In this document: one piece after another, positions 1 through 64,000 of the stretch
Position numbering within the stretch: the stretch's first letter is position 1
How the letters are laid out: every line of letters begins with the position of its first letter
Assembly (NCBI GenBank): GCA_964514595.1
Contig: CAZEQZ010000002.1
Span: 29,812 to 93,811 of the forward strand
Reading direction: 5' to 3'
Origin: an uncultured Candidatus Saccharibacteria bacterium
GTDB taxonomy: Bacteria; Patescibacteriota; Dojkabacteria; SC72
Length of the DNA: 64,000 bases
Position numbers and translations under genes: made by a program
The notes under the pieces: generated by a model
What the model was told of the DNA's origin: nothing
What the model saw: the letters and a program-made list of their open reading frames with translations, nothing else
Database searches by the model: none

Positions 1-290
1 TTTTCAACTACCTATACAAAAAAATAAACAGAGATATAGGGAATTGTAAAGTCATCTCCCTACCCTGTTGTATACACCTATATGGGAAATATGATTTCCT
101 AGCTATCCTTCCACATAGAGATAGTTTAGAAATTAGATTTGCTTATAAGGGTAAGATCAAGAGCCCAAGAATAGTTCAATCTGTTAATCTAAGCAGCAAA
201 TTAGTTAAAACCTGTATGGATATCTATAAAAAGGAAGACATAGACAATGAATTAATACAATGGTTGAGAGAATCGTACTCCCTTAAATAA
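1..290 (+). CDS. 3' end of an ORF running off the left edge of the window, hypothetical protein, stop TAA at 288–290
   Basis: Frame 3 is open from the window start to TAA at 288–290. The translation is ...KVISLPCCIHLYGKYDFLAILPHRDSLEIRFAYKGKIKSPRIVQSV...WLRESYSLK. No family was recognised. Confidence 0.3.
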   Translation, partial: FNYLYKKINRDIGNCKVISLPCCIHLYGKYDFLAILPHRDSLEIRFAYKGKIKSPRIVQSVNLSSKLVKTCMDIYKKEDIDNELIQWLRESYSLK

Positions 291-331
291 TTGTATTTGA
301 CACTACATAGACTTAGTAGTACTATTCAGAC

Positions 332-637
332 ATGACAAAAAACCCATTATACAACGCACTATCTGCATTCACATACATAGTACTAGTAGTACTACTTATG
401 AACTTTGCAAGCAAGGTTGAGGACCCATCAGGATCTATAATAGCTCCTGTTATGATGATATCCCTATTTACCCTCTCAGCAGCTGTAATGGCGTATATAT
501 TTCTATACCGACCAATTATGTTGTATTTAGATGATGAGAAAAAGGATGGAGTTAAACTATTCATACAAACAGTAGCTATATTTGCTTCCCTAACTCTTAT
601 ACCCTTCCTATTATATCTAACCGGGATCTTCTCCTAA
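332..637 (+). CDS. small hydrophobic membrane protein (hypothetical)
   Basis: 101-aa ORF with 2–3 predicted TM helices. No recognisable motif. Confidence 0.4.
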   Translation: MTKNPLYNALSAFTYIVLVVLLMNFASKVEDPSGSIIAPVMMISLFTLSAAVMAYIFLYRPIMLYLDDEKKDGVKLFIQTVAIFASLTLIPFLLYLTGIFS

Positions 638-865
638 CTACCTCCTCCTTTGATCCAGTTTAAGGAATACTGCTAATGCCACTATAAATGAAACAAGGTT
701 TAATACAGCTAATATGGTCATGTTACCCATAAAAGCATCTATACTCAAAAGTACTGCACCCAACGAATATACAAGTACAAAATTCTTCTGTATATCCCTA
801 CTATCATTTAGCAACTGTATACCCCACCCTACAACTATTAGTACTAGACCTAGATATGTAATCAT
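638..865 (-). CDS. small hydrophobic membrane protein (hypothetical)
   Basis: 75-aa ORF, convergent with and abutting the previous ORF. Two predicted TM helices. Confidence 0.35.
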   Translation of the reverse strand: MITYLGLVLIVVGWGIQLLNDSRDIQKNFVLVYSLGAVLLSIDAFMGNMTILAVLNLVSFIVALAVFLKLDQRRR

Positions 866-1222
866 ATTATTTTAATAATAAGTTAATTACTTAGTATCTA
901 TTATTCCCAATCTCTTTGCAATAAATTATAACTCTGCTATAATCTTTCCCATTATGGAATTTATAAACCATTTATATACAACTTGGACCCTAATCGTTAA
1001 GCCATCTATGTGTGGTCATATTAACTATGCACCACTAAATATTGGAGGTTCCACTATTATCTAATCCATAATAAATTTGTTAGTGAAGAGCCTCCAAATA
1101 TGGAGGTTTTTTTATTCCCCGTTGTAAAGACTAAAGTATTTGGAAGTTCTACACCCTCAAACAATAATTTGGGAGGGTGGCTCATTAATAATCAAATACT
1201 AACAAATAAAAAGGAGAATAAA

Positions 1223-2413
1223 ATGAAAGCAGAAAACAAATTTAGGTGGCCAAAAGAGATATACATCTTTTGGTTAGTCGAGTTCATACTCGGCATAGAG
1301 TTAATTGGTCCTGTATTACTAATCTTTTTTAAAGATTGGGGAGGACTTAATCAAACTCAAACCCAAGTACTTCAAAGTTGGTTCACTCTATGGATCTTCA
1401 TCCTAGAGATTCCAACAGGTGTATTTGGAGATGTTAAGGGAAAGAAATACTCTGTGATACTAGGATACATACTAATGAGTATAGGGACTATGGTCTACTC
1501 TATAATCCCTAACCTATACCTCTTCTTTCTAGCAGAATTTCTTTTTGCCTTAGGCATAGCATTCATATCAGGAGCTAAAGAAGCCTGGATGTATGATATT
1601 GCTAAAGAGTTGAAGGTGGAGGAGAGATTTAGAGATATCTGCGTTACTGGCTCAAATCTACACATGCTAGGGATGATAGTTGCCTCCGTTATATTCATTC
1701 CCGTAAGCAACATACTCCCTGTACATCACATCTTTAGAGTTGGGATCATAAGCAGAGTGATATCACTACTCCTTCTTGGTCTATTTGTGAGAAATACAGA
1801 TGGGAAGAAGGAAAGATCTCTGAAGCCTGAATATATAGAAACTGCTAAAAAGGGGTTATCTTTAATAAAGAATAATCTCAATTTAAGAAAAATAACCATA
1901 TACCTAAGCATATTAACATCCACCAGCTACTTCGTAATATGGCTCTATCAAGAAGCACTCAAAGTACTAGATGTTGGCAACGAACTCTTCGGAATATATA
2001 GAGTTGTACTTCTAGTAGCAGAGATAGTAGCTATTCGCGTAGTGGCTATGTTTATAAAGAAATATGGTCTTCGAAGAATGTCCCCTATAATGGCAGTAGT
2101 TGTAGCAGTGGGTTTCCTAATTGCAGGTTTCCTACAAAGCATATTAGGAATACTTATTCTCTTAATCTTTGCAGGAGGATTAGGTTTGCAAATATACAAC
2201 CTACTCTCCAAAGAGATTAATGAGGAAATAGATAGTGAGCAAAGAGCAACAGCTTTATCGTTTGTGAGTATGGTTAAGCGTCTAATGTTGACACTTTTCA
2301 ATCCAGCTATTGGTTATCTAGTAGATAGTAAAGGTGTCTTTATAGCGTTTACAATACTCGGGGTTATGTCTTTGCTAGCAGGCTTTTTTAAGCCAAAATA
2401 TAAATTAAAATAG
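1223..2413 (+). CDS. MFS-type transporter
   Basis: About 12 hydrophobic segments. The loop sequence GVFGDVKGKKYSV after TM2 resembles the MFS G-x3-D-R/K-x-G-R/K motif. The start was moved to the internal ATG at 1223, which sits behind AAAAGGAGAATAAA, rather than the upstream ATG at 1100. Confidence 0.7.
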   Translation: MKAENKFRWPKEIYIFWLVEFILGIELIGPVLLIFFKDWGGLNQTQTQVLQSWFTLWIFILEIPTGVFGDVKGKKYSVILGYILMSIGTMVYSIIPNLYLFFLAEFLFALGIAFISGAKEAWMYDIAKELKVEERFRDICVTGSNLHMLGMIVASVIFIPVSNILPVHHIFRVGIISRVISLLLLGLFVRNTDGKKERSLKPEYIETAKKGLSLIKNNLNLRKITIYLSILTSTSYFVIWLYQEALKVLDVGNELFGIYRVVLLVAEIVAIRVVAMFIKKYGLRRMSPIMAVVVAVGFLIAGFLQSILGILILLIFAGGLGLQIYNLLSKEINEEIDSEQRATALSFVSMVKRLMLTLFNPAIGYLVDSKGVFIAFTILGVMSLLAGFFKPKYKLK

Positions 2414-2430
2414 TATTTGATTAATGAGCA

Positions 2431-2484
2431 AAAGGGTGTCCGAACATATATCTTTTAAGATATACTATTAAGACACCCTTTAAT
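2431..2484 (+). terminator. intrinsic terminator after the MFS gene
   Basis: Compound hairpin AAAGGGTGTC ... GACACCCTTT with an internal ATATCTT/AAGATAT stem, followed by an A/T-rich tract. Confidence 0.5.
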
Positions 2485-2558
2485 TAATTTCTCTACATCC
2501 TTGCGGAACCTATTTCTAAGGTGTACTATTTCTCTATATTCACTTTATCTTTCAAAAA

Positions 2559-3008
2559 ATGGTAACTCAAGAATTATTAGAGTATATATCTGGGCAAATA
2601 AAACAAGAAAAAGATCCCAACGAAATAAGGAGTGTACTAAGGGGGCAGGGTTGGACAGAAGATGATTTGGATAGTGCATTCAACCAAGTTACTCAAAAAA
2701 ATGATGTATTTGAGAAGGTAATAGAAACGGAGGAAAAGAAAAACAAATTTAATCAATTCAATTTTAAAGAGTATAAATGGTATGAGTGGCTAGCTCTTTT
2801 ACCTGCACTAATACTACTTTACAGTGGCGGAGGATTGGGTGCATTAATTGGCTTCCTGAGTTGGAATAGAACATTATCAACTATCCGACATCCTCTTTAC
2901 TCAGTTGCAAAGAAAATATTTCTCACTATATTGATAAATATTTTACTTATTATCCTATACATAGCTCTTGCAATATTGATAAGCTACTTAATAGAGAAGT
3001 ATTTATAA
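2559..3008 (+). CDS. hypothetical protein with a C-terminal transmembrane region
   Basis: 149-aa ORF with a hydrophilic N-terminal domain and 2–3 C-terminal TM helices. Confidence 0.4.
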   Translation: MVTQELLEYISGQIKQEKDPNEIRSVLRGQGWTEDDLDSAFNQVTQKNDVFEKVIETEEKKNKFNQFNFKEYKWYEWLALLPALILLYSGGGLGALIGFLSWNRTLSTIRHPLYSVAKKIFLTILINILLIILYIALAILISYLIEKYL

Positions 3009-3073
3009 TCATCCATTTCTGATAGATTGATTGTAATATACTTAAATAAGCATATTTGCTATCATAATTATTA

Positions 3074-5158
3074 ATGAAAAGAAATCTTAAGGAAAGCAAA
3101 TTAAGATACATGCAACTCTTTGCATCATCCCTACTACTTTCAATATTGACAATAGGAATATATGTATACAACATATCTTTAACTAAGATTCTAAATGAAG
3201 CTCCGTACGATATTGTTGTTGCTAACATATCCACTCTGGATGCACAAATATACTGGAAAGCTGATCCAGACATAATACATACTATTTACTACAAAGAAGC
3301 CTCCGATACCGGACTTTTTAAAGAGATAGAGGGAATGAAATCATATGTTGATGTAATAAAAAATGAAAGAATTAATGTCGTCTCTTTACAAGAGCTAAGA
3401 CCAGATACAAAATATCTCTTCAGAATTGAGTCCGAAAACAATCTCTGGAATAATAATTCCTCATTTAAAACAAAGGATATTGCGCAGGAGGTATATATAC
3501 CTGAAGTAGTTTCAGGATCCACAACCGATATGACTTTTGTTTTAATCGATATCGAAGGAGAAAAATACATGGTTAATACCCAGTATCATGGTACTTGGGC
3601 AATTGATTCTCAATATAAAGAGTATACTGTAACTGAATACGCAAACTATATTCCGAAGGAAGAGCTTCAAACTAGACTTTGGGATCTATTTGGTTCCCCA
3701 GTATATGCTCAATCAGGAGCAAATTGTAAAATGAATATCAAAATTAACAATTATCCCCATCCTCCTTCTAAAGCCAAAACTGTGGACATACTTAATAGGT
3801 GGGTAGCTAGTTGTAAATTAGGAGGATATCCAGATGAATGCTACGGGGATGTATACTGCAGAGCGTTAAAAGCAGGTGTAGATCCTGCCTTTGCAATGAC
3901 AATATGGTCCAATGAGTCCGGAGGGAGTAACTATGCATACTCTTCTAAGGTAGAAGATTTCGGTATTCATGGACTCTCATCCGTACCTGTCGCGAACTTT
4001 GACAAACAGATTAATCACTTCTTAAACAATATTGCTGCCAGAGGATCCGGATATATATCAGGATGTAGTGGAGGAAGTAATATAGATATGTGGGGCGCAA
4101 AATTTTTAACCGGGAATTGTAATAATATTGATAGTGGGAAGAAATATATGACTGGGATATCGGAAGTATATAGTTGGTATACTAACACCTCTCTTTCTTG
4201 GCCATTCACCGTACCCTCTGTTAGCTCTGCATGTGATTACTCCTCTGCGTATACAAATACAACATACAACACATGCGGTGCTAAAGGAACCCCTACAACT
4301 CCACCCCCTACAACTCCAACAAATGTCCCTCCTGGGGGCGATGGTATTAAAGATTTAATGGTGGTAACTGGATCTGGAATAACTCCAAAGGATAGAGATT
4401 GCAAAGATCCTGATGGTTGTATCTGTCTATACGGATACACCAATAGTAATCCAACAGACACTTTAACAATCAAATATGGATACACATGCACAGTAGATAA
4501 GAAAGTTATACTCACTCCTTCCTCCGCTACAAAGGTATGCTGTTTAAGTGACAATTCGGTTTCCTTTGTGGATGAGGATAAATGCTCCGGGAGGAAAATA
4601 GCAAATGTTAAGGAAACAGATTGTAAGGAGCAGGTTGATAGAATTAATATTGTTAAGGGAGTTAACTTTGTACAAATCCCAGCAATAATAAATATAGAGG
4701 AAATTCCAATAGATACTGCCAGATCCTTGGTTTCATACGCTAATAACTCAATACTAGCAGTTGGATTATTTAGAAATGATAGATGGGAGAAGATAGTCAA
4801 GAGTGAGAATGGAGTTCTTAACGGTCAAGACTTTAATTTAGAACCAGGAGATGTGTATATGGTCATATCTACAGAGGATATAGAAATACCATTAAGAATT
4901 GTAAAGATGGAGAAAAGTTTAGATACATCAAAACTTCTAGGATGGAACTTAGTTCCCACCTCTCTTTTTGCAAGCGTGGCTAGTAATTCAAAATCTTTGC
5001 TTCAAAATACCCAGTACTCATATATCAGACAGGTCGCATTATGGAATAATAGTAGCAGTATATTTGAATATACACTACGAGATACCTCCGGAGAAATATA
5101 TGGAGAATCCTTACAAATACAAGATCAGAAGGGCTTCTTCATAAAAATACCACAATAA
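3074..5158 (+). CDS. secreted multidomain protein: signal anchor, FN3-like domain, lysozyme-like/GH73-like domain, Pro/Thr linker, Cys-rich region and C-terminal beta domain
   Basis: N-terminal TM/signal segment. FN3-like segment (DIVVANISTLDAQIYWKA...YLFRIESEN). MTIWSNESGGSNYAY resembles the E-S-G-G catalytic region of GH73/lysozyme-like peptidoglycan hydrolases and also matches ORF 8221. The linker is TPTTPPPTTPTNVPPGG. Many Cys residues follow. Confidence 0.55.
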   Translation: MKRNLKESKLRYMQLFASSLLLSILTIGIYVYNISLTKILNEAPYDIVVANISTLDAQIYWKADPDIIHTIYYKEASDTGLFKEIEGMKSYVDVIKNERINVVSLQELRPDTKYLFRIESENNLWNNNSSFKTKDIAQEVYIPEVVSGSTTDMTFVLIDIEGEKYMVNTQYHGTWAIDSQYKEYTVTEYANYIPKEELQTRLWDLFGSPVYAQSGANCKMNIKINNYPHPPSKAKTVDILNRWVASCKLGGYPDECYGDVYCRALKAGVDPAFAMTIWSNESGGSNYAYSSKVEDFGIHGLSSVPVANFDKQINHFLNNIAARGSGYISGCSGGSNIDMWGAKFLTGNCNNIDSGKKYMTGISEVYSWYTNTSLSWPFTVPSVSSACDYSSAYTNTTYNTCGAKGTPTTPPPTTPTNVPPGGDGIKDLMVVTGSGITPKDRDCKDPDGCICLYGYTNSNPTDTLTIKYGYTCTVDKKVILTPSSATKVCCLSDNSVSFVDEDKCSGRKIANVKETDCKEQVDRINIVKGVNFVQIPAIINIEEIPIDTARSLVSYANNSILAVGLFRNDRWEKIVKSENGVLNGQDFNLEPGDVYMVISTEDIEIPLRIVKMEKSLDTSKLLGWNLVPTSLFASVASNSKSLLQNTQYSYIRQVALWNNSSSIFEYTLRDTSGEIYGESLQIQDQKGFFIKIPQ

Positions 5159-5235
5159 TCTTCTCTATATACCCTTGACAAACATTAGCACTCGGTGCTA
5201 CCATTTGCTATATTTAAATTATTAAAAGGATATAT

Positions 5236-5685
5236 ATGAAAATTATAAAAAGAGAAGATAATAAAAGGTCATATCCATCTACATATGTACCTTTTAGATC
5301 AATTTTTGATGATTTCTTCACCCCTACAGTATGGGATGACTTCTTTACAACCCCCTCAGTATCCAACCTATCCGCAGATATATGGGAGGAGAAAGAGGAT
5401 ATATTCGTTAAGATGGCTTTGCCCGGAATAAAAAAGGAGGATATTAAGATAACCATTAACGAGGATAATATATCCATATCAGGACAGAGTAAGAAAGAGG
5501 AAGAAGAGAAAGAGAAGGATAGAAAATACTACTTTAGAAGTATGGAAAGTTCTTTTGAACAATCCTTCAATCTTCCTACAAAGGTAAATCCAGATTCTAC
5601 TGAAGCAGAATTTAAAGACGGAGTATTAACCGTAAGACTACCTAAAGCTGATGAAGTTAAACCTAGGGAGGTAGAAATAAAGTAG
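5236..5685 (+). CDS. Hsp20/alpha-crystallin family small heat-shock protein
   Basis: Alpha-crystallin domain signature: DIWEEKEDIFVKMALPGIKKEDIKITINEDNISISGQ ... EFKDGVLTVRLPK. A Shine-Dalgarno-like AAAAGGA precedes the ATG. Confidence 0.85.
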   Translation: MKIIKREDNKRSYPSTYVPFRSIFDDFFTPTVWDDFFTTPSVSNLSADIWEEKEDIFVKMALPGIKKEDIKITINEDNISISGQSKKEEEEKEKDRKYYFRSMESSFEQSFNLPTKVNPDSTEAEFKDGVLTVRLPKADEVKPREVEIK

Positions 5686-5707
5686 TTAGATCAACCCATA
5701 GCTGTAT

Positions 5708-5745
5708 GAAAGGGGCTTGAGATAATAGCCCCTTTCTGTATAATA
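5708..5745 (+). terminator. intrinsic terminator after hsp20
   Basis: GAAAGGGGCT-tgagataat-AGCCCCTTTC hairpin followed by a T-rich tract. Confidence 0.6.
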
Positions 5746-5752
5746 GGGTATT

Positions 5753-6442
5753 TTGGAGACAGATCTAAGAGAACAACCAATAGAAGTACCAATAGCTAAT
5801 GTAGCTATTGATATAAACAATTACCGTATCAAAAGCTCCACAAATCAGGAATATAGGGAACAAAAGATGTGGGAGAATGCCAGATTACTACTCCTCGCAA
5901 ATAACAAAGAATTTGATTTTAGAGGATTTACAGGACCATTAGGTGAATCGCTTTTTAAAATCGCCTTGAAAGCCAATGATTACCCAGAAAATGAAATAGA
6001 GATCTCCACAGGAGATCAAGACCTATATGAACACATCGACTTTTTCATATCCTCCTACCCTATTGAAGTAACTAGTAATTTAGATTTCCATACTGCTAAG
6101 AAGAATACAGGAGAAGAAATATCCTTATTCCTACCAAAAATTGCTGGTCAACACAGTATAATAAATCGAAGTCCAGAAAATTATCACTACATAGGAAAAA
6201 CTATTAGAAATAACATATTCGAACCATCAAAGTTCTTGGAAGATATAATTAAAATTAATAGAGAGGTTCTAGAACTTTATAAACTATCTCAATATACAGG
6301 AGAAAGAGTATTTAAAAGAGATTCCATATTTAAGAAACACTTTAAAGTAGGAGATATTTCTGAAGAAAAAATCGAAGAGATAGAAGAATTCCTTAATATG
6401 CTGGAAGAAAAAACATTATTAGTCCCTAGCGCCCTTCAATAA
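5753..6442 (+). CDS. hypothetical protein
   Basis: 229-aa ORF. The ORF-track start at 5753 is a TTG. An internal ATG at 5867 (MWENARL...) is an alternative start. No family recognised. Confidence 0.35.
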   Translation: METDLREQPIEVPIANVAIDINNYRIKSSTNQEYREQKMWENARLLLLANNKEFDFRGFTGPLGESLFKIALKANDYPENEIEISTGDQDLYEHIDFFISSYPIEVTSNLDFHTAKKNTGEEISLFLPKIAGQHSIINRSPENYHYIGKTIRNNIFEPSKFLEDIIKINREVLELYKLSQYTGERVFKRDSIFKKHFKVGDISEEKIEEIEEFLNMLEEKTLLVPSALQ

Positions 6443-8110
6443 TTCCATTAATAACTCTCCCTGCTGCTGAGTAGCTAATCTGGGTATTAAATCCCTATCG
6501 GTATATATTGGCACAACTCTACTCTGAATATGTTTTCCATTATAGAAATAGTGTGAAAGTACAAGTCCTTGCCTTGTACCTATCCACATACTCTGATCAA
6601 AAAACAGATTACCCAATCCATAAAAAATAACACCATCACCGTATACCTCATATGTTTGAGGTTGATGTGCCTGAGTACCAACAACTATATCCGCCCCCAA
6701 ATCAACAGCCTTTCTAAACACTTCTTTCTGATCTGGATTACTAAGAGGTTTATAACAAATTGGATATATTACATCAGAAGCAGGATAACTGTAGCACTCT
6801 TGGAACTGAAATGTCACTATTACAACATCTGCCTCCTTCTTTGCCTTCTCAATATCACTCTTCATCTTACTCTCGGACCAAAAATTAGCACCAGACCTAC
6901 TCTCTCCTGCTAAAGCTAAACTTCTGTACACAGAATCATAGTAATTATAACCAAGGAAAGCTATGGTATTTCCCTTAACCTCTTCATACAGTATTTTACT
7001 TGCATCTTCATCATTTAAACCTCCACCAAAATATCTCATCCCTAAACTCGTGTACAACTCTATACTCTCTTTACTATACTGTGCTCCAAAATCATTGTTG
7101 TGATTTCCGGTTAATTCCACAATATCTACACCTGATTCTTTCAAAGCTTCAATATACTCTGGTCTAGAACAGAAACTCATTCCAGAGTATGACCTACAAC
7201 CAGGAACAAATGAAACTTCATTAGAAATATGTGTTAGATCTGCATTTGCAAGAAATTCCCCTATCTCCCTAGCAGGATATGCATTATCTCCAGAGTTATC
7301 AATCTTAATCGCTAATCCCCTAGACATTGCTACAACTCCTCCCATATTTATCTTAACCAATCTTTCTCTATTCCAATATCCATTATCTACATCTATATTC
7401 TTTGAAAGAACATTTAATATGAACTCATCTACACTCTTTTTTAACGTAGCATACAACCTTATGGAAATAGCTCCTTTTGAATCATCTAAATAGTATTTGT
7501 CATTAACCTCAAGGATCTTAACTTGATAGTCCAAATCCTTAAAATCTACTAACCCTATATTACTATCACTCTCCTTAAGCTTATTTACTAAATCCGGATA
7601 TGAATTCAATACCGAAGCATTAATACCGTATTCATCCTTCATGTACTCCCTATATACGGAATTAATAACAAAAACTGAATAACTACCCATTTCATCCTCA
7701 GTAACACTATCTAATAAAGAATACATATGCCCTACAGGAATTAGCTCTTTCCCAGACACCTCCCTTGCATCATCATTCTTTGTTCTAGAGAGCTCAATAT
7801 CAGCTCCCCCATCCTTTATTCTGAACCTCTTCTTCCCATTCAATTCCATTCCTTCCAAACTCTCTTGTATTGATTCCCTATACTCTTGAGAAATTGTATC
7901 ATCCAAAGAAACAGTATATGTATCATACCTAACGATGTTTTTTCTACTAAAAAGATACCCTATTGCTGATGTGAAATAGGTTCCTTCTGTTATCCATAGT
8001 ACGACAGGAAGAAGTATTAAAAAGAGTATAAAGGATAGTGGGAAAAGTGATTTCTTTTTAATATTTCTCTGCCTCCTAGTTGGTTGCGATATGTATATAT
8101 TCTGCCTCAT
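6419..8110 (-). CDS. capA: CapA/PgsA-family metallophosphatase-like protein (poly-gamma-glutamate capsule biosynthesis family), membrane-anchored
   Basis: N-terminal TM. PGA_cap-type motifs: LANADLTHISNEVSF, VDIVELTGNHNNDFG, VGTQAHQPQTYE and GLGNLFFDQ. Confidence 0.8.
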   Translation of the reverse strand: MRQNIYISQPTRRQRNIKKKSLFPLSFILFLILLPVVLWITEGTYFTSAIGYLFSRKNIVRYDTYTVSLDDTISQEYRESIQESLEGMELNGKKRFRIKDGGADIELSRTKNDDAREVSGKELIPVGHMYSLLDSVTEDEMGSYSVFVINSVYREYMKDEYGINASVLNSYPDLVNKLKESDSNIGLVDFKDLDYQVKILEVNDKYYLDDSKGAISIRLYATLKKSVDEFILNVLSKNIDVDNGYWNRERLVKINMGGVVAMSRGLAIKIDNSGDNAYPAREIGEFLANADLTHISNEVSFVPGCRSYSGMSFCSRPEYIEALKESGVDIVELTGNHNNDFGAQYSKESIELYTSLGMRYFGGGLNDEDASKILYEEVKGNTIAFLGYNYYDSVYRSLALAGESRSGANFWSESKMKSDIEKAKKEADVVIVTFQFQECYSYPASDVIYPICYKPLSNPDQKEVFRKAVDLGADIVVGTQAHQPQTYEVYGDGVIFYGLGNLFFDQSMWIGTRQGLVLSHYFYNGKHIQSRVVPIYTDRDLIPRLATQQQGELLMELLKGARD

Positions 8111-8220
8111 TTCTTAACCATATTAACATAATTTACGACCTTTACAAACTAGATACTATGGGCTATCCGTGGTATAATATAACTTGCTTTAAATAATAGC
8201 TAATATATAATAATAGAAAG

Positions 8221-8811
8221 ATGAAAAACCTGCTCGTGAAAGGAAATAAAGCACTTGCAATAATTACGGGAACCATTTTCTTTGGTATGTTGTTAAACAA
8301 CATCTCCATTAGTACACCTGTTAATTATGTAGAGGCAAATCAAATAGAGGAAATAGGTATGCTCTCTAGTGCTACTAGTATTGAAATGGAAGAAAAATTA
8401 TCCGCCCAGGAGATAGCTGTGTATCATGTCCCAACATATGTACCTGATCCTGTTCAGGTCGAACAGATTAGGAGATATCTTTCCAACAGAAATGCTCCTT
8501 TAGCTGATTATGCACAAGAATTTGTTATGGCAGCCGATCATTATGGAATTGACTACAGAATTGTTGCAGCTATATCTGTTATGGAGTCTAATGGTGGAAG
8601 AAAAACCTTTAGACCATACAATGCATGGGGTTGGGGTAAAATGACCTTTGAGAGCTGGGAACAGGGTATATGGACAGTATCAAAGGGTATTGCAGGATAC
8701 TACTCAAGAGGACTTACCACACCTAAGTTAATGGCACCATACTACTGTCCTCCTAATGCTGAAAGTTGGGGTAACAAAGTTTCATTCGTTATGTATGAAA
8801 TGACTTTGTAG
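8221..8811 (+). CDS. secreted lysozyme-like (GH73/FlgJ-like glucosaminidase-type) peptidoglycan hydrolase domain protein
   Basis: Signal/TM segment. AAISVMESNGGRKTFRPYNAWGWGK matches the GH73 pattern A-x-ESGWG ... N-x-FGIK and the domain in ORF 3074. Confidence 0.45.
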   Translation: MKNLLVKGNKALAIITGTIFFGMLLNNISISTPVNYVEANQIEEIGMLSSATSIEMEEKLSAQEIAVYHVPTYVPDPVQVEQIRRYLSNRNAPLADYAQEFVMAADHYGIDYRIVAAISVMESNGGRKTFRPYNAWGWGKMTFESWEQGIWTVSKGIAGYYSRGLTTPKLMAPYYCPPNAESWGNKVSFVMYEMTL

Positions 8812-8823
8812 TAGTCCATTTAT

Positions 8824-9531
8824 ATGTATCCCAAAACAGCAAAAATCTCAAATTACTCACTTACTTATTTCAACAAGAAAGAACTATCTATCCTTAAGGA
8901 AGAGATCTTTTCAAAGGAGATATATTCCATTGACCTAGACTCTCCCACACCTGTTATTTTTGACATAGGAGCATACATAGGACTATCTACAGTATATTTT
9001 AAACATAAATATCCCCATTCCAAGATATTTTGTTTTGAACCAAACCCAAATGTATTCCCGTTATTAGAAGAAAATATCTACGGGAATCAACTAACAGATA
9101 TTACGCTACACAATATCGCCTTGGGAAAATCAGAAGGTATAAGAGATTTCTATATAGACAGCTCAGGAGAAGGAGCATTTTCAACATCCAGTTTTATAAA
9201 AAATGCTTGGAATGGAAAGCAAAAAACCTCACGTATAGCTGTACCTGTTAAAAAATTAAGCTCTTTTATTTCAGAAAATATCGATTTGGTTAAGATAGAT
9301 GTCGAAGGGTGTGAGTTAGAGATACTGAATGATTTAGAAGAAAGCAACAAGATTGATAGTATAAAAAACATCATTTTAGAATATCACCCAATTTCCAAAA
9401 GAAATATAGAAAATGTTATTAAAATTCTAGAAAGGAATAATTTTGAGCTTTCATATTATCTAGAAGGTGAGAAAGTACAATCTCCTACGGAAGAGCTACT
9501 CCTTATAGTAGCCAAGAAAAGAGGTAAGTAA
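8824..9531 (+). CDS. FkbM-family methyltransferase
   Basis: FDIGAYIGLSTVYF, FCFEPNPNVFPLLEEN and ALGKSEGIRDFY, typical of Methyltransf_21/FkbM. Confidence 0.7.
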   Translation: MYPKTAKISNYSLTYFNKKELSILKEEIFSKEIYSIDLDSPTPVIFDIGAYIGLSTVYFKHKYPHSKIFCFEPNPNVFPLLEENIYGNQLTDITLHNIALGKSEGIRDFYIDSSGEGAFSTSSFIKNAWNGKQKTSRIAVPVKKLSSFISENIDLVKIDVEGCELEILNDLEESNKIDSIKNIILEYHPISKRNIENVIKILERNNFELSYYLEGEKVQSPTEELLLIVAKKRGK

Positions 9532-10527
9532 TCTTAATACTCCACTTCTGTTACTATTAAAGAGAATATATAGCTCCCTAGCCAATTTACTACTATCATG
9601 CCTTACAAGACTTCTTTTAAGTTCGTCCCCTTTCTGTTTCTTAATTGGATCATAAGCTACTAGGTCCCTCCTAATCACAATCCTTCCATCCCCATCGTGC
9701 AGATTATCTTCCAATATGTGCTCACCATCATCAAGATATCTTTGATATGCCTCTTTTGGAAATCTTCCATTATTAATTAATACATAGTTAACCTTTCTTC
9801 CAATATATTTCTCAACTATTTCCACTACTTCCTTCTGCGTCTTATTCCTAGTTTGTCCTATCTTACTCATTAAATTCGTAATGTATACTACCTTAGCCCT
9901 ACTCTTAGATATTTCCTCACACACACCATCTGCCAAAAGATTTGGGATTAACGTAGTGTAGACATCCCCAGGACCAAGAAGTATGTATTGAGCCCTTCTA
10001 ATCGCCTCCAAAGAGGCTTCCGTAGCCTTAGCTGGTGAATCTAAATTAAACTCCACTATATCTTTATGTTTCTCAGGTTCATCAATATAGTGCTCCCCTA
10101 CTACCTTACTCCCATCATCATATTTAGCCACTAATCTTACCTTATCCAAAGTAACTGGTATAACATCTCCTCTCACACTAAACATATTCTTATACATCTC
10201 AATAGCCTCTATTTCAGAGCCCAAGATATCTGTCATAGCTATCATAAGGAGATTTCCCAAAGTATGCCCTTTCATACTATTAGAATTTGAAAATCTGTAT
10301 GTAAAAAGCTTTCTTAGAACTTCATTATTATTCGAATCAGCTAGAGCTAGTATGGATTTTCTCACATCACTTAGAGGAAGAAGTCCAAATTCATCTCTAA
10401 CCACAGCATTACTCCCCCCATCATCCATCATACCGACAATCACACTTAGATTTAACTCTCTATATCTTTTCAAGCCTTCAAGGACCACCGTAGATCCTGT
10501 ACCTCCTCCAATTACCGTTATATTCAT
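9496..10527 (-). CDS. yvcK: YvcK/CofD-family (UPF0052) gluconeogenesis-factor-like protein
   Basis: ITVIGGGTGSTVVLEGLK ... VIVGMMDDGGSNAVVRDEFGLLPLSDVRKS matches the YvcK N-terminal signature. Confidence 0.8.
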   Translation of the reverse strand: MNITVIGGGTGSTVVLEGLKRYRELNLSVIVGMMDDGGSNAVVRDEFGLLPLSDVRKSILALADSNNNEVLRKLFTYRFSNSNSMKGHTLGNLLMIAMTDILGSEIEAIEMYKNMFSVRGDVIPVTLDKVRLVAKYDDGSKVVGEHYIDEPEKHKDIVEFNLDSPAKATEASLEAIRRAQYILLGPGDVYTTLIPNLLADGVCEEISKSRAKVVYITNLMSKIGQTRNKTQKEVVEIVEKYIGRKVNYVLINNGRFPKEAYQRYLDDGEHILEDNLHDGDGRIVIRRDLVAYDPIKKQKGDELKRSLVRHDSSKLARELYILFNSNRSGVLRLLTSFLGYYKE

Positions 10528-10584
10528 GAAAAAAGTATACCATTTTCATGGTATAATGAAAGGTTAATATTAAACACACACAGT

Positions 10585-11106
10585 ATGAAATTCAAAGTAG
10601 GATCAAAAGTTTTTTACCCCTCACACGGTGCAGGATGGATCAAAGAAGAGAAAGAAATAGAGTTTGATGGCCAAAAAAAGAGATACTTTGAATTCGAGCT
10701 AATTACAAACCCCCTTAGTATATCTACTCCTGTAGATAATGTGGAGAATTTAGGAATTAGGGATGTACTTTCTGTACAAAAAATAAAAGATATTATTAAA
10801 GTTCTAAAAAAGAACTCAAGTGTAAATCCAAAGGTAAAAGATTTTAACATGATGTTAAATATGTTTAAGGATCTAGAAGAGAGTTCTGATATAGAGGCTT
10901 CAATAAAAATAATACAGTATTGTAATTATGTAAAGAAAAGCAGAGAAAAAGAGGGACGATTAATACCTATTAGTATTGAGAAACAGTTAGAAAATGCTAT
11001 CAGGAATATAGTTGGGGAATTGGCAGTATCAAGCGGTACAACATTAAAAACAGCTTCAAAAAACTTCTCAAAAATAACCGGAATAGAGGTTGATATAGAG
11101 GAATAA
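10585..11106 (+). CDS. carD: CarD/CdnL-family transcriptional regulator
   Basis: The N-terminus FKVGSKVFYPSHGAGWIKEEKEIEFDGQKKRYFEFELITNPLSISTPV is the CarD_CdnL_TRCF RNAP-interacting domain. Its length of 173 aa is typical for CdnL. Confidence 0.8.
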   Translation: MKFKVGSKVFYPSHGAGWIKEEKEIEFDGQKKRYFEFELITNPLSISTPVDNVENLGIRDVLSVQKIKDIIKVLKKNSSVNPKVKDFNMMLNMFKDLEESSDIEASIKIIQYCNYVKKSREKEGRLIPISIEKQLENAIRNIVGELAVSSGTTLKTASKNFSKITGIEVDIEE

Positions 11107-11127
11107 TATCCATATAGAACGCAAAAA

Positions 11128-11374
11128 GCAGGATGCCGGACCTACACCGGAACTTCAACATCACCAATTTGCAAGCAAAGTAGAGATGCCTCACAACCCG
11201 AAGGAAGTGAAAAGAAGGAAGGTTCTAATAACCAACAACATCCTGCATAAGCAAGGCGCTGGACCTACACCAGAATACCGAAAACATCGCAATCCTGCGA
11301 ACAGAAAAGAGATGCCCTACAACCCGAAGGAAGTAGAAAACGGAAGATGGTTCTAATAACCAACAACACCTTGC
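11128..11374. repeat. two tandem ~120-nt GC-enriched elements (candidate structured sRNA pair), each closed by a terminal helix
   Basis: Unit A is 11128–11246 and unit B is 11251–11374. They share ggacctacacc, agagatgcc-tacaacccgaaggaagt and ggttctaataaccaacaaca. Unit A is closed by GCAGGATG/CATCCTGC and unit B by GCAAGG/CCTTGC, so the closing helix changed compensatorily. They lie between the convergent 3' ends of carD and ileS. Confidence 0.4.
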
Positions 11375-11468
11375 ATATCATGAGTAAAAACTCAAGTTTT
11401 AAAGAGCGTAGCAAGACTTTAGTAAAAATTTGGCAAGATGTCAATAGCCACAACCGAGCTTATAGTAA

Positions 11469-14438
11469 TCACTCGAAAAGCACCATAACTTTAGTCCCAG
11501 CAATACTAAATCCACCTTCCATATTTTCATCATTTTCAACAACATCTACCTCCTTGGCTTGTAAAGCCTTACTATTCTCCACTACATACTCAGAAAGCAC
11601 CTCACTAGCCTCCCCGCCTTGAAAGAAGAACTTAACTTTAACCATATCATCCATCCTCAGGCCTTTCTTCTTTCTCATGTCTCTATACTTTCTTAAGAAG
11701 TCATTCACTATACCCTCATTTTTTAGTTCATCAGTTATATTAGTATCCAAAGATACATATAACTCATTCTCTCCTACTGTTACAATCCCTTCAGCTTCGA
11801 TGGGTTTCTCCGAAAAAGCAACCTCTTTTAGATTTAACTCTTCCTTTACAATCTTCATCACATAATCATCATCCACACCTACATATGCTTTAGTTAATGG
11901 TTGTCTTAAACTTACTTTAGATATCTCCCTTGCCTGAAGACCATTAGAACAGATCTCTCTAACAATCATCATTTTATCAAGCAATTCTTTATCTACCTCC
12001 TTCTCAGAAAATTCTGGATACTCTTCTAAATGAACTGACTCCTTATGATTTTTAATACCTGCCTTTACAACTAGATTCTGGTATATCTCCTCCGAAAGAA
12101 AAGGCATTTGAGGTGCAAATGTCTTTGCAAACAGCACCATAGTCGCATACAATGTCTGAAGTGCATCCGAACTACCTTCCGCAAACCTATTCCTTGATCT
12201 CCTTATCCACCATTGCGATATATTGTCTATACAGGGCTGTATCAACTTAACCGAAGCAGGGATATTGTACTCCTCCAAAGCATTTGCATACTGCATAGAT
12301 ATACTCTTCATATATGATTCCATCCACTTATCCAGGTTATCTTTCGATGTATACTCTGTACTCTCTGGGGACCAAGCATGTATGTTTGCATACAAAGATA
12401 GATATCTATATGTGTTCCAAAGAGGAATTAATATATCCTTTATTTGCTCATCTAGTAATTCATCTGACCAAGAGATGTCTCCTCCTGCCATAATTGGTGT
12501 GGACATAATATACAATCTCAAAGCTTCACCACCCTTTGCTTCCAACGTTTCTTTTGGATCAGAGTAGTTTTGATATGACTTACTCATCTTTCGGCCATCA
12601 TTCCCAAACATAACCCCAGTACAAACAACATTTTTATATGGTATATCATCAAAAAGAAGAACGGACATTCTGAATAACACATTAAACCACGCCCTTATTT
12701 GCCCAGTATACTCAACTATGAAATCAGCAGGAAACGCATCCTCAAAAGCATCTTTATTTTCAAACGGATAGTGATGCTCTGCAAAAGGTACACTACCGGA
12801 GTCCATCCAACAATCTAGCACCTCAGGAACTCTTCTAAATTCTTTTCCATCCTTTTTCAGAATTAACTGATCACAAACATCTCTATGCAAAGTCATTTTC
12901 TTTCCATTAACTCTATACTCTACCCCACCTTCTTCCTTCTCCACTTTCTCTATCTGATCTGTGTACTCCATCATCTCTTCCATACTTCCAACTACTAACT
13001 GCTCCCCATCCTCACTTTCCCACACAGGCATAATTGTTGCCCAATACCTATTTCTTGATATAGCCCAATCTGGAGAGGTTTCTAAAACATACTCAAATCT
13101 CTTTTTAAAAGTGGCTGGAACCCAATTAATCTTTTTCTGAAGTTCAAGCATCTTAGGCTTTATCTTCTGTATATCGATAAAATATGAATCTTGAGTCATA
13201 TATATCAACGGATTAGCGCCTCTATAGAAAGGAAGTCTATGTATATAATTTTCTGACCTTAACAATTTCTCCTGTTTTTTTAGATCCTCCACAATTAAGG
13301 GGGATGCGTCTCTAATATATATACCCTTCCAATCTTCATCTAACATATTTCCTGCTTCATCTATATGAACCACGACACTAAGACCTAGTTCTTTTCCAAG
13401 ATTAAAGTCCACCTCTCCAAATCCAGGCGCTATATGCAATACCCCTGTACCTTCGTCTGAAACCACATCATCTGAGAGGTACACATGCCAATCTTTCTCA
13501 GTTGCATTGTCAGCATAGAAATCGTATACAGGTTCATACTCCAAGCCTTCTAACTCTGTTCCTTCTATACTCTTTATCACTTCGTACTGATCATCCCCAA
13601 AGGTATATCCCAATCGATCAGTAGCAACAACTAAGTATTCATCCTTATACTTAACTATTGAGTACTCGTATTCCTTGTTCACGGCAAGTGCAAAATTGGC
13701 GGGTATGGTCCATGCAGTCGTTGTCCATGCAACCAACTTAACAGGTTCTCCATTAGTATATTGTTTAAACTTATCACTTTTTAACTTAAACTTAACAAAT
13801 ATTGCAATATCCTCAACATCCTCGTAAGTATCATCCATAGCAACTTCAAAATTCGAAACAGGAGTTGATGCATCCGTGGAATATAACGAAACCCTCTTCC
13901 CTTTATATATATATCCCTTATCCCAAATCTGTTTAAAGGCCCAAATTACAGACTCATTAAATTCTGGATCCATGGTACGATATGCATTGTCCAAATCTAC
14001 CCACCTTCCTATTTTTTCAATATACCATCTCCAATCAGTTATCCCTTTCTCTACATATCTCCTACACTCTCCCACATACTCATCTACACCTATTCTCTCC
14101 TCAATATCTCTTCTATCCTTAACATTCAAATTCTTACTCACCCTTTCTTCTATCGGCAATCCATGACAATCCCAACCCCAAATCCTCCTAACCCTATATC
14201 CTTTCATTGTCCAATACCTTGGGATTATATCCTTAGGTATAGATACTAAAAGAGATGCATAGTGGGGAGTTCCCGTTACGAAAGGAGGCCCATCCACAAA
14301 TGAAAATCTTTTATCTTTCGGCCTACTCTCAACACTCTTTCTAAAAGTATCATTCTCTTTCCAAAACTCAATAAGAGTATCTTCTAAACTACTAAAATTT
14401 GGCTTGGGATTTACCTCTTGTATTTTAGATTTCCCCAT
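11469..14438 (-). CDS. ileS: isoleucyl-tRNA synthetase, eukaryote-like type 2
   Basis: PPFVTGTPHYASLL (HIGH-type region), KMSKSYQNY (KMSKS) and the DWAISRNRYW motif in a 989-aa protein. The N-terminus resembles eukaryote-type IleRS (EFWKEN...KDKRFSF.DGPPF). Confidence 0.85.
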   Translation of the reverse strand: MGKSKIQEVNPKPNFSSLEDTLIEFWKENDTFRKSVESRPKDKRFSFVDGPPFVTGTPHYASLLVSIPKDIIPRYWTMKGYRVRRIWGWDCHGLPIEERVSKNLNVKDRRDIEERIGVDEYVGECRRYVEKGITDWRWYIEKIGRWVDLDNAYRTMDPEFNESVIWAFKQIWDKGYIYKGKRVSLYSTDASTPVSNFEVAMDDTYEDVEDIAIFVKFKLKSDKFKQYTNGEPVKLVAWTTTAWTIPANFALAVNKEYEYSIVKYKDEYLVVATDRLGYTFGDDQYEVIKSIEGTELEGLEYEPVYDFYADNATEKDWHVYLSDDVVSDEGTGVLHIAPGFGEVDFNLGKELGLSVVVHIDEAGNMLDEDWKGIYIRDASPLIVEDLKKQEKLLRSENYIHRLPFYRGANPLIYMTQDSYFIDIQKIKPKMLELQKKINWVPATFKKRFEYVLETSPDWAISRNRYWATIMPVWESEDGEQLVVGSMEEMMEYTDQIEKVEKEEGGVEYRVNGKKMTLHRDVCDQLILKKDGKEFRRVPEVLDCWMDSGSVPFAEHHYPFENKDAFEDAFPADFIVEYTGQIRAWFNVLFRMSVLLFDDIPYKNVVCTGVMFGNDGRKMSKSYQNYSDPKETLEAKGGEALRLYIMSTPIMAGGDISWSDELLDEQIKDILIPLWNTYRYLSLYANIHAWSPESTEYTSKDNLDKWMESYMKSISMQYANALEEYNIPASVKLIQPCIDNISQWWIRRSRNRFAEGSSDALQTLYATMVLFAKTFAPQMPFLSEEIYQNLVVKAGIKNHKESVHLEEYPEFSEKEVDKELLDKMMIVREICSNGLQAREISKVSLRQPLTKAYVGVDDDYVMKIVKEELNLKEVAFSEKPIEAEGIVTVGENELYVSLDTNITDELKNEGIVNDFLRKYRDMRKKKGLRMDDMVKVKFFFQGGEASEVLSEYVVENSKALQAKEVDVVENDENMEGGFSIAGTKVMVLFE

Positions 14439-14458
14439 ATATCAAACTGTCATATATT

Positions 14459-14665
14459 AAATAAACAAAAGCCCCCTCATTAAAACTAATATATCTAGTA
14501 TATATTAATATTAACAAAGGGGCGAACTATTTAGTACGCGGTACCACCCTATTTTGTTCTTAACCACATAATATGGTTTAGGTATTATATCGATTACCAA
14601 TCGTTGGGTTCTATTTGTCATATGACTTTCTTCCCACCACTCACCAGTGATATCTGGATCAAAGT
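14459..14665 (-). promoter_or_regulatory. T-box riboswitch leader of ileS (promoter, T-box sequence, terminator/antiterminator)
   Basis: The reverse complement of 14535–14553 reads AATAGGGTGGTACCGCGTA, an exact match to the conserved T-box core AGGGTGGTACCGCG. Downstream on the minus strand is a terminator, CGCCCCT...AGGGGGC followed by TTTTGTTTATTT (14459–14523). An extended -10, TGATATAAT, lies at about 14674–14682 on the minus strand. Confidence 0.65.
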
Positions 14666-14710
14666 GTTACGTTATTATATCACACCAAAAACTCTTCTGA
14701 ATATCTTTTA

Positions 14711-16495
14711 GTGTATAATACTGTGATGAAAACAACCTGGAATCTCAAACTACTATACAACTCCCCAAATGATCCCAATATTGAAAAGGATATAAAAAAA
14801 TCAAAAAGATTAGTTTCTGCATTTTGTAGGAAGTGGGAAGATGATAGTAGATATACTAAGAATTCTAAGGTATTAAAAGAAGCTTTGGATGATTATGAGA
14901 AACTAATACTTTCTAATCCCTTCTGTGACAAACCACTATACTACCTTGCTCTAAAGAATTCCTTAAACCAGACAGATATTGATGTTAAAGCAAAGATGAA
15001 CAAAGTCGGAGATATAGCGACAAAGCTATACAATGAAATACAATTTTTCGAATTAAATATTTCCAAAATTCCCATAGAAAAACAGAAGAAATTATTAACA
15101 AGCCCCGTCTTAAAAGAATACAAACATTTCCTAGAGAGGATATTTCTTCTGTCCAAATATCTCCTAACTGAGAAGGAGGAAAAAATCTTCACATTAACAA
15201 GTAAAACTTCACATTCTAATTGGGTTAGTATGATGGATGAACTACTAGATAAACAATTATTGAAGGTAAACCACGGGGGAAAGAAAAAGATAACTATCCC
15301 ATACAATGAAGTTAACAAGTATTTAGATTCTAAAGAGAAGAAGGTTAGAGATTATGTTGTTAAAAAATACAACGAGGTTAATAACAGGTATCTTGAGATA
15401 GCAGAATTTGAAATTAATTCCGTTTTAGAAAGTAAAAAGATATCCGATGAGTACAGAGGTATTCCAAGACCAGATTTAACAAGACATATATCAGATGATA
15501 TCGATTCTAAAGTAGTAGATACCCTTGTTGAAGCAGTTTCAAACAATTTCAATATACCAAGAGACTTCTATAAACTTAAAGCAAAATTACTCAATCAAAA
15601 AAAGCTAGGATACTACGAAAGAAATGTGCCATTAGGCGACGTGGATATGGAGTATACATTTAACGATGGAATGAAATTAGTCAAAGATACACTCTATGAT
15701 CTTGATTCTGAGTTTGGAGCTATTTTTAATAGGTTTGTGAATGAGGGTCAGGTTGATGTATTTCCTAAAACAAATAAATCGGGGGGAGCATACTGTACAT
15801 CCCCAGAGAAAACATTACCGACATTCATACTTCTAAATCATACCGACAGATTAAATGATGTTTTAACAATAGCCCATGAAAGTGGACACGGTATTCACTC
15901 CGAGATGTCTAAGGTACAAAATTCTCTTAATTGTAACTATCCCATATCATTGGCAGAGGTAGCTAGTATATTCTTTGAGGATTTTGTATTAGAAGAGATA
16001 CTTAAAAATTCTGATGAGGAAACAAAGTTTTCAATATTAACACAGAAATTAAATTCAGATATATCTTCTGTATTCAGGCAGGTAGCTTTCTATAACTTTG
16101 AGACAGAATTACATACTGAATTTAAAAAAAGAGGATATCTAAGTAAGGAGTATATTTCAGATATGTTCTGTAAACACATGCGTTCATATATGGGAGATAC
16201 TGTTTTACAAGATGACAGTATGAAGACGGGCTGGATATATGTAGGTCATTTTAGAAGATTTTTTTATGTCTATTCCTATGCTAGCGGATTACTTATATCC
16301 AAGGCATTACAAAGTATGGTCAGAGAAGATAAAAAGAATATATCTTTAGTAAAGAAACTCCTTAGTTCAGGAAGTACACAATCTCCTAAGGATTTGTTTA
16401 AGGGTATGGGAATTGATATAATGGATAAGGATTTTTGGAATAGAGGGATAATAGAAATAGAAAAATCCCTAAAAGAAATTAAATTGAAAAATTAA
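14711..16495 (+). CDS. pepF: M3B-family oligoendopeptidase F
   Basis: Zinc HExxH motif IAHESGHGIHSE in a protein of the right length with the M3B architecture. The start may instead be the second ATG at 14726. Confidence 0.8.
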   Translation: MYNTVMKTTWNLKLLYNSPNDPNIEKDIKKSKRLVSAFCRKWEDDSRYTKNSKVLKEALDDYEKLILSNPFCDKPLYYLALKNSLNQTDIDVKAKMNKVGDIATKLYNEIQFFELNISKIPIEKQKKLLTSPVLKEYKHFLERIFLLSKYLLTEKEEKIFTLTSKTSHSNWVSMMDELLDKQLLKVNHGGKKKITIPYNEVNKYLDSKEKKVRDYVVKKYNEVNNRYLEIAEFEINSVLESKKISDEYRGIPRPDLTRHISDDIDSKVVDTLVEAVSNNFNIPRDFYKLKAKLLNQKKLGYYERNVPLGDVDMEYTFNDGMKLVKDTLYDLDSEFGAIFNRFVNEGQVDVFPKTNKSGGAYCTSPEKTLPTFILLNHTDRLNDVLTIAHESGHGIHSEMSKVQNSLNCNYPISLAEVASIFFEDFVLEEILKNSDEETKFSILTQKLNSDISSVFRQVAFYNFETELHTEFKKRGYLSKEYISDMFCKHMRSYMGDTVLQDDSMKTGWIYVGHFRRFFYVYSYASGLLISKALQSMVREDKKNISLVKKLLSSGSTQSPKDLFKGMGIDIMDKDFWNRGIIEIEKSLKEIKLKN

Positions 16496-16499
16496 ACAA

Positions 16500-17045
16500 A
16501 TGGATTACACAGAGCCAATATCATCCTCAGAAACAGAGGGAATATCTATGCCTGAAGATATAAAAAAATATTTTGACCAAAAAATAGAAGAGCTTGGAGA
16601 TATTAAAATTAGCTATACAGATACCTTTTATAGAGAAGAAGGAGACATTGCTTTTGCTGCTGTAGAAGTACAAGAGATGAAGGACGTTATAGAAAGTAAG
16701 GAGTATCCTTTGGGAAGAAAGATAGAAAGCTATCCTTTCGCAGTAATGACAGATCTGAATGCCAAAGAAGGAGAAAGAACTTTAGAACCAACTACACTAG
16801 AGGACTTAACAGTAGAAATATTAAGAAAGAACAACTTAAGAGAGGCTTTAGAAAATAAGACAGGTATAATGCTTCAGAACGGAGAGATTATTGTACTTGT
16901 AAACCCAACTAGCTTCATGGACGGTGCCCCATCAACAAAAGGAGAGCTAGATCATGCGATTATGATCCCAAGCGCAACAAAAAACAGCGATAAAGAAGCA
17001 GCCAAGATTTCTTCAGCTCCACGAAGATCTGACCAAATTAAATAG
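16500..17045 (+). CDS. hypothetical protein
   Basis: 181-aa acidic ORF with no recognisable motif. Its 3' end overlaps pcm convergently. Confidence 0.35.
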   Translation: MDYTEPISSSETEGISMPEDIKKYFDQKIEELGDIKISYTDTFYREEGDIAFAAVEVQEMKDVIESKEYPLGRKIESYPFAVMTDLNAKEGERTLEPTTLEDLTVEILRKNNLREALENKTGIMLQNGEIIVLVNPTSFMDGAPSTKGELDHAIMIPSATKNSDKEAAKISSAPRRSDQIK

Positions 17046-17649
17046 TCTTTAACTCAACAAAAGAGAAACCGTAATACTCTTCCCTGATTACTTCTTCCTT
17101 TTTCTTAATTACTTTGTATATAGACTCCTGTATAGGAATAACCATTACTCCATTCTCCTTTAGTTGATCTAACAATTCCTTTGGAAATTTCTTAGCAGAT
17201 GCAGATACCAATATCCTATCAAACACCTCCCCTGGAATACCTAATTTATCAGTTGCTTTTGATATCTCTGCATTCTCTAGATTATATTTTGAAATATTCT
17301 CCCTACCCATATCCACCAATTCTTGTAGTAACTCTACACCGTAAACATATCCCTCCCTCCCTACAATACTAGACAGTAACGCTGTACTCCATCCACTACC
17401 ACTACCTATATCCAAAACCTTATGCCCTTCCTTAAGATTAAGAAGTTCTAACATAAAAGCAACTGTATACGGTTGAGATACTGTTTGATCATATCCTATG
17501 GGTAGTGCAATATCTCTATATGCAATATCTTTGTACTTAGGTAGTACAAAATCAATGCGATCAATATCTAAAAAGGCCTTAATTATATCCTTACTCTTTA
17601 ATACACCACTATCTATTAAACTTTGTACCAATTCCTTATTACTCTCCAT
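17038..17649 (-). CDS. pcm: protein-L-isoaspartate(D-aspartate) O-methyltransferase
   Basis: TVSQPYTVAFMLELLNLKEGHKVLDIGSGSGWSTALL ... GYVYGVELLQELV matches the PCMT signature. Confidence 0.85.
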   Translation of the reverse strand: MESNKELVQSLIDSGVLKSKDIIKAFLDIDRIDFVLPKYKDIAYRDIALPIGYDQTVSQPYTVAFMLELLNLKEGHKVLDIGSGSGWSTALLSSIVGREGYVYGVELLQELVDMGRENISKYNLENAEISKATDKLGIPGEVFDRILVSASAKKFPKELLDQLKENGVMVIPIQESIYKVIKKKEEVIREEYYGFSFVELKTI

Positions 17650-17650
17650 A

Positions 17651-17724
17651 TGGTTGCCGGACCTAGATTCGAACTAGGATTAACGGTTTCAGAGACCGTC
17701 GTCCTACCATTAGACGATCCGGCA
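17651..17724 (-). tRNA. tRNA-Gln (anticodon CUG), CCA encoded
   Basis: Minus-strand sequence TGCCGGA-TC-GTCT-AATGGTA-GGAC-G-ACGGT-CTCTGAA-ACCGT-TAAT-CCTAG-TTCGAAT-CTAGG-TCCGGCA-A-CCA. It folds as a cloverleaf with a 7-nt anticodon loop CTCTGAA. Confidence 0.8.
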
Positions 17725-17733
17725 ATGGATATA

Positions 17734-19353
17734 TTATATCATCATATCAATATATTTCTGTATCCTCCCCTTAACCGTATCCTCTCCTAATACCTGTATA
17801 ACCTGATATAAATCTGGTGTCCTTGTTCTATGTGTTATAGCAACCCTAAGTATCATAGCCACATCCCCCACCTTTTCATAACCCAATTGCGAGGCTAGAT
17901 TCTTAATCTTTTCAAACCACTCTTCTTGAGAATCATCTATATTAAACAATTCCAAATATCTCTCCAATATCTTCTTCTGGTCTTCTTTCTCAACCCTACC
18001 CGAAATATCCTCCACTTCTTCTTTCTCTAATAGCGCATCAAAAAACATACCTAATTGTCCTCTAATATTCTCAAATTTAACAAGATCTTTTCTAATCTTT
18101 TCGCCCGTTCTTTCAATATTAAATATTGATATACAGTAATCTTTGTTTTCTTTGAGTAGTTCATACACTTCACTATCATATACCTTAGCCCACTCCATAC
18201 CCATATCATATACCTGCTCTGAAGTTAGTGTGGATATATACTCCTTGCATGTATCATCTAGTTTTACTATATCAAACAAAGCTCCTGCTTTATTAAATTT
18301 TTCAATCTTTAATTCAAATTCCTCTATATCCTTTTCTGGATTCTGTATACGCCAATCATAGAAATTGGAATTAGCAACATTCAAAAGATACTCAAGTATT
18401 CCCTCCTTTGGATAACCTCTCTCTAAGTAGTATGAGACTGAAGCCTCAGGATCTTTTCTTTTACTCAGTTTCCTCTTTTTCCCATCGTCTAATTTCATTA
18501 AAGGAGATACATGAGCATAAGGTATTTTCTCAAATCCTAACTTCTCAAAAAGCTCTACATGCAAAGGAACTGAAGAAAACCACTCATCTCCCCTAATTAC
18601 ATGAGTTATACCCATTAAAATATCATCTATGGGATGTGCGAAGTGATATGTGGGAAATCCATCAGATTTAAGCAAGACAGCATCCATATCATTCTCTCGC
18701 AATGTAACGCCACCTTTTACTAAATCTTGCATATTAAAACTGTTATCAATACTTCCCGTTGAATACAACCTTATTACAAACTCTTTTCTCTCTTTTAACA
18801 AACTCTCAATTTCTTCCAAAGAGCTATCCCTATACTTAGCCCATCTTCCATAACACCCTGTTCTCTCCTTTAACTCCTCCTGCTTATGTCTAATCTCCTC
18901 CAACTCTTCCTCCGTTAAGAAACATGGGTATGCATTACCCTTAGATACCATGTCCTTTGCAAAGACATGATATATATCAAGCCTTTTACTTTGGATATAA
19001 GGTCCATACTCTCCTTTCCAGTTCTCCTCATCAATCATACCCTCATCGAATTCAATACCAAAACCCTTAAGTCCTTCAACTATCTGTGTTACACCGTTCT
19101 CTATCTCCCTCTCTTTATCCGTATCTTCTATTCTAAGTATAGATATGCCATCACTTTGTTTTGCCAGTTTAGTACATACAAAGCCTGTATATATACTACC
19201 TATATGCAAGAAACCTGTGGGACTGGGTGCAAACCTCAATACCATACCGTCCATTACTCTCTCGGGATACCTTTTGAATACATCCTCTGGTGTCTCTTTT
19301 ACATCAGGAAAAAGCAAATTAGCTAATCGTATATTATCCTCTTTTGTTCTCAT
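17734..19353 (-). CDS. gltX: glutamyl-tRNA synthetase, possibly non-discriminating
   Basis: RFAPSPTGFLHIGS (the HIGH region in GluRS form) and RKLSKRKD (the KLSKR form of KMSKS). It lies directly upstream of tRNA-Gln on the same strand. Confidence 0.85.
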   Translation of the reverse strand: MRTKEDNIRLANLLFPDVKETPEDVFKRYPERVMDGMVLRFAPSPTGFLHIGSIYTGFVCTKLAKQSDGISILRIEDTDKEREIENGVTQIVEGLKGFGIEFDEGMIDEENWKGEYGPYIQSKRLDIYHVFAKDMVSKGNAYPCFLTEEELEEIRHKQEELKERTGCYGRWAKYRDSSLEEIESLLKERKEFVIRLYSTGSIDNSFNMQDLVKGGVTLRENDMDAVLLKSDGFPTYHFAHPIDDILMGITHVIRGDEWFSSVPLHVELFEKLGFEKIPYAHVSPLMKLDDGKKRKLSKRKDPEASVSYYLERGYPKEGILEYLLNVANSNFYDWRIQNPEKDIEEFELKIEKFNKAGALFDIVKLDDTCKEYISTLTSEQVYDMGMEWAKVYDSEVYELLKENKDYCISIFNIERTGEKIRKDLVKFENIRGQLGMFFDALLEKEEVEDISGRVEKEDQKKILERYLELFNIDDSQEEWFEKIKNLASQLGYEKVGDVAMILRVAITHRTRTPDLYQVIQVLGEDTVKGRIQKYIDMMI

Positions 19354-19410
19354 ATTAATACTGGTAATATTAATGTTGATACAATATTTAAGTACTGCTA
19401 AGATTATATC

Positions 19411-20730
19411 ATGACTTTAACAGAGGCAGCATTTTGGACAAAGAGATTTGGGGTTATAGCAGCAGGAGCATTTGCAGTTTTTGTGATAGTAATACTAGCT
19501 GTCACATTAAGAGCTGCTGATGAAATGCCTCCACAATACATGACTGCTAATTTTGCATGTACACAAACCAGAGAAGAGTTTCTAGAGCATAAGTTAGAAA
19601 TTCCCTCATTAAAACTGGCAGATGGTTCTGAAATGGTATTTGAAATAAATACGGATAGTGGAAAGATTGATTCCCTTCCTCAAATTATTAATGTCTATTC
19701 ATTTGACAATCCTGTACAAGCTTTAAGTGCACAAGCAGATGCAAAAATTTTAGCTAAGAAACTAGGGTTTGATCCTGATGCAATAATTAGAAGGGGTACA
19801 CAAAGCTATGTTTGGGTGGATAGGGAGAGAAACCAAACTTTGGAAGTGGAAGCTAAGAATTTAAATTTTTCATTAAAGACAGATCCTGCATTTATTAGAC
19901 AGATGGCCAGGGAAGCCAGCCTACCCTCTGAACAAGAAGCTAAATCGAAGGCGGCCAATGCCCTTAGATCTTTAGGACTATATCCCGAGGACTACTCCAC
20001 AGGAAATCACCAAACTACGTTAATAAAGGTTAATCCAGATGGTTCATATAGCAAGGCCACCGCTCTTGCAGACGCTCAGTTGGTAAGGGTGGATTTTGTT
20101 AGAAACAAATCTATGATAACAATACCCTCCAATATAGTCGGTGCAGAAAGTATGGTACAAACCCTTTCAAGGAAGCTACCTGAAGAACCAATTAGTGAGA
20201 CTAGGATTGTTAATGATGAAAAACTCATTGTATACACATTCAATACCTTAGTTTCTTTTCCTAATACACAAAGAGCTAATATTTCTGTATATATAGGCGT
20301 GGACAATAAGGATAATACAGTAACGACATTAAGTTCTGTATATCAAATAGAGTATACATTCTGGCCAATATATCCTGAATCTTGTGGTACATATGAATTG
20401 ATATCTCCACAAGTAGCAATAGAAAAGGTTCAATCTGGAGAAGGAAGTTTAGTATATCTTTTTGAAAACGGTGGAGATGATGTTATAGAGTATGTACCAA
20501 GAAGGGTGAAGAAATTTTCGGTATTAGACGTATATCTTGTATACTACGAAGATTGGGAAGAGTTAGAATATCTTCAACCAGTATACGCAATATCTGGGGA
20601 AGTTATATTTGATAATGATATTAAGGGATCCTTTGACTACTTCTACCCCGCTATTAACTATGAAATCGTACAGGATAAGATAGAACAACCAAAACCCGAA
20701 GTCATAGAAGAATCTGGAGGATTGTTGTAA
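19411..20730 (+). CDS. membrane-anchored extracytoplasmic hypothetical protein
   Basis: N-terminal TM (FGVIAAGAFAVFVIVILAVTL) followed by a 400-aa soluble domain. No family recognised. Confidence 0.4.
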   Translation: MTLTEAAFWTKRFGVIAAGAFAVFVIVILAVTLRAADEMPPQYMTANFACTQTREEFLEHKLEIPSLKLADGSEMVFEINTDSGKIDSLPQIINVYSFDNPVQALSAQADAKILAKKLGFDPDAIIRRGTQSYVWVDRERNQTLEVEAKNLNFSLKTDPAFIRQMAREASLPSEQEAKSKAANALRSLGLYPEDYSTGNHQTTLIKVNPDGSYSKATALADAQLVRVDFVRNKSMITIPSNIVGAESMVQTLSRKLPEEPISETRIVNDEKLIVYTFNTLVSFPNTQRANISVYIGVDNKDNTVTTLSSVYQIEYTFWPIYPESCGTYELISPQVAIEKVQSGEGSLVYLFENGGDDVIEYVPRRVKKFSVLDVYLVYYEDWEELEYLQPVYAISGEVIFDNDIKGSFDYFYPAINYEIVQDKIEQPKPEVIEESGGLL

Positions 20731-20775
20731 TAAAGATTGTTAATATAGGCCAAGATAATATATAATTGCTATTCA

Positions 20776-22107
20776 ATGGAAAGAACATTAATAGGAGAAT
20801 TGAAAAATCACATAGGAGAATCCGTAAGGATTAGAGGAAGAGTCGATACAATCAGGGATCAAGGGAAAATAATATTTTTAATAATAAGAGACCGAACTGG
20901 ACAAGTTCAAGCCATAGCTTGGAGTGGTAATGGTGAAGAACTTTTTAAGGAAGTAAAATCATTAACTCTAGAATCTATTGTAGATCTAACAGGAAACCTC
21001 AAGGAGGCAAAACAGGTAGAAGCAGGATATGAATTGGAAATAACGGAAATGAGTGTTGATTCTGTATCACAAACTCCCCTTCCAATAGTCATAGAAGAGG
21101 AACATCATGATAATCTAACAGCACTAGATTTAAGACTAGACTACAGATGGATAGATCTTAGATCTAAAAAGAACAACTTGATGATGAAGGTTGCAACAGT
21201 AATGACCAATAGTATGAGACAGTACTGCTTAGATAACAGTTTCTGTGAGATACAAGCTCCAAGAATAATAGGTGCTGCAAGCGAAGGTGGTGCTAATGTA
21301 TTTGAAGTCAAATACTTCGACAAGAAAGCATATCTTGCACAATCTCCACAATTTCATAAACAGATGGCAATGGCAGCAGATTTAGAAAGAGTCTTCAATG
21401 TTGGACCTGTATTCAGAGCTGAGAAATCATTCACAACAAGACATATAACAGAGTACACCAGTTTTGATGTAGAGATGGCATATATAGATTCATACAAAGA
21501 TGTATGCAAATTTGAAGAAGGATTGATTAAATCTATGTTAGAAGCTGTAAAGAAAGAGTACGGAGAGGAAATAGAGAAAGTATTTGGAATCAATATAAAG
21601 ATTCCAGAATCTTTTGAATATTTATCTGTAAAGGAAGCCAAAGAGAAATTAGCTAAAGAAAATATACCAAGTAAAGAGGAAGGAGACTTCTCCCCAGAGG
21701 AAGAAAGAGCTATTTCTGAGATAGTCGAAAGAGAAACAGGGAATGAATTCCTATTCATGATAGATTACCCACATAAAGACAGAGCTTTCTATCATATGAA
21801 AAACGCAGAAAATCCAACACTAGCATTGGGATTTGACCTATTCTGGAAAGGTATAGAAATAACCACAGGAGCACAAAGAGAACATAGAATGGACAATCTA
21901 ATAGAAAATGCAAAAGAAAGAGGTATAGATGTTGAATCTCTAAAAGACTACTTTGAATATTTTAAGTACGGCTGTCCCCCACATGGAGGATTTGCAATTG
22001 GCACAGAAAGATTACTTATGAAGCTACTTGGTTACAACAGTATCTTAGAAACAACATACCTTCCTAATACTCCTAATAGATTAGGAAAGTTATTAAACAA
22101 AAATTAA
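20776..22107 (+). CDS. aspS: aspartyl-tRNA synthetase, archaeal/eukaryotic type (class IIb; AsnRS not excluded)
   Basis: 443-aa class II aaRS with an N-terminal OB fold. Motifs: EGGANVFEVKYFDKKAYLAQSPQFHKQ (motif 1 region), FRAE (motif 2) and GGFAIGTERLLM (motif 3). Confidence 0.8.
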   Translation: MERTLIGELKNHIGESVRIRGRVDTIRDQGKIIFLIIRDRTGQVQAIAWSGNGEELFKEVKSLTLESIVDLTGNLKEAKQVEAGYELEITEMSVDSVSQTPLPIVIEEEHHDNLTALDLRLDYRWIDLRSKKNNLMMKVATVMTNSMRQYCLDNSFCEIQAPRIIGAASEGGANVFEVKYFDKKAYLAQSPQFHKQMAMAADLERVFNVGPVFRAEKSFTTRHITEYTSFDVEMAYIDSYKDVCKFEEGLIKSMLEAVKKEYGEEIEKVFGINIKIPESFEYLSVKEAKEKLAKENIPSKEEGDFSPEEERAISEIVERETGNEFLFMIDYPHKDRAFYHMKNAENPTLALGFDLFWKGIEITTGAQREHRMDNLIENAKERGIDVESLKDYFEYFKYGCPPHGGFAIGTERLLMKLLGYNSILETTYLPNTPNRLGKLLNKN

Positions 22108-23810
22108 GAGGAAAACTTCCACTCCTTTACATTAAACTGTATATCCTCCCTACCATTCCATGCATTTATATCAGGATATCCCACTACATCTATACTATCT
22201 CCTTCTTTAAGTGTATCTACATCCTCATTACAACTAAATAGTAGCAGGGTAAGATAATCTACTCCACTACCCTTAACAAACAGTTTAAGGTGATTACTCT
22301 CTTTGCCTATTACATTCTTTTTCTTTATTTCCAGCCCCTTTAAACAAACATACGGTTTAGGATTACCAAATCCTAAAGGTTCTAATTTCTTTAAATCATT
22401 TACCAAACTCACAGTAATATCCTCTGAATTTAGCAGTATCTCTACCTTTAACTTGGGAAGAAGATCATCGTCCGATATCTTCTCATTAGCATAATCTAAG
22501 ATACTTTCACTAAACTTCTTAAAATTTTCTTCCTTCAGAGTGAAGCCAGCTGCCAATTCATGTCCACCATATCTCTCTAAATACTTTTTAAATTTCTCTA
22601 ATGCCTTTGTAATATTAAAACCTTTAATACTCCTAGCAGAGCCCTTCACTAAGCCCTCATTTAAAGTGGCTACTATTACTGGTTTGTAGTATTCCTCCTG
22701 AAGTTTTCCCGCAACTAAACCAATAATACCCTCATGCCAGTTATCCCCTTTTGCAAAAAGTAATTTCTTTTTACTATCCTTAACCATTTCCCTCGCTTCT
22801 TCTAACACTCCATTTGTCATCCTCTGTCTTTCAAAGTTTGTTACCTCCAATACATTTGCTATTTCCTTACACTGCCTTTCATCTGTACTGACCAAAAGCC
22901 TTACTGCATCCATTGGGGAAGCTATCCTCCCTACAGCATTAATCCTAGGACCTAATATATATCCTAGATGATATGTATCTATATCTTCTATATTAATACC
23001 CGCTCTTAGTGCTAACATACGAAGTCCCAATCTATTTCCTTTCCTTATCTTATTTAATCCGAATTTAACAAATACCCTATTAACATCGATAAGTGGCATA
23101 ACATCGGTGACTGTCGAGAGTGATACTAAATCCAGACCATACATTGGATCCTCCTCCATACCAAGCTTGTCCATTACTGCTTGTATTAACAAATATACTA
23201 CTGCAGTACCTGAAATCTCCGTGTATGGATACTCCTTTTCTGGATACATTTGATGAACTAATGGATATTTCAAATCTTTAAGGATATCTTTAGGTGGCTG
23301 ATGATGATCTGTTACAATAAAATCCAAATTCTTTTCTTTTTTAAATTCATTTATCAATTCCTTATCCCTTACTCCACAATCTACAGTTATTACCAAGTTA
23401 GCTCCTAAATCCAAAACATCGTTTAAGGAATCCCTTGTTAAGCCATACCCCTGTTCTATTCTGTTTGGTAGATAAGGTACCACATCAATTTTCTTCTTTA
23501 GAAATTTTGATACATCTCTATATAGAAACTCCCATAACAAAGAGGTTGCACATATACCATCAGCATCATAGTCACCATGTATTACAATTTTACTGCCTTT
23601 CTCTATATGTTTAAGTATTTCCTTAGTAGCTTTAGAGGTATTGTACAGTTTTTTGTATGAAGGAATATTATTTAAGGAAGGATTTAGATAGTTTTCTTTC
23701 TCAACTATCTTCCTACTCTTTAAGATATACTCCACTACATCCGTTGTTTTCTTTTTTGGAATAATCCACTCCCTCCTACTTTGAAGACTCATCATTAATG
23801 AACTGTTCAA
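22104..23810 (-). CDS. recJ: single-stranded-DNA-specific exonuclease RecJ
   Basis: DHH motifs (HGDYDADGICA, VTDHHQP) and DHHA1 (GGHELAAGF) in a 568-aa protein. Confidence 0.85.
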   Translation of the reverse strand: MNSSLMMSLQSRREWIIPKKKTTDVVEYILKSRKIVEKENYLNPSLNNIPSYKKLYNTSKATKEILKHIEKGSKIVIHGDYDADGICATSLLWEFLYRDVSKFLKKKIDVVPYLPNRIEQGYGLTRDSLNDVLDLGANLVITVDCGVRDKELINEFKKEKNLDFIVTDHHQPPKDILKDLKYPLVHQMYPEKEYPYTEISGTAVVYLLIQAVMDKLGMEEDPMYGLDLVSLSTVTDVMPLIDVNRVFVKFGLNKIRKGNRLGLRMLALRAGINIEDIDTYHLGYILGPRINAVGRIASPMDAVRLLVSTDERQCKEIANVLEVTNFERQRMTNGVLEEAREMVKDSKKKLLFAKGDNWHEGIIGLVAGKLQEEYYKPVIVATLNEGLVKGSARSIKGFNITKALEKFKKYLERYGGHELAAGFTLKEENFKKFSESILDYANEKISDDDLLPKLKVEILLNSEDITVSLVNDLKKLEPLGFGNPKPYVCLKGLEIKKKNVIGKESNHLKLFVKGSGVDYLTLLLFSCNEDVDTLKEGDSIDVVGYPDINAWNGREDIQFNVKEWKFSS

Positions 23811-24429
23811 TTAAATCCCAACTAAAACCCTTCCGCATTAAATAATCTATTTTCTTCCTATCATCATACGTAATTTTTTGTTTCTTAAACTTCTTCTCAT
23901 ATATTCTCTTTAAAACATCATACTCATCCTCTACTAACTCATCAACTTTCTGTTGGGCTAAATCCCTATTCATACCTTTAGACATTAATTCAGCAACTAG
24001 AATCATTTTTCCTCTGGGTTTGTTCTTAACTCTAGAGAGTACAAATTCTTCTGCAAATCTCTCATCATCTAGATATTTATACTCCTTAAGTCTATCTATT
24101 ATTTCATTAAACATTTTTTCTAAATCCTCTTTAGATATATCACTATACCAATCCCCTTTTTTCTTAAATGACAAGTCTTTTAGATACCTTCTTAATTGAA
24201 ATTCTGTTTTAACAGATTTAGATATGTATGACATAGCTCTTGCCATAAATCTGTTTGTTAATTCTGTTATTAATATACTATCTAGTTCTTTAGCTTTAAT
24301 ACTCTTCCCCACATACATATTAAACTTAGCTACAGTATCTAGTGATACACCACAGAAAAATTTTCCATCAATATGCATATTGACCCTAGAAGGATCCTTC
24401 TTTTGAGATGAGAGTTTTGTTATCTTCAT
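23776..24429 (-). CDS. recX: RecX-like regulatory protein
   Basis: The start overlaps the recA stop (ATGA). Helical repeats with YLDDERFAEEFVLSRVKNKPRGKMILVAELMSKG resemble RecX (YLDDSRFA..F..SR...G...I..EL..KG). Confidence 0.7.
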   Translation of the reverse strand: MKITKLSSQKKDPSRVNMHIDGKFFCGVSLDTVAKFNMYVGKSIKAKELDSILITELTNRFMARAMSYISKSVKTEFQLRRYLKDLSFKKKGDWYSDISKEDLEKMFNEIIDRLKEYKYLDDERFAEEFVLSRVKNKPRGKMILVAELMSKGMNRDLAQQKVDELVEDEYDVLKRIYEKKFKKQKITYDDRKKIDYLMRKGFSWDLIEQFINDESSK

Positions 24430-25454
24430 TATTTAATTTTTGTTTTAACCTCTTTTTCGATCTTCTCTCTGAGCTTCTTGTCTTCTCTTAGAAGATCTGA
24501 TGTCGATTCTCTCCCCTGTGCTAGTTGAATATCTCCATATTTAAACCAAGCGCCTGCTTTCTGCACAACACCTAACTCCAATGCTGCATCCAATATACTA
24601 CTCTCTTTATCTATGCCCATAGGATATATCATATTAAAGGTGGCCTCTTTAAAAGGTGGCGCCATTTTATTTTTCACAACCTTCACCTTTCTAGAGTGTC
24701 CTATCAATTTCCCATCCTTAAGTATTTTGTCTTTTTGTCTAATATCCATCCTAATGGATGAGTAGAATTTGAGAGCATTACCTCCTGTGGTTGTTTCAGG
24801 ATTACCAAACATAATTCCAATCTTCATTCTTAATTGGTTTAGAAATATTATAGTAGTGCCCGTTTTACTAGATATAGCAGTTATTTTTCTCAGTGCCTGA
24901 GACATAAGTCTGGCTTGAAGACCCATATGACTGTCACCCATATCTCCCTCTATTTCTGCTCTCGGAGTTAATGCAGCTACTGAGTCTACAACTATAACAC
25001 CAAATGCTGCCGACCTAACCAATGTTTCCAATATCTCCAATGCTTGCTCCCCAAAGTCTGGTTGAGAGATATATAATTCATCCATATTAAGACCAATATT
25101 TTTTGCATAAGTAGGATCAAATGCATGTTCTGCATCTATGAACGCAACTGCTTCTCCCTTCCTTTGAGCTTCCGTTAGTATGTGAATAGCTAATGTAGTT
25201 TTCCCTGATGCCTCTGGCCCATATATTTCTACTATTCTACCTTTTGGTATACCCCCTATACCTAGTGCTATATCCAGAGAAAGTGCACCTGTGGGGATTA
25301 CCTCCACATCCACCTTACTCTGTTGCCCTAGCTTCATAATGGATCCTTTCCCAAATTGTTTTTCTATTTGAGATACCGCCATTTCTATGGCTTTCATCTT
25401 AGGGGAATCAACCTTAGGGGTTGATTCTGTTTTCTTTTTTGTAGCTGTTGTCAT
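24429..25454 (-). CDS. recA: recombinase RecA
   Basis: [20 protein letters not shown] (Walker A) and [11 protein letters not shown], with conserved L1/L2 regions throughout. Confidence 0.95.
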
Positions 25455-25550
25455 TTTAATTTTGCATAAAGTTAGTATATATTCAGAATATCAGAGTATA
25501 CCAATTAGGTCAAAGAGGGAGAGAAAAGATTTAATTAACCGATAATAATA

Positions 25551-26141
25551 TTATATTAGTTCTTTAGATATTACTTCTGATAGGTTTTTTACAAACTCAT
25601 TTCTTAATTTTGTACTCTCTCTAATATATCGGGCTACCTCTATTTGCACAGATGGTACCCTTAAGGTTGACGCCCCAAATTCTCCCAAAGTTTCTCCTAA
25701 TCTATTAGGGAATCTAAATATAGCTATATTAAGTCCTCTAAGTTCTCCTCTCTCCAAATTTCTTTGTAATAGTTTTGAAAGTATAATTGATTTCCTAAAC
25801 TGAGTGGGATAGTACACAGCTATATCATACATATGTCCATCTTTAAGTCCGTGTATATCTATAAAGTATTTGATTTTATTCTCCTTAATAATTTTCCTTA
25901 TCTCCTGCTTGTATGGATTACGTTGCTCCTTGTGATAGTTTGGATCAAAATCAGACTCAGTAGTGAGTACTATCCCAAACGAATTACTATTCTTGCATAC
26001 TTCCTCCAATATTGTATCCGTTAATGGCTCTCCAGTTTTGTATGCCATGCTAAGCCTAGGTCTTCTGTGGGCATATACGTGTGGTGCAGAGAGCAGTACT
26101 TCTTTTTTCCCTTCTATTGTCTTAAATGGCAGTGAGTTCAT
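25551..26141 (-). CDS. hypothetical protein, possibly N-formylglutamate-amidohydrolase-like
   Basis: LLSAPHVYAH and FIDIHGLKDGH resemble FGase-family metal-binding motifs. The assignment is weak. Confidence 0.35.
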   Translation of the reverse strand: MNSLPFKTIEGKKEVLLSAPHVYAHRRPRLSMAYKTGEPLTDTILEEVCKNSNSFGIVLTTESDFDPNYHKEQRNPYKQEIRKIIKENKIKYFIDIHGLKDGHMYDIAVYYPTQFRKSIILSKLLQRNLERGELRGLNIAIFRFPNRLGETLGEFGASTLRVPSVQIEVARYIRESTKLRNEFVKNLSEVISKELI

Positions 26142-26221
26142 TATATATAAATTAGCATATATTGAGGTTTATTTCCAAATATGGAAGAATATTAGTATAG
26201 ATAACTTTTTAAAAACACTCT

Positions 26222-26791
26222 ATGAAGAGAATAATTAATTTAGGTATATGTTTAATGTTAGGAGTTTTTGCCCTTTCATTCACTACTCTGCCATCATATG
26301 CACAAATGGATGAGGACTTTACGACAACAACATATGATGATTTAGAGTGGGAATATGATTGGGATACTAATTTTGACTCTACAACTGAATTTGAAGGGTT
26401 AGAGGAGTTAGTAGGTGCTGGTCTGATATTTGGTAGTGTGATGTTAATATTTGCATTAGCACTCTCACTAGGATTATATGTGTACTCCTCATTAGCTATG
26501 ATGACCATAGCAAAAAGGTTAGATCAACCAAATGGTTGGTTTGCATGGATACCTATTCTTAATGTAATACTTCTTTTTAAGATGGGTGATATGAATCCAT
26601 GGTTATTACTCATTGCATTAATACCTGGATTAGGAGCATTCGTAGTGGGAATTATTTCAATAATTGCCCTTATGAATATTTGTGAAAAGAGGGGGTATGA
26701 GAAGTTACTTGGATTACTTGCATTAGTACCTTTGGCAAATTTGATACTACTTGGTATTCTTGCATGGGGGAATGGGAATAAGAAGGAGTAG
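26222..26791 (+). CDS. membrane protein: signal peptide, acidic segment, then 4 TM helices
   Basis: 189 aa. The N-terminal signal is followed by a D/E/T-rich stretch and then hydrophobic helices. Confidence 0.45.
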   Translation: MKRIINLGICLMLGVFALSFTTLPSYAQMDEDFTTTTYDDLEWEYDWDTNFDSTTEFEGLEELVGAGLIFGSVMLIFALALSLGLYVYSSLAMMTIAKRLDQPNGWFAWIPILNVILLFKMGDMNPWLLLIALIPGLGAFVVGIISIIALMNICEKRGYEKLLGLLALVPLANLILLGILAWGNGNKKE

Positions 26792-26812
26792 GATTGATTA
26801 AATAGAGATTAA

Positions 26813-26840
26813 GGGGAGTACTTTGTACTCCCTTTTTCTA
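26813..26840. terminator. bidirectional intrinsic terminator between the membrane-protein gene and rmuC
   Basis: GGGAGTAC-ttt-GTACTCCC hairpin flanked by T-runs on both strands. Confidence 0.55.
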
Positions 26841-27983
26841 TTCTCTCTCAGGTATTACATCTACCAGTAACTTCTGTTCACTATCACCTGCTTCTAATCC
26901 CTCCTGCTTAACTCTGTCTATCCTCCTTACCAATTGATTAAATCTAGTAGTACTCACAGTATCATACTGTTTCTGCAATGACCCTATCCTATCCCCTATC
27001 TTATAAAACTCTCCAGAAAAATTCTCAAACTCTTTCTCAAAAGACTTAACATGAGTAATGATGTTATAAATATTCTTCTGTACCCTAAAATTCTCATACG
27101 ATTGCTTAATCATCCTTAGCATAGCCGTAAAACTAAATGGACCTGCTAACACCACCTTGCTCGCCATAGCCTCCTGAGAAAGCTCAGGCATCTTGTCGTA
27201 TATATATGAAAATATCATCTCATTAGGAATAAACAGTATTACAAAATCTACAGTCCTATCCTCTGGATTAATATAATCACGAGATGTAACTTGCTTTATC
27301 TTCTCTTTAACATCCTTTTCAAATAATTTCATATACTTCTCCTTTGTTTCCTTGTCCTCAGTTTCAGACATCCTCTGAAGATTTGCATACGGGAATTTAG
27401 AATCTACATTTATCCTTGTCCTATCAGGAAGAAATATTGCGAAATCAGGTCTAGTCTCAGAACCACTCTGTTCTTTATTAAATTCATAATCCTCCCCCCT
27501 TACAAATCCAGCCATCTTCAGAAGATCGTCCGCAACCTGCTCTCCGAATTGACCTCTTAATTGATTATTAGAAAGTACTTTCTTTAAACTCTCAGTACTA
27601 ACAGAAAGCTGTTCTGTAATCTTTCTACTTTCCTCTACAGATGTTTTTAAACTAGAGAAGGAATCTATCCTCTCTTTCTCAGCCGTCTTAACATACTCCT
27701 CTAAACCCTTCACCATTCTAGATATCTCCTCTCTTTTATTATCAAAATCTATCCTGTTCTGCTTACTCTCCGAAGCCAAAGATTCCCTAGCAGTCCTAAC
27801 CAAATACTCATTTGCCTCCATTAAAGCCTTCGGAACTAATTCCTCTAATTTTTCCTCAATACTTTCGCTAATATCCTCTGTATTAGCCCCTCCTCCCTTT
27901 TTTAATATATAGAAAAGTCCTATTCCTAACAGTATACCCCCTATTAAAGCTACAATTACCTCAATCATAATGGTAGAATACAT
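26838..27983 (-). CDS. rmuC: DNA recombination protein RmuC
   Basis: N-terminal TM, coiled-coil, and the RmuC core RPDFAIFLPDRTRINVDSKFPYANLQRM. Confidence 0.8.
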   Translation of the reverse strand: MYSTIMIEVIVALIGGILLGIGLFYILKKGGGANTEDISESIEEKLEELVPKALMEANEYLVRTARESLASESKQNRIDFDNKREEISRMVKGLEEYVKTAEKERIDSFSSLKTSVEESRKITEQLSVSTESLKKVLSNNQLRGQFGEQVADDLLKMAGFVRGEDYEFNKEQSGSETRPDFAIFLPDRTRINVDSKFPYANLQRMSETEDKETKEKYMKLFEKDVKEKIKQVTSRDYINPEDRTVDFVILFIPNEMIFSYIYDKMPELSQEAMASKVVLAGPFSFTAMLRMIKQSYENFRVQKNIYNIITHVKSFEKEFENFSGEFYKIGDRIGSLQKQYDTVSTTRFNQLVRRIDRVKQEGLEAGDSEQKLLVDVIPERE

Positions 27984-28013
27984 AAAGTTATCGTATGCTA
28001 TTATAGACTAAAT

Positions 28014-29234
28014 ATGATTAAGAAACTATCAAGTAAAGAGCTACTTTTTGTAAAAAATCTTTTCCTAACTACTATACTTGGAGGAATCATAGGGATTATT
28101 AACTACTTCTTTAATATATTCATTGCAAGGTATACAGATTCCCAAGTATTTAGTATATTTAGCTCTGCTTTAGGGGTGATATATCTTCTTCAGATTCCTG
28201 CAATAGCTATTCAAGCCGTAATTACCAAAGGAATTGCCCAGAATAAAAACAAAGATCTTAATCATTACAAGTGGAACTCTTTTCTGATTTTTTCTGGTAT
28301 GGGTATTATTTTCTCAATACTTTTCTTTCTATTTAAAAATACCGTTGCCGATATTGCCTCAATACCTACAGAAACAATCCTATTTTTAGCTATAACCTTT
28401 CTCTTTGCATTTATGAGTCCAGTAGCAAAGGGATTGCTTTTAGGATTAGAGAAGATCGTTACTGTTAATATCGTCTTGCTTTTAGAGACTATACTTAAAT
28501 TTGCAATCGGTATAGTAGCGATAAGAATGGGAGGTGCTCTTCCTCTGTTAATTTTGGCCAATTCTGTTCCTGCTATTCTCACTACCGTTGTAATACTTCC
28601 TTTGATTAAATTTGAGAAGAGAGATTTTGAAAGAGTTAAAATCAATTATATCGAGCTTGTACTCATAACTCTATCCATTCTTCTTCTAACTGCACCCTTT
28701 ACAGTTGATTTGATACTTGTAAATCCAGCGTTTAGACCAGAGTATGCAGCTATATCTCTTCTTGGGAAGCTTGTATATTTTGCATCTATAACTACAGGAG
28801 CAGTTATGTTTGCAAGACTTACAAATGAAAGCGAAGCAAAAAATCAAAGAAGGAGTTTAATGATTTCATTAATACTTTCTCTCTCTATTGGGTTGTTCAT
28901 CTCTACCCTATTTTTCATATTTAATGGCTATGTTGTTGATCTAACTGTTGGAAGCCAGTACGGTATGATTAGTAAATATATCGGGGTGTTTGGTCTTTGT
29001 ATGACGGGCTTTGCATTTGTATATATGGCTGCTAATTTTTTCATATCAAAAGGTTTTTTTAAATATCTATATATTCTCTTTATTACAACAGTACTTCAAA
29101 TACTTCTTTTTATTATTAGGAATGATTCTTTAGATATGGTTATACAAAATCAGATATTTGTATATATATTTCTTTCATTTGCAACGTTAATATATTTAAT
29201 AATTAAATTAAGAGATATTAAGAATGGTAGATAA
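28014..29234 (+). CDS. polytopic membrane protein, oligosaccharide/lipid-linked-glycan flippase-like (Wzx/MurJ-like superfamily)
   Basis: About 12 TM helices across 406 aa. The family assignment is by topology only. Confidence 0.45.
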   Translation: MIKKLSSKELLFVKNLFLTTILGGIIGIINYFFNIFIARYTDSQVFSIFSSALGVIYLLQIPAIAIQAVITKGIAQNKNKDLNHYKWNSFLIFSGMGIIFSILFFLFKNTVADIASIPTETILFLAITFLFAFMSPVAKGLLLGLEKIVTVNIVLLLETILKFAIGIVAIRMGGALPLLILANSVPAILTTVVILPLIKFEKRDFERVKINYIELVLITLSILLLTAPFTVDLILVNPAFRPEYAAISLLGKLVYFASITTGAVMFARLTNESEAKNQRRSLMISLILSLSIGLFISTLFFIFNGYVVDLTVGSQYGMISKYIGVFGLCMTGFAFVYMAANFFISKGFFKYLYILFITTVLQILLFIIRNDSLDMVIQNQIFVYIFLSFATLIYLIIKLRDIKNGR

Positions 29235-29718
29235 TAAGGTGATTAAGAAAAAAACTAAAAAGCTCACTAATGATTTTAAACAGTTTGCTTTTAAAGAGGC
29301 CACACTAGGTGCTGCAGTGGGTATTATGTTAGGTGCTGCATTTAGGGATGTAATAAATTCTTTGGTTAATGATGTCCTTACACCTCCTATTGCATATATT
29401 ACATCTGGTATAGATTTCACTTCTCTATATTTCACATTTGGTTCTACTAAGTATGAGAGTATTGAATTAGCAAGGGAAGCAGGTGCAGTGATTATTCATT
29501 ACGGAAATTTTATTAGTGAGTTCATTACATTTCTAATTACCGCTTTTATTCTATTTCTTTTAGCATATCAAGGTGGAAAGATAGTTAATAGATTAAACAA
29601 AAAAGAAGCGGAAAGGAAGAAAAGTAAAGAGAAGAAGTGTCCGTTTTGTAAATCGAAGATACATGAGGAGGCTACTAGATGTCCGTTTTGTACGAGTAGG
29701 TTAGAAAATGGACGATGA
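29224..29718 (+). CDS. mscL: large-conductance mechanosensitive channel MscL with a C-terminal Cys4 zinc-ribbon extension
   Basis: FKQFAFKEATLGAAVGIMLGAAFRDVINSLVNDVLTPP plus a second TM match MscL. The C-terminus carries CPFCKSKIHEEATRCPFC. Confidence 0.85.
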   Translation: MVDNKVIKKKTKKLTNDFKQFAFKEATLGAAVGIMLGAAFRDVINSLVNDVLTPPIAYITSGIDFTSLYFTFGSTKYESIELAREAGAVIIHYGNFISEFITFLITAFILFLLAYQGGKIVNRLNKKEAERKKSKEKKCPFCKSKIHEEATRCPFCTSRLENGR

Positions 29719-29782
29719 TGGATTTGAACCAACGACCCCTACAATGTGAATGTAGTGCTCTAACCAGCTGAGCTAATCGTCC
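29709..29782 (-). tRNA. tRNA-Val (anticodon CAC), no encoded CCA
   Basis: GGACGAT-TA-GCTC-AGCTGGTTA-GAGC-A-CTACA-TTCACAT-TGTAG-GGGTC-GTTGG-TTCAAAT-CCATC-ATCGTCC-A. There is one U·U mismatch in the T-stem. Its 3' end overlaps the last 10 nt of mscL. Confidence 0.75.
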
Positions 29783-29803
29783 ATAGAAACAATTATATCA
29801 CGA

Positions 29804-30088
29804 TTATTCGGGCCTCCTTGGATAGTTCGTAGATACTGGCGGATACTCTGTACTCTCTTGTACAGGTTGTTCTGCTACATTCTGGTCTGCAATACCTTCC
29901 TGAGCTATATCTTCCCCCTTATCCTCTTCCTCTGGGATTCTTTCTTTTATATTCCTCCACATTAAAAGAAATACTACCAAAAGGAAAGGGAATGCTACAG
30001 CTACAAGTATGTTTCTTGTAACAATGCCTGTTATAACAGCAAGTATTAAACAACCTATTAATGTGAATATGATCCTCCCCATTGTCAT
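29804..30088 (-). CDS. small membrane protein with an acidic C-terminal tail
   Basis: 94 aa with 2 TM helices followed by an E/D/Q-rich tail. Confidence 0.4.
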   Translation of the reverse strand: MTMGRIIFTLIGCLILAVITGIVTRNILVAVAFPFLLVVFLLMWRNIKERIPEEEDKGEDIAQEGIADQNVAEQPVQESTEYPPVSTNYPRRPE

Positions 30089-30107
30089 AATCTAATATAT
30101 ACCAAAT

Positions 30108-33100
30108 TTAAGATTTTTTCACCTTTATCCTCTCTGCAAGAATGTAGTTATCTTTTCTCACATCAATGAAAGTCCCCCTCTTGATATCAACTAACTCCCA
30201 ACCTTTCTCCGCAATATCAAGCTCATATTTACCTTTGTCTAATATAAATCTATATTTACCTTTACTGTTTGTTACTCTTTTAGCTATTACCTTATTGAAT
30301 TCCTTTTCTCGTATAGTTATAGATATGTTAGATAGTGGCTTACCCTTCTCATCTACAACTTTTCCATATTTACCTTTCTTATTAAAGAAAGAGTTTATTA
30401 AAATATATAACGGGATTATATACAGAAGAAGAAATATTAGATTATTACTATTCCTGTGTGTGTAGTATGTGTACGAGGATATGGTCACTCCCACAATAAA
30501 TATGAAGACATTGAGTATTGATAGTGCTTTAACTAATATATTCTTGATTCTGTGAAATACCATTTGACCACCTAGAATCTCTTTAGGATCTATAGGAACA
30601 GCAATTTGTATATCCGTATCTTCTGACGATATATCTAGGCTACCAGTATATACATTCTGTAATGGATAATCATGTGGACCCTTTACATATATACTTGGGT
30701 ATTCATATCCAGACTTAGATACTTTTAACAAATACTTTCCCTTTCCTAAGCTAGCAGAGAATCTCCCATTGATATCTGTAACAGCTGTATCCACCAACCT
30801 ATCCTTAGTATTAAATACTCTAACTAATGCCATATGGACAGGTTCTTTAGTATTAGAATCATATACAAACCCGTAATTAACCCTCTTCTTTCTAAAGCCT
30901 AAGGAACTCAAAATTAACATCATAAATTGCGATACCATATATCCCAACTGTGTTAACCCACCAAAGAGAGCTGTAGCTCCTACCGTTACAGTTACTACAT
31001 TTGCTGTTGTGGAAATAGTCCGAAGCTCCCTCTCTTCAAGATTGGTCACAACATCTGTATTTATCAATATGCCTAAAGTATTATCCTTTATAAAGTTTGT
31101 AATTTTCTGAATAGTTGATTGCTTTGGAACAGCCTTCTCTGATTTCGACTCCTCTTTTTTCTCCTCCACGACAGGTTTATCTACTTTAGTATCTTTCGGT
31201 TCTTCATAGTAGAATCCTAGTCCTCCTGTACCTCTTAACCCATCAGCAACCCAATAATTTATTCCACCTATTACTACCTTAGACACCGTAACTGATGACT
31301 CCCCTACATTCTTTTTACTCGGAAACTCCCCTGTAAATTGTACTGCTCCCGAACACTTCTCCTTTACTTCCTCTAACTGAGAGGCACCTGGGCAAAGCAG
31401 AAACGCATTCGTATCATCTGCATTAACATACATTGTGAACGGATTAGAGACACCATGATTCTCTTGAAGCTTTATTACTGTCTTCCTCTCTTCTGGAGCA
31501 CTTAGTATTATAGCGTCCTGCCAATCCCTATCCTGATTAAATAAAACAGGAATATCCGCTACTAGGAGATCCCCTTTCTTTATCCTAACATTCCTTTCCC
31601 CGAATTGAGCATTATTACGTACTGTTAAATCTATATTCTCTTGAGTAGCCAGGGTAGCACGAAGTGTACTGTCAATATTTCTCAATATAGCCCCTGTACC
31701 GATGAAGATTGGATCACTCCAACCAGTTTGTACTAGAGATTTATTTCTAGCCTTAACTGAAAACCCATACTGAACTCCTGTCTCCAATCCATTTACTATT
31801 ACTCCATTAGCAGATCCAAAATTAGAGAAAGTTCCCCATTTTTCCTGAACAGTTAATGTCCCTAATTCAAAATCTAAATACCTACCACTATTGTTTTCTC
31901 TAATTAATAACTCTGTATCTGCTGGATTATCTAAAGTATTAATATATACCCTAGCACTATCACTTGACACAGCATTCACCCTAACCATGGATGGGCTCTG
32001 AGCGAAGGTATATATTGATTGATTCGTTGACCAGGTTGTAGCAACATTCTTTTTATTTAAACTTCTTACTTTAAATTCGTACTCAGTATTAGGAAGCAAT
32101 CCATCAATATCGATACTGGAAGAAAATGGAGTAATGGAGGAGGAAGTCATTAATATTTTCAGATCATTATTGTAATATCTATTACTCTTATTCTCCACTA
32201 TCTGTAGGCTATCCCTACTACTTCCAGATATTGCTAATCTAACAGAGGATGCTCCTGTTGCAGTTACTGAGGATATCCTAGAAGGTTCTGAGTGCGTAGA
32301 GAAAAGAAATGTATTTGAATAATCACTTTCAGATATATTACTGTACACTTTCACCTTCCTAGCATATTCTGTATTAGAGGAGAGATTTCCCTCTATACAC
32401 TGGTTCATACTATTAACAGAGCAGGTGATCAACAGATTGTTATTGGAATCATAGATCTTATATCCTACCTTAGAAGCATTGCTATCCGTTACTCTCCAAG
32501 TAAATGAACTGGCTGTTGTTGTGAGAGCTGAGAGTAGTGTCGGAGGATATAGTTTAGTTGCAACTGTAACTGATTGAGAAAATTCACTTTCTATATCCGC
32601 TTCATTTCTAGATTTAACTTTGAATCTGTATTCCGTACCTACTTCCAACCCAACAACTTCCTTTCCATTCTCCGACCCGAACTGAGTATATGTTCCCCAT
32701 ACCTCCTCATCTACCAAAGCTCCTGTAGAGATATCTACATACTTGTTCGTACTTTCTTCCATAATTGCATATTGTGTACCTACAGGGTTATTATCCTGAC
32801 TTAAAGCAACAGTTATACTGTTTATAGTTCGTGCAATTAATACTGGTACATTTGGTATATCTGATTTAGTATATGTCCCTATATACTCACTAAAGGTAGT
32901 TTCTATACCATTATAGTTTCTAGATTTCACCCTGAAGAAATAAAGGGTATTAGGTTCTAAATTAGTTACTGCTGTACTTTCTGATTGAGTCCATACGGAA
33001 ATTCCCTCATTACAATCTAATTCCTCACATTCAAAAAATACGCCTGAATTACCGTCATTTATATTATTTACCCCCTCTGCTGTTAAAGAGACTGAAGAAG

Positions 33101-35534
33101 ATGAAAGAGGAGACAAAGATATGGATGGAACTTCTGCCAAAGTATATATTGTTATACTCTCAGAATATTCGGTTTCAACACCATCTCCATTTCTGCCCTT
33201 CACTCTGAAAGTATATGCGGTATTAAAATCCAAATTAGTTACCTCATCACTACTGGTAGATATCCATTCATTAATACCTGTGTCACATCCTGTATTCTCA
33301 CAATCAAAATATATTTCCGACCCATTTATCTGACCGAGGGCAGACAGATTTATCGTTGAAACAGTTTTCTCTCCTCCTTCTAGTATTGTTGGTGGCGAGA
33401 GTAGTGTATACACATATGCAAGTTCAGAAGGGGCACTTTCTCCTGAGGAATTGTATGCAGTAATTTTTCTAGAATATTGAGTATTCTCATCAAGACCAGT
33501 CTCATCACAATATGTTAAGTCCTCTCCAAGGCAGTATTTAATTAAATTGTCTTCTTCATCATACAGAGCAAATCCTTCTTCATTGTTAGCATTATCTGAG
33601 AAGTGCCATCTGATGACAGAGGTTGACAAAGCTTCAGGTGTCCCCATTGTTGGGACTTCAGGAGCCGTAGAATAAGTTAGAGATACACCTTCTAATACAG
33701 GAGTGTCTTGTCCACTATTAGTATCAAAAGATATTTTGTAATAAAACTCAGAAGTTTGTAGATCTAATTCTTCCAGAATGATCTCTACATTTTCACCAAG
33801 GATTAGCTCATCATCACCATCTTCTATTCCAGAGGAATCAAACCACATTAAAGAATCCGTACTAAATTGAATAGAAGCTGAAGTCCCCACAGGTTTAGAA
33901 GATAGAGTATAAGAGAAGGACTGTATAAAAACATTATTTTCTTCCGAAATCAAATCAGACGATTGCAAAGTCATTGAGTTGGCGTATGCAGGGCTCACTT
34001 GTGAACTTGCGACAGGGGTGGAATTACCATTAAAAGAAGTCGTGTATTCTATACGAACCCTACCATCACCTCCGGCAACTCCTCGTGTAGATGGAACACC
34101 AGCAGATGCAGTAGTAGAAGACTCACTTAAACTTATTTGCCCTCCTACTATCTTAATAGCACCACCTGCGCCGGTTCCTCCCCCAGAACCCTTGGATTCA
34201 GGTTCCGCAGTAATGTTTCCTCCATTACTTTTTATTGAGCCCAACACATTTATATCAGTCCCCAAAATAAATATTATTCCTCCTCCACGACTCCCACTCG
34301 TACCATCATAATAAGATCCCGATAACCCTTGACCTGCACCACCTCCACCTCCACCTCCTCCGAAATTAAGCCTAGACAAATCAGCTTCTCCCGCGCTTTT
34401 ACCACCACCCCCTCCTCCAGCCGAGTATCTCTTATCTCCGTAATGCAAAGCCCCCGCTCCCCCGGCTCCACTGGCCGAAGATGTTCCCCCATCCCCAGAG
34501 GTCACCCTACTATATCCCCCCACTCCTGGGGTTCCATAACCACCGCCCCCTCCTCCTCCACCTAAACCATCACAGTCATTTGTTGTACATTTTGTATTTG
34601 TAGAACCACCACCCCCTCCTCCAACTGATCCGTAATCATTACTTCCAGCTCCTCCTGCCCTGTTAGATCCTCCGCCACCACCACCACTCCAACTTCCTGC
34701 ATACCCTACTGCACCAGTAGCTCCTCCCTTCCCATCGTTTCCAGATACTGGGAAATATCCTTCTCCAGGAGTAGTATTACATGCTCCTACAGCACACTTA
34801 TTTCCTCCTCTATATCCCAAAGCAGAAACATCTATATTTCCGTTTACATTAACTACCCCAGAAGCTTCAAACGAGAAAACTCCTCCTTTTGTACCATCCC
34901 ATGCATCAGGATACCAATTTACCCCAGCATTAACTGTTACATCACTATACTGGGGAATTCTCTGAACCATTATTTTTTGTGTAGTACCATTGTATCCATT
35001 TGTCAGATTCCTATCTAAAGAGAGAATTTCGCCTACTACATTCTCTACGTATGCAGTTTCATACTGTCCGACATTTGAATGATCTGCTTGTGTACCTTGT
35101 AAGTTTATTATCAATATTTCATCCCCTATCGACAACCCCGTAGCTACAGAAGATAGGGTTATGCTATCACTCCCAGCCACCACATTTTCTGTTACAGAGA
35201 AATTAACTGCATCTCCATCCACTCTCCCAACACAGCTCCCAGTATTAATGTTTGTATTTACAGAAACAGTACAAATTCCATCATTCCCTGTTCCAAAACT
35301 AACTTTACTAACTTTAACAGTTCCCTCCCCAATATCATAATTAGATGAATTGACCTGATCTATTAAATCTAATGTGCTGAAATCCTCTACTACGGTATGT
35401 GCAACACTTTGTATGGTTCTTGCAAGATATAAATAAACAGCTATAGGTAAAAATGTGATTACTGTAAATACTGAAAGAATAACTATAAACCTCCTCCAAT
35501 TAAAATTCCCTAAGAGTGTTTTCTTTTTCTTCAT
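30108..35534 (-). CDS. giant (1808 aa) cell-surface protein: signal anchor, Gly-rich beta region, about 8 FN3-like repeats, then TM helices interleaved with two CarboxypepD_reg-like domains
   Basis: N-terminal TM. Poly-Gly runs at aa ~230–560 (GGGGGGS, GLGGGGGGGGYGTPG). Repeated ~90-aa FN3-like units (e.g. ...YFDCENTGCDTGINEWISTSSDEVTNLDFNTAYTFRVKGRNGDGVETEYSESITIYTLAEVP). Hydrophobic helices at aa ~1480–1520 and ~1660–1720. Two transthyretin-like segments (GFVYDSNTKEPVHMALVRVF...; GKVVDEKGKPLSNISITIRE...). Confidence 0.7.
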   Translation of the reverse strand: MKKKKTLLGNFNWRRFIVILSVFTVITFLPIAVYLYLARTIQSVAHTVVEDFSTLDLIDQVNSSNYDIGEGTVKVSKVSFGTGNDGICTVSVNTNINTGSCVGRVDGDAVNFSVTENVVAGSDSITLSSVATGLSIGDEILIINLQGTQADHSNVGQYETAYVENVVGEILSLDRNLTNGYNGTTQKIMVQRIPQYSDVTVNAGVNWYPDAWDGTKGGVFSFEASGVVNVNGNIDVSALGYRGGNKCAVGACNTTPGEGYFPVSGNDGKGGATGAVGYAGSWSGGGGGGSNRAGGAGSNDYGSVGGGGGGSTNTKCTTNDCDGLGGGGGGGGYGTPGVGGYSRVTSGDGGTSSASGAGGAGALHYGDKRYSAGGGGGGKSAGEADLSRLNFGGGGGGGGAGQGLSGSYYDGTSGSRGGGIIFILGTDINVLGSIKSNGGNITAEPESKGSGGGTGAGGAIKIVGGQISLSESSTTASAGVPSTRGVAGGDGRVRIEYTTSFNGNSTPVASSQVSPAYANSMTLQSSDLISEENNVFIQSFSYTLSSKPVGTSASIQFSTDSLMWFDSSGIEDGDDELILGENVEIILEELDLQTSEFYYKISFDTNSGQDTPVLEGVSLTYSTAPEVPTMGTPEALSTSVIRWHFSDNANNEEGFALYDEEDNLIKYCLGEDLTYCDETGLDENTQYSRKITAYNSSGESAPSELAYVYTLLSPPTILEGGEKTVSTINLSALGQINGSEIYFDCENTGCDTGINEWISTSSDEVTNLDFNTAYTFRVKGRNGDGVETEYSESITIYTLAEVPSISLSPLSSSSVSLTAEGVNNINDGNSGVFFECEELDCNEGISVWTQSESTAVTNLEPNTLYFFRVKSRNYNGIETTFSEYIGTYTKSDIPNVPVLIARTINSITVALSQDNNPVGTQYAIMEESTNKYVDISTGALVDEEVWGTYTQFGSENGKEVVGLEVGTEYRFKVKSRNEADIESEFSQSVTVATKLYPPTLLSALTTTASSFTWRVTDSNASKVGYKIYDSNNNLLITCSVNSMNQCIEGNLSSNTEYARKVKVYSNISESDYSNTFLFSTHSEPSRISSVTATGASSVRLAISGSSRDSLQIVENKSNRYYNNDLKILMTSSSITPFSSSIDIDGLLPNTEYEFKVRSLNKKNVATTWSTNQSIYTFAQSPSMVRVNAVSSDSARVYINTLDNPADTELLIRENNSGRYLDFELGTLTVQEKWGTFSNFGSANGVIVNGLETGVQYGFSVKARNKSLVQTGWSDPIFIGTGAILRNIDSTLRATLATQENIDLTVRNNAQFGERNVRIKKGDLLVADIPVLFNQDRDWQDAIILSAPEERKTVIKLQENHGVSNPFTMYVNADDTNAFLLCPGASQLEEVKEKCSGAVQFTGEFPSKKNVGESSVTVSKVVIGGINYWVADGLRGTGGLGFYYEEPKDTKVDKPVVEEKKEESKSEKAVPKQSTIQKITNFIKDNTLGILINTDVVTNLEERELRTISTTANVVTVTVGATALFGGLTQLGYMVSQFMMLILSSLGFRKKRVNYGFVYDSNTKEPVHMALVRVFNTKDRLVDTAVTDINGRFSASLGKGKYLLKVSKSGYEYPSIYVKGPHDYPLQNVYTGSLDISSEDTDIQIAVPIDPKEILGGQMVFHRIKNILVKALSILNVFIFIVGVTISSYTYYTHRNSNNLIFLLLYIIPLYILINSFFNKKGKYGKVVDEKGKPLSNISITIREKEFNKVIAKRVTNSKGKYRFILDKGKYELDIAEKGWELVDIKRGTFIDVRKDNYILAERIKVKKS

Positions 35535-35671
35535 TAATATGGCAGTTATATTACTTCTTACATTTTACATAGATGAGTGTGTCATGACAAGCGTTTTGGG
35601 AATTTTGATGGATGGTGGGATGTGTTGGAGAGCCTGAAACTTAAAACCTGCATTGTTTTAACAAGCTATCT

Positions 35672-36289
35672 CTAAAAAAGCCCCCATTTATTCATATCCT
35701 CAGACACTCCCATTATTACAGAAATCTTCTCAGGAAGAATATCCTTATTCAATGCTAACACCGTTAATCTTAGATGACCTTCCAACACAACAAATTCGTT
35801 TCCATCAGAAACAAGAATCATTTCGTCAAAAGACTTATTTTTCTTAAAATACTCTGATGCTTCTAAGAGATTATCATACGGCACATCATAGACCATCTCA
35901 TTATTTCTAATTTTGCGCACAGCATCTTTAGACAATCTAGAACCATTTGTTAACTCTACCCAATAATCATAATTAATAAACAAAACTTCGTTTATGAGAA
36001 AATCCTTAGAGACCTCTACACGAAACCATTTGATATTTTGTGGGAATCCACCAAAGAGACCTTTTCTAGAAACATATTTTCTTGTTTCTTCAAGAATTTC
36101 TAGTCTTATATCATTCTCTTGGGAGTTGTTGAGATCAGGATTTTGAATTATAGAATTAGTTACTCCCAATTTTTCAATTGCCATCTTAATCTTTTCAGAA
36201 AATCTTTCAGACTTAAGTTCTCCTTTTAAGAATACGCTTATTACTTCAGCTTCAGAGATTGGTTTAAGATCTAATCCAGATATATTCAT
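35672..36289 (-). CDS. hypothetical protein
   Basis: 205-aa ORF directly downstream of tRNA-Val(UAC). No family recognised. Confidence 0.35.
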   Translation of the reverse strand: MNISGLDLKPISEAEVISVFLKGELKSERFSEKIKMAIEKLGVTNSIIQNPDLNNSQENDIRLEILEETRKYVSRKGLFGGFPQNIKWFRVEVSKDFLINEVLFINYDYWVELTNGSRLSKDAVRKIRNNEMVYDVPYDNLLEASEYFKKNKSFDEMILVSDGNEFVVLEGHLRLTVLALNKDILPEKISVIMGVSEDMNKWGLF

Positions 36290-36316
36290 AGGAAATTATA
36301 CAGGAAATTCAAAAAA

Positions 36317-36393
36317 TGGTGGGCGACACAGGATTCGAACCTGTGACCCTCTCGGTGTAAACGAGATGCTCTGACCAGCTGAGCTAGTCGCCC
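36317..36393 (-). tRNA. tRNA-Val (anticodon UAC), CCA encoded
   Basis: GGGCGAC-TA-GCTC-AGCTGGTCA-GAGC-A-TCTCG-TTTACAC-CGAGA-GGGTC-ACAGG-TTCGAAT-CCTGT-GTCGCCC-A-CCA. Perfect cloverleaf. Confidence 0.9.
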
Positions 36394-36400
36394 ATATATA

Positions 36401-36487
36401 TGCCGAGGACAGGAGTTGAACCTGCACGAGAGTATAAGTCTCACTACCACCTCAAGGTAGCGTGTCTGCCAATTCCACCACCTCGGC
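36401..36487 (-). tRNA. tRNA-Leu (anticodon GAG), type II with a long variable arm
   Basis: GCCGAGG ... CTACC-TTGAGGT-GGTAG, a long variable arm, T arm GCAGG-TTCAACT-CCTGT, acceptor 3' strand CCTCGGC, discriminator A. Confidence 0.85.
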
Positions 36488-36539
36488 ACATTATACAGTG
36501 ATTATTCTAACAAATTAAGCCTTTTTATCCAATACTTAA

Positions 36540-37397
36540 CTATTCAAACTTCATTGAATCCAAGACCCTTTGAGCTATCTGTTGAGATTCTACAACAGAA
36601 GAATCAATATAATACAGAATATTAAAAATATATTTATCCATAATCACAATATAACCCTTTGAAGAGCCTCCTATCCCTACAATAGTATACTCTAAGACAT
36701 TTTTTCCCCATTTGATAGAATCTTTATGGGATTCTGTACCATACTCATTATCTGCAGGATAAAACACCGAGAAAATATCTATATACTTTTTTTTCACTTG
36801 CTCGTAATTTTCGTTCCCATCGTTTTCAAATATATAAATGTCAAATACATGTTCTTTGACACAACCCTGCCCACATCCGAAATTGTCTGGTATTCGAGAA
36901 GGAAAAAATTCTATTCGGACATGATGTTCTAAATCAGAATGAACCTTTCCATACCAAGATATATCAAAAGCATCCGGCGCATAATCTGCATGCTTCACAT
37001 CCCAATATGAATATATATTTTGAGCACTATCTATCCCTGGCATGCTCAGCATCTTATATGTTGGAATTTCAACACCAAAACCATACTGAGGCAAAGAGAA
37101 AAGTCCCCATCCACCATTATCTAAACGAGCTTCATTCGTACACACAGTGCACTCCTCTGGATCACTATCCTCAACATTATTATCCCCCGTTACGTTCTCT
37201 TGCTTATTATCTCTATCACCAATTACATCCTCTAAAAGATTAATCCCATTATCTTTCAAAACAAAATATGTTAATCCTAAGAGAGAAAAAGCCAACAAAA
37301 TTATCAACGCATATACCCCTACCTTTTGTGGTTTCTTAGTCTCTGGCATCTCCTCGGAAACAGGAACCACGATATCATTTTGTAGTGATTCTTCCAT
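36540..37397 (-). CDS. membrane-anchored/secreted hypothetical protein with CxxC pairs
   Basis: The ORF track extends to 37595, but the first 66 codons look non-coding. The start was placed at the ATG at 37397 (MEESLQ...), which precedes a TM anchor (VGVYALIILLAFSLLGLTYFVL). ECTVCTNE and CGQGC motifs are present. Confidence 0.4.
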   Translation of the reverse strand: MEESLQNDIVVPVSEEMPETKKPQKVGVYALIILLAFSLLGLTYFVLKDNGINLLEDVIGDRDNKQENVTGDNNVEDSDPEECTVCTNEARLDNGGWGLFSLPQYGFGVEIPTYKMLSMPGIDSAQNIYSYWDVKHADYAPDAFDISWYGKVHSDLEHHVRIEFFPSRIPDNFGCGQGCVKEHVFDIYIFENDGNENYEQVKKKYIDIFSVFYPADNEYGTESHKDSIKWGKNVLEYTIVGIGGSSKGYIVIMDKYIFNILYYIDSSVVESQQIAQRVLDSMKFE

Positions 37398-37454
37398 ATG
37401 TGAAAAAAGATAAAATAGATATACATATATTAATACACTTTCATTATACTTTGT

Positions 37455-37630
37455 AAATAGACCCTTAGGGTCTGACACTCCTCCGTCCCCCAAATATCTT
37501 TGGCCTGTACTATCTTTTTGCAAAATAAGAAGGTTCTTTTGGATGTTGCAACAACAAAAATATGTACAAAAACAAGACGATTTCCTCTTGTACAAAGGTT
37601 TTTACGGGGACAGGCCGGGGTCTGACCCTA
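37455..37630. repeat. GC-rich palindromic repeat copies (GGGTCTGACCC family) in the divergent promoter region upstream of eno
   Basis: GACCCTTAGGGTCTGACAC at about 37459–37478 and GGGGACAGGCCGGGGTCTGACCC at 37605–37627. The perfect palindrome GGGTC-T-GACCC stands out against the AT-rich surroundings. The same 23-mer family occurs inside tsaD. Confidence 0.5.
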
Positions 37631-37697
37631 TGTATAACCCAATTGCAAAAATATCCCTTTTGATGCAAAATGTACATATAACATTAGGCAATACAAC

Positions 37698-38969
37698 ATG
37701 AAGATCAAAAACATACAAGCCAGAGAAATATTAGATTCCAGAGGTATACCAACAATATCTACTGAGATAGAGCTATGGAGCGGGGAAACAGGAGTCGCAG
37801 AAGTACCGTCCGGAGCATCTACAGGAAAAACAGAAGTTTTAGAAATGAGAGATGAAGACAACGAAAGACACAATGGAAAAGGTGTACTTAAAGCAGTAGA
37901 GATAATTAATACCACTATTAGAGATCTTGTAGTGAACAAAGAATTCTCTAGCCAAAGAGAGTTTGATGAACTATTAATAAATGAAGATGCAACTGAATTA
38001 AAAACCAAATTAGGAGGAAACACAATACTCTCCTGCTCTATGGCATTTGCCAGAGCAGTATCTAACGAATTTGGTCTAAATCTGTACGAATATATTGGGA
38101 TGATATATTGGGACAAGGAGTATTCTACAAGTAACTTCAAAATGCCTACCCCCCTTATACTTGTAATGGAAGGTGCAAAACATGGAAACTGGGCTACTGA
38201 CATACAAGAGTATATGTTAGCTCCTAAGATAGAAAGATTTGGATCTTTTAGTGAAGCATTCAGAGTTACAACAGAGGTATTTCATAATATTCATGACATT
38301 CTTGATACCAAGGGATATTCAGTTGGGCTTGGACTGGAGGGTGCATTCGCACCAAAAGAGATAGGAAGTAACAAGGAAGCTTTTGAAATAATAATGGAGG
38401 GGTTGAAGAAATCAGGTTTTAATCCAGGACAGGATTTTGACATTGCCTTAGATCTAGCAAGTTCCGAATTCTATGATGAGCAAAAAGATATATATGTATT
38501 AAAAAGCGAGAACAAAGAATTGAGCAAGGATGAATGGATATCACTACAAAGAGAATGGTATAAAGAATTTCCAGTATCTTCCATAGAGGACCCTCTACAT
38601 CAGGATGATTGGAATGGATGGAGTGAATTTACAAGAGAGTTTGGAGAAAAATATCAGATTGTTGGAGATGACCTACTAACTACGAATGTTAAAAGGATAC
38701 AGAGAGCTATTGAAGAGAAGGCCGTCAATAGTGTACTCATAAAATTAAACCAAATAGGAACAGTATCAGAGACGCTGGACGCTATACGATTGACGGTAGA
38801 CAATGGGATGAGTGCTGTTATTTCACACAGGAGTGGAGAAACAAATGACGACTTTATTGCTGATTTAGTTGTAGCTACACCTGCAAATCAGTGTAAATTT
38901 GGAGGTCCTAGTAGAGGTGAGAGGCTGGCAAAATATAACAGATTATTAGATATTGAACAAAATATATAA
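37698..38969 (+). CDS. eno: enolase (phosphopyruvate hydratase)
   Basis: SRGIPTISTEIELWSGETGVAEVPSGASTGKTEVLEMRD and SHRSGETNDDFIADLVVA. Enolase signature along the full length. Confidence 0.95.
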   Translation: MKIKNIQAREILDSRGIPTISTEIELWSGETGVAEVPSGASTGKTEVLEMRDEDNERHNGKGVLKAVEIINTTIRDLVVNKEFSSQREFDELLINEDATELKTKLGGNTILSCSMAFARAVSNEFGLNLYEYIGMIYWDKEYSTSNFKMPTPLILVMEGAKHGNWATDIQEYMLAPKIERFGSFSEAFRVTTEVFHNIHDILDTKGYSVGLGLEGAFAPKEIGSNKEAFEIIMEGLKKSGFNPGQDFDIALDLASSEFYDEQKDIYVLKSENKELSKDEWISLQREWYKEFPVSSIEDPLHQDDWNGWSEFTREFGEKYQIVGDDLLTTNVKRIQRAIEEKAVNSVLIKLNQIGTVSETLDAIRLTVDNGMSAVISHRSGETNDDFIADLVVATPANQCKFGGPSRGERLAKYNRLLDIEQNI

Positions 38970-39047
38970 CAAAGGGAATAGGCGAGCGTGGAATAGATAA
39001 AAATCTTTTAGACTTCTGAAGTCTAATTATTCCACACTCACCGTTAG

Positions 39048-39121
39048 CGCTCCTGAAAGGATTCGAACCTCTATACAGTCATTCAAAGGCTGACTGGCTT
39101 TTCCATTTAAGCTACAGGAGC
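39048..39121 (-). tRNA. tRNA with an atypical 9-nt anticodon loop (GCCUUUGAA); identity unresolved (Gln-UUG or Lys-UUU), possible pseudo-tRNA
   Basis: GCTCCTG-TA-GCTT-AAATGGAA-AAGC-C-AGTCA-GCCTTTGAA-TGACT-GTAT-AGAGG-TTCGAAT-CCTTT-CAGGAGC-G. All other arms are canonical, including the T-loop TTCGAAT. Discriminator is G73. No CCA. Confidence 0.55.
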
Positions 39122-39167
39122 ATAAAATACCAGAATTATATACTATAAGCTTCTAAAATTACAGTTC

Positions 39168-40271
39168 CTAAAGAGACAATCTTGGCTCCCTATCTATTTC
39201 TTTAATTTCATTTTTGTCTGTAATATATTCTTTCCTCTGTATTTTGTAATATGCAACTATCCCAACCATTCCTGCATTATCTCCTCTGTATTCTTTTTTA
39301 GGATATATATATTCCAAACCGTATGATCTAGCAATATTGCCTATAAATCTGACCATTTCCTCACTGTTAAATACCCCACCTCCCACAAATATAGCTTTTA
39401 TTTCAGGATACTGTTCTATAGCCATATCTAATTTTATTTTAATAGACTCATTCACAGCGTCCAAAAATCCTCTACAGAAATCATATATCCATTCTTTCTC
39501 TGGCTTCCCTTCCTCTCTTAGTTCCTTAACCTTATACAGTGCTGCTGTTTTCAAACCCGAATAGCTAAAGTTAAGATCTTTGGAATTCTTCATTGGTATA
39601 GGGAAGACAATTTCCCCTGATTTTCCTTTCTTTGCAAATTCGGTAATTACAGGACCACCTGGATATCCCAAATTCAACATCCTCGCAACCTTATCAAATG
39701 CCTCGCCCACTGCATCATCCAATGTCTCCCCAAGTTTCTTGTACTCCCCAGTCTGTTGAACATGTACCAGCTCAGTGTGCTTACCAGATACCAAAAGACC
39801 AATGGCCGGAAATAGGGACAGACCCTGGTACGACCCCTGTGGTTTCAAAATATTATCGCTATGCAATTTCTTCTGGTCCAGGGACAGACCAGGGTCAGAC
39901 CCCAGAAAACCTGAGAGTAAGTGCCCTTCCATATGGTTTATAGGTACAAATGGAAGACCATTTTCAATTGCCAAATCCTTAGCAAAGTTCAAACCTATCT
40001 CCAGATCAATCGCTAACCCTGGACCATACGTACATGCTATATAATCAACATCCTCGATTTTAACCTTTGCTCTCTTAAGTGCCTTCTCATATACGATTGG
40101 TATGTTTTTTTCATGCTCTCTCCTGGCTATATCTGGCACTACTCCACCCCACTGAGCATGTATTTCCACCTGAGAGGATACCTCAGAAGAAAGGATCTTA
40201 TTCCCTCTTAAGACTGCTACAGATGTATCATCACAACTTGTATCTATTGCTAATATTAGTAGGTTATTCAT
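39168..40271 (-). CDS. tsaD: tRNA N6-adenosine threonylcarbamoyltransferase TsaD (Kae1/Gcp family), carrying a ~25-aa in-frame insertion
   Basis: ILAIDTSCDDTSVAVL, HMEGHLLSGF and LLVSGKHTELVHV. Between the HMEGH region and LLVSG lies an extra segment GSDPGLSLDQKKLHSDNILKPQGSYQGLSLFP. It is encoded by GC-rich repeat DNA. Confidence 0.9.
   Translation of the reverse strand: MNNLLILAIDTSCDDTSVAVLRGNKILSSEVSSQVEIHAQWGGVVPDIARREHEKNIPIVYEKALKRAKVKIEDVDYIACTYGPGLAIDLEIGLNFAKDLAIENGLPFVPINHMEGHLLSGFLGSDPGLSLDQKKLHSDNILKPQGSYQGLSLFPAIGLLVSGKHTELVHVQQTGEYKKLGETLDDAVGEAFDKVARMLNLGYPGGPVITEFAKKGKSGEIVFPIPMKNSKDLNFSYSGLKTAALYKVKELREEGKPEKEWIYDFCRGFLDAVNESIKIKLDMAIEQYPEIKAIFVGGGVFNSEEMVRFIGNIARSYGLEYIYPKKEYRGDNAGMVGIVAYYKIQRKEYITDKNEIKEIDREPRLSL
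39815..39903. repeat. three copies of the GGGACAGACC/GGGTCAGACCC palindromic repeat inside the tsaD coding region
   Basis: GGGACAGACCCTGG (39815), GGGACAGACCAGGG (39881) and GGGTCAGACCCCAG (39893). The 23-mer GGGACAGACCAGGGTCAGACCCC matches the copy upstream of eno. It is translated as PGLSL/QGLSL in tsaD. Confidence 0.5.
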
Positions 40272-41343
40272 ATATCTCTATGCTCCTCTCATTAAGTGAT
40301 ACATACTTAATATTTACCTTGTATATGGGAATATTCATATTGTCACACAGTGCAGATATCTCTTGGTAGAATTTATCTGCCCACTCTATCAATACAATGT
40401 TTCCACTCTCTAAATGTTGGATTAATCCTGAGGTCTCTAATTCATGATCCTCTAATTTCCATGTATCCATATGTGCGAGGATCTGTCCCTTGTTATATGT
40501 ATATTCATTAATTATGGTATATGTCGGTGAATTTACGATTTCTTTAACTCCAAGTTGTTCAGCTACTCCTTTTGCAAATTGTGTTTTTCCTGCTCCTAGT
40601 TCTCCACTTAGTGCTACTACAACCGGGATATCTTCTGACAGATATTTTTTAGCAAATTCTTTTGCTAAATCAATAGTTTCTTGGGTTGTTTTTGTATTCC
40701 TTTCTTCCACCTTTTTATTTTTAATTAAGGCATTTTCAAATTGAAGCTTACCCTGCCTTAGGATACTTAATTGGTTCATTGTGGTGTCTAATACTGTAGA
40801 GGGTTGATTTTTAGGTAGTTGGCCCGCATCTAGGAAAAGATCTATCAGTTTAAAACTTTTCTTAGGAAGATCTTTCATTAACTGATCTATGTTGTATGGA
40901 GGTGATTTGTATGACACATTAGCTGATGTTGCTGTTATCGGTTTCCCGAATTGTTTAATTAATTCTAATGTAAATTCATAATCTGGATATCTTACTCCCA
41001 CAGCTCCCTGTATGGATACTACTGGAGGAACTAGATTACCCTTACTCATTGATATTACAGTTATTGGTCCAGGGAGATAGTTTTTGTATATGTTGTCTGC
41101 CATTTCATTAATCTCTACATACTCCTCTGCCATCTTCCTGTCTGCTACAGCTATGGATATGGGTTTGGATCCTCTGAGTGTTTTATATTCCATTATCTTT
41201 TCCAATGCTTTTGGATTAGTTGCATCTCCTCCTAGTCCATAGCAAGTTTCTGTCGGGTATACAATTAATCCACCGTTTTTTAATGTTTCAACGGCTTTTT
41301 TTATAGCAAGATCTTTATCTTTTTTAATATCAATTCTGTTCAT
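40264..41343 (-). CDS. tsaC-tsaE: fused L-threonylcarbamoyladenylate synthase (TsaC/Sua5/YrdC domain) and TsaE (YjeE P-loop ATPase)
   Basis: N-terminal YrdC-type fold (VYPTETCYGLGGDATNPKALEKI...). The C-terminal ~140 aa carry the TsaE Walker A ALSGELGAGKTQFAKGVAEQLGV, then SPTYTIINEY and IEWADKF. Confidence 0.8.
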   Translation of the reverse strand: MNRIDIKKDKDLAIKKAVETLKNGGLIVYPTETCYGLGGDATNPKALEKIMEYKTLRGSKPISIAVADRKMAEEYVEINEMADNIYKNYLPGPITVISMSKGNLVPPVVSIQGAVGVRYPDYEFTLELIKQFGKPITATSANVSYKSPPYNIDQLMKDLPKKSFKLIDLFLDAGQLPKNQPSTVLDTTMNQLSILRQGKLQFENALIKNKKVEERNTKTTQETIDLAKEFAKKYLSEDIPVVVALSGELGAGKTQFAKGVAEQLGVKEIVNSPTYTIINEYTYNKGQILAHMDTWKLEDHELETSGLIQHLESGNIVLIEWADKFYQEISALCDNMNIPIYKVNIKYVSLNERSIEIYE

Positions 41344-41419
41344 GGTATAATGTATATTATACTAGGAATATATGTAAATGCCCATATTCCAATACTTTTA
41401 AATTGTTAACATATATATT

Positions 41420-41740
41420 ATGCCATTACTACATTTAACTGACGAGAATTTTCAAGAAGAAATTAAGAATTATGAAGGAGTTGCTTTAGTAGATTTTTGG
41501 GCACCATGGTGTGGTCCTTGTCAGATGGTTGGACCATCTATTGAGGAATTAGCTACAGAGATGGAGGGGAAGGCTAAGGTTGGGAAAATTAATGTTGACG
41601 AAGAAGCTACTACGGCACAAGAGTACTACATAATGAGCATACCTGCGGTGTATGTATTCAAGAATGGAGAAGTTGTTGAGAAGCTGATTGGAGCTATGGA
41701 CAAGAATAGCTACAAAGAAGCTATTGAGAAGAATTTATAG
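41420..41740 (+). CDS. trxA: thioredoxin
   Basis: WAPWCGPCQM active site. 106 aa. Confidence 0.9.
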   Translation: MPLLHLTDENFQEEIKNYEGVALVDFWAPWCGPCQMVGPSIEELATEMEGKAKVGKINVDEEATTAQEYYIMSIPAVYVFKNGEVVEKLIGAMDKNSYKEAIEKNL

Positions 41741-42611
41741 TTTCTCTCTGTATAATGGTTGGATTAATTCCTTCCTTTTGTTGATTCTTTGAAGCTTCTT
41801 TTGCCTCATACATTAATTGATCAGCTTCATTGAATTTTCTTCTTAATATGTCTCGAACTAATTTTGTTCTTTCCTTAATATCTATACCTGTTCGACTCCC
41901 CAATTCTTGAAGTATGGAGTTCACGCTAAAACCTAATATGCCTGCACTATAGTTAAGATTAGATGTTTGTGTTTCATTTAAACGATCTACTATGGTATCC
42001 GTTATGTCTTCGTTTGATACTGTGAATACAGAGAATTCATCTCCGCCCCACCTAGCTATTTCATCATACGATCTGAATACATTTTTAAGATATTGGGCCA
42101 TTTGGAGTATGTATTCATCACCAATACTATGACCTTGTTCATCATTTATCTTCTTAAGATTATTTAAATCAAATACCCCAAAAGTTATGTATCTATCATT
42201 CATTTCTTCCCTTTGTATCATATCTGCTAATTTCTCAATAGCTATATTCCATCCCAATCTATTATCTACCTCTGTCAATGGATCTACTGTCATACTATTT
42301 TGAAGATCAATCACCCTATCTATCTCCCTACTAAAGTATAGGTTCAGAGGGGTGCCCTGTTTGTTGAAGGATACTCTTGCTCCCTTGAAGTCTTCTTGCT
42401 CTAATGGAATATATGTAATTAATTCTTCTGGATTTTCTGTTTCCTTGATCTGATTAGATTTTCTTTGAATATTTTCTAGCTGTTCTTCAGGTATGTATCT
42501 TGGATCATACTCAACATAGTAGATTTTTTCTCCAGAGGGATCTGTAGCGGAGTACATCATATTAGTTGGTATTTTTTCTGTAGTGGTGTCGTTGGATAGT
42601 TCTATGTTCAT
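41721..42611 (-). CDS. GGDEF-domain protein (diguanylate cyclase)
   Basis: RYITFGVFDLNNLKKINDEQGHSIGDEYI ... RWGGDEFSVFT with an intact GGDEF motif. Confidence 0.8.
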   Translation of the reverse strand: MNIELSNDTTTEKIPTNMMYSATDPSGEKIYYVEYDPRYIPEEQLENIQRKSNQIKETENPEELITYIPLEQEDFKGARVSFNKQGTPLNLYFSREIDRVIDLQNSMTVDPLTEVDNRLGWNIAIEKLADMIQREEMNDRYITFGVFDLNNLKKINDEQGHSIGDEYILQMAQYLKNVFRSYDEIARWGGDEFSVFTVSNEDITDTIVDRLNETQTSNLNYSAGILGFSVNSILQELGSRTGIDIKERTKLVRDILRRKFNEADQLMYEAKEASKNQQKEGINPTIIQRETINSSQ

Positions 42612-42695
42612 TTGTAGTATGGATAAGAATAATATGTATTATACATCATATTATTGTTATTCTGTATTACGTTTGATATACTTTTCACGTTATAT

Positions 42696-42772
42696 GGAGT
42701 GGTAGCTCAATTGGTTAGAGCATCTGCCTGTCACGCAGAAGGCTGCGGGTTCGAGTCCCGTCCATTCCGCCA
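42696..42772 (+). tRNA. tRNA-Asp (anticodon GUC), CCA encoded
   Basis: GGAGTGG-TA-GCTC-AATTGGTTA-GAGC-A-TCTGC-CTGTCAC-GCAGA-AGGCT-GCGGG-TTCGAGT-CCCGT-CCATTCC-G-CCA. Confidence 0.9.
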
Positions 42773-42920
42773 TCTATTTCTATAATTTCCGCGAACCAAT
42801 ATTTTATTGCATTAACAAGGCATATTATCAATCTGTTCCGCCCACTCTACTTAATCACCCTCCGAAATAATCCTATTTCTGTTGTATAATTACTCATAAT
42901 CCAATATCTTCATACAAATT

Positions 42921-43361
42921 ATGAGAGAGTTCAGAAAAAATATTTTTATTAGTGGCAATGACGTACTGAAATCTTTCAGTTTGAGAGCAAGTACACTTGT
43001 ACAAGTAGAAGATAGATATCTCATGGTTTTAAATGAGGGAGCTAATAAATATAAACACCCTGGAGGACATATAAACCTCAGCGAATCACTTCTGGAAGGT
43101 CTTAAGAGAGAACTAAAGGAAGAGATTGGTTTAGAGATACAAGATGCTGATCCAGAGAATATCTTCTTTGATGTGGTATTCAAAGATGGTAATGCTATGA
43201 TTAATTCCCTTTTTCAAATAGAGATAGATTTAAAGACTGCTAAAGAAGTAATGCTTACTTCTCCTTTATCAACGAAATTATTCAAGCTAGAAGAATTAAA
43301 TGAAGATAATACATGGGAATCAGAGATTAATGCTATTAGGCATTACGAGAAAACATTCTGA
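42921..43361 (+). CDS. NUDIX hydrolase
   Basis: Nudix box GGHINLSESLLEGLKRELKEEIGLEI (G-x5-E-x7-REUxEExGU). Confidence 0.8.
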   Translation: MREFRKNIFISGNDVLKSFSLRASTLVQVEDRYLMVLNEGANKYKHPGGHINLSESLLEGLKRELKEEIGLEIQDADPENIFFDVVFKDGNAMINSLFQIEIDLKTAKEVMLTSPLSTKLFKLEELNEDNTWESEINAIRHYEKTF

Positions 43362-43495
43362 CTTTTTCAAAAGTACAATCATCAACTCTTAACCAATCAC
43401 TATTTCGGGAATCATTCCATATCCTCCGCCATTCTTTCAAGGTTGCGACAAGACCTATCCACTATCTCTGAAACTTCTCTGATATAATTTTATGT

Positions 43496-44104
43496 ATGAT
43501 AAAAAAGAAGGAACTAATACTTCAGGATTTCGAAAAATATCCCAAACAATATACCTGGGAACTTAGTACAAATACAAAAGAAGAATTACTTCTCCGTCCA
43601 TTACTTCATTCTGATATTGGGAAACTAACATCTTTTTTAGAGAATCTTTCAATTGAAACAAGAAGACTAAGCACTTTCGATAGTTATGACAAAGTAACTG
43701 CAAAAGAATTATGCAATGCTATAAGTAAGTATGATAAATTACGCTTTGTTTTAGAGAATCAAAACAAAGAAATAGTTGGTTTGATAGAATTTACACTGGA
43801 TATACCTCAGAATATAATAGATAAATACACAACCTATGGCATTACCCTAGATACCAAATACACATGTAGATTTGGCCCTACTTTGGCAGATGAATATCAA
43901 AGCAAAGGATTAGGAAATCTAATATTCCCTTATGTATTAAAAATAGCAGAATTGTTGGGAAGGAAACACATCATACTCTATGGAGGAGTTCTTGCAGACA
44001 ATACTAGGGCAATAAATTACTATCAAAAACATGGATTTAAGATTGCGGGGAAGTTTTATAATGATAATGGAGTTGAAAATCTTGATATGATATTCTCTAT
44101 TTAA
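43496..44104 (+). CDS. GNAT-family N-acetyltransferase
   Basis: The C-terminal half, ...YQSKGLGNLIFPYVLKIAELLGRKHIILYGGVLADNTRAINYYQKHGFKIAG, matches the GNAT motif A/B region. Confidence 0.6.
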   Translation: MIKKKELILQDFEKYPKQYTWELSTNTKEELLLRPLLHSDIGKLTSFLENLSIETRRLSTFDSYDKVTAKELCNAISKYDKLRFVLENQNKEIVGLIEFTLDIPQNIIDKYTTYGITLDTKYTCRFGPTLADEYQSKGLGNLIFPYVLKIAELLGRKHIILYGGVLADNTRAINYYQKHGFKIAGKFYNDNGVENLDMIFSI

Positions 44105-44132
44105 TTCAGAAATAATTTAGACCCAATCAGAA

Positions 44133-44561
44133 ATGAAAGATCACATTGTTTATTTAGATACAAAAGCTAAGGAATTTGAAAAGCTTAAAAATAAAGAGAA
44201 GAGTATTATAATTAGAGGTGCTGCAGGAAGAAAATTGCCATATGGAATAGTATATGAAGGTGATACTCTCTACTTTATTAATAACAACGGAGAAGGATTA
44301 ATAAAAGGAAAAGCTACTGTAAAGTCTGTATTCAATTCAGAAAAAATGACACCCGAGCAATCTACTAAGTTAGTAGATGATAACAAAGAGAAGCTAAATC
44401 TCTCTGATAAACAGTATAGTAAATGGGCAGGGAAGAGATATTTAGTTCTAATTGAAGTAGGGAACTTTGAAGAAATTACTCCTTTTGAGATTGATAAAAG
44501 TAAATATAGTAATATGGATGACTGGTTGCCTGTTGAAGATATTGATTCTGTTAAAATATGA
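44133..44561 (+). CDS. hypothetical protein, possibly ASCH/PUA-like
   Basis: 142 aa. The fold assignment is weak and rests on length and beta-rich composition only. Confidence 0.3.
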   Translation: MKDHIVYLDTKAKEFEKLKNKEKSIIIRGAAGRKLPYGIVYEGDTLYFINNNGEGLIKGKATVKSVFNSEKMTPEQSTKLVDDNKEKLNLSDKQYSKWAGKRYLVLIEVGNFEEITPFEIDKSKYSNMDDWLPVEDIDSVKI

Positions 44562-44611
44562 TAGGTATAGAAATTTTTTCTGTCACAAACCATTTGTGCT
44601 ACAATTAAATT

Positions 44612-45349
44612 ATGAAAATAATAACATGGAATGTAGCAGGATTCAGAAGAGCAAATAGCTTAGATACCTGGGATTACTCTGAGGTAGATATTAAATACTT
44701 TGTAGACATAATCTCAGATTTAAATCCTGATATTGTTCATTTTCAAGAGGTAGAGTTTGTAGAGGGGGTAGATAGAGTAAAAGAGATATCAGAAATACTT
44801 AGATTTGAAAACTATCAAGGTATTCCAATGCATCCAAATCATATCGGGGAAGGAGAATTGGGGTATGCCATCCTATCAAAAGATACCATTTCCAATCTAA
44901 ATATAATTGATCAACCCTATCCGACTTTCGAATTAACATTTTCAGATGGAAAGGAAGCAGTTAGGTATGACAAGAAATTTGTCTCATATACATCTTTCGG
45001 ATTAAATCTCACTACTCTTCAATTACAACCTCTTCATTATTGGGGTTATAGCTATTATGAAGAACCTGGTTATTCATATGGTAAAGAAATTTCGAATAAT
45101 CTACTCTCCTTAAAGAGTGATATTATTACTGGAGATTTTCAAATTTCCCATTTAATTGTTCCTCTCGAAAATCTCTTTACTTCATACAATGATATTCTTC
45201 CTAATAAATTCACAAGGATGAGGAAGAATGGAAAACATACAAAGTCAGATCATATATTAGCAAAAGAAATTATAAAAGTGGAATCTTCAGAGGTTATCAA
45301 AACAAAAACAGATCATTATCTATGTTATGCGGACTTAACAACCCTATGA
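44612..45349 (+). CDS. endonuclease/exonuclease/phosphatase (EEP) family protein
   Basis: N-terminal MKIITWNVAGFRRAN and DIVHFQEVEF, the EEP motifs I/II. Confidence 0.7.
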   Translation: MKIITWNVAGFRRANSLDTWDYSEVDIKYFVDIISDLNPDIVHFQEVEFVEGVDRVKEISEILRFENYQGIPMHPNHIGEGELGYAILSKDTISNLNIIDQPYPTFELTFSDGKEAVRYDKKFVSYTSFGLNLTTLQLQPLHYWGYSYYEEPGYSYGKEISNNLLSLKSDIITGDFQISHLIVPLENLFTSYNDILPNKFTRMRKNGKHTKSDHILAKEIIKVESSEVIKTKTDHYLCYADLTTL

Positions 45350-45870
45350 GCATATACATTGTATTTATCATCTCATTCTTAATCCTTACCATCTTCGGAA
45401 CCCTACTACACTTCACTCATGGATGGTTTAAGAAGGGTATCCTATTACATATATTCTCAGCTTTAAATGAAAGTACATGGGAACATATGAAGCTATTAAT
45501 AGCTCCAACTATATTAGTAATAATATTTCAGTATATATTCCTTAGAAATGAATATTTAAATATATTTAATTCTCTTTTGATATTGTTAATTGTAGAACTA
45601 ATCTCTATACCCCTTCTCTACAAACCTCTTAGGATATTAATTAAAGAGGTACCTTTTCCAATTACAATATCCATTTTTATTCTTTCCATAATATTTGGAT
45701 TAATAGCAGAATATACTATGTTAAAGAATGAGGTATTCATATTTCCTGAACATATATCCTTAATAGTTATTTTGGGGATAGTAATAATATTTGGAATATT
45801 TACATACTATCCTCCTAAGTTCTTCATATTTAGAGACCCTGTTACAAAGAGGTATGGAGATATAAGATAA
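45322..45870 (+). CDS. polytopic membrane protein (hypothetical)
   Basis: 182 aa with 5–6 TM helices. Confidence 0.4.
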   Translation: MLCGLNNPMSIYIVFIISFLILTIFGTLLHFTHGWFKKGILLHIFSALNESTWEHMKLLIAPTILVIIFQYIFLRNEYLNIFNSLLILLIVELISIPLLYKPLRILIKEVPFPITISIFILSIIFGLIAEYTMLKNEVFIFPEHISLIVILGIVIIFGIFTYYPPKFFIFRDPVTKRYGDIR

Positions 45871-45963
45871 CAATCGTATGGTAATACAAGACTAATACAA
45901 TATTCTATTTATTCCACCTTATAGTATAATCTTAAGTACTCATAACTTACAAATACTTTGAAC

Positions 45964-46767
45964 ATGGCCATAGAAGATAGAAGGGAACCAACAAATCAAG
46001 AATCCTTTCAAGAAACAGTAAAATTGGCCAATGTTTAAGGAACTGCAACATACGAAGGATATATATCAATAACAAGAGGAAACAGATCGGTAGAACAAGG
46101 TCTTGGAAAGTATGTTGAGGAATCTAATTTTGGAGATAGTATTAAGTGGGATTGTTTAAATGAGGCAAAGACTTTACTCAGATCAGGTTCTCACTATTAC
46201 AATGATAGACTCTTTCATAGAGGTATCTGTATAGAAGATACAGTTATTACTTTCTGTTCTCCAGATACATATCTATCTCTTAACAAAGCACTCTCTACAG
46301 TTTTGTATTGGAGCTTAGAGAATAAAGTTAAGCTTGAGCACATAGCAATAAGATCAAACTGGAAGAAAGAAGGTCTAATTGAGAGTTTGAATAGTTGTAG
46401 AGGTATTACACCTGGTTTTTCTGATTATGATAATGGAACAAGGGAACTTGCTTTCTATCCAGCAGATACGGATTTACCTGAAGAGGATAACTATTGGGAA
46501 GTAGACTACAAAGGTAATCTAATTCCATCTCTAAACTTATTCACATCACCAGAGATTTGGCATTTTGTAACAGAGAGACCTGTTGAAATGATTGAGTTAA
46601 TTGCAAAACAAATAGGAAGACAATCATGTATAATCGAGGAGGAGACATTTTTCAATATAGAATCTGCAATAGTAATTCCGGATGTAACAAATGAGAATCA
46701 TTTGTTTACTATAACAGCATCTTCTAAGGAAACGGATTTTAGAAATATCATTAAACAAAATAACTGA
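45964..46767 (+). pseudogene. ORF interrupted by an in-frame TAA at 46036–46038; either a pseudogene or a 24-codon uORF plus a downstream gene with no ATG start
   Basis: The ATG at 45964 opens the same frame as the 46303–46767 ORF. The frame is coding-like throughout. The only stop is TAA at codon 25. After the stop there is no in-frame ATG or GTG until the TTG at 46303. Confidence 0.4.
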
Positions 46768-46785
46768 GATATTTAAAAGGGTTTG

Positions 46786-47556
46786 TTATTTTTCATATAT
46801 ATCAAGAATATATCTCACTCCATTAACAGACCTTTCTAAACCATCCATATCCCCACACTTATACCTACTATTATGCAAAAAATAATTTACTACACTACGA
46901 TATTTTGTAATATTATTAATATCTTCGATTAATCTACTATTCTTAGCTTCCATACTCTCTTCTCTTTCTTCTAAGAGTGTCCCATATATCTGTTCCCAAC
47001 TATCAGGTAGTACTGCAACAGATATTGGTTGGAACCCATATTTAGGTAATTCTTTGTGTAATGTAATAGTTCCATTTATATCTGGTCTTATAACTGGAAT
47101 ACCTTTACCTTCTACTAACAATGATTTTCTAGGTAAACCGTAAACATACTTATAGTGGCCATCACACTCAACTAGGTCATGCTCCTTCTTAATACTTTCT
47201 TCATACTCCTCTTTACTCTCTCCTTCCCTTCTTTCTCTTACCTTAATCCAATGATACTTGTCTTCTGGTTCCCCTTCCTCTACTCTTCTTGGTCTAGAAG
47301 TAGCTGTAACTACATGATATACCAATCCTAAGGATTCTAACTCGTCCATTACAGTATCTTTACCTGCACATGTAAAACCAGTAAGTATGATAGCTAACTT
47401 CTTTGTAGGATCTTTTTCAACATACCTATTACAATATACTCCTAGTTCAGGTTGGGAACCTATACTGTCTTTCAAATGAAGATACATATCTTCCATAGGT
47501 GGGAATTCAGAAAAATCTTTTATTTCACTACTTACTTCAACAGGATCTTTTAACAA
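46786..47556 (-). CDS. gmk: guanylate-kinase-like P-loop kinase with an N-terminal extension
   Basis: Walker A GFTCAGKDT. VTATSRPRRVEEGEPEDKYHWIKV matches the Gmk TTRPPRPGE..G.DYHFV motif. ECDGHYKYVYGLP matches EWAEVHGNYYGT. Confidence 0.55.
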   Translation of the reverse strand: MLKDPVEVSSEIKDFSEFPPMEDMYLHLKDSIGSQPELGVYCNRYVEKDPTKKLAIILTGFTCAGKDTVMDELESLGLVYHVVTATSRPRRVEEGEPEDKYHWIKVRERREGESKEEYEESIKKEHDLVECDGHYKYVYGLPRKSLLVEGKGIPVIRPDINGTITLHKELPKYGFQPISVAVLPDSWEQIYGTLLEEREESMEAKNSRLIEDINNITKYRSVVNYFLHNSRYKCGDMDGLERSVNGVRYILDIYEK

Positions 47557-47663
47557 GTATCATTTATACTAAAGTTATAGGATATTATAGAGCAATTTGA
47601 TCGAATATGTATAGTTCATCTTGATATACTCAACTTATCTATTTATAATAAAGGGATAATATT

Positions 47664-47969
47664 TTGAAAGAAAAAATGCTTGAATATCTCCGTGTATTAG
47701 AAATTAATCCTGCCTCTGATGGTCGTCAATATGAGAAAATTGATCTTGAAGACTTGGGTGACATAGGCTTCGCAGATGGATATGCAGATTTAATGAACGA
47801 TCAAGAAAATATCCAAGAAGAACTCCATAAAAGAAATCTTAAAGACGAACAACTGGAATATTATCTCTTCTTATACAAAGAAGGGTATGATAAGGGGGAA
47901 TTTATGAGCCAAAATGCAGATATACTTTATGATGAACATGGAAATCTGAAAGACGAATACACTCTTTAA
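47664..47969 (+). CDS. acidic hypothetical protein
   Basis: 101 aa, D/E-rich. Confidence 0.3.
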   Translation: MKEKMLEYLRVLEINPASDGRQYEKIDLEDLGDIGFADGYADLMNDQENIQEELHKRNLKDEQLEYYLFLYKEGYDKGEFMSQNADILYDEHGNLKDEYTL

Positions 47970-47979
47970 AAAATCTTCC

Positions 47980-48546
47980 CTATTTAATAAATACAGAAAA
48001 AGGCTCTACTAATTCAGAAATATACTGTATACTAACCTCTTTTCTATCTACATCTTCATTAGGTATATACACTCCACAAGCCTTATCCACCCTATACCTA
48101 AAATAATTATCAAACCTTTGATTTTCATTAGGAAATACACCCTTAAGGGTACAATATTCCGAAAGATTAAGTACAAAATTTGTCTTCTTTAACTTCGTAC
48201 CTGTAATGGCAAAATGTGGCTTATTATTATTCCCAACCAGTAACACATCATCAGGAAGTTTCCTCCATACACTCCTATCTTCAGAAAAATACTTAAACTT
48301 TTCAAAAGACTTAGGTACAAAATCAGACTTAGTCTCTACAAACAAAATTTTAATCTTGTTACCTTGTGCATTAGAAACTAAGTTTCTAATAACTAAGGGT
48401 CTGCAAAATACTCCACTGTATCCCCAAAAATATTTTCCTACTTTCTTTTGTTCTTTCTGTTTGATATCTATTATTTCATCTAACGAATATCCACAGTATG
48501 GACCTACTTTCATTAGAATTATATGGGAATATTTCTTTAATTGCAT
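47980..48546 (-). CDS. hypothetical protein
   Basis: 188 aa. No recognisable family. Confidence 0.35.
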   Translation of the reverse strand: MQLKKYSHIILMKVGPYCGYSLDEIIDIKQKEQKKVGKYFWGYSGVFCRPLVIRNLVSNAQGNKIKILFVETKSDFVPKSFEKFKYFSEDRSVWRKLPDDVLLVGNNNKPHFAITGTKLKKTNFVLNLSEYCTLKGVFPNENQRFDNYFRYRVDKACGVYIPNEDVDRKEVSIQYISELVEPFSVFIK

Positions 48547-48627
48547 ATGGGTTAATTATATCACCATCCTTTATTTATTCTCCTCTTATATCTCTACTAC
48601 CCAAGTTATTAGAATTCTTAAAAATTA

Positions 48628-48972
48628 CTACTCCATCTCTCCTCGAAACCATTCCCAATATGAATCTGCTACTGATATAACTGGTATAGCAAATATACAA
48701 GGTACCTCATATGTATGTAGTTTAGTTACTTCTTTTTCAATATCATCATATTTAGACTTAATACTCTTTACTATTAATACAACTTCCTTACTCTTATCTA
48801 TCTTTCCTGTCTTAGGTGGCCAAAAGAACATAGGTTGCATATTCTCAAATATATTTACACATGCACATAGTTTCTTTTTCATAAGTTCTTCCCCTATACC
48901 TTCTGCTTGTTTAAGACTATCACAAGTAATATATACTAATATCATATAATCATCGTTTTGAGTAAATTTCAT
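48628..48972 (-). CDS. cutA: divalent-cation tolerance protein CutA
   Basis: ILVYITCDSLKQAEGIGEELMKKKLCACVNIF ... LHTYEVPCIFAIPV ... YWEWF matches the CutA1 signature. Confidence 0.85.
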   Translation of the reverse strand: MKFTQNDDYMILVYITCDSLKQAEGIGEELMKKKLCACVNIFENMQPMFFWPPKTGKIDKSKEVVLIVKSIKSKYDDIEKEVTKLHTYEVPCIFAIPVISVADSYWEWFRGEME

Positions 48973-49176
48973 ATTTAGTATAACTATTTTAATGATGTAT
49001 TATATTACAATATAGGATATATTAGCTATATGAAAGACTATAAAATATTAGAGATAGGTAATATTAGAGTATCATTTGCTTGGTATGATATATGGATAGG
49101 GATATATATAGATAAAGAAAAAAGGAAATTATATATATGTCCTATACCTATGATATTGGTTAGGATTGGATATTAG

Positions 49177-49815
49177 TCAAAGGGGAGAAATCATTTTCAC
49201 CTCTCCTACCTTCTCCATACCTTTCTTAGTAACATACAATCCCTCATCCTCTCTTAAACATATAATATCTGTTTTTAATATATCCCTATACTCTTGTACC
49301 AACTCTTCCATACTATCTTCATAATGTACCCATATATTACTACCATTAATCATATTTAAACCATTTAACTCTTTTAAATTAACAACATTCTCATCATAAA
49401 ATTCTGCTGTCTTAATACTCTTAGCAAATATTAAAGCACCTGCACTACTACCCATTACAGGAATATCTGTATTAGTTAATAAATCGATTAATTTACTATC
49501 AAACTTACTATCTCTTAACTCTTTTAAAAGGTAGTAGGTATTACCACCACCTATGAATATACCACCATATTTAATTAGATCTTCATAGGTAATGGTCCTT
49601 AGATCTTCTTCTGTACAAAGTGTAATATTGAAATTCCCATACTTTCCTAATTCATCTCTCTTTATCCATTCCATACAGGAATCATATGGGTGTTTAACCT
49701 TATCTATGGCTATTGGTATATATAATATATCGTTGTTTTTAAGTAATGATGTAAACAAGGTATTAACTCTTACTGTTTGTTTACCACTACCTCCTCCTGC
49801 TAGTATTAGGTTCAT
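49177..49815 (-). CDS. S51 peptidase family (dipeptidase E/cyanophycinase-like) protein
   Basis: LILAGGGSGKQ, GGNTYYLL and PVMGSSAGALIF (the Ser nucleophile motif). Confidence 0.7.
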   Translation of the reverse strand: MNLILAGGGSGKQTVRVNTLFTSLLKNNDILYIPIAIDKVKHPYDSCMEWIKRDELGKYGNFNITLCTEEDLRTITYEDLIKYGGIFIGGGNTYYLLKELRDSKFDSKLIDLLTNTDIPVMGSSAGALIFAKSIKTAEFYDENVVNLKELNGLNMINGSNIWVHYEDSMEELVQEYRDILKTDIICLREDEGLYVTKKGMEKVGEVKMISPL

Positions 49816-49832
49816 ATGAGATTATATACAAT

Positions 49833-50762
49833 TTATAAATCCACATACCCCCTTAAAAACCCCTCATGCATCTCTATCCTTCCCCTATTAAATTCATTCA
49901 ATTCTTCAGAATAATAAGCTAAATACTCTATTATTCTAGATACCCAATACAATTCATCTAACTCCTTCTCTTCCTTTGTATAACTCATAAGAGAGTAATA
50001 CTCATCTACTACCTTATCCCCCAAATCAAAATGCCATATTAACATCCTAATTCTTGAAAAATCATATATAGGATCACCGAACATAGACTCTCCCCAATCT
50101 ATAATACCTGCAATATTATTTGTTTTTGGATTTACAAATAAATTTCTTTGATTATAGTCGGTATGTAATAGACAATAATTATCTTCCCTTATACCTACCT
50201 TTAAAAACTTAGAAATATACATATCTACACTCTTAAGTATCAGATCTTTATCTAAACCCTTCCTTTTACTAATCTCATCCCATTTAAGATATTCATCAGT
50301 ACTATCAAACTTAGAAAGATGAAATTCTTTCCAATTTCTTCTTTCATCATTATTTGTAATATACCCCACCCTATCCGAACCTATACTATGAATAACCCTT
50401 AATGATTCTATCATCGATGGTATGTATAGAGGAATCTCTTCTTTGGCTACAGACTCTAATAACGGGAATTGTATCTTCTCCATTACGAGCACAGGGATAT
50501 CATCTATTGATGCTTTTAAATATACTTTAGGAATTGGAATATTAAGATTATTTTTCTTAATTAGATCATATGCTCTTATATCCATTTCTACTCCTTCCCC
50601 TATCTTTACGACATATTCCTTATTATTTTCATCAAGAAAGGATACTATTTCACTATCCATACCCTTGGGAGATTCTGTAATCTTGGTAATTGAAATATTT
50701 AATTCTTTGGTAATTTTGTTAAGAATATTGTCAAAATTATTCCTAGTTTTGTCCATATTCAA
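49833..50762 (-). CDS. aminoglycoside-phosphotransferase-fold (APH/choline-kinase-like) kinase
   Basis: Catalytic LLHTDYNQRNLFV (HxDxxxxN) and IDWGESMFGDPIYD (DxG...D). Confidence 0.75.
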   Translation of the reverse strand: MNMDKTRNNFDNILNKITKELNISITKITESPKGMDSEIVSFLDENNKEYVVKIGEGVEMDIRAYDLIKKNNLNIPIPKVYLKASIDDIPVLVMEKIQFPLLESVAKEEIPLYIPSMIESLRVIHSIGSDRVGYITNNDERRNWKEFHLSKFDSTDEYLKWDEISKRKGLDKDLILKSVDMYISKFLKVGIREDNYCLLHTDYNQRNLFVNPKTNNIAGIIDWGESMFGDPIYDFSRIRMLIWHFDLGDKVVDEYYSLMSYTKEEKELDELYWVSRIIEYLAYYSEELNEFNRGRIEMHEGFLRGYVDL

Positions 50763-50792
50763 TAACTATATCACATTGTATAATACTACTAT

Positions 50793-50897
50793 ACAGGAGG
50801 GTTGAGAGTTGGTAGAACCTCTCCATGCAAGCCAATACTACCCTGTTGATCAGGATGTGGCGTTTAGTGTGATTTCGGTGCAAGTCCGACCTCCTGT
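50793..50897 (+). ncRNA. candidate structured RNA, 105 nt, with tRNA-like modules (possibly Y-RNA-like or tRNA-like)
   Basis: Terminal 8-bp helix ACAGGAGG/CCTCCTGT. Canonical D-arm-like GAGAG-TTGGTAGAAC-CTCTC containing the consensus D-loop AGTTGGTAGA. T-arm-like TCGG-TGCAAGT-CCGA next to the 3' strand of the terminal helix. About 50 nt lie between them with no standard anticodon arm. Confidence 0.35.
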
Positions 50898-50909
50898 ATA
50901 TTAAAGATT

Positions 50910-51302
50910 ATGAACTACAATCAAATTAACAAACAAAACCTACCTAAATGGGAAAATACTCTTAAATATATTACTGAGGTATTAAATAAGAATGATATTA
51001 AATACTATCTATCCTCCTCTGGATTACACTACATACTAGGTCAAGAAGTATACCCATATGATATAGATCTATTTATGTCTAAGGAGGATGTAAGAAGGGT
51101 ATACAAATTACTAACTAAGTACAAAGTATCTAACCTACACTATTGGGAAGAAGATTGTACTAAGTTATTAGAATTTCAAGGTACATACAATGACATACCC
51201 TTTGAAATATGTGAGTGGGAGAAAGAACCAGAGGAATTAAAGGAGGTGGAGTATAAGGATATCGAAGTTTATGCCTCCCCTATTAAATCTTCTATAGCAT
51301 AA
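50910..51302 (+). CDS. minimal nucleotidyltransferase-fold protein
   Basis: SSSGLHYILGQEVYPYDIDLF fits the Pol-beta NTase G[SG]-x9-13-D-x-D motif. 130 aa. Confidence 0.5.
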   Translation: MNYNQINKQNLPKWENTLKYITEVLNKNDIKYYLSSSGLHYILGQEVYPYDIDLFMSKEDVRRVYKLLTKYKVSNLHYWEEDCTKLLEFQGTYNDIPFEICEWEKEPEELKEVEYKDIEVYASPIKSSIA

Positions 51303-52267
51303 ATGATTTCGTTTACATCACTTCCATAGATTCTGTAAACCCCTTTATCATAAAGATTATAAATTAGATTCCTACGATTATTTCTTGTTATAGAATCATC
51401 CAAAGATGGTGTATGCGAAAGAAGATACCCAGAATCAGACATCACATGTGTAGCGACTCCTGAAATATGACGTGCTAACTTCTCTCCCAAGAATAAATTT
51501 GTCTTAATATCTTTTGGAGTAATTCTCTCTAAATGAATTTTCTCTCTACCTGTTGGATCTATATGTATTATGAAGGTGGAGTTAAGCTCAGAAATACCTT
51601 CTGATTTTCTTATACCCAGCTCCAAAGGATCTATCTTTATTTTATTCTCCCAACTACTACTTCCATTGTCAGGGAAATTCTCTCTCGATAAGGGGAGATG
51701 CCCAGAGAGAACAGCCGATTCTCTAACCATTAAATATTTCGTACCTCCAAATAAGAACACCTTATCTTCTTCAAGTAAAGGCCTCTCTAAAATAACCTGG
51801 TCATTCCCTATTAAAGAGTATCCCCTTAACCCAAGATTGACTGCTATAGTTGTCTTCCCAGCTCCTTGATTCCCCAAGAACAAAATTCCTTTCCCGCTTG
51901 GAGTCTCAACGGCAGATCCATGTGTTAAGGCTCCCCCCGCAAGTTGCCTCTCTCGTTCTGTTAGACATAGTGCTAAATGCAAAAGTGCTCTTCCTTGACT
52001 TATCTCCTCCTTTGGACAAGCTAGAATAAAACATGTCTTCTCTGGATTAACCTCCAAAGCTACTTCCTCTTGCTCTAAATGAATAACTGAATATTTAGAC
52101 TCATTGTCCTCCTCTTCATAAAAACTACAACTGGGGATACCACAATCATCATTAAATTCCTTGTCGAAATCTGCATATATATTAACTTTTCTCCCAGCAA
52201 CTTCTAGACCTTTCCAAAAAGGAACTCCTATCAATTCTTTTTCATTTATTTCTGAAGCCTCTATCAT
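51269..52267 (-). CDS. HPr-kinase C-terminal-domain-like P-loop kinase (HprK-related)
   Basis: HGSAVETPSGKGILFLGNQGAGKTTIAVNLGLRGYSLIGNDQVIL matches the HprK/P C-domain motif H-x-S/G-x-V-x(5)-G-x-L-x-x-G-x-S-G-x-GKS ... L-x-x-DD/ND-x-V. It is the last gene of the minus-strand operon. Confidence 0.65.
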   Translation of the reverse strand: MIEASEINEKELIGVPFWKGLEVAGRKVNIYADFDKEFNDDCGIPSCSFYEEEDNESKYSVIHLEQEEVALEVNPEKTCFILACPKEEISQGRALLHLALCLTERERQLAGGALTHGSAVETPSGKGILFLGNQGAGKTTIAVNLGLRGYSLIGNDQVILERPLLEEDKVFLFGGTKYLMVRESAVLSGHLPLSRENFPDNGSSSWENKIKIDPLELGIRKSEGISELNSTFIIHIDPTGREKIHLERITPKDIKTNLFLGEKLARHISGVATHVMSDSGYLLSHTPSLDDSITRNNRRNLIYNLYDKGVYRIYGSDVNEIIYAIEDLIGEA

Positions 52268-53502
52268 TACTCTTCTGCCTTGATATTATATACGGAAGGA
52301 AGAAGAACCTCTTCCTTTAGAATCTTCTGCGTCCAATCTCTTTTGGCCAGTATTCCTTTAATTAAACTTTCTAATTCCTTAGAGTTTATCTCTTTAGAAG
52401 AAAATACTGTTATCTCATGGGGAGAGAAAAATGGGTCTCCATTTCTGGTCATTACAAGAACTTCAACTTTACAATCAAAGTGCTCCGCTATTTCTCTTGC
52501 CATTTCATCAACTATTACTCCATAAACCTTACCAACATGATATACAGGATTCTTTCCCCAGGCAGCTTCCATTGAATATTTCCTCATCATAGGAATTATT
52601 CCTCTCCTATTGTTTCCCCTACCTACACATCCTTCTTCTCCAAAATCTGTGGCTGACCCTCCAGCTACAAGATAAGCTTTCTTGGCTGTGGTAATACCTT
52701 TCGCAAGTTGATCCTGGGTATTAATATGCAGTTCATATTCTAATTTCATATCTTTAAACCTTTTTTGGATATGGTCCTTTATTACCTGAACGATGTATTT
52801 TTTCTTCTCTTTATACTCTAAAGAATCCTTAATATCCTGCGCGAAGAAAGGAATACACATCGTTATACTATACTTATTATCTCTCCTAATAGTCATAACC
52901 TTTATGTCCTGCCCAATAAAAGAATATTTAGGATTCTTTTCTTCATCATAAAACAATCCTTCCAACTCTAGTGTCAGGCTCTCTGCAAAGGTTAAAGGCC
53001 AACAACCAACTACAGCAGATGTGTCATTAGCAAATATGTTTTTGTACTCTGGAAGATCCTCTACTGACTTAGGATTAAACCATCTGGGATTGCGAGAATA
53101 TTGCTTTGTTTCATTCATTATTATTAACCAATTTTCAGTATCAAATCTAGGCATAACTTTGTTAAGATAGGTTTTAACTGCGTCCTCAATGATTGACTGT
53201 ATGGGAATTTTTTTCCCATCAAAGGATCCACTCATCCTCCCGTTAACAAGAACCCTTACGGGCTCTGTGAATTTACCTTTTCCCCAATCAAATTCAGATA
53301 ACCCTCCCATAATACAAACTTTATCTACGTTATGATGTAGTACATACCCGAAATTATCCAAACAGTATTTTGAATAATCTATAGATATTCTTTCCGCTAA
53401 ACCGTCCGCTAACGTATCTGGATGTCCCCAACCCTTCCTCTCAACAATTTCTATATCATTGTCATCTGGGAATATATGCTTTGTTGTTTGATGTATATTC
53501 AT
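52267..53502 (-). CDS. S-adenosylmethionine synthetase, archaeal type (MAT; PF01941 family)
   Basis: IEIVERKGWGHPDTLADGLAE, ILHHN-like VLHHNVDKV, ANDTSAVVG, GQDIKVM, LHINTQD and GGSATDFGEEGCVGRGNNRRGIIPMMRKYSMEAAWGKNPVYHVGKVY are collinear with archaeal MAT (e.g. [20 protein letters not shown] ... MGDDGSVGRGNRVNGLITP...SGKNPVNHVGKIY). Confidence 0.85.
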   Translation of the reverse strand: MNIHQTTKHIFPDDNDIEIVERKGWGHPDTLADGLAERISIDYSKYCLDNFGYVLHHNVDKVCIMGGLSEFDWGKGKFTEPVRVLVNGRMSGSFDGKKIPIQSIIEDAVKTYLNKVMPRFDTENWLIIMNETKQYSRNPRWFNPKSVEDLPEYKNIFANDTSAVVGCWPLTFAESLTLELEGLFYDEEKNPKYSFIGQDIKVMTIRRDNKYSITMCIPFFAQDIKDSLEYKEKKKYIVQVIKDHIQKRFKDMKLEYELHINTQDQLAKGITTAKKAYLVAGGSATDFGEEGCVGRGNNRRGIIPMMRKYSMEAAWGKNPVYHVGKVYGVIVDEMAREIAEHFDCKVEVLVMTRNGDPFFSPHEITVFSSKEINSKELESLIKGILAKRDWTQKILKEEVLLPSVYNIKAEE

Positions 53503-53519
53503 TGTCTATACAAATAAAA

Positions 53520-54209
53520 TTATTTTAGATTCAAGAGATCTATTAACTCTGACAAACTCTCGATCATAGGATATTTTTTAGATGTTTCCTTATTCCTGTA
53601 CAAAACCAAATTATCTATCCCTGCAGTCGCTGCACCTTTTAGATATTCAATTTTGTCATCAACGAACATGATTTTATCTCCACCAACACCTATCTCGCTC
53701 AAAACATATTCATATGCCTTAGGATCAGGCTTCTCTAATCCTATCTCTTTAGATATAAATATATGATCGAAATATTTATATAGATTACCTATCTTTAATT
53801 CGTGGACTCTTCTAGAAGGTAGCGCATTTGAAAATATTCCTAAACGATATTTCTTGCCAAGAATCTTCAAAGCACTTATTGTATCTTCCTTCAACGCAAA
53901 ATCACCCTTCATTCTGCAGTTAGTCATTTTATTGATGAATTCTGTATCAAAATCTATTCCTAGGTAATCACAGATCTTTTTATGAAATTTGTCTAAGTAG
54001 GCTTTCTCTTTCTTAACTGTATTCATATTTTTAAAGGCCAGTTTCTCCGACTTAGTTTGCTCGTCTATAATTTTATCGAGCATCTTACGATATTCCTCTC
54101 TGGTGAGGTTCAGGAGCTTGGCTACATTTTCATCTTCATGGGAGACTTTATATACAAGCACATTCCCGACATCAAATAGTATATATTCTGGATTTTTTAC
54201 TTTCTTCAT
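53520..54209 (-). CDS. HAD-superfamily hydrolase (phosphatase)
   Basis: Motif I ILFDVGNVL (DxG/DxD type), motif III K...GIFSN and motif IV MFVDDKIEYLKGA. Confidence 0.75.
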   Translation of the reverse strand: MKKVKNPEYILFDVGNVLVYKVSHEDENVAKLLNLTREEYRKMLDKIIDEQTKSEKLAFKNMNTVKKEKAYLDKFHKKICDYLGIDFDTEFINKMTNCRMKGDFALKEDTISALKILGKKYRLGIFSNALPSRRVHELKIGNLYKYFDHIFISKEIGLEKPDPKAYEYVLSEIGVGGDKIMFVDDKIEYLKGAATAGIDNLVLYRNKETSKKYPMIESLSELIDLLNLK

Positions 54210-54222
54210 ATTTTATAATTTA

Positions 54223-55362
54223 TTAATTTATTTCTTTTTTTAACAAAAAAGCTTGCTCATTTAAAAGATCCTCGACCTCGGCAGATTTTTTCCCATCTAT
54301 CTCTTCAAAATATGATAAAACTCTAACAAGGTAGTGAACCAAGAGTTCTTTTGATAGATATTGAATAGAATCCTGGGATAACTCCGTTGAACAAATAATA
54401 TCTACCAATTCTCTCAATGTACAGATCCAATCATTTTTCGTATAAAGAATTTTTGAGGAGAGAAATTTCTCTATTTTATCTAAAGAACCTCGAAGGTAAT
54501 TAAACTCTGTCTCATGATATAACTTTTCAACTTCATCCTTCCTGTTTTGTATTGAAAGGTCACTTGGACGATTATATTGCTCTTGAATCGCCTCACAGTT
54601 AGTATCCTTATCAATCATTACACTCTTTCTATTTGAATTTAAACATAAATCTCTATTTAAGACTGAAATTAATGATTGAGCTACTTCCTCGAACATAGGA
54701 ATCATTTTACTAAAACTCGAATTGTGGATTTTCTCACCTAAGTAAACCTCTTTTAATTTCAATCCATTTAGCATTGCTGTTAGAGTCATAGTTATATCAA
54801 TACCATATTTATAGGAAGAATCATTCTCAAGGTTATTGAGGAGATATTTGGAAAAGTTTAATGTAAAGGCGAAATCTCCGGCTATGGGTTGACGAACGGA
54901 ATCTCCAAAAAGAGAAAATAATAGCGGATAACACAGATGATTAGTGGTGTTTCCTTCGTAACGGTTTCTTTTATAAACAGGCGTCACATAATCTACTTGC
55001 TCGTCCATTAAAGGTTTTAGTAATTTATATATCCATATTGGCTCAATAGACCTAAGATCACTATCTATTGTCCCCATGAAAGGAATTTCTGCTCCAACAG
55101 CATAATTCAAGAAATTTTTTATATTCTCCCCTTTCCCGATGTTATTTGTAGCTATATATAATTTTTGTACTCCCCCCGTATCAGCAATAAAAAACTCCTC
55201 CTTAGTTCGATCAGTACTGTTATTGTCAGCATTAATAATTACTGCCTTCTTCTCTGGGAAATACTCATTAATACCAAGTGCTACAATCTCCACCACATTC
55301 CTGATTGTTTTCTCTTCGTTTTTCGAAGGGATACATATGGCTATATCTATTTTATTATTCAT
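54223..55362 (-). CDS. GT-A fold glycosyltransferase (GT2/GT81-like, e.g. glycosyl-3-phosphoglycerate-synthase-like)
   Basis: IAICIPSKNEEKTIRNVVEIV ... IINADNNSTDRT and DSD (DxD) followed by a long helical C-terminal extension. Confidence 0.6.
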   Translation of the reverse strand: MNNKIDIAICIPSKNEEKTIRNVVEIVALGINEYFPEKKAVIINADNNSTDRTKEEFFIADTGGVQKLYIATNNIGKGENIKNFLNYAVGAEIPFMGTIDSDLRSIEPIWIYKLLKPLMDEQVDYVTPVYKRNRYEGNTTNHLCYPLLFSLFGDSVRQPIAGDFAFTLNFSKYLLNNLENDSSYKYGIDITMTLTAMLNGLKLKEVYLGEKIHNSSFSKMIPMFEEVAQSLISVLNRDLCLNSNRKSVMIDKDTNCEAIQEQYNRPSDLSIQNRKDEVEKLYHETEFNYLRGSLDKIEKFLSSKILYTKNDWICTLRELVDIICSTELSQDSIQYLSKELLVHYLVRVLSYFEEIDGKKSAEVEDLLNEQAFLLKKEIN

Positions 55363-55364
55363 AG

Positions 55365-56219
55365 TTACTGATACTGTAGATTAAGATTATGTAAAAGCTT
55401 CTTTAGATTATTCAAGGACTCTAAAGATCCATCTTTACAATGGGTTTCTATGGTTAAGAAAATTTTCTTTTTGTTATGATTATCCATAAATGTTTTTAAA
55501 ATCTCACTATAAGGAATATCGCCTTGTCCTAAAATACAAAATTCTTCCTTTTTAATAGAAAAATCTTTTAGATGAATATTCCCGCTAATATTGGGTAGTG
55601 AAGAAATTAAATCTTCCTTGCTGAACTCTCCTTCACAAGAGTATAAGTTTCCTATATCTAGTAATATATTTATATAATCTTCCTTCACATACTCTCTGAA
55701 ATTAATCAAATCCCTCATTGAGTGAATATTGCAGACTGGTTCGTTCTCTATTAATAATTCTATTTCACTTTCTCGACACAAGTTTACAAGTCGATTGTAA
55801 AGGGTTATTTCTTTTTGAAAAAACAATGGATCACATTCCTCTTGCATCCTTAAACCAGAAAAAATTCTAAGATATTGAGCTTTTAATTCTATTGCACATT
55901 GTAATGATTTATCTATCATTCGTATCTTTTCTTCATCTGAGACGGTACCTGAAACTCCAAATTCTGTGAAATTATTGTTACTCTCTGCGTGTTGAAACCA
56001 CTTAAATAACGGACTTGAGATACCACTAACCAATATCCCAGCCTGCTGAAGATTAAGTTTAAGTTCCGAAATCTCTCTTTCCGAAAGATTAACAATGTTT
56101 TTACCATTTATAGTTCGAATATCAATAAATTTCAATTTGTTTTCGATACAAAAATTTATCGCTTTCTTTATGTCATTACTAACCTCATCGTTAATTATCG
56201 AAAGATTTATTTTATCCAT
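55365..56219 (-). CDS. xylose-isomerase-like TIM-barrel protein (sugar phosphate isomerase/epimerase; IolE/IolI-like)
   Basis: Pattern ...FIDIRTINGKNIVNLSEREISELKLNLQQAGILVSGISSPLFKW... It is paralogous to ORF 59688 (...VELRSINNKNLLDFTNKEIFNLSKKLSTANLKPVALASPVFKW...). Confidence 0.6.
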   Translation of the reverse strand: MDKINLSIINDEVSNDIKKAINFCIENKLKFIDIRTINGKNIVNLSEREISELKLNLQQAGILVSGISSPLFKWFQHAESNNNFTEFGVSGTVSDEEKIRMIDKSLQCAIELKAQYLRIFSGLRMQEECDPLFFQKEITLYNRLVNLCRESEIELLIENEPVCNIHSMRDLINFREYVKEDYINILLDIGNLYSCEGEFSKEDLISSLPNISGNIHLKDFSIKKEEFCILGQGDIPYSEILKTFMDNHNKKKIFLTIETHCKDGSLESLNNLKKLLHNLNLQYQ

Positions 56220-57096
56220 TTATAGCTCTTTCCAATTTAATTTCCATTTTATGAATATTAAAATCAGGGACCTTCTTTCCTGTCCATAACTCAAAAGCCT
56301 TAATCCCCTGATATATCATCATTTGTAATCCCCCTACAGCTTTAGCTCCTGATATCTTCCTAGATTGTTTTAGAAATTCTGTATCTACTGGATTAAAGAC
56401 AACATCAAAAAACTTCTTTCCTTTGGAATTATTAGCCAACATGATTTTTGATAATATATGAGAGGGAATTATGCTCCCACCATCGTCAGGATGCATCCCA
56501 ACTGAAGTAGTATTAATAATCAAATCTGCATCAAGCAACCTATCCAGATGCTGCTCCAACTCTGAGAGAGAAAAACAATCTAAAATTAGTTCACTTGAGG
56601 AGAAATCTTTCTGTAAAATTTCTAATCTCCTTTTACTCCTATTAAAAACCGTTATATTTTTTGTAGATTTTTGCAAACCTGACAGTACAGCACGAGAAGC
56701 TCCACCTGCCCCGAAAATAACTACATTGTCAGAAGTACGAATCTTCCCAAAATTTTGTTCTATCGTACTGATAGCCCCATATTCATCTGTGTTGTAACCT
56801 ATCAATCTTCCATCCTTATTTACGACGGTATTAACTGCCCCTACAGATCTCGCACTTTGGTCAATTTCATCTAAATATTTCATAATTTCGATCTTATACG
56901 GAAGTGTTACGTTGAAACCTACAAAATTTAAACCCCTCATAGCTGATATTGCTCTATTAAGGGCCCTTCCATTTTCCTTAGGAATTCTTATCTTAACGTG
57001 AGAATATTCTATATGACAAAGTTCAGACAATTCTTTAAAAAGTATTGGAGAAACACTATGTTCTACAGGATCTCCGATTAAACCAGATATCTTCAT
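56212..57096 (-). CDS. aroE: shikimate/quinate 5-dehydrogenase family protein
   Basis: GLIGDPVEHSVSPILF (substrate-binding motif), VVIFGAGGASRAVLSGL (Rossmann) and NTTSVGM. Confidence 0.75.
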   Translation of the reverse strand: MKISGLIGDPVEHSVSPILFKELSELCHIEYSHVKIRIPKENGRALNRAISAMRGLNFVGFNVTLPYKIEIMKYLDEIDQSARSVGAVNTVVNKDGRLIGYNTDEYGAISTIEQNFGKIRTSDNVVIFGAGGASRAVLSGLQKSTKNITVFNRSKRRLEILQKDFSSSELILDCFSLSELEQHLDRLLDADLIINTTSVGMHPDDGGSIIPSHILSKIMLANNSKGKKFFDVVFNPVDTEFLKQSRKISGAKAVGGLQMMIYQGIKAFELWTGKKVPDFNIHKMEIKLERAING

Positions 57097-58076
57097 CTTA
57101 CTACGTTTGCCAATTTAAATAGGTTTTCCATTTGCCAATTTGAAAAATCCCCACGATTTGGAACAAAATCAGAATTAATTTCTTTAGAGGTAAAGGTCTT
57201 TATTATGTTTTTCAGGCTATTATCATAAACTCGCCTCCCTCTATCACTATTGAATATCTCTATTCTGGAGAAACATCTCTTATCATTTGGTATGGGTTCA
57301 AACTGAGCAAATATTTTTTCTTTCTTTTTTGTTTCAATAGAAAGGACTCTGTAATTCTGGATATCTCCGGTACCAGGCAGAAGGAATCTTTTGTTTTTAA
57401 TCTTATAATCACCAACTAGAGATTGATACATCCTAATATCGACATCCTCACAAGTAAGTTTAAAACAAAGATCATCTTCTAAAAAACTATCTCCACACTT
57501 CTTTTTCACATCTACAACCTCAATGTTGTACAAACCCAATGAATACAAGATTGATAGCATATGGGGGATCTCTATCCCTAGACCTCCCAGTTTTTCATCT
57601 ACAAAACGTCCCCTAAGGGTATCCTCCCTCCTATCCTTTGAAAATTCTATTTCGATTGAAGTAATTTTCTGATCTTTTTCCAAGAGATACTCTTTTATTT
57701 CTCTGATTGTATCTGAATATAGATAGTTCTCCGACACATTTACTTTACATTGCGGATTTTGATTTATAAGTTTTTTATATTTTCTATAATCTTCAGGATT
57801 ATTACATAAGGGCTTCTCTACAAGGATATTAGCATCTGGTTTCAAAGAAATTATCTTTTCCAAATCCTTGACATGCCTGCTTGTCGGAGTACAGATATCA
57901 AACATGAAATTTTCTAAATCCAGATCAGCATTCAATTTTTTCAATGTTTTGTATGGGATTTCTTTTTTATAAGGGTCAAAAACATAAACGTCAAAACCAA
58001 GGGATTTATAAATTCTACTCTTAAGGGAACCAATTTTTCCGTATCCTATTATTAAAATGCTTTCCATAATATACAC
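57093..58076 (-). CDS. Gfo/Idh/MocA-family NAD(P)-dependent oxidoreductase
   Basis: N-terminal Rossmann fold ILIIGYGKIGS. EKPLCNNPED, the conserved EKP motif. It is the first gene of the minus-strand operon. Confidence 0.8.
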   Translation of the reverse strand: MYIMESILIIGYGKIGSLKSRIYKSLGFDVYVFDPYKKEIPYKTLKKLNADLDLENFMFDICTPTSRHVKDLEKIISLKPDANILVEKPLCNNPEDYRKYKKLINQNPQCKVNVSENYLYSDTIREIKEYLLEKDQKITSIEIEFSKDRREDTLRGRFVDEKLGGLGIEIPHMLSILYSLGLYNIEVVDVKKKCGDSFLEDDLCFKLTCEDVDIRMYQSLVGDYKIKNKRFLLPGTGDIQNYRVLSIETKKKEKIFAQFEPIPNDKRCFSRIEIFNSDRGRRVYDNSLKNIIKTFTSKEINSDFVPNRGDFSNWQMENLFKLANVVR

Positions 58077-58198
58077 ACCCAGTGTATATATTATACACGA
58101 AAGAAATTAAAGTCAAGTCCCCTTCTAGAGTTGCAATTAAACCCTATAGGATGTTATGATTCTTCATATAGGATAAATAAAATTGACCATATCTCTAT

Positions 58199-58771
58199 AT
58201 GAAGATCGTATTACTTGGATCAAAAAATGGAAGAGAAAAAATACCTAAAGTTTTTGATTCTATAATAAAAACCTTAGAGGATCTCTCAATAGAAATTCTT
58301 GGACCATACACACAATCTTATGAAGAAGTTTTGAGTCATGAAGAAATGAAGATTTCAAATCCTAATGTAAGGCATGCTCTCTTTATGAGAAAGGTAATAA
58401 GACAAGCGGATGCATTAATAGTTGAGACAACTTTCGATGGTTTCGCCCTAGGACATGAATCAACAGTAGCTCTAGAAGAATACAAACCAGTACTTGCAAT
58501 CTCTCAAAGTTCTAAAGATTTTTCTTTTATACACGATACAAAATTTCGTTATAACTCATATAAAAAACATACCGATATTCCACCCATTATCAAAGATTTT
58601 ATCGAATATTACAATCAGAATTTTAAAGTATTTAGACTCAACATCCTTTTACATCAAAGACAAGTTAATTATCTAAGGTGGATATATCAGAAAAGAAACA
58701 TTAACCGTTCGTTATTTATCCGAAGTTTAATAGATAAAGCTATTGATAAAGATTCTGATTATCCTAATTAA
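58199..58771 (+). CDS. nucleoside 2-deoxyribosyltransferase-like domain protein with a C-terminal helical extension
   Basis: MKIVLLGS...ADALIVETTFDGFALGHESTVALEEYKPVLAI matches the Nuc_deoxyrib_tr pattern (aD.vvA.ldg...D.GT.fE.G.A.a.gKPv). The C-terminal 70 aa are basic and helical. Confidence 0.4.
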   Translation: MKIVLLGSKNGREKIPKVFDSIIKTLEDLSIEILGPYTQSYEEVLSHEEMKISNPNVRHALFMRKVIRQADALIVETTFDGFALGHESTVALEEYKPVLAISQSSKDFSFIHDTKFRYNSYKKHTDIPPIIKDFIEYYNQNFKVFRLNILLHQRQVNYLRWIYQKRNINRSLFIRSLIDKAIDKDSDYPN

Positions 58772-58783
58772 GAATATTTATTC

Positions 58784-59677
58784 ATGAAGATAGAAGACTA
58801 TAATGTGATATTTATAACGCTAGATTCTTTACCATATCAAACGGCCGTATTGTCACCTAACCTCTTTCTGAATAAGATTTCGACACTAAAAAAAGCTGAA
58901 ACACATGGTACCTACACCTACCCAGCACACCACTCTTTTTTCATTGGATTAATTCCTAGATTAATAGGTAACAGTAGCAACAAATATTTGGGAAAGTATT
59001 CCCAGATCTGGAGAAATAATTCTGCAAATCAATCAGAGAAGAAGGTCGCAATTTTTTTCAAAGAAAAAAGCATTATTGACTTTTACAAAAATAAAAATCA
59101 TCAAACTATTGGTTTTGGGGGAGTAGAATTTTTTAATACTTATAAAAAAAGTAATACATTGCCAAATCTTTTCGAAGAATTTGTTTTCTTCGGTCCTAAA
59201 GAGAAATTAGACAAATTAGAAAGAATCCCTAGAAGCCCGAATTGGTTTCCTTTAAATAACCTTGATTACATTACTCATAAGATAAAAGACAACCCTTTCT
59301 TCCTTTTCATCAATTCTATAGCGACTCATATTCCTTATGATAATCCTAATACCCATTTATCGGACAATGATAAAAAAATAATTGCAAAGATCTACAGAGA
59401 GCATGATCTAAAAATCCCAAGAACGAAGAGGAATATTCCTATATCCTCCGAGGAAATACTTCGGATTCGAAAAATTCAACAAGATTCATTTTCTTGGGCA
59501 GATACGCAAATTAAAAAGCTAATAGACCTTATTCCAAGGAAAAGACCAACTATTCTAATAGTTTGTAGCGATCATGGGGAAGAATTTGGGGAGTTTGGGA
59601 GGTTCGGTCATGCCCACTTTGCACGCACAATTATGTATGTTCCATATTGGGATTGTATTTTAGATAAAAATAGCTAA
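58784..59677 (+). CDS. alkaline-phosphatase-superfamily metalloenzyme (sulfatase/phosphopentomutase-like)
   Basis: N-terminal IFITLDSLPY and C-terminal CSDHGEEFGEFGRFGHAH (the SDHGE motif). Confidence 0.55.
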   Translation: MKIEDYNVIFITLDSLPYQTAVLSPNLFLNKISTLKKAETHGTYTYPAHHSFFIGLIPRLIGNSSNKYLGKYSQIWRNNSANQSEKKVAIFFKEKSIIDFYKNKNHQTIGFGGVEFFNTYKKSNTLPNLFEEFVFFGPKEKLDKLERIPRSPNWFPLNNLDYITHKIKDNPFFLFINSIATHIPYDNPNTHLSDNDKKIIAKIYREHDLKIPRTKRNIPISSEEILRIRKIQQDSFSWADTQIKKLIDLIPRKRPTILIVCSDHGEEFGEFGRFGHAHFARTIMYVPYWDCILDKNS

Positions 59678-59687
59678 CTATTAACTC

Positions 59688-60569
59688 ATGAATATTGCTT
59701 ATACTATAAATTTGGATGAATTTGGACAAGATCTTGATATTTCGATACGCAAGTGCCAAGAATTAGGAATTCAGAATGTTGAACTCAGATCTATCAATAA
59801 TAAAAACCTTCTAGACTTCACAAACAAAGAAATCTTTAACTTATCGAAAAAATTAAGTACTGCAAATCTTAAACCTGTTGCCCTTGCATCTCCTGTTTTT
59901 AAATGGTTTTATTTCGAGGAAACCTCGTCGTTCATATCGTTTGATAGCTATTATTTCGAGAAGTTTTTATCAATTCAAAAAAAGAAAAAATATATATTCC
60001 GCACTTTTGAAATAGCCTCTATGCTGAAAATACCAATTATACGAGTCTTCTCATACATAAAGGATGACTCCATCCCTATCTCTACTGTTCCTGAATTATT
60101 TAAAGATTCTCTTTTTAAACTAGCTATTTCTCTAGCAAAGAAGAACTCTCTTTCCTTATACATAGAAAATGAACCTATCTGTTTAGTAAGAGATGCCGAT
60201 ACGGTGAACAATCTAATCCCCTATATAAAGGATTCCCCTATAAAGGTTTGGTTTGATATATCAAACTTTTTCATGGTTGGAGACGATTTGAGTAAGACTT
60301 TTCTAAATAAGATTTTACCTTTTACTGATTATATCCAATTTAAAGATTTTTCACGAAAGGAAAATTTTGTATACGTTCCTTTAATGACAGGAGATGTTCC
60401 TTATGAAAATATACTAAACAATATTAACAGCTTTTATAAAGAAAATGATACTGTCTTTTTTAATGTAGAAACTCATATAGAAGAAGACAAAGATGACGCT
60501 ATAAAAGAATCTTTTAAGAATTTACGAAATACTGTGAGAAAAATCTCGTCCAATACTAGTACCTTCTAA
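59688..60569 (+). CDS. xylose-isomerase-like TIM-barrel protein, paralog of ORF 55365
   Basis: Collinear similarity to the 55365–56219 product along the whole length. Confidence 0.6.
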   Translation: MNIAYTINLDEFGQDLDISIRKCQELGIQNVELRSINNKNLLDFTNKEIFNLSKKLSTANLKPVALASPVFKWFYFEETSSFISFDSYYFEKFLSIQKKKKYIFRTFEIASMLKIPIIRVFSYIKDDSIPISTVPELFKDSLFKLAISLAKKNSLSLYIENEPICLVRDADTVNNLIPYIKDSPIKVWFDISNFFMVGDDLSKTFLNKILPFTDYIQFKDFSRKENFVYVPLMTGDVPYENILNNINSFYKENDTVFFNVETHIEEDKDDAIKESFKNLRNTVRKISSNTSTF

Positions 60570-60640
60570 ATATTATAACTTCATATTACTGAGTTGATTA
60601 CATAATGTATAAAAATATTTAATATTGATATAATCTTTCT

Positions 60641-61501
60641 ATGGGAATATTATTCGCTTTATTATCATCACTCTTTTTCGCATTAAGCTATACAAGCTTA
60701 AAAAGAAGCTACCAGGAATTCCCTCCCTCCGTAGCATTCTTCTTCGATATGATCTTTGGATTACTAATATGGATACCCTTCTCCTTACTCTTAGGCTTCA
60801 ACTTCTCAGATATTCTAACAGTACTACCGTATGCACTACTCAGCGCAATTCTTTCAGAAGCACTTGTTTTCTATATATTCTCCAAAGGAGAAATCAGCAT
60901 CACAGGCACAATAATCGCTTCTTACCCTGTATACACAATCCTTTTTGCAACGATACTTCTAGGGGAGACACTACAACCTCTTCATTGGTTCTTTGTATTT
61001 TTAACAATCATAGGAACTATCTTAACTTCGCTTCCAGACAGAATATCTAAGGAAGAATTTAAAAAGAAGGAATACATTCTTTGGGCAATAGCAGGAGCTA
61101 CTGGTATTGGTTTATCCGATACTATATCCAAGGGAGTGATAGATAGAACATCAGCATCAGCCTTTCTTTTCTCTCTAGCCTTCATGCAAATACCTGTGAG
61201 TCTTCTCTATTTAAAACTAGAAAAGGAGGATCCAAAACATATTTTTAAATTTATAAAAGATATTAAAAGATACAAATATTCGATTATAGGATCACTTTTG
61301 AATGTGTTAGGATTAATAGGATTATGGTTGGCCTTTGAGTATACATATGTCTCAATAGCTTCTCCATTAACAGCAGCATACCCTGGATTAATGATTGTAC
61401 TTGCTGTTTTATGGTTGAAGGAAAAGCCTAGGATTATAGAATTAGTAGGACTTGCTATAATAATGATAGGAATAATTGGTATAAGCTATTTCTATATTTA
61501 A
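60641..61501 (+). CDS. EamA/DMT-family transporter
   Basis: 10 TM helices arranged as two EamA repeats (GILFALLSSLFFALSYTSLKRS...). Confidence 0.75.
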   Translation: MGILFALLSSLFFALSYTSLKRSYQEFPPSVAFFFDMIFGLLIWIPFSLLLGFNFSDILTVLPYALLSAILSEALVFYIFSKGEISITGTIIASYPVYTILFATILLGETLQPLHWFFVFLTIIGTILTSLPDRISKEEFKKKEYILWAIAGATGIGLSDTISKGVIDRTSASAFLFSLAFMQIPVSLLYLKLEKEDPKHIFKFIKDIKRYKYSIIGSLLNVLGLIGLWLAFEYTYVSIASPLTAAYPGLMIVLAVLWLKEKPRIIELVGLAIIMIGIIGISYFYI

Positions 61502-61525
61502 TACATTACTTCACACTCATCCCCC

Positions 61526-62407
61526 CTACTCCGATATAGTCAATTTAAATGACTTAACTATATCTCCATCTATCTCTGCTCTCTCATGATTAATAGATGA
61601 TGATGTAAATCCATCTCCCTCATCTGTAACCTCTATAAAAGGTAATCCATCCACTATATCAAAATATACCTCTTTAAAAATTTTCTCATACCTATCCTTA
61701 CTAAAATCGGTATCTATTAAATATGTCCAATAAAAATTACTAGATCCTCCATCATAATACGTTCCTGACTCCATATAATAATCTGATATTGATATAGAAT
61801 CAGAAAAAGCATCAGGAAGAGACATACCATTCCTTCTAACTACACTTAACACTCCACCACCTGAATATTTTCTTTCTGCATTTGATGACCCTCTTAACAA
61901 AACTATATAGTTATATGGATAGCCTCCAGCTATTCTTTCTTCAGGATTTTCTGGTAGATCAGCTGTAAATGTAATTATATACCTACCAATTAATCTGCAC
62001 TCCTCTGGATCTATACTAATACCAATACTCCCTATTAAATTCTCTCCAGATATATTAAGAACCTTTCCATCATATTGCTCTGCATACGGTTTACATTCCT
62101 CAGGCGTTAATTTAGGAACATTATTTGTACTATTTTTTGAGTTGGTATTAACAAAGAAGAATGAAATGGAGAGTATAAGTAGAATAGAAAAAAGTATTAA
62201 CCATATAAAAGAGGAAAGTATGGTATATAGTTTTGTGAAATTAACTACAGTAAATGTAATCCAAAGAAAAATTAAAATGCCTATCCATGGGCTAAAACCT
62301 TTAAGAAGTAGTAGAAGGGTTATAAATAATATTGATATTATTAATACTATCTTTGTAAAGAGTTTTCTATTTGAAAAAATCTCATTAAATCTTTTAACTA
62401 TATCCAT
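61526..62407 (-). CDS. membrane-anchored extracytoplasmic hypothetical protein
   Basis: 2–3 N-terminal TM helices followed by a 200-aa soluble domain. Confidence 0.4.
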   Translation of the reverse strand: MDIVKRFNEIFSNRKLFTKIVLIISILFITLLLLLKGFSPWIGILIFLWITFTVVNFTKLYTILSSFIWLILFSILLILSISFFFVNTNSKNSTNNVPKLTPEECKPYAEQYDGKVLNISGENLIGSIGISIDPEECRLIGRYIITFTADLPENPEERIAGGYPYNYIVLLRGSSNAERKYSGGGVLSVVRRNGMSLPDAFSDSISISDYYMESGTYYDGGSSNFYWTYLIDTDFSKDRYEKIFKEVYFDIVDGLPFIEVTDEGDGFTSSSINHERAEIDGDIVKSFKLTISE

Positions 62408-62461
62408 ATTGTATAAAAATTATATTAAATGAAAAGAACTACTAGGAAACAAAAAACTACT

Positions 62462-64000
62462 TTAAGCATACTGGCTCTCTGATTTATTAATACCTTTATA
62501 TAGAAAGGATAAAACTATAACTGAGCTCAGAACTATTACTACCCACCAAGGAAACTTTTTACTATTCTCTACAATTATTTCATGTACCTCATCTTCCTTC
62601 CCTAAAACTAAACTCTGTTCATACTCCTTTCCATCATATATAACCCTTATTATATACTCACCCTTTTCAAAATCCTGAATTACAACTTCTCCATTCTCAT
62701 CAGTTAAATACTCTCTACCCTCAATAATTACCTTCGCACCAGCTAATACATTTCCCTTATTATCAACTATCCTTATCCTATACTCTACACTTTTCTCATC
62801 ATCCTTTTCTTCTACTACAATCTCCTCTACCTCATCCTCTTCCACTTCCTCTTCTAATGGAGGAATATATGTATATGTAACATTCCTCCTCGTTATTACT
62901 GTTGTTAAAGATGGTGTTGTATCTATAACAGGAGATGTAGGAGTTTCTGTTTGAGGTTGAGAAATTACATATGTAAATTCAGAGACAGAAGAAGCAATAC
63001 CATCTATACAACCCACAGCTCTAATTACAGATGTAACGGATATAGGTATGGAAGTTGTATACACTGTACCTGTACTACATGTAGGTACTGATCCATTAAC
63101 TGTATACCTTATACTACTACTTCCCGTTGAAGAAAGAGATACATTAAAACCAGTAGAATATGTACCTGAAGCTACATTAGAGACCGGTGCAGACGGCATA
63201 ACTAAATTTTGTATACCTAATACAGGATATCCTTTTCCATCGTATACATTACTCCATATTGTATCAAAATCCCAATCAGGATCTGTATTATATACCTTAT
63301 GTGAATATGTCTTAAATATATCCATACTACCAGCTCTTTCATAGTGATCTGCAGATTCATCATTATCAAAAGGAGAAGGTCCATTGGGGCTCATCACTAA
63401 ACCAATTGCTCTAACAATACTACTAGACCACCAGCTATTATTTAATACAGCCAAATCTAAATCACAATCTTCACCTTCACAGAAAGTGATATTTAATCTC
63501 CCAATTAAACCACCAACATATACTTTCTCATAACTACTGCTGTAGTTTTCTAACACTAAATTAGCAAAATTATTTACAATCTTAAGAAAAAAAACAGTTA
63601 TTCTTTCAACAAAAGGTTTTCCAAGGATATTGACCATATCAGAAAGAAGACCCTCTTCCATAAATTCAGCCCCTATTAAACCACCAATAGCCGTTTCTAT
63701 ACCACTAGAACCGATATCATTTATATCTACACTGGTATTACTATATGAATTCTCAATATCTGAAACTATCGTAACACCTGCTAAGCCACCTAAATAAGGG
63801 GCATATTGATCAACCTCAAAGGCCTCACTGGTAGATTCCCATTTGGACATATCAAAAGATCCTGTGTTATACGAGTTCTTAATAATTCCATTAACCCCTA
63901 TCCCAAGTAAACCACCAACCCCATCTAATAGTATCATATTAGAAAGTACTAACTGTGTGGTAATATCACCTACATTGTATGATTCTTGGATATCAATTAA
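62462..64000 (-). CDS. 5'-partial cell-surface protein: CHB_HEX_C-like beta domain, CarboxypepD_reg-like domain and a C-terminal TM anchor
   Basis: The frame stays open to the window edge upstream of the ATG at 63937, so the gene is probably longer. GTYSTGFNVSLSSTGSSSIRYTVNGSVPTCSTG resembles the chitobiase/hexosaminidase C-terminal domain. YRIRIVDNKGNVLAGAKVIIEGREYLTDENGEVVI is transthyretin-like. An acidic EEEVEEDEVEE spacer follows. The C-terminus is WWVVIVLSSVIVLSFLY. Confidence 0.6.
   Translation of the reverse strand, partial: LIDIQESYNVGDITTQLVLSNMILLDGVGGLLGIGVNGIIKNSYNTGSFDMSKWESTSEAFEVDQYAPYLGGLAGVTIVSDIENSYSNTSVDINDIGSSGIETAIGGLIGAEFMEEGLLSDMVNILGKPFVERITVFFLKIVNNFANLVLENYSSSYEKVYVGGLIGRLNITFCEGEDCDLDLAVLNNSWWSSSIVRAIGLVMSPNGPSPFDNDESADHYERAGSMDIFKTYSHKVYNTDPDWDFDTIWSNVYDGKGYPVLGIQNLVMPSAPVSNVASGTYSTGFNVSLSSTGSSSIRYTVNGSVPTCSTGTVYTTSIPISVTSVIRAVGCIDGIASSVSEFTYVISQPQTETPTSPVIDTTPSLTTVITRRNVTYTYIPPLEEEVEEDEVEEIVVEEKDDEKSVEYRIRIVDNKGNVLAGAKVIIEGREYLTDENGEVVIQDFEKGEYIIRVIYDGKEYEQSLVLGKEDEVHEIIVENSKKFPWWVVIVLSSVIVLSFLYKGINKSESQYA

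Follow-up and report, generated by a model that had tools for sequence, protein, structure and literature searches.

The extra loop in the TsaD protein of this Dojkabacteria genome is most probably (a probability of about 0.8) encoded by a doublet of REP units that belongs to the genome's own REP/RAYT system. The host gene, tsaD (tRNA N6-adenosine threonylcarbamoyltransferase), lies on the minus strand at positions 39168–40271 of the window, the 64,000-nucleotide stretch of DNA that was analyzed here, and is an intact ORF of 367 aa. The features of the TsaD/Kae1/Qri7 family are present, including the Pfam TsaD domain, the HMEGH metal-binding motif, and the SG(G/K)HT strand. Pfam PF00814 TsaD matches the ORF with an E value of 2.2e-72, as two stretches located on either side of the insert, and the catalytic motifs are invariant in alignment A1. 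The peptide from HMEGH (NHMEGH) to SGKHT reads LLSGFLGSDPGLSLDQKKLHSDNILKPQGSYQGLSLFPAIGLLV. When the protein was compared with Escherichia coli TsaD (4ydu) by phmmer, residues 6–127 and 154–340 of the query were aligned (E = 5e-64), and thus residues 128–153 have no E. coli counterpart; these 26 residues agree well with the earlier note, which had counted about 24 extra residues between HMEGH and LLVSG(G/K)HT. In E. coli TsaD, LEDNP is followed directly by FPFVALLVSGGHT.

The AlphaFold model of TsaD, built from alignment A1, has a mean pLDDT of 81 and a pTM of 0.77. Residues 125–151 form the sole long segment of low confidence (pLDDT < 50), located between helix 113–122, which bears HMEGH, and strand 156–162. 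The structure model that had been proposed to place the insert thus locates it between a confident helix and a confident strand, and the insert may be a flexible excursion, predicted to be disordered, at a permissive site of the fold.

The DNA encoding this segment is composed of two REP units and an AT-rich spacer, all on the minus strand. REP unit 1, the 5′ unit in tsaD (39881–39902; coding strand GGGTCTGACCCTGGTCTGTCCC), covers codons 124–131 and is read as GSDPGLS(L), the 44-nt spacer (39837–39880) is read as (L)DQKKLHSDNILKPQ, and REP unit 2, the 3′ unit (39815–39836; coding strand GGGTCGTACCAGGGTCTGTCCC), is read as GSYQGLS(L). Three motif copies had been described around an AT-rich core, and all three were found, GGGACAGACC at 39815 and 39881 and GGGTCAGACC at 39892. 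Each unit consists of two 11-mers of the form GGGWCWGWCCC. The element had been called palindromic, which holds for the core of the 11-mer but not beyond it: the two 22-nt units are direct repeats in the same orientation. Their start positions are separated by exactly 66 nt (22 codons), which gives rise to the peptide repeat GSDPGLSL/GSYQGLSL. The GC richness of the insert was likewise borne out, with 68% GC in both units compared with 36% in the spacer and 39% in the tsaD gene. The units also use codons that are rare in the window, namely CTG (5% of Leu codons), GAC (15% of Asp codons), and GGG (19% of Gly codons).

The repeat is present outside tsaD as well. The 22-mer GGGACAGACCAGGGTCAGACCC (39881–39902) recurs with three mismatches at 37607–37628 on the plus strand (GGGACAGGCCGGGGTCTGACCC), an extragenic copy upstream of eno that the earlier note had already recognized, compared with no match to the 22-mer in 100 shuffles; in total, the 22-mer has two matches within the window and none in the shuffles. 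A degenerate copy, GGGTCTGACACTCCTCCGTCCC (37468–37489, plus strand), with four mismatches to the tsaD unit, also lies upstream of eno, and the two copies form an inverted pair, 117 nt apart, in a divergent intergenic region. The copy at 37607–37628 has an orthologous copy in L006, and copies similar to it are located upstream of eno in L033, L126, L177, and L180. Across approximately 590 kb, comprising the window and related loci, the exact 11-mer was found 13 times and the double 11-mer with at most four mismatches 16 times, the latter compared with none in the shuffles. These matches fall in tsaD loops, at a second tsaD site of L006, and in intergenic DNA close by, and a further two 11-mers stand alone. 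A metagenome scan for GGGACAGRYNNGGGWCWGACCC gave at least 118 loci. In the roughly 82 kb attributed to the window's genome (the window and L184/L185), there are three REP loci with six units; related Dojkabacteria bear REP copies at other loci as well (L133). A scan of viral sequences for a strict double 11-mer returned only the unrelated GGGACWGTCCC repeats of GC-rich phages, and a literature search with four 11-mers returned only primers.

The 22-mer flanks a RAYT gene in contigs attributed to the same genome. This gene (P0148; L184, 6284–6715) is an intact ORF of 143 aa with the HUH motif NHFHL and the GRY motif, and its name in JGI is "REP element-mobilizing transposase RayT." It is bracketed by an upstream REP, GGGTCTGACCCCGGTCTGTCCC (L184, 6222–6243), and a downstream REP (L184, 6728–6749) that is the exact reverse complement of GGGTCTGACCCCGGTCTGTCCC, so that the order of the locus is RNase Y, REP, RAYT, REP, Tgt, and QueA. 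Of the 22 positions of the RAYT-flanking REP, unit 1 of tsaD shares 21 and unit 2 shares 18, and it is the upstream-type REP that both units match, on one strand. Similarly, the eno copy at 37607–37628 agrees with the RAYT-downstream REP at 20 of 22 positions, and a direct comparison of the degenerate copy at 37468–37489 with the RAYT-upstream REP gives agreement at 17 of 22. The RAYT contigs are tied to the window by shared contig statistics and samples rather than by read-through sequence: P0148 and the window TsaD (P0001) agree in the number of contigs (six), in the length of the longest contig (760,270 nt), and in their four sources, and samples SRR10872661 and ERZ27252300 contain both. 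The downstream REP of this pair encodes the C-terminal residues of Tgt, GLTPVCPH, together with the stop codon. The translation of a REP, here in contigs attributed to the same genome, is thus not unique to tsaD.

Among the metagenome matches listed, the 22-mer brackets a gene of about 144 aa in L168, L174, L159, and L161, and in all four the upstream 22-mer is the reverse complement of the downstream one; the L078 contig ends within the gene, and the downstream copy alone is visible. The ~144-aa protein carries the HUH motif MDNHFHL and a GRY tyrosine motif. These proteins match Pfam Y1_Tnp (PF01797) with E values of 4e-10 to 6e-13, and their sole NCBIfam match is NF047646, the REP-associated tyrosine transposase, at 78 to 80 bits against a cut-off of 80. 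A homologue search yielded about 50 clusters of RAYT relatives of 143 to 147 aa, several of which are named Candidatus Dojkabacteria. Overall, the sequence comparisons support the assignment of the repeat to a REP family with a cognate RAYT and of the tsaD insert to a REP doublet. The GTAG/CGTC tag was absent at all REP copies read, which are flanked by cattaGGG..., cagtgGGG..., and ttaaGGG....

To place the loop among its relatives, about 8,000 TsaD homologues were retrieved, and the best 120, which are Dojkabacteria/WS6-like, were examined. An unrelated loop of variable length, the NSKG loop (LLxNSKGxGLVEG...LFP), is present at this position in 104 of the 120, implying that the site is a generally permissive loop. 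Some NSKG loops are as long as the loop of the window TsaD, and the DNA that encodes them contains no REP motif. Orthologues with a loop of non-repeat DNA, which had been named as evidence that would speak against the insertion, do therefore exist, but they do not undo the REP identity of the window's insert. It could be argued from the same variability, which extends to nearly all Dojkabacteria TsaDs, that the segment is an ordinary lineage-specific loop, with a GC richness that stems from its Gly/Pro/Leu/Ser content and a coincidental likeness to the 22-mer. This is scarcely credible in light of the 21/22 match to the RAYT-flanking REP, the zero matches expected from shuffles, the codons that are rare for the genome, and the lack of the motif in loops of the NSKG type.

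Turning to the kind of element, the earlier note had left the choice between MITE and REP, and of the two only REP stands, as the same 22-mer flanks RAYT. A MITE has terminal inverted repeats of 15 to 30 bp and a target-site duplication, whereas the terminal units in tsaD are direct and no convincing target-site duplication was seen at the element. The sole similarity between its flanks (TTTCTG/TTTCCG) falls on conserved Phe-Pro codons, and L001 lacks it. Nor was an NSKG remnant found beside the element, and hence either replacement of a previous loop or insertion into a short loop must be assumed. No second copy of the tsaD spacer, or of the spacer of any other lineage, was found in the DNA examined (the window and related loci), and the 88-nt REP–spacer–REP composite was accordingly rejected as a multi-copy unit.

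A structured RNA was considered and rejected as the identity of the tsaD element. Its single-strand folding is no better than that of shuffled sequence (z of −0.8 to −1.1), the folds of the element in four TsaD lineages have z values of −0.7 to −2.0, and Rfam (E ≤ 1, positions 35000–42000) gives only three tRNAs. A REPIN, as reported by Bertels and Rainey (2011), consists of two inverted REPs that form a long hairpin. The tsaD doublet resembles a REPIN in having two REP units, a short spacer, and an association with RAYT, and the pair upstream of eno (37468–37489/37607–37628) shares the inverted arrangement. However, the tsaD doublet differs from it in its direct units, the lack of a significant hairpin, and the lack of a second spacer copy. 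With direct units and folding no better than in shuffles, the classical REPIN hairpin is absent from tsaD.

The closest relatives of the window TsaD (P0002–P0005 and P0007) are 83 to 88% identical to it outside the loop and have a short loop, GTDPHVNFP or GSDPSGYFP, with 21 residues between H and SGKHT compared with 44 in the window TsaD. They keep a solo 11-mer, GGGACAGACCC or GGGTCAGACCC, exactly at the start of unit 1. The implicit claim that the insert is lineage-specific did not hold, as three other TsaD lineages, 69 to 74% identical to the window protein, share the 22 + 44 + 22 structure at the same codon and with the same 66-nt spacing: P0006 (L001, 73% identity), P0009 (L003–L005 and L018), and P0040 (L002 and L040). 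Their loop peptides are GSDPRLPP...GSDMGLSL, GSGPGLTQ...GSVPALTL, and GSGEGQTP...GPDLGQTL, respectively, and the G/C core of the 11-mer is kept across the lineages despite these differing peptides. In register, the spacer of L001 is identical to that of the window at 25 of 44 positions and the spacer of L003 at 18 to 19 of 44. In L003, the second unit is placed six codons nearer SGKHT, where it contributes to the coding of the conserved PALxLL strand. The half-sites of L002 run as the reverse complement, with GGACAGACC (read GQT) in place of GGTCTGTCC (read GLS), and the spacer of this lineage resembles the other spacers in neither orientation; the L002 element was thus rejected as an inversion of the window's, since only its terminal units fit better when reversed.

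These relatives bear on a recent insertion private to the window's genome, after its split from the relatives with short loops. The 21 residues of those relatives and the near identity of unit 1 to the RAYT-flanking REP (21/22) would fit such an event. However, the structure recurs in L001 at the identical codon, with a spacer that is alike in register, so that the elements of the window and L001 are homologous along their whole length, and L003 and L002 bear the element as well, all of which makes a recent private insertion unlikely. Moreover, the solo 11-mer at the unit 1 start is less easily explained by a virgin site than by a deletion or by a REP landing site that already existed; between deletion across direct units and a pre-existing landing site, the solo 11-mers of the closest relatives fit either. 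Because the element occupies one common site in lineages that are divergent, the insertion is better regarded as old or recurrent than as recent.

When 119 TsaDs, stripped of the loop, were arranged in a neighbor-joining tree, the REP-bearing lineages fell in separate places. The window protein groups with the short forms (bootstrap of 100%), P0006 with P0020 (100%), and P0009 with P0028 (98%), while all REP-related lineages appear as one clade in 1% of the replicates of this tree of one 350-aa gene. For every full-doublet lineage, the sister bears a loop that is different and not of the NSKG type. The sisters P0012, P0020, and P0028, whose non-NSKG loops were classed as "other," show no REP trace in their DNA, and the idea that these loops are decayed REPs was rejected on that ground. 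The distribution may reflect one old insertion followed by losses, with a misleading tree, or the transfer of alleles, or repeated use of the site.

The persistence of the element also raises the question of whether the tsaD units are selected for a role at the DNA level, with the protein loop as a by-product. Such a role could be the binding of RAYT or another protein, an internal or antisense promoter, or an operator paired with the eno copies. The 11-mer core kept in four TsaD lineages with differing peptides (GLSL, GQTL, and ALTL) is compatible with this, and so are the L002 half-sites, which retain the register although they are reverse-complemented. In addition, the extragenic 22-mer is repeatedly followed, after 8 to 14 nt, by the −35-like hexamer of a promoter (eno, tRNA, and others) in several species, and in tsaD a TTGCAT occurs 14 nt after unit 1, the same layout as at eno. 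However, TTGCAT is not conserved in L003 (TCGCTT), and a promoter scan of the region was at chance, with 11 sites compared with 12.4 in shuffles; for these two reasons, an internal promoter or operator is only a minor rival. The L003 eno promoter has no REP, most Dojkabacteria tsaD genes are entirely without the motif, and in the closest relatives most of the element is gone while the gene is kept, which leaves selection for a DNA-level role doubtful. Two known operator types, the CggR operator and the 11-bp direct repeats of PhoB/OmpR, do not fit in spacing or sequence.

A related suggestion, of low probability, is that the doublet is maintained in dual use, with RAYT/REP recruited as a regulatory or recombination signal at the DNA level, or that the site is a hotspot repeatedly targeted by RAYT. 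It draws on the persistence of the G/C core and the 66-nt register in lineages that the TsaD tree does not unite in a clade, on the reverse-complemented half-sites of one of these lineages, and on the fixed distance at which the 22-mer precedes the promoters of eno and tRNAs in several species. If true, minimal genomes can accommodate a RAYT/REP signal within the coding sequence of an essential gene.

The preferred reading remains that of a REP doublet translated as a loop. The analysis shows the identity of the units as REPs, their association with RAYT, the unbroken frame, the disorder in the structure prediction, and the occurrence of the element in several lineages, and the course of events may be pictured as follows. 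The genome would carry one RAYT gene, for a 143-aa Y1 HUH tyrosine transposase bracketed by an inverted pair of 22-nt REPs. A REP–spacer–REP segment, presumably mobilized by RAYT, would have come to fill the loop-coding stretch between the HMEGH helix and the LLVSGKHT strand. This segment would be translated as a Gly/Ser/Pro/Leu-rich loop, GSDPGLSL...GSYQGLSL, that is predicted to be disordered and is probably harmless; the sequence of gains and losses sketched above is likewise conjectural. We infer the translation of the insert from ORF continuity alone. Three properties account for the unbroken tsaD frame. First, the 66-nt spacing of 22 codons puts both units in the same frame. Second, the REP 22-mer is stop-free in five of six reading frames, with a TGA in one frame of the upstream-type strand by direct reading. 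Third, the loop position is length-variable in TsaD throughout the Dojkabacteria. The frame-preserving insertion of a REP-type element, read as a loop, that the earlier note had proposed thus gains support from the intact ORF and the match to the RAYT-flanking REP.

Among known palindromic repeats, the Rickettsia palindromic elements (RPEs) are 100 to 150 bp long and are not known to have a dedicated transposase. The tsaD doublet resembles the RPEs as a selfish palindromic repeat tolerated in frame in essential genes, where it adds a surface peptide, but its sequence is unrelated and a cognate transposase gene is identifiable here. The IS200/IS605 elements have a transposase of the same Pfam family (PF01797). 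Unlike them, the RAYT gene described here keeps a syntenic place in the chromosome (RNase Y–RAYT–Tgt–QueA), is bordered by 22-nt REPs where an insertion sequence would have IS ends, and has the RAYT model as its best NCBIfam match.

The closest likeness in the literature is found in the work of Di Nocera, De Gregorio, and Rocco (2013), who described REPs within genes of several species, with in-frame dimers that encode 20 to 30 aa (PMC3733652). In the same source, RAYT together with REP units is named a REPtron, and RPEs are described in frame in ORFs likely encoding functional proteins (PMC3733652). As in a REPtron, a short GC-rich repeat with a palindromic core accompanies a single Y1/HUH transposase gene in an inverted REP pair, other copies are intergenic and near gene ends, and some dimers of 20 to 30 aa lie within ORFs (PMC3733652). 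REPtron units are normally extragenic, and the tsaD copies depart from this by lying inside an intact ORF, a known minority case (PMC3733652). Compared with the intragenic REPs described there (PMC3733652), the GTAG/CGTC tag is lacking, the unit is a tandem of two 11-mers, the intragenic dimer is direct, one site is common to several species, the host is a Dojkabacteria (Patescibacteria) genome of about 0.76 Mb, and few copies are seen in the DNA sampled. REP dimers in frame within genes are thus already known from other bacteria, and the tsaD case is a clear new example.

The example shows that REP-type repeats can join a universal essential enzyme next to its metal-binding motif, and it marks the TsaD loop as a natural insertion-tolerant site. 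The full doublet, the apparently inverted doublet, and the solo 11-mer provide a dated series of REP states in genes from which gain, retention, and loss can be followed. For annotation, GC-rich protein loops of low confidence in AT-rich genomes may be repeat-derived. Targeted searches of the available literature returned no description of a REP/RAYT system in Patescibacteria (CPR), and the present data place one in the Dojkabacteria, a lineage of the Patescibacteria, in a genome of this small size.

Upstream of tsaD, the window encodes a 359-aa fusion of a Sua5/YrdC (TsaC) domain with a TsaE domain (40264-41343, minus strand), the gene for which overlaps tsaD by 8 nt; the related loci for which gene calls were inspected have the same fusion. 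A tRNA-Lys(TTT) gene (39047-39121, minus strand) separates tsaD from the convergent eno. No tRNA gene intervenes in L003, which carries the full REP doublet in tsaD, or in the short-loop relatives L006 and L187; in all three, the 3' ends of the two genes overlap.

Within tsaD, L006 and L187 have another solo 11-mer, GGGACAGACCC (L006 4362-4372; L187 940-950), at a second site where KEGTDP takes the place of 12 residues, LREEGKPEKEWI, of the window TsaD. In L006, the two tsaD sites have the 16-mer GGGACAGACCCCYATG in common. An 11-mer-like sequence is also present in the DNA encoding the TsaE domain (..NKGQILAHMD..), at the orthologous position in the window (40479-40489, minus strand), L006 (3463), and L187 (41). 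It reads GGGACAGATCC in the window and is an exact GGGACAGACCC in L187, is restricted to the clade of the window, and leaves the length of the domain unchanged. This sequence could be a chance occurrence or a REP-templated patch.

REP-encoded residues are likewise observed at the RAYT locus attributed to the genome of the window (L184), where the REP downstream of the RAYT gene extends into the 3' end of tgt, a convergent gene (6722-6749), and encodes the C-terminal Tgt residues GLTPVCPH*. An identical Tgt tail is found in L168, a metagenome locus with a 22-mer-bracketed RAYT gene.

Outside genes, pattern matching placed a -35-like hexamer 8-14 nt downstream of the 22-mer, followed by 17 nt and a -10-like hexamer. 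This layout was matched in the window at 37607-37671 and 37440-37489 and in other loci (L033 18440-18760, L038 11160-11260, L039 17890-17990, and the RAYT-bearing L159 and L161), and as a pattern it is repeated in several species. Examples of the promoter-like hexamers matched downstream of the 22-mer are TTGCAA..CAAAAT for eno and TTTACA..ATTAAT for the gene divergent from it in the window, and TTGAGT..TAGAAT for tRNA-Leu/Val clusters of other Dojkabacteria.

Among the matches listed from the metagenome scan (L066-L183), the REP 11-mers are arranged in tandem in contigs of 30-74% GC, with two to about six per array (for example, L112 10830-10915, L087 463-500, L169, L147, and L137), often directly 3' of stop codons and in some cases forming a hairpin and T-run. 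In the GC-rich L087, a distant RAYT homolog lies 48 nt from the array. The REP type built of these 11-mers seems to be widespread across phyla. L172 (900-2540; contig 41% GC) holds 16 copies of related 11-mers (GGGACTGTCCC, GGGTCTGTCCC, and GGGACTGACCC) grouped in four similar clusters. The GC-rich IMG/VR phage contigs (L058-L065) contain palindromic GGGACWGTCCC 11-mers in tandem, with more GGGAC/GTCCC words nearby; this motif is distinct from the tsaD/RAYT REP. Downstream of tsaD in L038 (11040-11450) are three repeats of a module that consists, in order, of AAGATGAACTTTTTCTGAA, a GC-rich palindrome, and ATTGAGTTTAAGTTTG; the palindrome is either a REP-type sequence or the distinct AGGCCTAGGCCAGGCCT.

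Elsewhere in the window, the Gly-rich repetitive region of a 1808-aa ORF (30108-35534, minus strand) accounts for both the local rise in GC content (41% at 34-36 kb) and the direct-repeat family D1 (34341-34703).

Follow-up and report, generated by a model that had tools for sequence, protein, structure and literature searches.

The tRNA modification t6A is universal, and its biosynthesis passes through an unstable intermediate, threonylcarbamoyl-AMP (TC-AMP). The window analyzed here, a stretch of 64,000 nucleotides, contains one gene that appears to encode both TsaC, the enzyme predicted to make this intermediate, and TsaE, the ATPase predicted to reset the transferase TsaD, with tsaD itself directly downstream (Table 1). 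Such an arrangement raises the question of whether the fusion physically couples the two halves of the pathway, as proposed in an initial annotation of this DNA, or has a more trivial origin. The t6A literature itself names two questions as open: how the highly unstable TC-AMP moves from TsaC to TsaD, and what TsaE does other than reset TsaD (PMC6614819, PMC5814804).

Table 1. Features of the tsaC-tsaE/tsaD locus, numbered from the first letter of the 64-kb window.
Feature	Position	Strand	Description
tsaC-tsaE fusion gene	40264..41343	minus	ORF call; 359 aa, ATG start, stop codon included
TsaC/Sua5-type L-threonylcarbamoyladenylate synthase domain (predicted)	40741..41322	minus	aa 8-201; Pfam match aa 20-198
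Variant TsaC K-x-R motif, K54-T55-L56-R57	41173..41184	minus	From alignment to solved relatives
Inter-domain tether	40711..40749	minus	Approximately aa 199-211; low conservation
TsaE (YjeE) P-loop ATPase domain (predicted)	40324..40710	minus	aa ~212-340; Pfam match aa 218-340
TsaE Walker A, G247-ELGAGK-T254	40582..40605	minus	Invariant in 40 aligned family members; aligns with P-loops of solved TsaE chains
TsaE loop, S272-P-T-Y-T276	40513..40527	minus	Invariant in family
tsaD	39168..40271	minus	367 aa; bacterial-type transferase; TIGR03723 335 bits (cut-off 296.1)
Fusion/tsaD overlap, 8 nt, ATGAATAA	40264..40271	minus	tsaD start codon / fusion stop codon
Promoter-like site, TGGGCA-17-TATAAT	41356..41384	minus	Just upstream of fusion start codon; consensus scan, 10/12 matches; weak

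The joined gene is genuine. An identical fusion protein was found on 14 contigs from independent assemblies, and a survey of relatives, which the initial annotation had suggested, found both domains in a single uninterrupted ORF in all 80 of the best-matching GTDB species genomes (out of at least 567 that encode a relative), most of them Candidatus Dojkabacteria/WS6. Because the protein recurs unchanged on these contigs and the reading frame is intact in 80/80 species, a frameshift or misassembly that merged two separate genes, one of the outcomes that could have undone the annotation, is excluded. Relatives of the fusion are annotated only as "L-threonylcarbamoyladenylate synthase," so that these genomes seem to lack tsaE. 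The promoter-like site ahead of the gene has only its position in its favor, as the regional count of such sites does not exceed the shuffled expectation.

From about residue 8 to residue 200, the protein is by all profile and fold comparisons a TsaC/Sua5-type domain with predicted threonylcarbamoyl-AMP synthase activity. PF01300 (Sua5_yciO_yrdC) matches residues 20-198 over positions 2-178 of its 178-position profile (E=1.1e-45; 155.7 bits; cut-off, 25.1), and the NCBIfam equivalog TIGR00057 scores 168.3 bits over residues 8-201 (cut-off, 123.2). The nearest solved relatives are Thermotoga maritima TsaC2 (117 bits), MTH1692, and archaeal Sua5, whereas Escherichia coli TsaC scores 50 bits. Foldseek aligned this half to T. 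maritima TsaC2 (E~1e-13, rmsd of ~3 Å over 176 columns) and also to E. coli YrdC and YciO, pointing to the YrdC-type alpha/beta twisted open-sheet fold, a match that rests on an AlphaFold model in which residues 182-198 are of low confidence. Residues invariant across the family include TETCYG (T31-E-T-C-Y-G36), PGPITV (P91-G-P-I-T95), TSAN-S (S140-A-N142), PSTVLDTT, and LR-G. The K-x-R motif is less conventional: K54 and R57 are conserved, but the K-T-L-R spacing and register depart from those of Sua5, TsaC2, and MTH1692, ungapped alignments to which place L56 at the canonical Arg position. Around it, the fusion family shows little or no variation at Y53, K54, R57, G58, S59, K60, and P61, and position 55, a Thr in the window protein, is Lys in 88% of members.

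Farther along the protein, from about residue 211 to residue 340, lies a complete TsaE P-loop ATPase domain that is predicted to be active. PF02367 matches residues 218-340 (E=3e-29, 102 bits against a cut-off of 26.6), so that PF01300 and PF02367 do occur above their Pfam cut-offs in one protein, as the initial annotation had it, and the equivalog TIGR00150 (T6A_YjeE) scores 94.4 bits (cut-off, 60.1). This half can be aligned to Bacillus subtilis YdiB, Haemophilus influenzae HI0065, and T. maritima TsaE, and its modeled fold matches all three, with target-normalized TM scores of 0.70 to 0.72 (5np9, 0.72; 6n9a_E, 0.71; and 1htw, 0.71, for YdiB, TsaE, and HI0065, respectively). Assignment to some other P-loop family, the second outcome that could have overturned the annotation, was rejected, as no models other than those for TsaE exceed their cut-offs (the next-best P-loop family, Cytidylate_kin2, reaches 16.8 bits against 28). 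With a TsaE equivalog score, a TsaE fold, an unbroken frame in every species, and nothing found to support the contrary, we regard an artifact, pseudogene, or misassigned C-terminal half as scarcely conceivable.

The motifs on which TsaE function depends are also in place: GELGAGKTQF, SPTYTIINEY, and IEWADKF can all be read in the translation, as first reported. The corresponding P-loop of T. maritima TsaE is G38AGKTT, and the structure of T. maritima TsaBDE shows the SPT(F/Y)T peptide entering the TsaD active site and touching the gamma-phosphate of ATP (PMC6009658). Both H291MDTW295-K/R, a switch of the HxDxYR type, and I319-E320-W321 are invariant or nearly so among 40 aligned members, and E320-W321 align with the (I/V)EW motif of TsaE, whose E. 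coli residues are Glu108 and Trp109. Functional roles for these motifs are taken from PMC6009658 and PMC4330362.

A TsaE domain attached to TsaC could in principle work in cis, taking the place of the SUA5 domain and gating or regulating TC-AMP synthesis instead of resetting TsaD. The two-domain proteins TsaC2 and Sua5 also carry the catalytic TsaC domain first, and among them are the solved structures nearest to the N-terminal half (9d3h/9dg5, 6f87, and 2eqa). In the fusion, TsaE follows TsaC at the point where SUA5, a Rossmann-like domain rather than a P-loop ATPase, follows in those proteins. The preference for TsaC2 over E. coli TsaC agrees with such a substitution, but single-domain MTH1692 scores almost equally. 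The Pfam search gave no signal for SUA5 (PF03481) in the fusion protein, the residues known to contact TsaD or the shared ATP (SPTYT, E320-W321 of IEW, and Walker A) are invariant, and tsaD is predicted to be translationally coupled to the fusion. A role confined to regulation in cis is thus very improbable.

Between the two domains, conservation falls from LRQG, which ends at residue 198, until the first TsaE strand (residues 211-217 in the model). Among 279 family members, the spacer from LRxG to Walker A has a median of 48 residues, mostly 41-51, and only two carry long insertions. Since TsaE domains at protein N termini have 31-36 residues ahead of Walker A, the tether itself amounts to ~12-16 residues, and by this comparison it appears both short and constrained in length. 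Longer family members (415-483 residues) examined for additional domains such as TsaB contained insertions only. The AlphaFold model of the whole fusion has a pTM of 0.51, with pLDDT below 50 at residues 182-198, and hence predicts no fixed interface between TsaC and TsaE and no reliable orientation of one domain to the other.

The gene following the fusion encodes a TsaD that retains the HMEGH metal motif and the C-terminal DN(A/G)(A/G)M and that scores ~220 bits against the TsaD proteins of E. coli, Salmonella, and T. maritima versus ~98 bits against Qri7, which marks it on sequence grounds as classical bacterial TsaD and not a Qri7-like enzyme. The 8-nt overlap between the two genes was confirmed, and in relatives the junction is an overlap of 8-11 nt or a 1-nt gap. 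In 72 of 77 species loci, a same-strand tsaD begins less than 800 nt downstream of the fusion, and the genes flanking the pair vary in every lineage examined. Cotranscription and translational coupling of the fusion and tsaD are therefore predicted. All Dojkabacteria TsaDs carry 9-12 extra residues following HMEGH. A TsaD insertion considered as a coadaptation to the fusion was set aside as too weak a case, the 26-residue version being confined to the lineage of the window. The tRNA adjoining tsaD is abnormal, a feature that the first reading of this DNA did not mention, and overlapping genes are common within the window.

The distribution of the fusion extends well beyond one genome. Matches that cover both domains in one stretch were obtained for over 100 clusters (50% identity level), down to 32% identity, and on this comparative evidence the fusion appears to be a trait of the whole class Dojkabacteria that is under selection, a point absent from the initial annotation. 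Other CPR lineages have joined the same genes differently. Approximately 40 clusters carry the reverse order, TsaE-TsaC, and there are TsaC-miniTsaB and triple TsaE-TsaC-miniTsaB fusions as well, in which TsaB has been cut down to its N-terminal ~100 residues (the mini-TsaB), likewise not remarked on earlier. These proteins resemble the Dojkabacteria fusion in their domains, their short linkers, their small genomes, and the welding of t6A accessory proteins to TsaC, whereas the reverse-order fusions differ in domain order and origin. The TsaC half in Dojkabacteria is 47-52% identical to unfused TsaCs versus ~35% to its counterpart in the reverse fusion, which is itself 60-65% identical to unfused Microgenomates/Gottesmanbacteria TsaC. 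As each TsaC half is nearer to unfused TsaCs than to the TsaC of the other fusion, the two orders arose independently. In these other CPR the genes form a string of tsaE, tsaC, and mini-tsaB, which tsaD does not adjoin in the two contexts seen, in contrast to the linkage of the fusion to tsaD in Dojkabacteria.

In very small genomes, fusion may also be a neutral by-product of compaction, yielding 1:1 coexpression of domains that remain independent and gain nothing in hand-off. The variety of t6A gene fusions among CPR relatives (TsaE-TsaC, TsaC-miniTsaB, and TsaE-TsaC-miniTsaB) suggests a general tendency to join neighbors, and the frequency of gene overlaps in the window is consistent with compaction, as are the lack of a TsaC-TsaE complex in E. 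coli and the dispensability of TsaE for a single turnover, both considered below. Streamlining would not, however, be expected to keep a short tether at nearly the same length across divergence down to ~32% identity, or to join the same two domains independently in both orders. A precursor with adjacent tsaC and tsaE was sought in the nearest unfused TsaC lineages and was not found; those tsaC genes stand alone with no tsaE beside them, which gives no sign of a simple stop-codon loss between neighbors. Whatever the origin of the fusion, tethering TsaC covalently to a domain that has to dock on TsaD raises the local concentration of TsaC there. We therefore consider purely neutral streamlining somewhat unlikely.

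The explanation that we favor, and judge reasonably probable, is that the fusion is a bifunctional t6A protein that combines TC-AMP synthesis with the resetting of TsaD and delivers the intermediate at TsaD. The TsaC domain would make labile TC-AMP from threonine, bicarbonate/CO2, and ATP, while the TsaE domain would dock on the TsaD transferase platform and reset it for the next turnover. In the proposed cycle, the TsaE domain with ATP would dock and open TsaD, the tethered TsaC would pass fresh TC-AMP to it, ATP hydrolysis would free the TsaC-TsaE protein, and tRNA would then bind and be threonylcarbamoylated at A37. Because TsaE can act only when positioned at the entrance to the TsaD active site, the short tether would bring TsaC to that place at the same time.

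Work on separate proteins bears on this model from both sides. The T. maritima TsaE-TsaC2 heterocomplex, whose formation is not prevented by TsaB or TsaD (PMC5814804), is the noncovalent counterpart of the fusion, and TsaE-bound TsaBD has been proposed as an open form that takes TC-AMP from TsaC2 (PMC6009658). What TsaC2 contributes to the reset is described in the literature as unknown (PMC6614819). The TsaE-TsaC2 complex, the short length-constrained tether, and the independent CPR fusions in opposite order together strengthen the inference of a physical link, made by the fusion, between the two halves of the t6A pathway. On the other hand, no TsaC-TsaE complex was seen with the E. coli proteins on native gels, indicating that the interaction is not universal (PMC4330362). 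T. maritima TsaB2D2 and TsaC2 complete one turnover without TsaE (PMC5814804), which shows that the transfer of TC-AMP does not in itself require TsaE. When TobZ is superposed, its TsaC-like module lies across the TsaD-like module from TsaE (PMC6009658), which argues against a TobZ-like tunnel. Two features of the locus also count against a bifunctional hand-off: the shift of K-x-R to K-T-L-R, and the failure to find TsaB, which TsaE normally requires, near the fusion.

The matter of TsaB deserves separate consideration. Searches with the TsaD of the window, with E. coli TsaB, and with a profile of CPR mini-TsaB matched TsaD alone, revealing no second ORF of the TsaB/TsaD fold in the 64-kb window, in agreement with the earlier report that tsaB was not seen there; the E. 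coli TsaB (YeaZ) sequence was validated with TIGR03725 (229.9 bits). No tsaB was found in the 10 kb upstream of the window. Only TsaD was matched when TsaB and mini-TsaB were sought in ~1.2 Mb around the fusion from more than 80 Dojkabacteria genomes, which amounts to one locus of ~20 kb, or about 2-3%, per genome. The mini-TsaB probes performed as positive controls, recovering true mini-TsaB in three other CPR loci (E values of 1e-37 to 1e-48), and all matches to the mini-TsaB profile in a protein database were 99-116 residues long. A 225-residue gene beside the most divergent fusion gave nothing with TsaB probes. By eye, its product is pilin-like, with a hydrophobic N terminus.

In Dojkabacteria the partner of TsaD may be TsaB, a mini-TsaB, or no protein at all. 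The last possibility would imply that t6A is made by two polypeptides, TsaD and TsaC-TsaE, with the attached TsaC or a TsaD homodimer serving as the platform in place of TsaB and with TC-AMP loaded in the TsaE-docked state. In addition to the searches above, this idea draws on the reduction of TsaB to ~100 residues in neighboring CPR and on the way those lineages link or fuse mini-tsaB tightly to tsaC and tsaE, whereas in Dojkabacteria it is tsaD that is linked to the fusion. The small portion of each genome that was searched, always at the same locus, speaks against it, as do the classical character of this TsaD and the published record, in which no bacterium is reported to have TsaE while lacking TsaB; TsaE is the first of the two to disappear, and just two Mycoplasma species have neither (PMC4615747). 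We therefore view a TsaB-less system, in either form, as unlikely. If true, it would represent a third bacterial solution beside TsaBCDE and the Qri7-like TsaD-only system.

Comparison with known systems helps place the bifunctional protein that we favor. Separate TsaC or TsaC2 and TsaE, such as E. coli YrdC and YjeE or their T. maritima equivalents, belong to the same families, share the catalytic and nucleotide-binding motifs, and have the same partner, TsaD, whose gene here lies beside the fusion, but the fusion is a single polypeptide with a ~12-16-residue tether, no SUA5 domain, a shifted K-x-R, and no TsaB found nearby. TobZ, HypF, and Pandoravirus TsaN fuse YrdC/TsaC-like and Kae1/TsaD-like domains and likewise couple an adenylate-forming module covalently to transfer machinery, which in TobZ and HypF channels a labile (threonyl)carbamoyl-adenylate (PMC9654439, PMC10484737). 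In these proteins TsaC is joined to the transferase itself, whereas Dojkabacteria join it to the accessory ATPase and keep TsaD as a separate ORF. The Dojkabacteria fusion is therefore no member of the channeling carbamoyltransferases of the TobZ/HypF type, although by analogy it may serve a similar purpose. Archaeal Kae1-Bud32 and Mycoplasma genitalium MG259, a TsaC/HemK fusion, are other documented fusions of t6A proteins (PMC4615747), but the first joins a transferase to a kinase/ATPase and the second joins TsaC to an unrelated methyltransferase. A literature search found no published description of a TsaC-TsaE fusion or of t6A genes in CPR.

The class-wide TsaC-TsaE fusion is a new variant of the known t6A pathway. 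Its presence throughout the class, the short tether, the operon with tsaD, and the independent mirror-image fusion in other CPR together form the strongest comparative-genomic argument so far for joint action of TsaC and TsaE at the TsaD active site. The fusion fits the model of a TsaE-bound open state that accepts TC-AMP, and it fits the unexplained TsaE-TsaC2 complex of T. maritima. As a single chain, TsaC-TsaE combined with TsaD should trap the transient hand-off complex for cryo-electron microscopy or crystallography. Together with the ~100-residue mini-TsaB of CPR, and perhaps no TsaB in Dojkabacteria, the fusion helps to define the minimal bacterial machinery for t6A.

The 359-aa protein discussed here is encoded by one open reading frame of a densely packed, 34% G+C window, and both of its halves score far beyond chance against family models, confirming the fusion. 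Pfam places PF01300 (Sua5_yciO_yrdC) on aa 20-198 (E=1.1e-45, 155.7 bits) and PF02367 (TsaE) on aa 218-340 (E=3e-29, 102 bits), and the NCBIfam equivalogs TIGR00057 (L-threonylcarbamoyladenylate synthase; 168.3 bits, cutoff 123.2) and TIGR00150 (TsaE; 94.4 bits, cutoff 60.1) agree with the TsaC N terminus and TsaE C terminus proposed in the initial annotation. The next reading frame on the same strand is tsaD (TIGR03723; 335 bits, cutoff 296.1). Its ATG lies inside the terminal stretch of the fusion gene, which reads ...GAG ATA TAT GAA TAA on the minus strand, as ATGAATAA, so that the claimed 8-nt overlap is borne out by the sequence itself. Just upstream of the fusion, a GGDEF-domain gene shares its strand; in relatives at 67% identity (L003 and L005) this gene immediately precedes it. 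The window has an oppositely oriented thioredoxin gene between the two, sharing 20 nt with the 3' end of the GGDEF gene. A GNAT acetyltransferase gene about 2 kb from the t6A genes is weakly RimI-like (TIGR01575, 25 bits, far below the cutoff); tsaB and tsaE classically share an operon with rimI.

Features of the t6A locus in the window and of the loci compared with it
Sequence	Feature	Position	Strand	Remark
Window	tsaC-tsaE fusion gene	40264..41343	-	359 aa; single ORF in ORF listing
Window	K-T-L-R of TsaC half	41173-41184	-	aa 54-57
Window	tsaD	39168..40271	-	367 aa
Window	TsaD insertion	39813-39890	-	aa 128-153
Window	tRNA gene	39047-39121	-	~46 nt downstream of tsaD
Window	thioredoxin gene	41420-41740	+
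Window	GGDEF-domain gene	41721-42611	-
Window	GNAT acetyltransferase gene	43496-44104	+
L017	TsaE-TsaC fusion gene	6001-7026
L017	free mini-TsaB gene	7023-7337		104 aa
L018	TsaC-mini-TsaB fusion gene	6001-6888
L019	TsaC-mini-TsaB fusion gene	1886-2773
L062	tRNA gene after tsaD	12179-12253
L063	tRNA gene after tsaD	2861-2935
L069	tRNA gene after tsaD	7374-7448

Residue-level alignments recovered the TsaC motifs TETCYG, PGPITV, TSAN-S, PSTVLDTT, and LRQG and the TsaE motifs GELGAGKT (Walker A), SPTYT, HMDTW-K, and IEW, all of them invariant or nearly so across 120 close homologues and a 40-sequence alignment of the family. Both domains score as members of their families, with one shift in register: the canonical TsaC K-x-R reads K54-T-L-R57. 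Across the fusion family, K54 and R57 do not vary, and 88% of members have Lys at position 55 (K-K-L-R), so that the window protein, with Thr at this position, has no Lys to restore the canonical register with R57. The two halves both appear to be functional. No solved PDB chain spans the two halves; the N-terminal half matches chains of TsaC2, Sua5, and MTH1692, and the C-terminal half matches TsaE chains. An AlphaFold2 model has two well-formed domains (mean pLDDT, 82), and Foldseek superimposes the first on Thermotoga maritima TsaC2 at ~3 Å over 176 columns and the second on Bacillus subtilis YdiB, T. maritima TsaE, and HI0065 at a TM score of ~0.71. With a pTM of only 0.51 and low confidence at residues 182 to 198, the model is not reliable on domain orientation.

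The fusion is more general than the initial annotation could see. The identical protein occurs on 14 contigs from independent ENA, JGI, and Logan assemblies, and the best 120 database homologues (67 to 97% identity, 353 to 376 aa) all carry PF01300 plus PF02367, their named sources being Candidatus Dojkabacteria or candidate division WS6. Searched exhaustively, 1.84 billion cluster representatives gave 288 matches at E≤1e-30; in over 100 clusters at 50% identity the alignment runs through both domains without a break, down to 32% identity. One fusion, at 41% identity, occurs in WS6 bacterium OLB21 and on a 1.17-Mb Dojkabacteria chromosome, and one at 36% lies on a 0.94-Mb chromosome. When one genome per GTDB species was scanned, at least 567 encoded a relative; in the best 80 of these (45 to 88% identity), the TsaC and TsaE matches share one uninterrupted reading frame in 80 of 80. 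A frameshift or assembly artifact was rejected on the basis of the 14 independent contigs and these intact frames. Of the 77 loci with enough sequence downstream, 72 have tsaD there in the same orientation, no more than 800 nt away; in the most divergent family member it is ~5 kb away. What is conserved is the fusion-tsaD pair, since the genes around it change from lineage to lineage. A TsaC-first, TsaE-second (C-E) fusion is a trait of the whole class. Record titles of the best 80 genomes name Dojkabacteria or WS6 in 35 cases and "uncultured Candidatus Saccharibacteria" in 29, the latter (among loci L024 to L102) all from one third-party assembly series; the remainder carry generic or odd labels, including single instances of archaeon, Gammaproteobacteria, and Nealsonbacteria. 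Fusions from Saccharibacteria- and oddly titled genomes are 45 to 86% identical to that of the window and interleave with Dojkabacteria-labeled ones, and such titles probably misstate the taxonomy or give it only coarsely.

The neighborhood has other peculiarities. The tRNA gene following tsaD is abnormal: ARAGORN calls tRNA-Lys(UUU) despite a 9-nt anticodon loop (GCCUUUGAA), while the Rfam tRNA model aligns with a 2-nt insertion, would read UUG, and, at 49.4 bits, scores lower than on any other tRNA of the window. In other Dojkabacteria this place after tsaD is taken by variants: one tRNA has the ochre-suppressor-type anticodon UUA, a close homologue has the amber-type CUA, and in a further homologue the loop is 6 nt long. 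As stop codon usage looks normal in loci with variant tRNAs, with TAA the commonest terminator, this does not look like genome-wide recoding. TsaD itself carries, relative to Escherichia coli and Salmonella TsaD, a 26-aa insertion right after the HMEGH metal-binding motif; every Dojkabacteria TsaD examined has 9 to 12 extra residues at this point, the longer version being confined to the window's lineage. Its SGGHT motif is SGKHT in the window and close relatives.

We searched for TsaB with the window TsaD, a profile of the ~100-aa TsaB stubs of other CPR bacteria (mini-TsaB), and E. coli YeaZ, in a sequence that scored 229.9 bits on TIGR03725. As initially reported for the window, no TsaB was found there or 10 kb upstream, where the three probes detect TsaD only, and the outcome was the same in ~0.35 Mb of first-round loci (including the window and some non-Dojkabacteria loci) and in 0.96 Mb from 80 species genomes, sampled at ~20 kb per genome around the same locus. 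At other CPR loci the profile detects genuine mini-TsaB at E=1e-37 to 1e-48 and the E. coli probe at 3e-9 to 7e-11, so the local negative is real. Because binding of TsaE is restricted to the asymmetric TsaB-TsaD heterodimer (PMC6009658) and there is no report of a bacterium that has TsaE while lacking TsaB (PMC4615747), a tsaB or mini-tsaB gene is likelier than not to be encoded elsewhere in the genome, and true absence of TsaB seems improbable.

Other CPR genomes join these genes differently. A search with P0260, in which TsaE (aa 6-141) precedes TsaC (aa 155-330), yielded ~40 clusters of such E-C proteins (323 to 372 aa; P0260, P0301 to P0311, and others), whose nearest unfused TsaCs are labeled Gottesmanbacteria, Microgenomates, or Patescibacteria group. 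The conserved gene string in these bacteria is tsaE-tsaC-mini-tsaB: L017 pairs an E-C gene with a free mini-TsaB, L018 and L019 fuse mini-TsaB to TsaC with free TsaE and GNAT genes alongside, and one triple fusion, TsaE-TsaC-miniTsaB (P0312, 446 aa), was found. In the TsaC-mini-TsaB proteins (~290 to 306 aa), only positions 1 to 90 of the 212 in TIGR03725 follow TsaC, corresponding to the N-terminal half of TsaB. Many CPR bacteria encode mini-TsaB, and its free form (99 to 116 aa) comprises more than 7,000 clusters at E≤1e-5 among the matches listed; some sources already name it "TsaB," and we found no description of the truncation in the literature. E-C genes come after a prfB-ftsE-ftsX-M23 peptidase cluster, which in the Dojkabacteria genome (L007) also lies upstream of the window, with no t6A genes after it. 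In contrast to these arrangements, Dojkabacteria have the order C-E and linkage to tsaD. Their TsaC half is 47 to 52% identical to unfused TsaCs and only ~35% identical to the E-C TsaC half, marking the two as independent fusion events; this is a classical Rosetta-stone signal that TsaC and TsaE are functionally and physically coupled.

What such coupling might achieve is suggested by published biochemistry. The TsaC product TC-AMP is unstable; TsaB2D2 with TsaC2 performs one turnover, and the TsaE ATPase is needed for more (PMC5814804). TsaE occupies the mouth of the TsaD pocket, where it competes with tRNA, and touches TsaD through its SPT(F/Y)T loop and the ATP gamma-phosphate (PMC6009658). 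Missoury et al. proposed that TsaE-bound "open" TsaBD accepts TC-AMP from TsaC2 and that ATP hydrolysis afterwards releases TsaE (PMC6009658); a T. maritima TsaE-TsaC2 heterocomplex was left without an assigned role (PMC5814804), and Luthra et al. considered it unclear what TsaC2 does during reset (PMC6614819). In the fusion, conservation collapses between LRQG, whose last residue is aa 198, and the first strand of TsaE (residues 211 to 217 of the model), the LRxG-to-Walker A distance has a median of 48 residues (mostly 41 to 51; 279 proteins), and long insertions (89 and 133 residues) occur in only two of the 279. As N-terminal TsaE domains have 31 to 36 residues before Walker A, the real tether is ~12 to 16 residues, and its short, conserved length argues for constrained geometry over a floppy accidental join. 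With every TsaD-contacting motif kept, docking of TsaE on such a tether would have to carry the TC-AMP synthase along to the active site of TsaD. The fusion would then make a transient TsaC-TsaE-TsaD encounter obligatory and, most plausibly, couple TC-AMP loading with the reset step. Neutral streamlining is a serious rival, since CPR genomes readily fuse neighboring genes, although we think it rather unlikely to be the explanation. Also weighing against the coupling of loading with reset are the lack of a TsaC-TsaE complex on gels in E. coli (PMC4330362), the dispensability of TsaE for a single TC transfer (PMC5814804), and TobZ, whose TsaC-like module flanks the TsaD-like module on the face opposite the TsaE site (PMC6009658).

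Reviews of t6A list TsaC/HemK and Kae1-Bud32 fusions (PMC4615747), YrdC and Kae1 domains are joined in HypF and TobZ (PMC9654439, PMC10484737), a class to which the Dojkabacteria protein does not belong, and TsaN is a TsaD-TsaC-SUA5-TcdA fusion. TsaC-TsaE is absent from the fusions named in these reviews and the TsaN paper, and full-text searches found no description of it or of CPR/Patescibacteria t6A genes. Public databases name the fusion proteins only "L-threonylcarbamoyladenylate synthase," so the TsaE half escapes notice and these genomes would seem to lack tsaE. To a t6A specialist, the C-E fusion, its E-C mirror image, the triple fusion, and mini-TsaB will be informative rather than shocking; together they make the question of TC-AMP hand-off directly testable.

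Follow-up and report, generated by a model that had tools for sequence, protein, structure and literature searches.

A structured RNA element at 50793–50897 and its relatives: a candidate family of tRNA-shaped, non-decoding RNAs in CPR/Patescibacteria-type bacteria

Fold and conservation of the RNA family

A 105-nt element at positions 50793–50897 on the plus strand of the window (the whole 64-kb stretch of DNA that was analysed) is best explained as the gene of an RNA that is shaped like a tRNA, stands alone and does not decode; it would belong to a small family in CPR/Patescibacteria-type bacteria, for which a maturation and effector mechanism is proposed. As a whole this reading is given a probability of roughly 0.5, and its parts differ in strength. 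That the element belongs to a real family of structured RNAs is nearly certain, and that it represents a stand-alone, non-decoding mimic of tRNA is very probable; the tRNA-like maturation and the effector function of one arm, both deduced from sequence, are put forward tentatively. So far, the family has been found only in tiny-genome bacteria of the CPR/Saccharibacteria type.

The minimum-free-energy fold of the element is a cloverleaf-like four-way junction, laid out from 5' to 3' as ACAGGAGG-GUU-GAGAG-UUGGUAGAAC-CUCUC-[48 nt]-AUU-UCGG-UGCAAGU-CCGA-CCUCCUGU. An acceptor-like terminal helix of 8 bp, P1 (ACAGGAGG/CCTCCTGT), is formed by a 5' strand (50793–50800) and its complement at the 3' end (50890–50897). 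It encloses a D-arm-like hairpin, P2 (50804–50823; GAGAG-TTGGTAGAAC-CTCTC in the DNA), with a 5-bp stem and the loop UUGGUAGAAC, followed by the long central arm P3 (50824–50871) in the position of the anticodon arm. The T-arm-like hairpin P4 (50875–50889; TCGG-TGCAAGT-CCGA in the DNA) consists of a 4-bp stem and the loop UGCAAGU and directly abuts the 3' strand of P1. Terminal helix, GAGAG/CTCTC hairpin and abutting T-arm-like hairpin are present as the initial annotation had described them, and the stretch of about 50 nt between the arms, reported there not to fold into a canonical anticodon arm plus variable arm, is the 48-nt P3, in which no anticodon loop is found. P1 is followed by a single unpaired, discriminator-like A (50898) with no encoded CCA. 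A perfect TATAAT −10 box (50779–50784, plus strand) is located 8 nt before the first helix base.

An 8-bp inverted repeat by itself would not convince, and the single-sequence folding z-score of the type-1 RNA, as the element and its orthologs are termed here, is statistically unimpressive (−1.3 to −1.85). The G+C content of the element amounts to 50%, compared with 29–33% in the flanks and 34% in the whole window, and is likewise raised in the tRNA genes of the window. Fold and comparative evidence together uphold the original claim of a structured, tRNA-like RNA: it is genuine and conserved, and it cannot be a canonical tRNA.

A search with the two loops as pattern (TTGGTAGAAC-N45-70-GGTGCAAGTCC) yielded three true relatives, two in Candidatus Saccharibacteria MAGs (L017, 1990–2095, and L019, 225–330) and one on an activated-sludge contig (L020, 1301–1417), which is 11 nt longer, the additional nucleotides lying in the apical part of P3. 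Two Burkholderiales loci (L016, L018) and one metagenome locus (L021) were dismissed as chance or ordinary tRNA matches to the pattern, and neither about 150 kb of other CPR loci nor the IMG/VR scans contained further members. The four type-1 copies represent three independent lineages, to which two lineages of a second type, described below, are added.

In the type-1 alignment the structure is 93% paired, with seven pairs changed on both sides, a value reached by none of 500 shuffled controls. Sliding the structures by 1–3 columns lowers pairing to 36–45%. Covarying pairs are found in P1 (four), in P2 (one) and at the base of P3 (one): stem pair 2 of P2 is A-U in the window copy and U-A in L020, and pair 32-79 at the base of P3 occurs as C-G, U-A or A-U. 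The covarying base helix 32–36/75–79 encloses everything between P2 and P4 and leaves no separate anticodon or variable arm. G-U pairs (U34-G77, G35-U76 and others) are tolerated on the plus strand, which identifies it as the RNA strand. Within P3, the proximal internal loop AUGC-RAG / GGYGUUUAG-CAU is kept across type 1, with the apical part divergent in L020; the arm measures 48–59 nt, and its 5-nt apical loop (UUGAU or UUAAU) is unalignable in L020. Between the window copy and L020 the RNA is 65% identical with invariant loops, compared with 54% for the tRNA-Lys(UUU) genes taken from these two sequences.

The upstream region is conserved as well. TATAAT lies invariantly 6 nt upstream of the RNA in L017, L019 and L020, against a background of 0.0008 per position in the window. 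Four of the six tRNA genes of the window have an upstream TATAAT at 8–13 nt (1 nt for tRNA-Leu), and the genes for tRNA-Val(tac) and tRNA-Asp are without one close upstream. These motifs suggest that the type-1 RNA has a promoter of its own, laid out like those of most window tRNA genes. An encoded CCA is also absent from three of these six tRNA genes. No terminator was found for type 1.

The same comparison bears on the possibility that the conserved unit is a feature of the DNA, such as a small mobile inverted-repeat element or an integration site, and not a functional RNA. Terminal inverted repeats, several copies in variable contexts, the divergence of the L017 and L019 flanks directly past the 3' end and one assembly (L003) that breaks inside the element would all be expected of such a feature. 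However, the ends differ between the copies of one genome and are self-complementary in each copy, only one strand tolerates G-U pairs, and the promoter is conserved. Moreover, no target-site duplications, no repeats of the 3' end of the element and no transposase or integrase gene nearby were found, so that a purely DNA-level origin is hardly credible.

Two paralogs of a second type are arranged in tandem on the minus strand of the window, between ileS and the convergent carD. A covariance model built from the four type-1 copies (R1) scores paralog A (11251–11374, 124 nt) with 31.7 bits (E 4e-6 over the window) and paralog B (11128–11246, 119 nt), which starts 4 nt after A, with 26.9 bits. 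Each copy is followed by an unpaired U, at 11250 and 11127, respectively. In paralog A, P1 is formed by GCAAGGUG/CGCCUUGC and P4 by CUGG-UGUAGGU-CCAG. Paralogs A and B differ by eight compensatory double changes, which affect P1, P3 and P4 as well as two inner hairpins. Conversely, a model built from paralogs A and B only (R2) retrieves every type-1 copy with its exact ends at 19–34 bits, and true tRNAs reach only about 12–15 bits with either model. Since each model matches the other type and tRNAs score lower, the two types are reciprocally related, and both are somewhat tRNA-like. Rfam gave no match at the tandem locus.

A tandem pair is also present in the relative L150, with copy A 98.4% and copy B 94.2% identical to those of the window; the corresponding values for the neighbouring proteins are 83% (carD) and 64–69% (ileS). 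Copy B of L150 shows one additional compensatory change, from A-U to G-C. Upstream of the window pair, a promoter-like site (TTGACA-17-TAAAGT, 11416–11444, minus strand; 10 of 12 matches in the scan) is kept as TTGACA-17-TACAGT in L150 and would imply a leader of about 35 nt, to be removed from the tandem pair. A U-run follows copy B. The most pronounced difference between the types concerns P3, a single irregular hairpin in type 1 and, in type 2, a short helix carrying two hairpins with UUCG-type tetraloops (UUCG, CUUG).

All eight copies, representing six distinct sequences, share a P1 of 8 bp and a P4 of 4 bp. The canonical split into a 7-bp acceptor and a 5-bp T stem is thus found nowhere, although the total of 12 stacked pairs is the same as in tRNA. 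Across the family, both sides have changed at five of the eight P1 positions, with pair 7 in five standard forms, while pairs 3 and 8 are fixed as A-U and G-C, respectively. Pair 4 of the P2 stem changes from A-U in type 1 to G-C in type 2, and pairs 1 and 2 of the P4 stem covary between the types. The two loops are invariant within each type: L2 reads UUGGUAGAAC in type 1 or UUAUUAGAA in type 2, and L4 reads UGCAAGU or UGUAGGU, respectively. The unpaired base after P1 is A in 4/4 type-1 and U in 4/4 type-2 copies.

Equivalents of the tRNA elbow elements are unevenly distributed. Type 1 possesses counterparts of GG, C56 and A58 but carries G at the U55 position; type 2 lacks GG as well as C56/A58. 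The canonical elbow is hence not conserved family-wide, and tRNA mimicry may be looser than it appears. A potential 3-bp pairing between L2 and L4 (UUG/CAA in type 1, UUA/UAG in type 2) would preserve a contact between the loops in both types, for which the one covariation event is only suggestive. No copy of either type contains an anticodon-like loop.

Comparison with tRNA and known tRNA-like RNAs

The element is none of tRNA, tRNA-Sec, tmRNA, YrlA or any other Rfam family. ARAGORN with default settings and Rfam at the gathering score found the six tRNAs of the window and nothing at 50793–50897, for tRNA, tRNA-Sec and Y RNA families alike, and no family matched a 401-nt slice around the element even at E≤10. 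A canonical tRNA (RF00005) is in conflict with the missing 7-nt anticodon loop with U33 and purine 37 and with the 8/4 instead of 7/5 split of the branch. The highly aberrant type-II or Sec-like tRNA considered in the initial annotation does not fit either, as no anticodon loop is present, the apical central arm varies from lineage to lineage in both length and sequence, and the branch is divided 8/4, not 8/5. Bacterial tRNA-Sec has a 13-bp branch (8/5), a UCA anticodon and a 6-bp D-stem with a 4-nt loop. In the element, P2 has 5 bp and a 10-nt loop.

By geometry, the closest known RNAs are the allo-tRNAs and the irregular 8/4 allo-tRNA-like transcripts. The 12 bp of the allo-tRNA branch are divided 8/4 or 9/3 (Mukai et al. 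2017, PMC5389517; review PMC7609411). Allo-tRNAs share with the element family the division of the acceptor/T branch into 8/4 instead of 7/5, a bacterial origin and their being known from metagenomes. They differ in that the stem-loop of the anticodon and a long variable arm are retained and a tetraloop closes their long D-stem (PMC5389517, PMC7609411). In the element family, the anticodon loop is missing, one long or branched arm occupies the centre, and P2 combines 5 bp with a loop of 9–10 nt. Allo-tRNAs have been reported from Clostridia, Proteobacteria and Acidobacteria, not from CPR bacteria, and some of the irregular 8/4 RNAs are polycistronic and were neither aminoacylated nor usable in E. 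coli (PMC5389517, PMC7609411).

It could thus be asked whether the RNA is an irregular but functional tRNA, either an allo-tRNA-like 8/4 species or one whose anticodon arm contains an intervening sequence that is removed. The 8/4 branch, for which polycistronic irregular transcripts are on record (PMC5389517, PMC7609411), the discriminator-like base and the tRNA-gene-like promoter layout would agree with such a tRNA, and relaxed ARAGORN settings yield a Leu(cag) model with an intron. The relaxed models are forced, however, and nothing matches at normal thresholds of ARAGORN or Rfam. There is no conserved 7-nt loop with U33; the sole anticodon candidate, UGA in the window copy, reads UAA in the two Saccharibacteria copies and has no counterpart in L020. 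Removal of the variable part would leave the loop RAGUUUA, again without U33, and type 2 has only tetraloops. In addition, we know of no splicing system for short tRNA introns in bacteria. A decoding function is accordingly regarded as very improbable. An intron-containing archaeal tRNA, brought to mind by an archaeal-type SAM synthetase (PF01941), was rejected separately: gltX and recJ are of bacterial type, some tRNAs encode CCA, and there is neither a bulge-helix-bulge motif nor a sensible spliced anticodon loop.

Identity with the bacterial Y RNA YrlA had also been suggested; the element would then be bound, as a mimic of tRNA, by an Rsr/Ro60 protein whose gene lies at another site of the genome. 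The resemblance lies in a tRNA-like module joined to a long irregular helix and in a similar size; moreover, tRNA enzymes act on YrlA RNAs (Chen et al. 2014, PMC4201824). However, the topology is opposite. YrlA has a permuted order of T arm, closed acceptor-like stem-loop and D arm, with its termini in the Ro-binding stem, a GNCGAAN0-1G Rsr-binding motif near the 5' end and a gene beside rsr (PMC4201824); the element family shows none of these three features, permutation, motif or rsr neighbour. Its order is that of tRNA (P1, D-like arm, long arm, T-like arm, P1), and its termini lie in the acceptor-like helix. There is no match to the Rfam Y RNA families at E≤10, CGAA occurs nowhere in the type-1 sequences, and a scan of 36 window ORFs and of ORFs from L017, L019 and L020 detected no TROVE domain. 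The Y RNA assignment did not survive these comparisons, and there is very little chance that the element is such an RNA.

Acceptor/T-arm mimics on a helix without anticodon are known from the tRNA-like domain of tmRNA and from the 'species 1/2' RNAs of phage T4, which are co-transcribed and processed with tRNA-type signals, the T4 RNAs within a tRNA cluster. The element differs from both. Neither ARAGORN nor Rfam calls a tmRNA, every copy has A-U at pair 3 in place of G3-U70, a tag reading frame is missing, and BLAST reveals no similarity to phage records. Phage or viral origin was also discarded after IMG/VR pattern scans, which gave some chance matches and no true member.

Several further candidates were set aside. 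A 31-codon small ORF from a TTG at 50809 to a TAA at 50904, with AGGAGG 8 nt upstream, is disrupted in the orthologs by frame-shifting indels and stops. The Shine-Dalgarno-like AGGAGG lies within P1 and is not considered a ribosome-binding site, since Shine-Dalgarno sites are nearly absent from the host (2/39 genes). Likenesses to K-turns, to hammerhead and hairpin ribozymes and to the SRP Alu domain were inspected by eye and dropped. A literature search for tRNA-like RNAs in Saccharibacteria, Patescibacteria or CPR gave nothing relevant. The element family is probably a tRNA-mimicking non-coding RNA family, for which that search found no earlier description.

Genomic contexts and neighbouring genes

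The element is flanked by two protein-coding genes, for both of which the initial functional labels hold. The left neighbour (49833–50756, minus strand) matches Pfam PF01636 and is an APH-fold kinase, whose named relatives come from Dojkabacteria, Zambryskibacteria and Parcubacteria, which places the host among CPR/Patescibacteria-type organisms. The right neighbour (50910–51302, plus strand) has neither a Pfam match nor a PDB sequence match. Its AlphaFold model (pLDDT 91) matches TM1012 with a TM-score of 0.73–0.75, followed by the MenT1 toxin, TUTases and CCA-adding enzymes. At the level of the predicted fold, the label NTase is thus supported, the protein resembling minimal nucleotidyltransferases.

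A functional link between the RNA and these nucleotide-handling enzymes had been thought conceivable, including a role as regulatory leader of the NTase gene. The genomic contexts argue against both. Of the NTase, 56 homologs were found; in at least four other contexts that were inspected the RNA is missing. Homologs of the kinase at 57–77% identity stand in other contexts, all without the element, and no kinase relatives were found among the genome contigs searched. Vice versa, no NTase gene lies near any other ortholog or paralog of the RNA, and the neighbours are unrelated: a sigma-70 gene stands ahead of the RNA in L017 and L019, a KilA-N regulator comes after the RNA in L017, and in L020 the RNA stands among genes for RNase HII, YtxH, Fic and tRNAs. 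The association with kinase and NTase looks like an accident of this locus; elsewhere the RNA is independent of these genes, and the gene neighbourhood suggests no partner protein.

These contexts also bear on the idea that the RNA acts on the minimal NTase next to it, as a decoy substrate or as an RNA antitoxin; the NTase has a fold that resembles that of the tRNA-modifying MenT toxins. MenT1 and CCA-adding enzymes are among the best fold matches after TM1012, RNA and NTase gene are probably co-transcribed, and kinase genes flank the pair, the listed MenT1 structure (8rr5) being a phosphorylated form. However, neither the RNA nor a conserved kinase was found in any of the four other NTase contexts sampled, an NTase homolog is near no other family member, and a PHROGs search with the NTase-fold protein gave no match. 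A decoy or antitoxin role therefore appears highly doubtful.

More attention is due to the reading as a cis-acting tRNA-like leader, i.e. a translation enhancer, sensor or processing signal for the downstream gene, comparable to a grafted tRNA leader or to the yjdF riboswitch. The latter (RF01764) is a four-way junction of about 100 nt with helices P1–P4, an L2-L4 elbow and the shape of tRNA (Trachman et al. 2022, PMC9142559), in all of which it resembles the element. It acts as a cis leader, its T-loop pairing with the Shine-Dalgarno site of one gene family (PMC9142559). In contrast, the element gives no match to RF01764, its neighbours are unrelated, copies are found in tandem and flanked by terminators, and the host barely uses Shine-Dalgarno sites; none lies downstream of the window copy, and type 2 stands upstream of no gene.

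For type 1, a leader function would agree with the missing terminator, with an NTase ATG that follows at 12 nt and has no promoter of its own, and with same-strand ORFs 141 nt (L017) and 82 nt (L020) downstream. The near absence of Shine-Dalgarno sites from the genome would also agree with it, and tRNA-shaped leaders can activate translation (PMC9142559). Nevertheless, the downstream genes (NTase, KilA-N regulator and a 52-aa ORF) are unrelated, and their distances from the RNA vary widely. Type-2 copy A precedes copy B, which in turn precedes the U-run and the convergent carD. Conservation above that of tRNA-Lys between the same genomes would, furthermore, be unusual for a leader. Taken together, a general role as cis leader is unlikely, and a stand-alone RNA is the preferred reading.

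Proposed maturation and function

In the model proposed for the stand-alone RNA, P1 (8 bp) would stack on P4 (4 bp) and thereby produce the same 12-bp branch as the acceptor and T arms of tRNA. The loops of P2 and P4 would stand in for the D and T loops, with an elbow probably formed by their contact, and P3 would be a type-specific module in place of the anticodon arm. Transcription would start from tRNA-gene-like promoters. Subsequently, the RNA would be excised by tRNA maturation enzymes (RNase P, RNase Z or exonucleases) and provided with CCA.

RNase P, RNase Z and CCA-adding enzymes act on minihelices. As judged from the predicted structure, a 12-bp coaxial minihelix with an unpaired 3' base offers the geometry of a maturation substrate. 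Due to this branch, the unpaired 3' base, the tRNA-like promoters and a tandem copy spaced by only 4 nt and preceded by a leader, we infer that the RNAs may be released and CCA-tailed in the manner of tRNAs. Excision would be needed to part the tandem copies and, in the window, to free the RNA from the downstream NTase mRNA. There, one transcript probably covers both the RNA and the NTase gene, and the RNA would then be cut off, which would result in an mRNA with an 11-nt leader; such a leader would suit a host without Shine-Dalgarno usage.

Once released, the tRNA-like body could engage a tRNA-binding partner or confer stability, and the conserved P3 arm could carry the specific function by binding a protein or pairing with another RNA. 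On a wider scale, the family might represent a CPR/Patescibacteria class of non-decoding tRNA-shaped RNAs with an 8/4 branch, in which the position of the anticodon arm displays different conserved modules. A core cellular role is suggested by a conservation that surpasses both the neighbouring proteins and, between the same genomes, a tRNA. This generalization is possible but speculative. The RNAs may be CCA-tailed or even aminoacylated for a non-decoding job; alternatively, they may serve to tether or titrate a tRNA-binding factor that is conserved.

To our knowledge, mimicry of tRNA by stable RNAs is known from a few systems only, namely tmRNA, YrlA, yjdF and viral tRNA-like structures. CPR bacteria are poorly understood and mostly uncultured, and their reduced genomes leave little room for dispensable genes. 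If the proposal is correct, the element family would add a further, independent case of tRNA mimicry, in CPR bacteria, and its study might bring to light a new partner of tRNA processing or of the translation machinery. With several copies per genome, a fixed 8/4 geometry, a module-like central arm that differs by type and very strong conservation, it provides a well-defined experimental target, and its genes are currently missed by tRNA finders and Rfam.

In the window copy, the type-1 RNA ends without a terminator and is followed by an ATG 12 nt later, so that it could act in cis, at least here.

Tandem paralogs of the flagged RNA

The flagged RNA (type 1, window 50793-50897, + strand) has two divergent paralogs arranged in tandem on the minus strand at 11127-11374, between ileS and the convergent carD. 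The copies, termed paralog A (11251-11374) and paralog B (11128-11246) and together representing type 2, are separated by a spacer of 4 nt; a promoter of the form TTGACA-17-TAAAGT (11416-11444, minus strand) lies upstream of the pair, and a U-run follows the second copy. In a relative that carries the same tandem pair, the paralogs are 94-98% conserved, far more than the flanking genes with 64-83%. The free-energy minimum of both type-2 copies displays a P1 helix of 11 bp, in which GUUG is paired to the 3' strand of the T-arm-like P4. Since this extension, which is impossible in type 1, precludes the P4 hairpin, the predicted 11-bp P1 fold could represent an alternative conformation of the type-2 RNAs.

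Motifs in P1 and P3

Within the whole window, a Shine-Dalgarno-like motif is found upstream of only 2 of 39 gene starts, compared with 19% of random 17-mers, so the host seems to lack Shine-Dalgarno-led initiation. Yet the 5' strand of P1 is Shine-Dalgarno-like in every member of the RNA family (AGGAGG, GGAAGGUG, AAGGUG and AGGAUG). The heptamer CAGGAUG is shared by the type-1 P3 arm (window 50851-50858) and P1 of paralog B (11239-11246, minus strand), and paralog A harbors the form CAGGAUU in a hairpin loop (11290-11296, minus strand). This heptamer, which the type-1 ortholog on an activated-sludge contig (L020) lacks, resembles the consensus site bound by CsrA/RsmA (A/CARGGAUGU).

The 3' end of the RNA gene and the tRNA genes of the window

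In two Candidatus Saccharibacteria genomes with a type-1 ortholog (L017 and L019), the flanks diverge directly past the 3' end of the RNA, where a KilA-N phage-type regulator is situated in L017. Moreover, one assembly of the organism that the window comes from is interrupted within the RNA gene: its contig (L003, ena:ERZ27252300:k141_241670) begins at position 68 of the element. Judged from these sequences, the 3' end may be a variable or integration-prone site, as tRNA genes are. Six tRNA genes are located in the window (17651-17724, 29708-29783, 36317-36488, 39047-39121 and 42696-42772). CCA is encoded in three of them and not in the other three, and in four of the six a TATAAT box precedes the mature 5' end by 1-13 nt, which would imply very short leaders.

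Other genes in the window

The small protein encoded after the RNA (50910-51302, plus strand) is predicted to adopt a minimal nucleotidyltransferase fold resembling TM1012, with the MenT1 toxin as next best match; elsewhere, its homologs are preceded by NUDIX or unknown genes. The 3' end of its gene overlaps by 34 nt with a convergent gene (51269-52267, minus strand) showing a weak HPr-kinase C-terminal match. An S-adenosylmethionine synthetase of archaeal type (52267-53502, minus strand; PF01941, E 3e-91) is found amid an otherwise bacterial genome. Finally, a very large ORF of 1808 aa (30108-35534, minus strand) has as its sole match a weak, N-terminal one to the gliding-motility protein AgmC.
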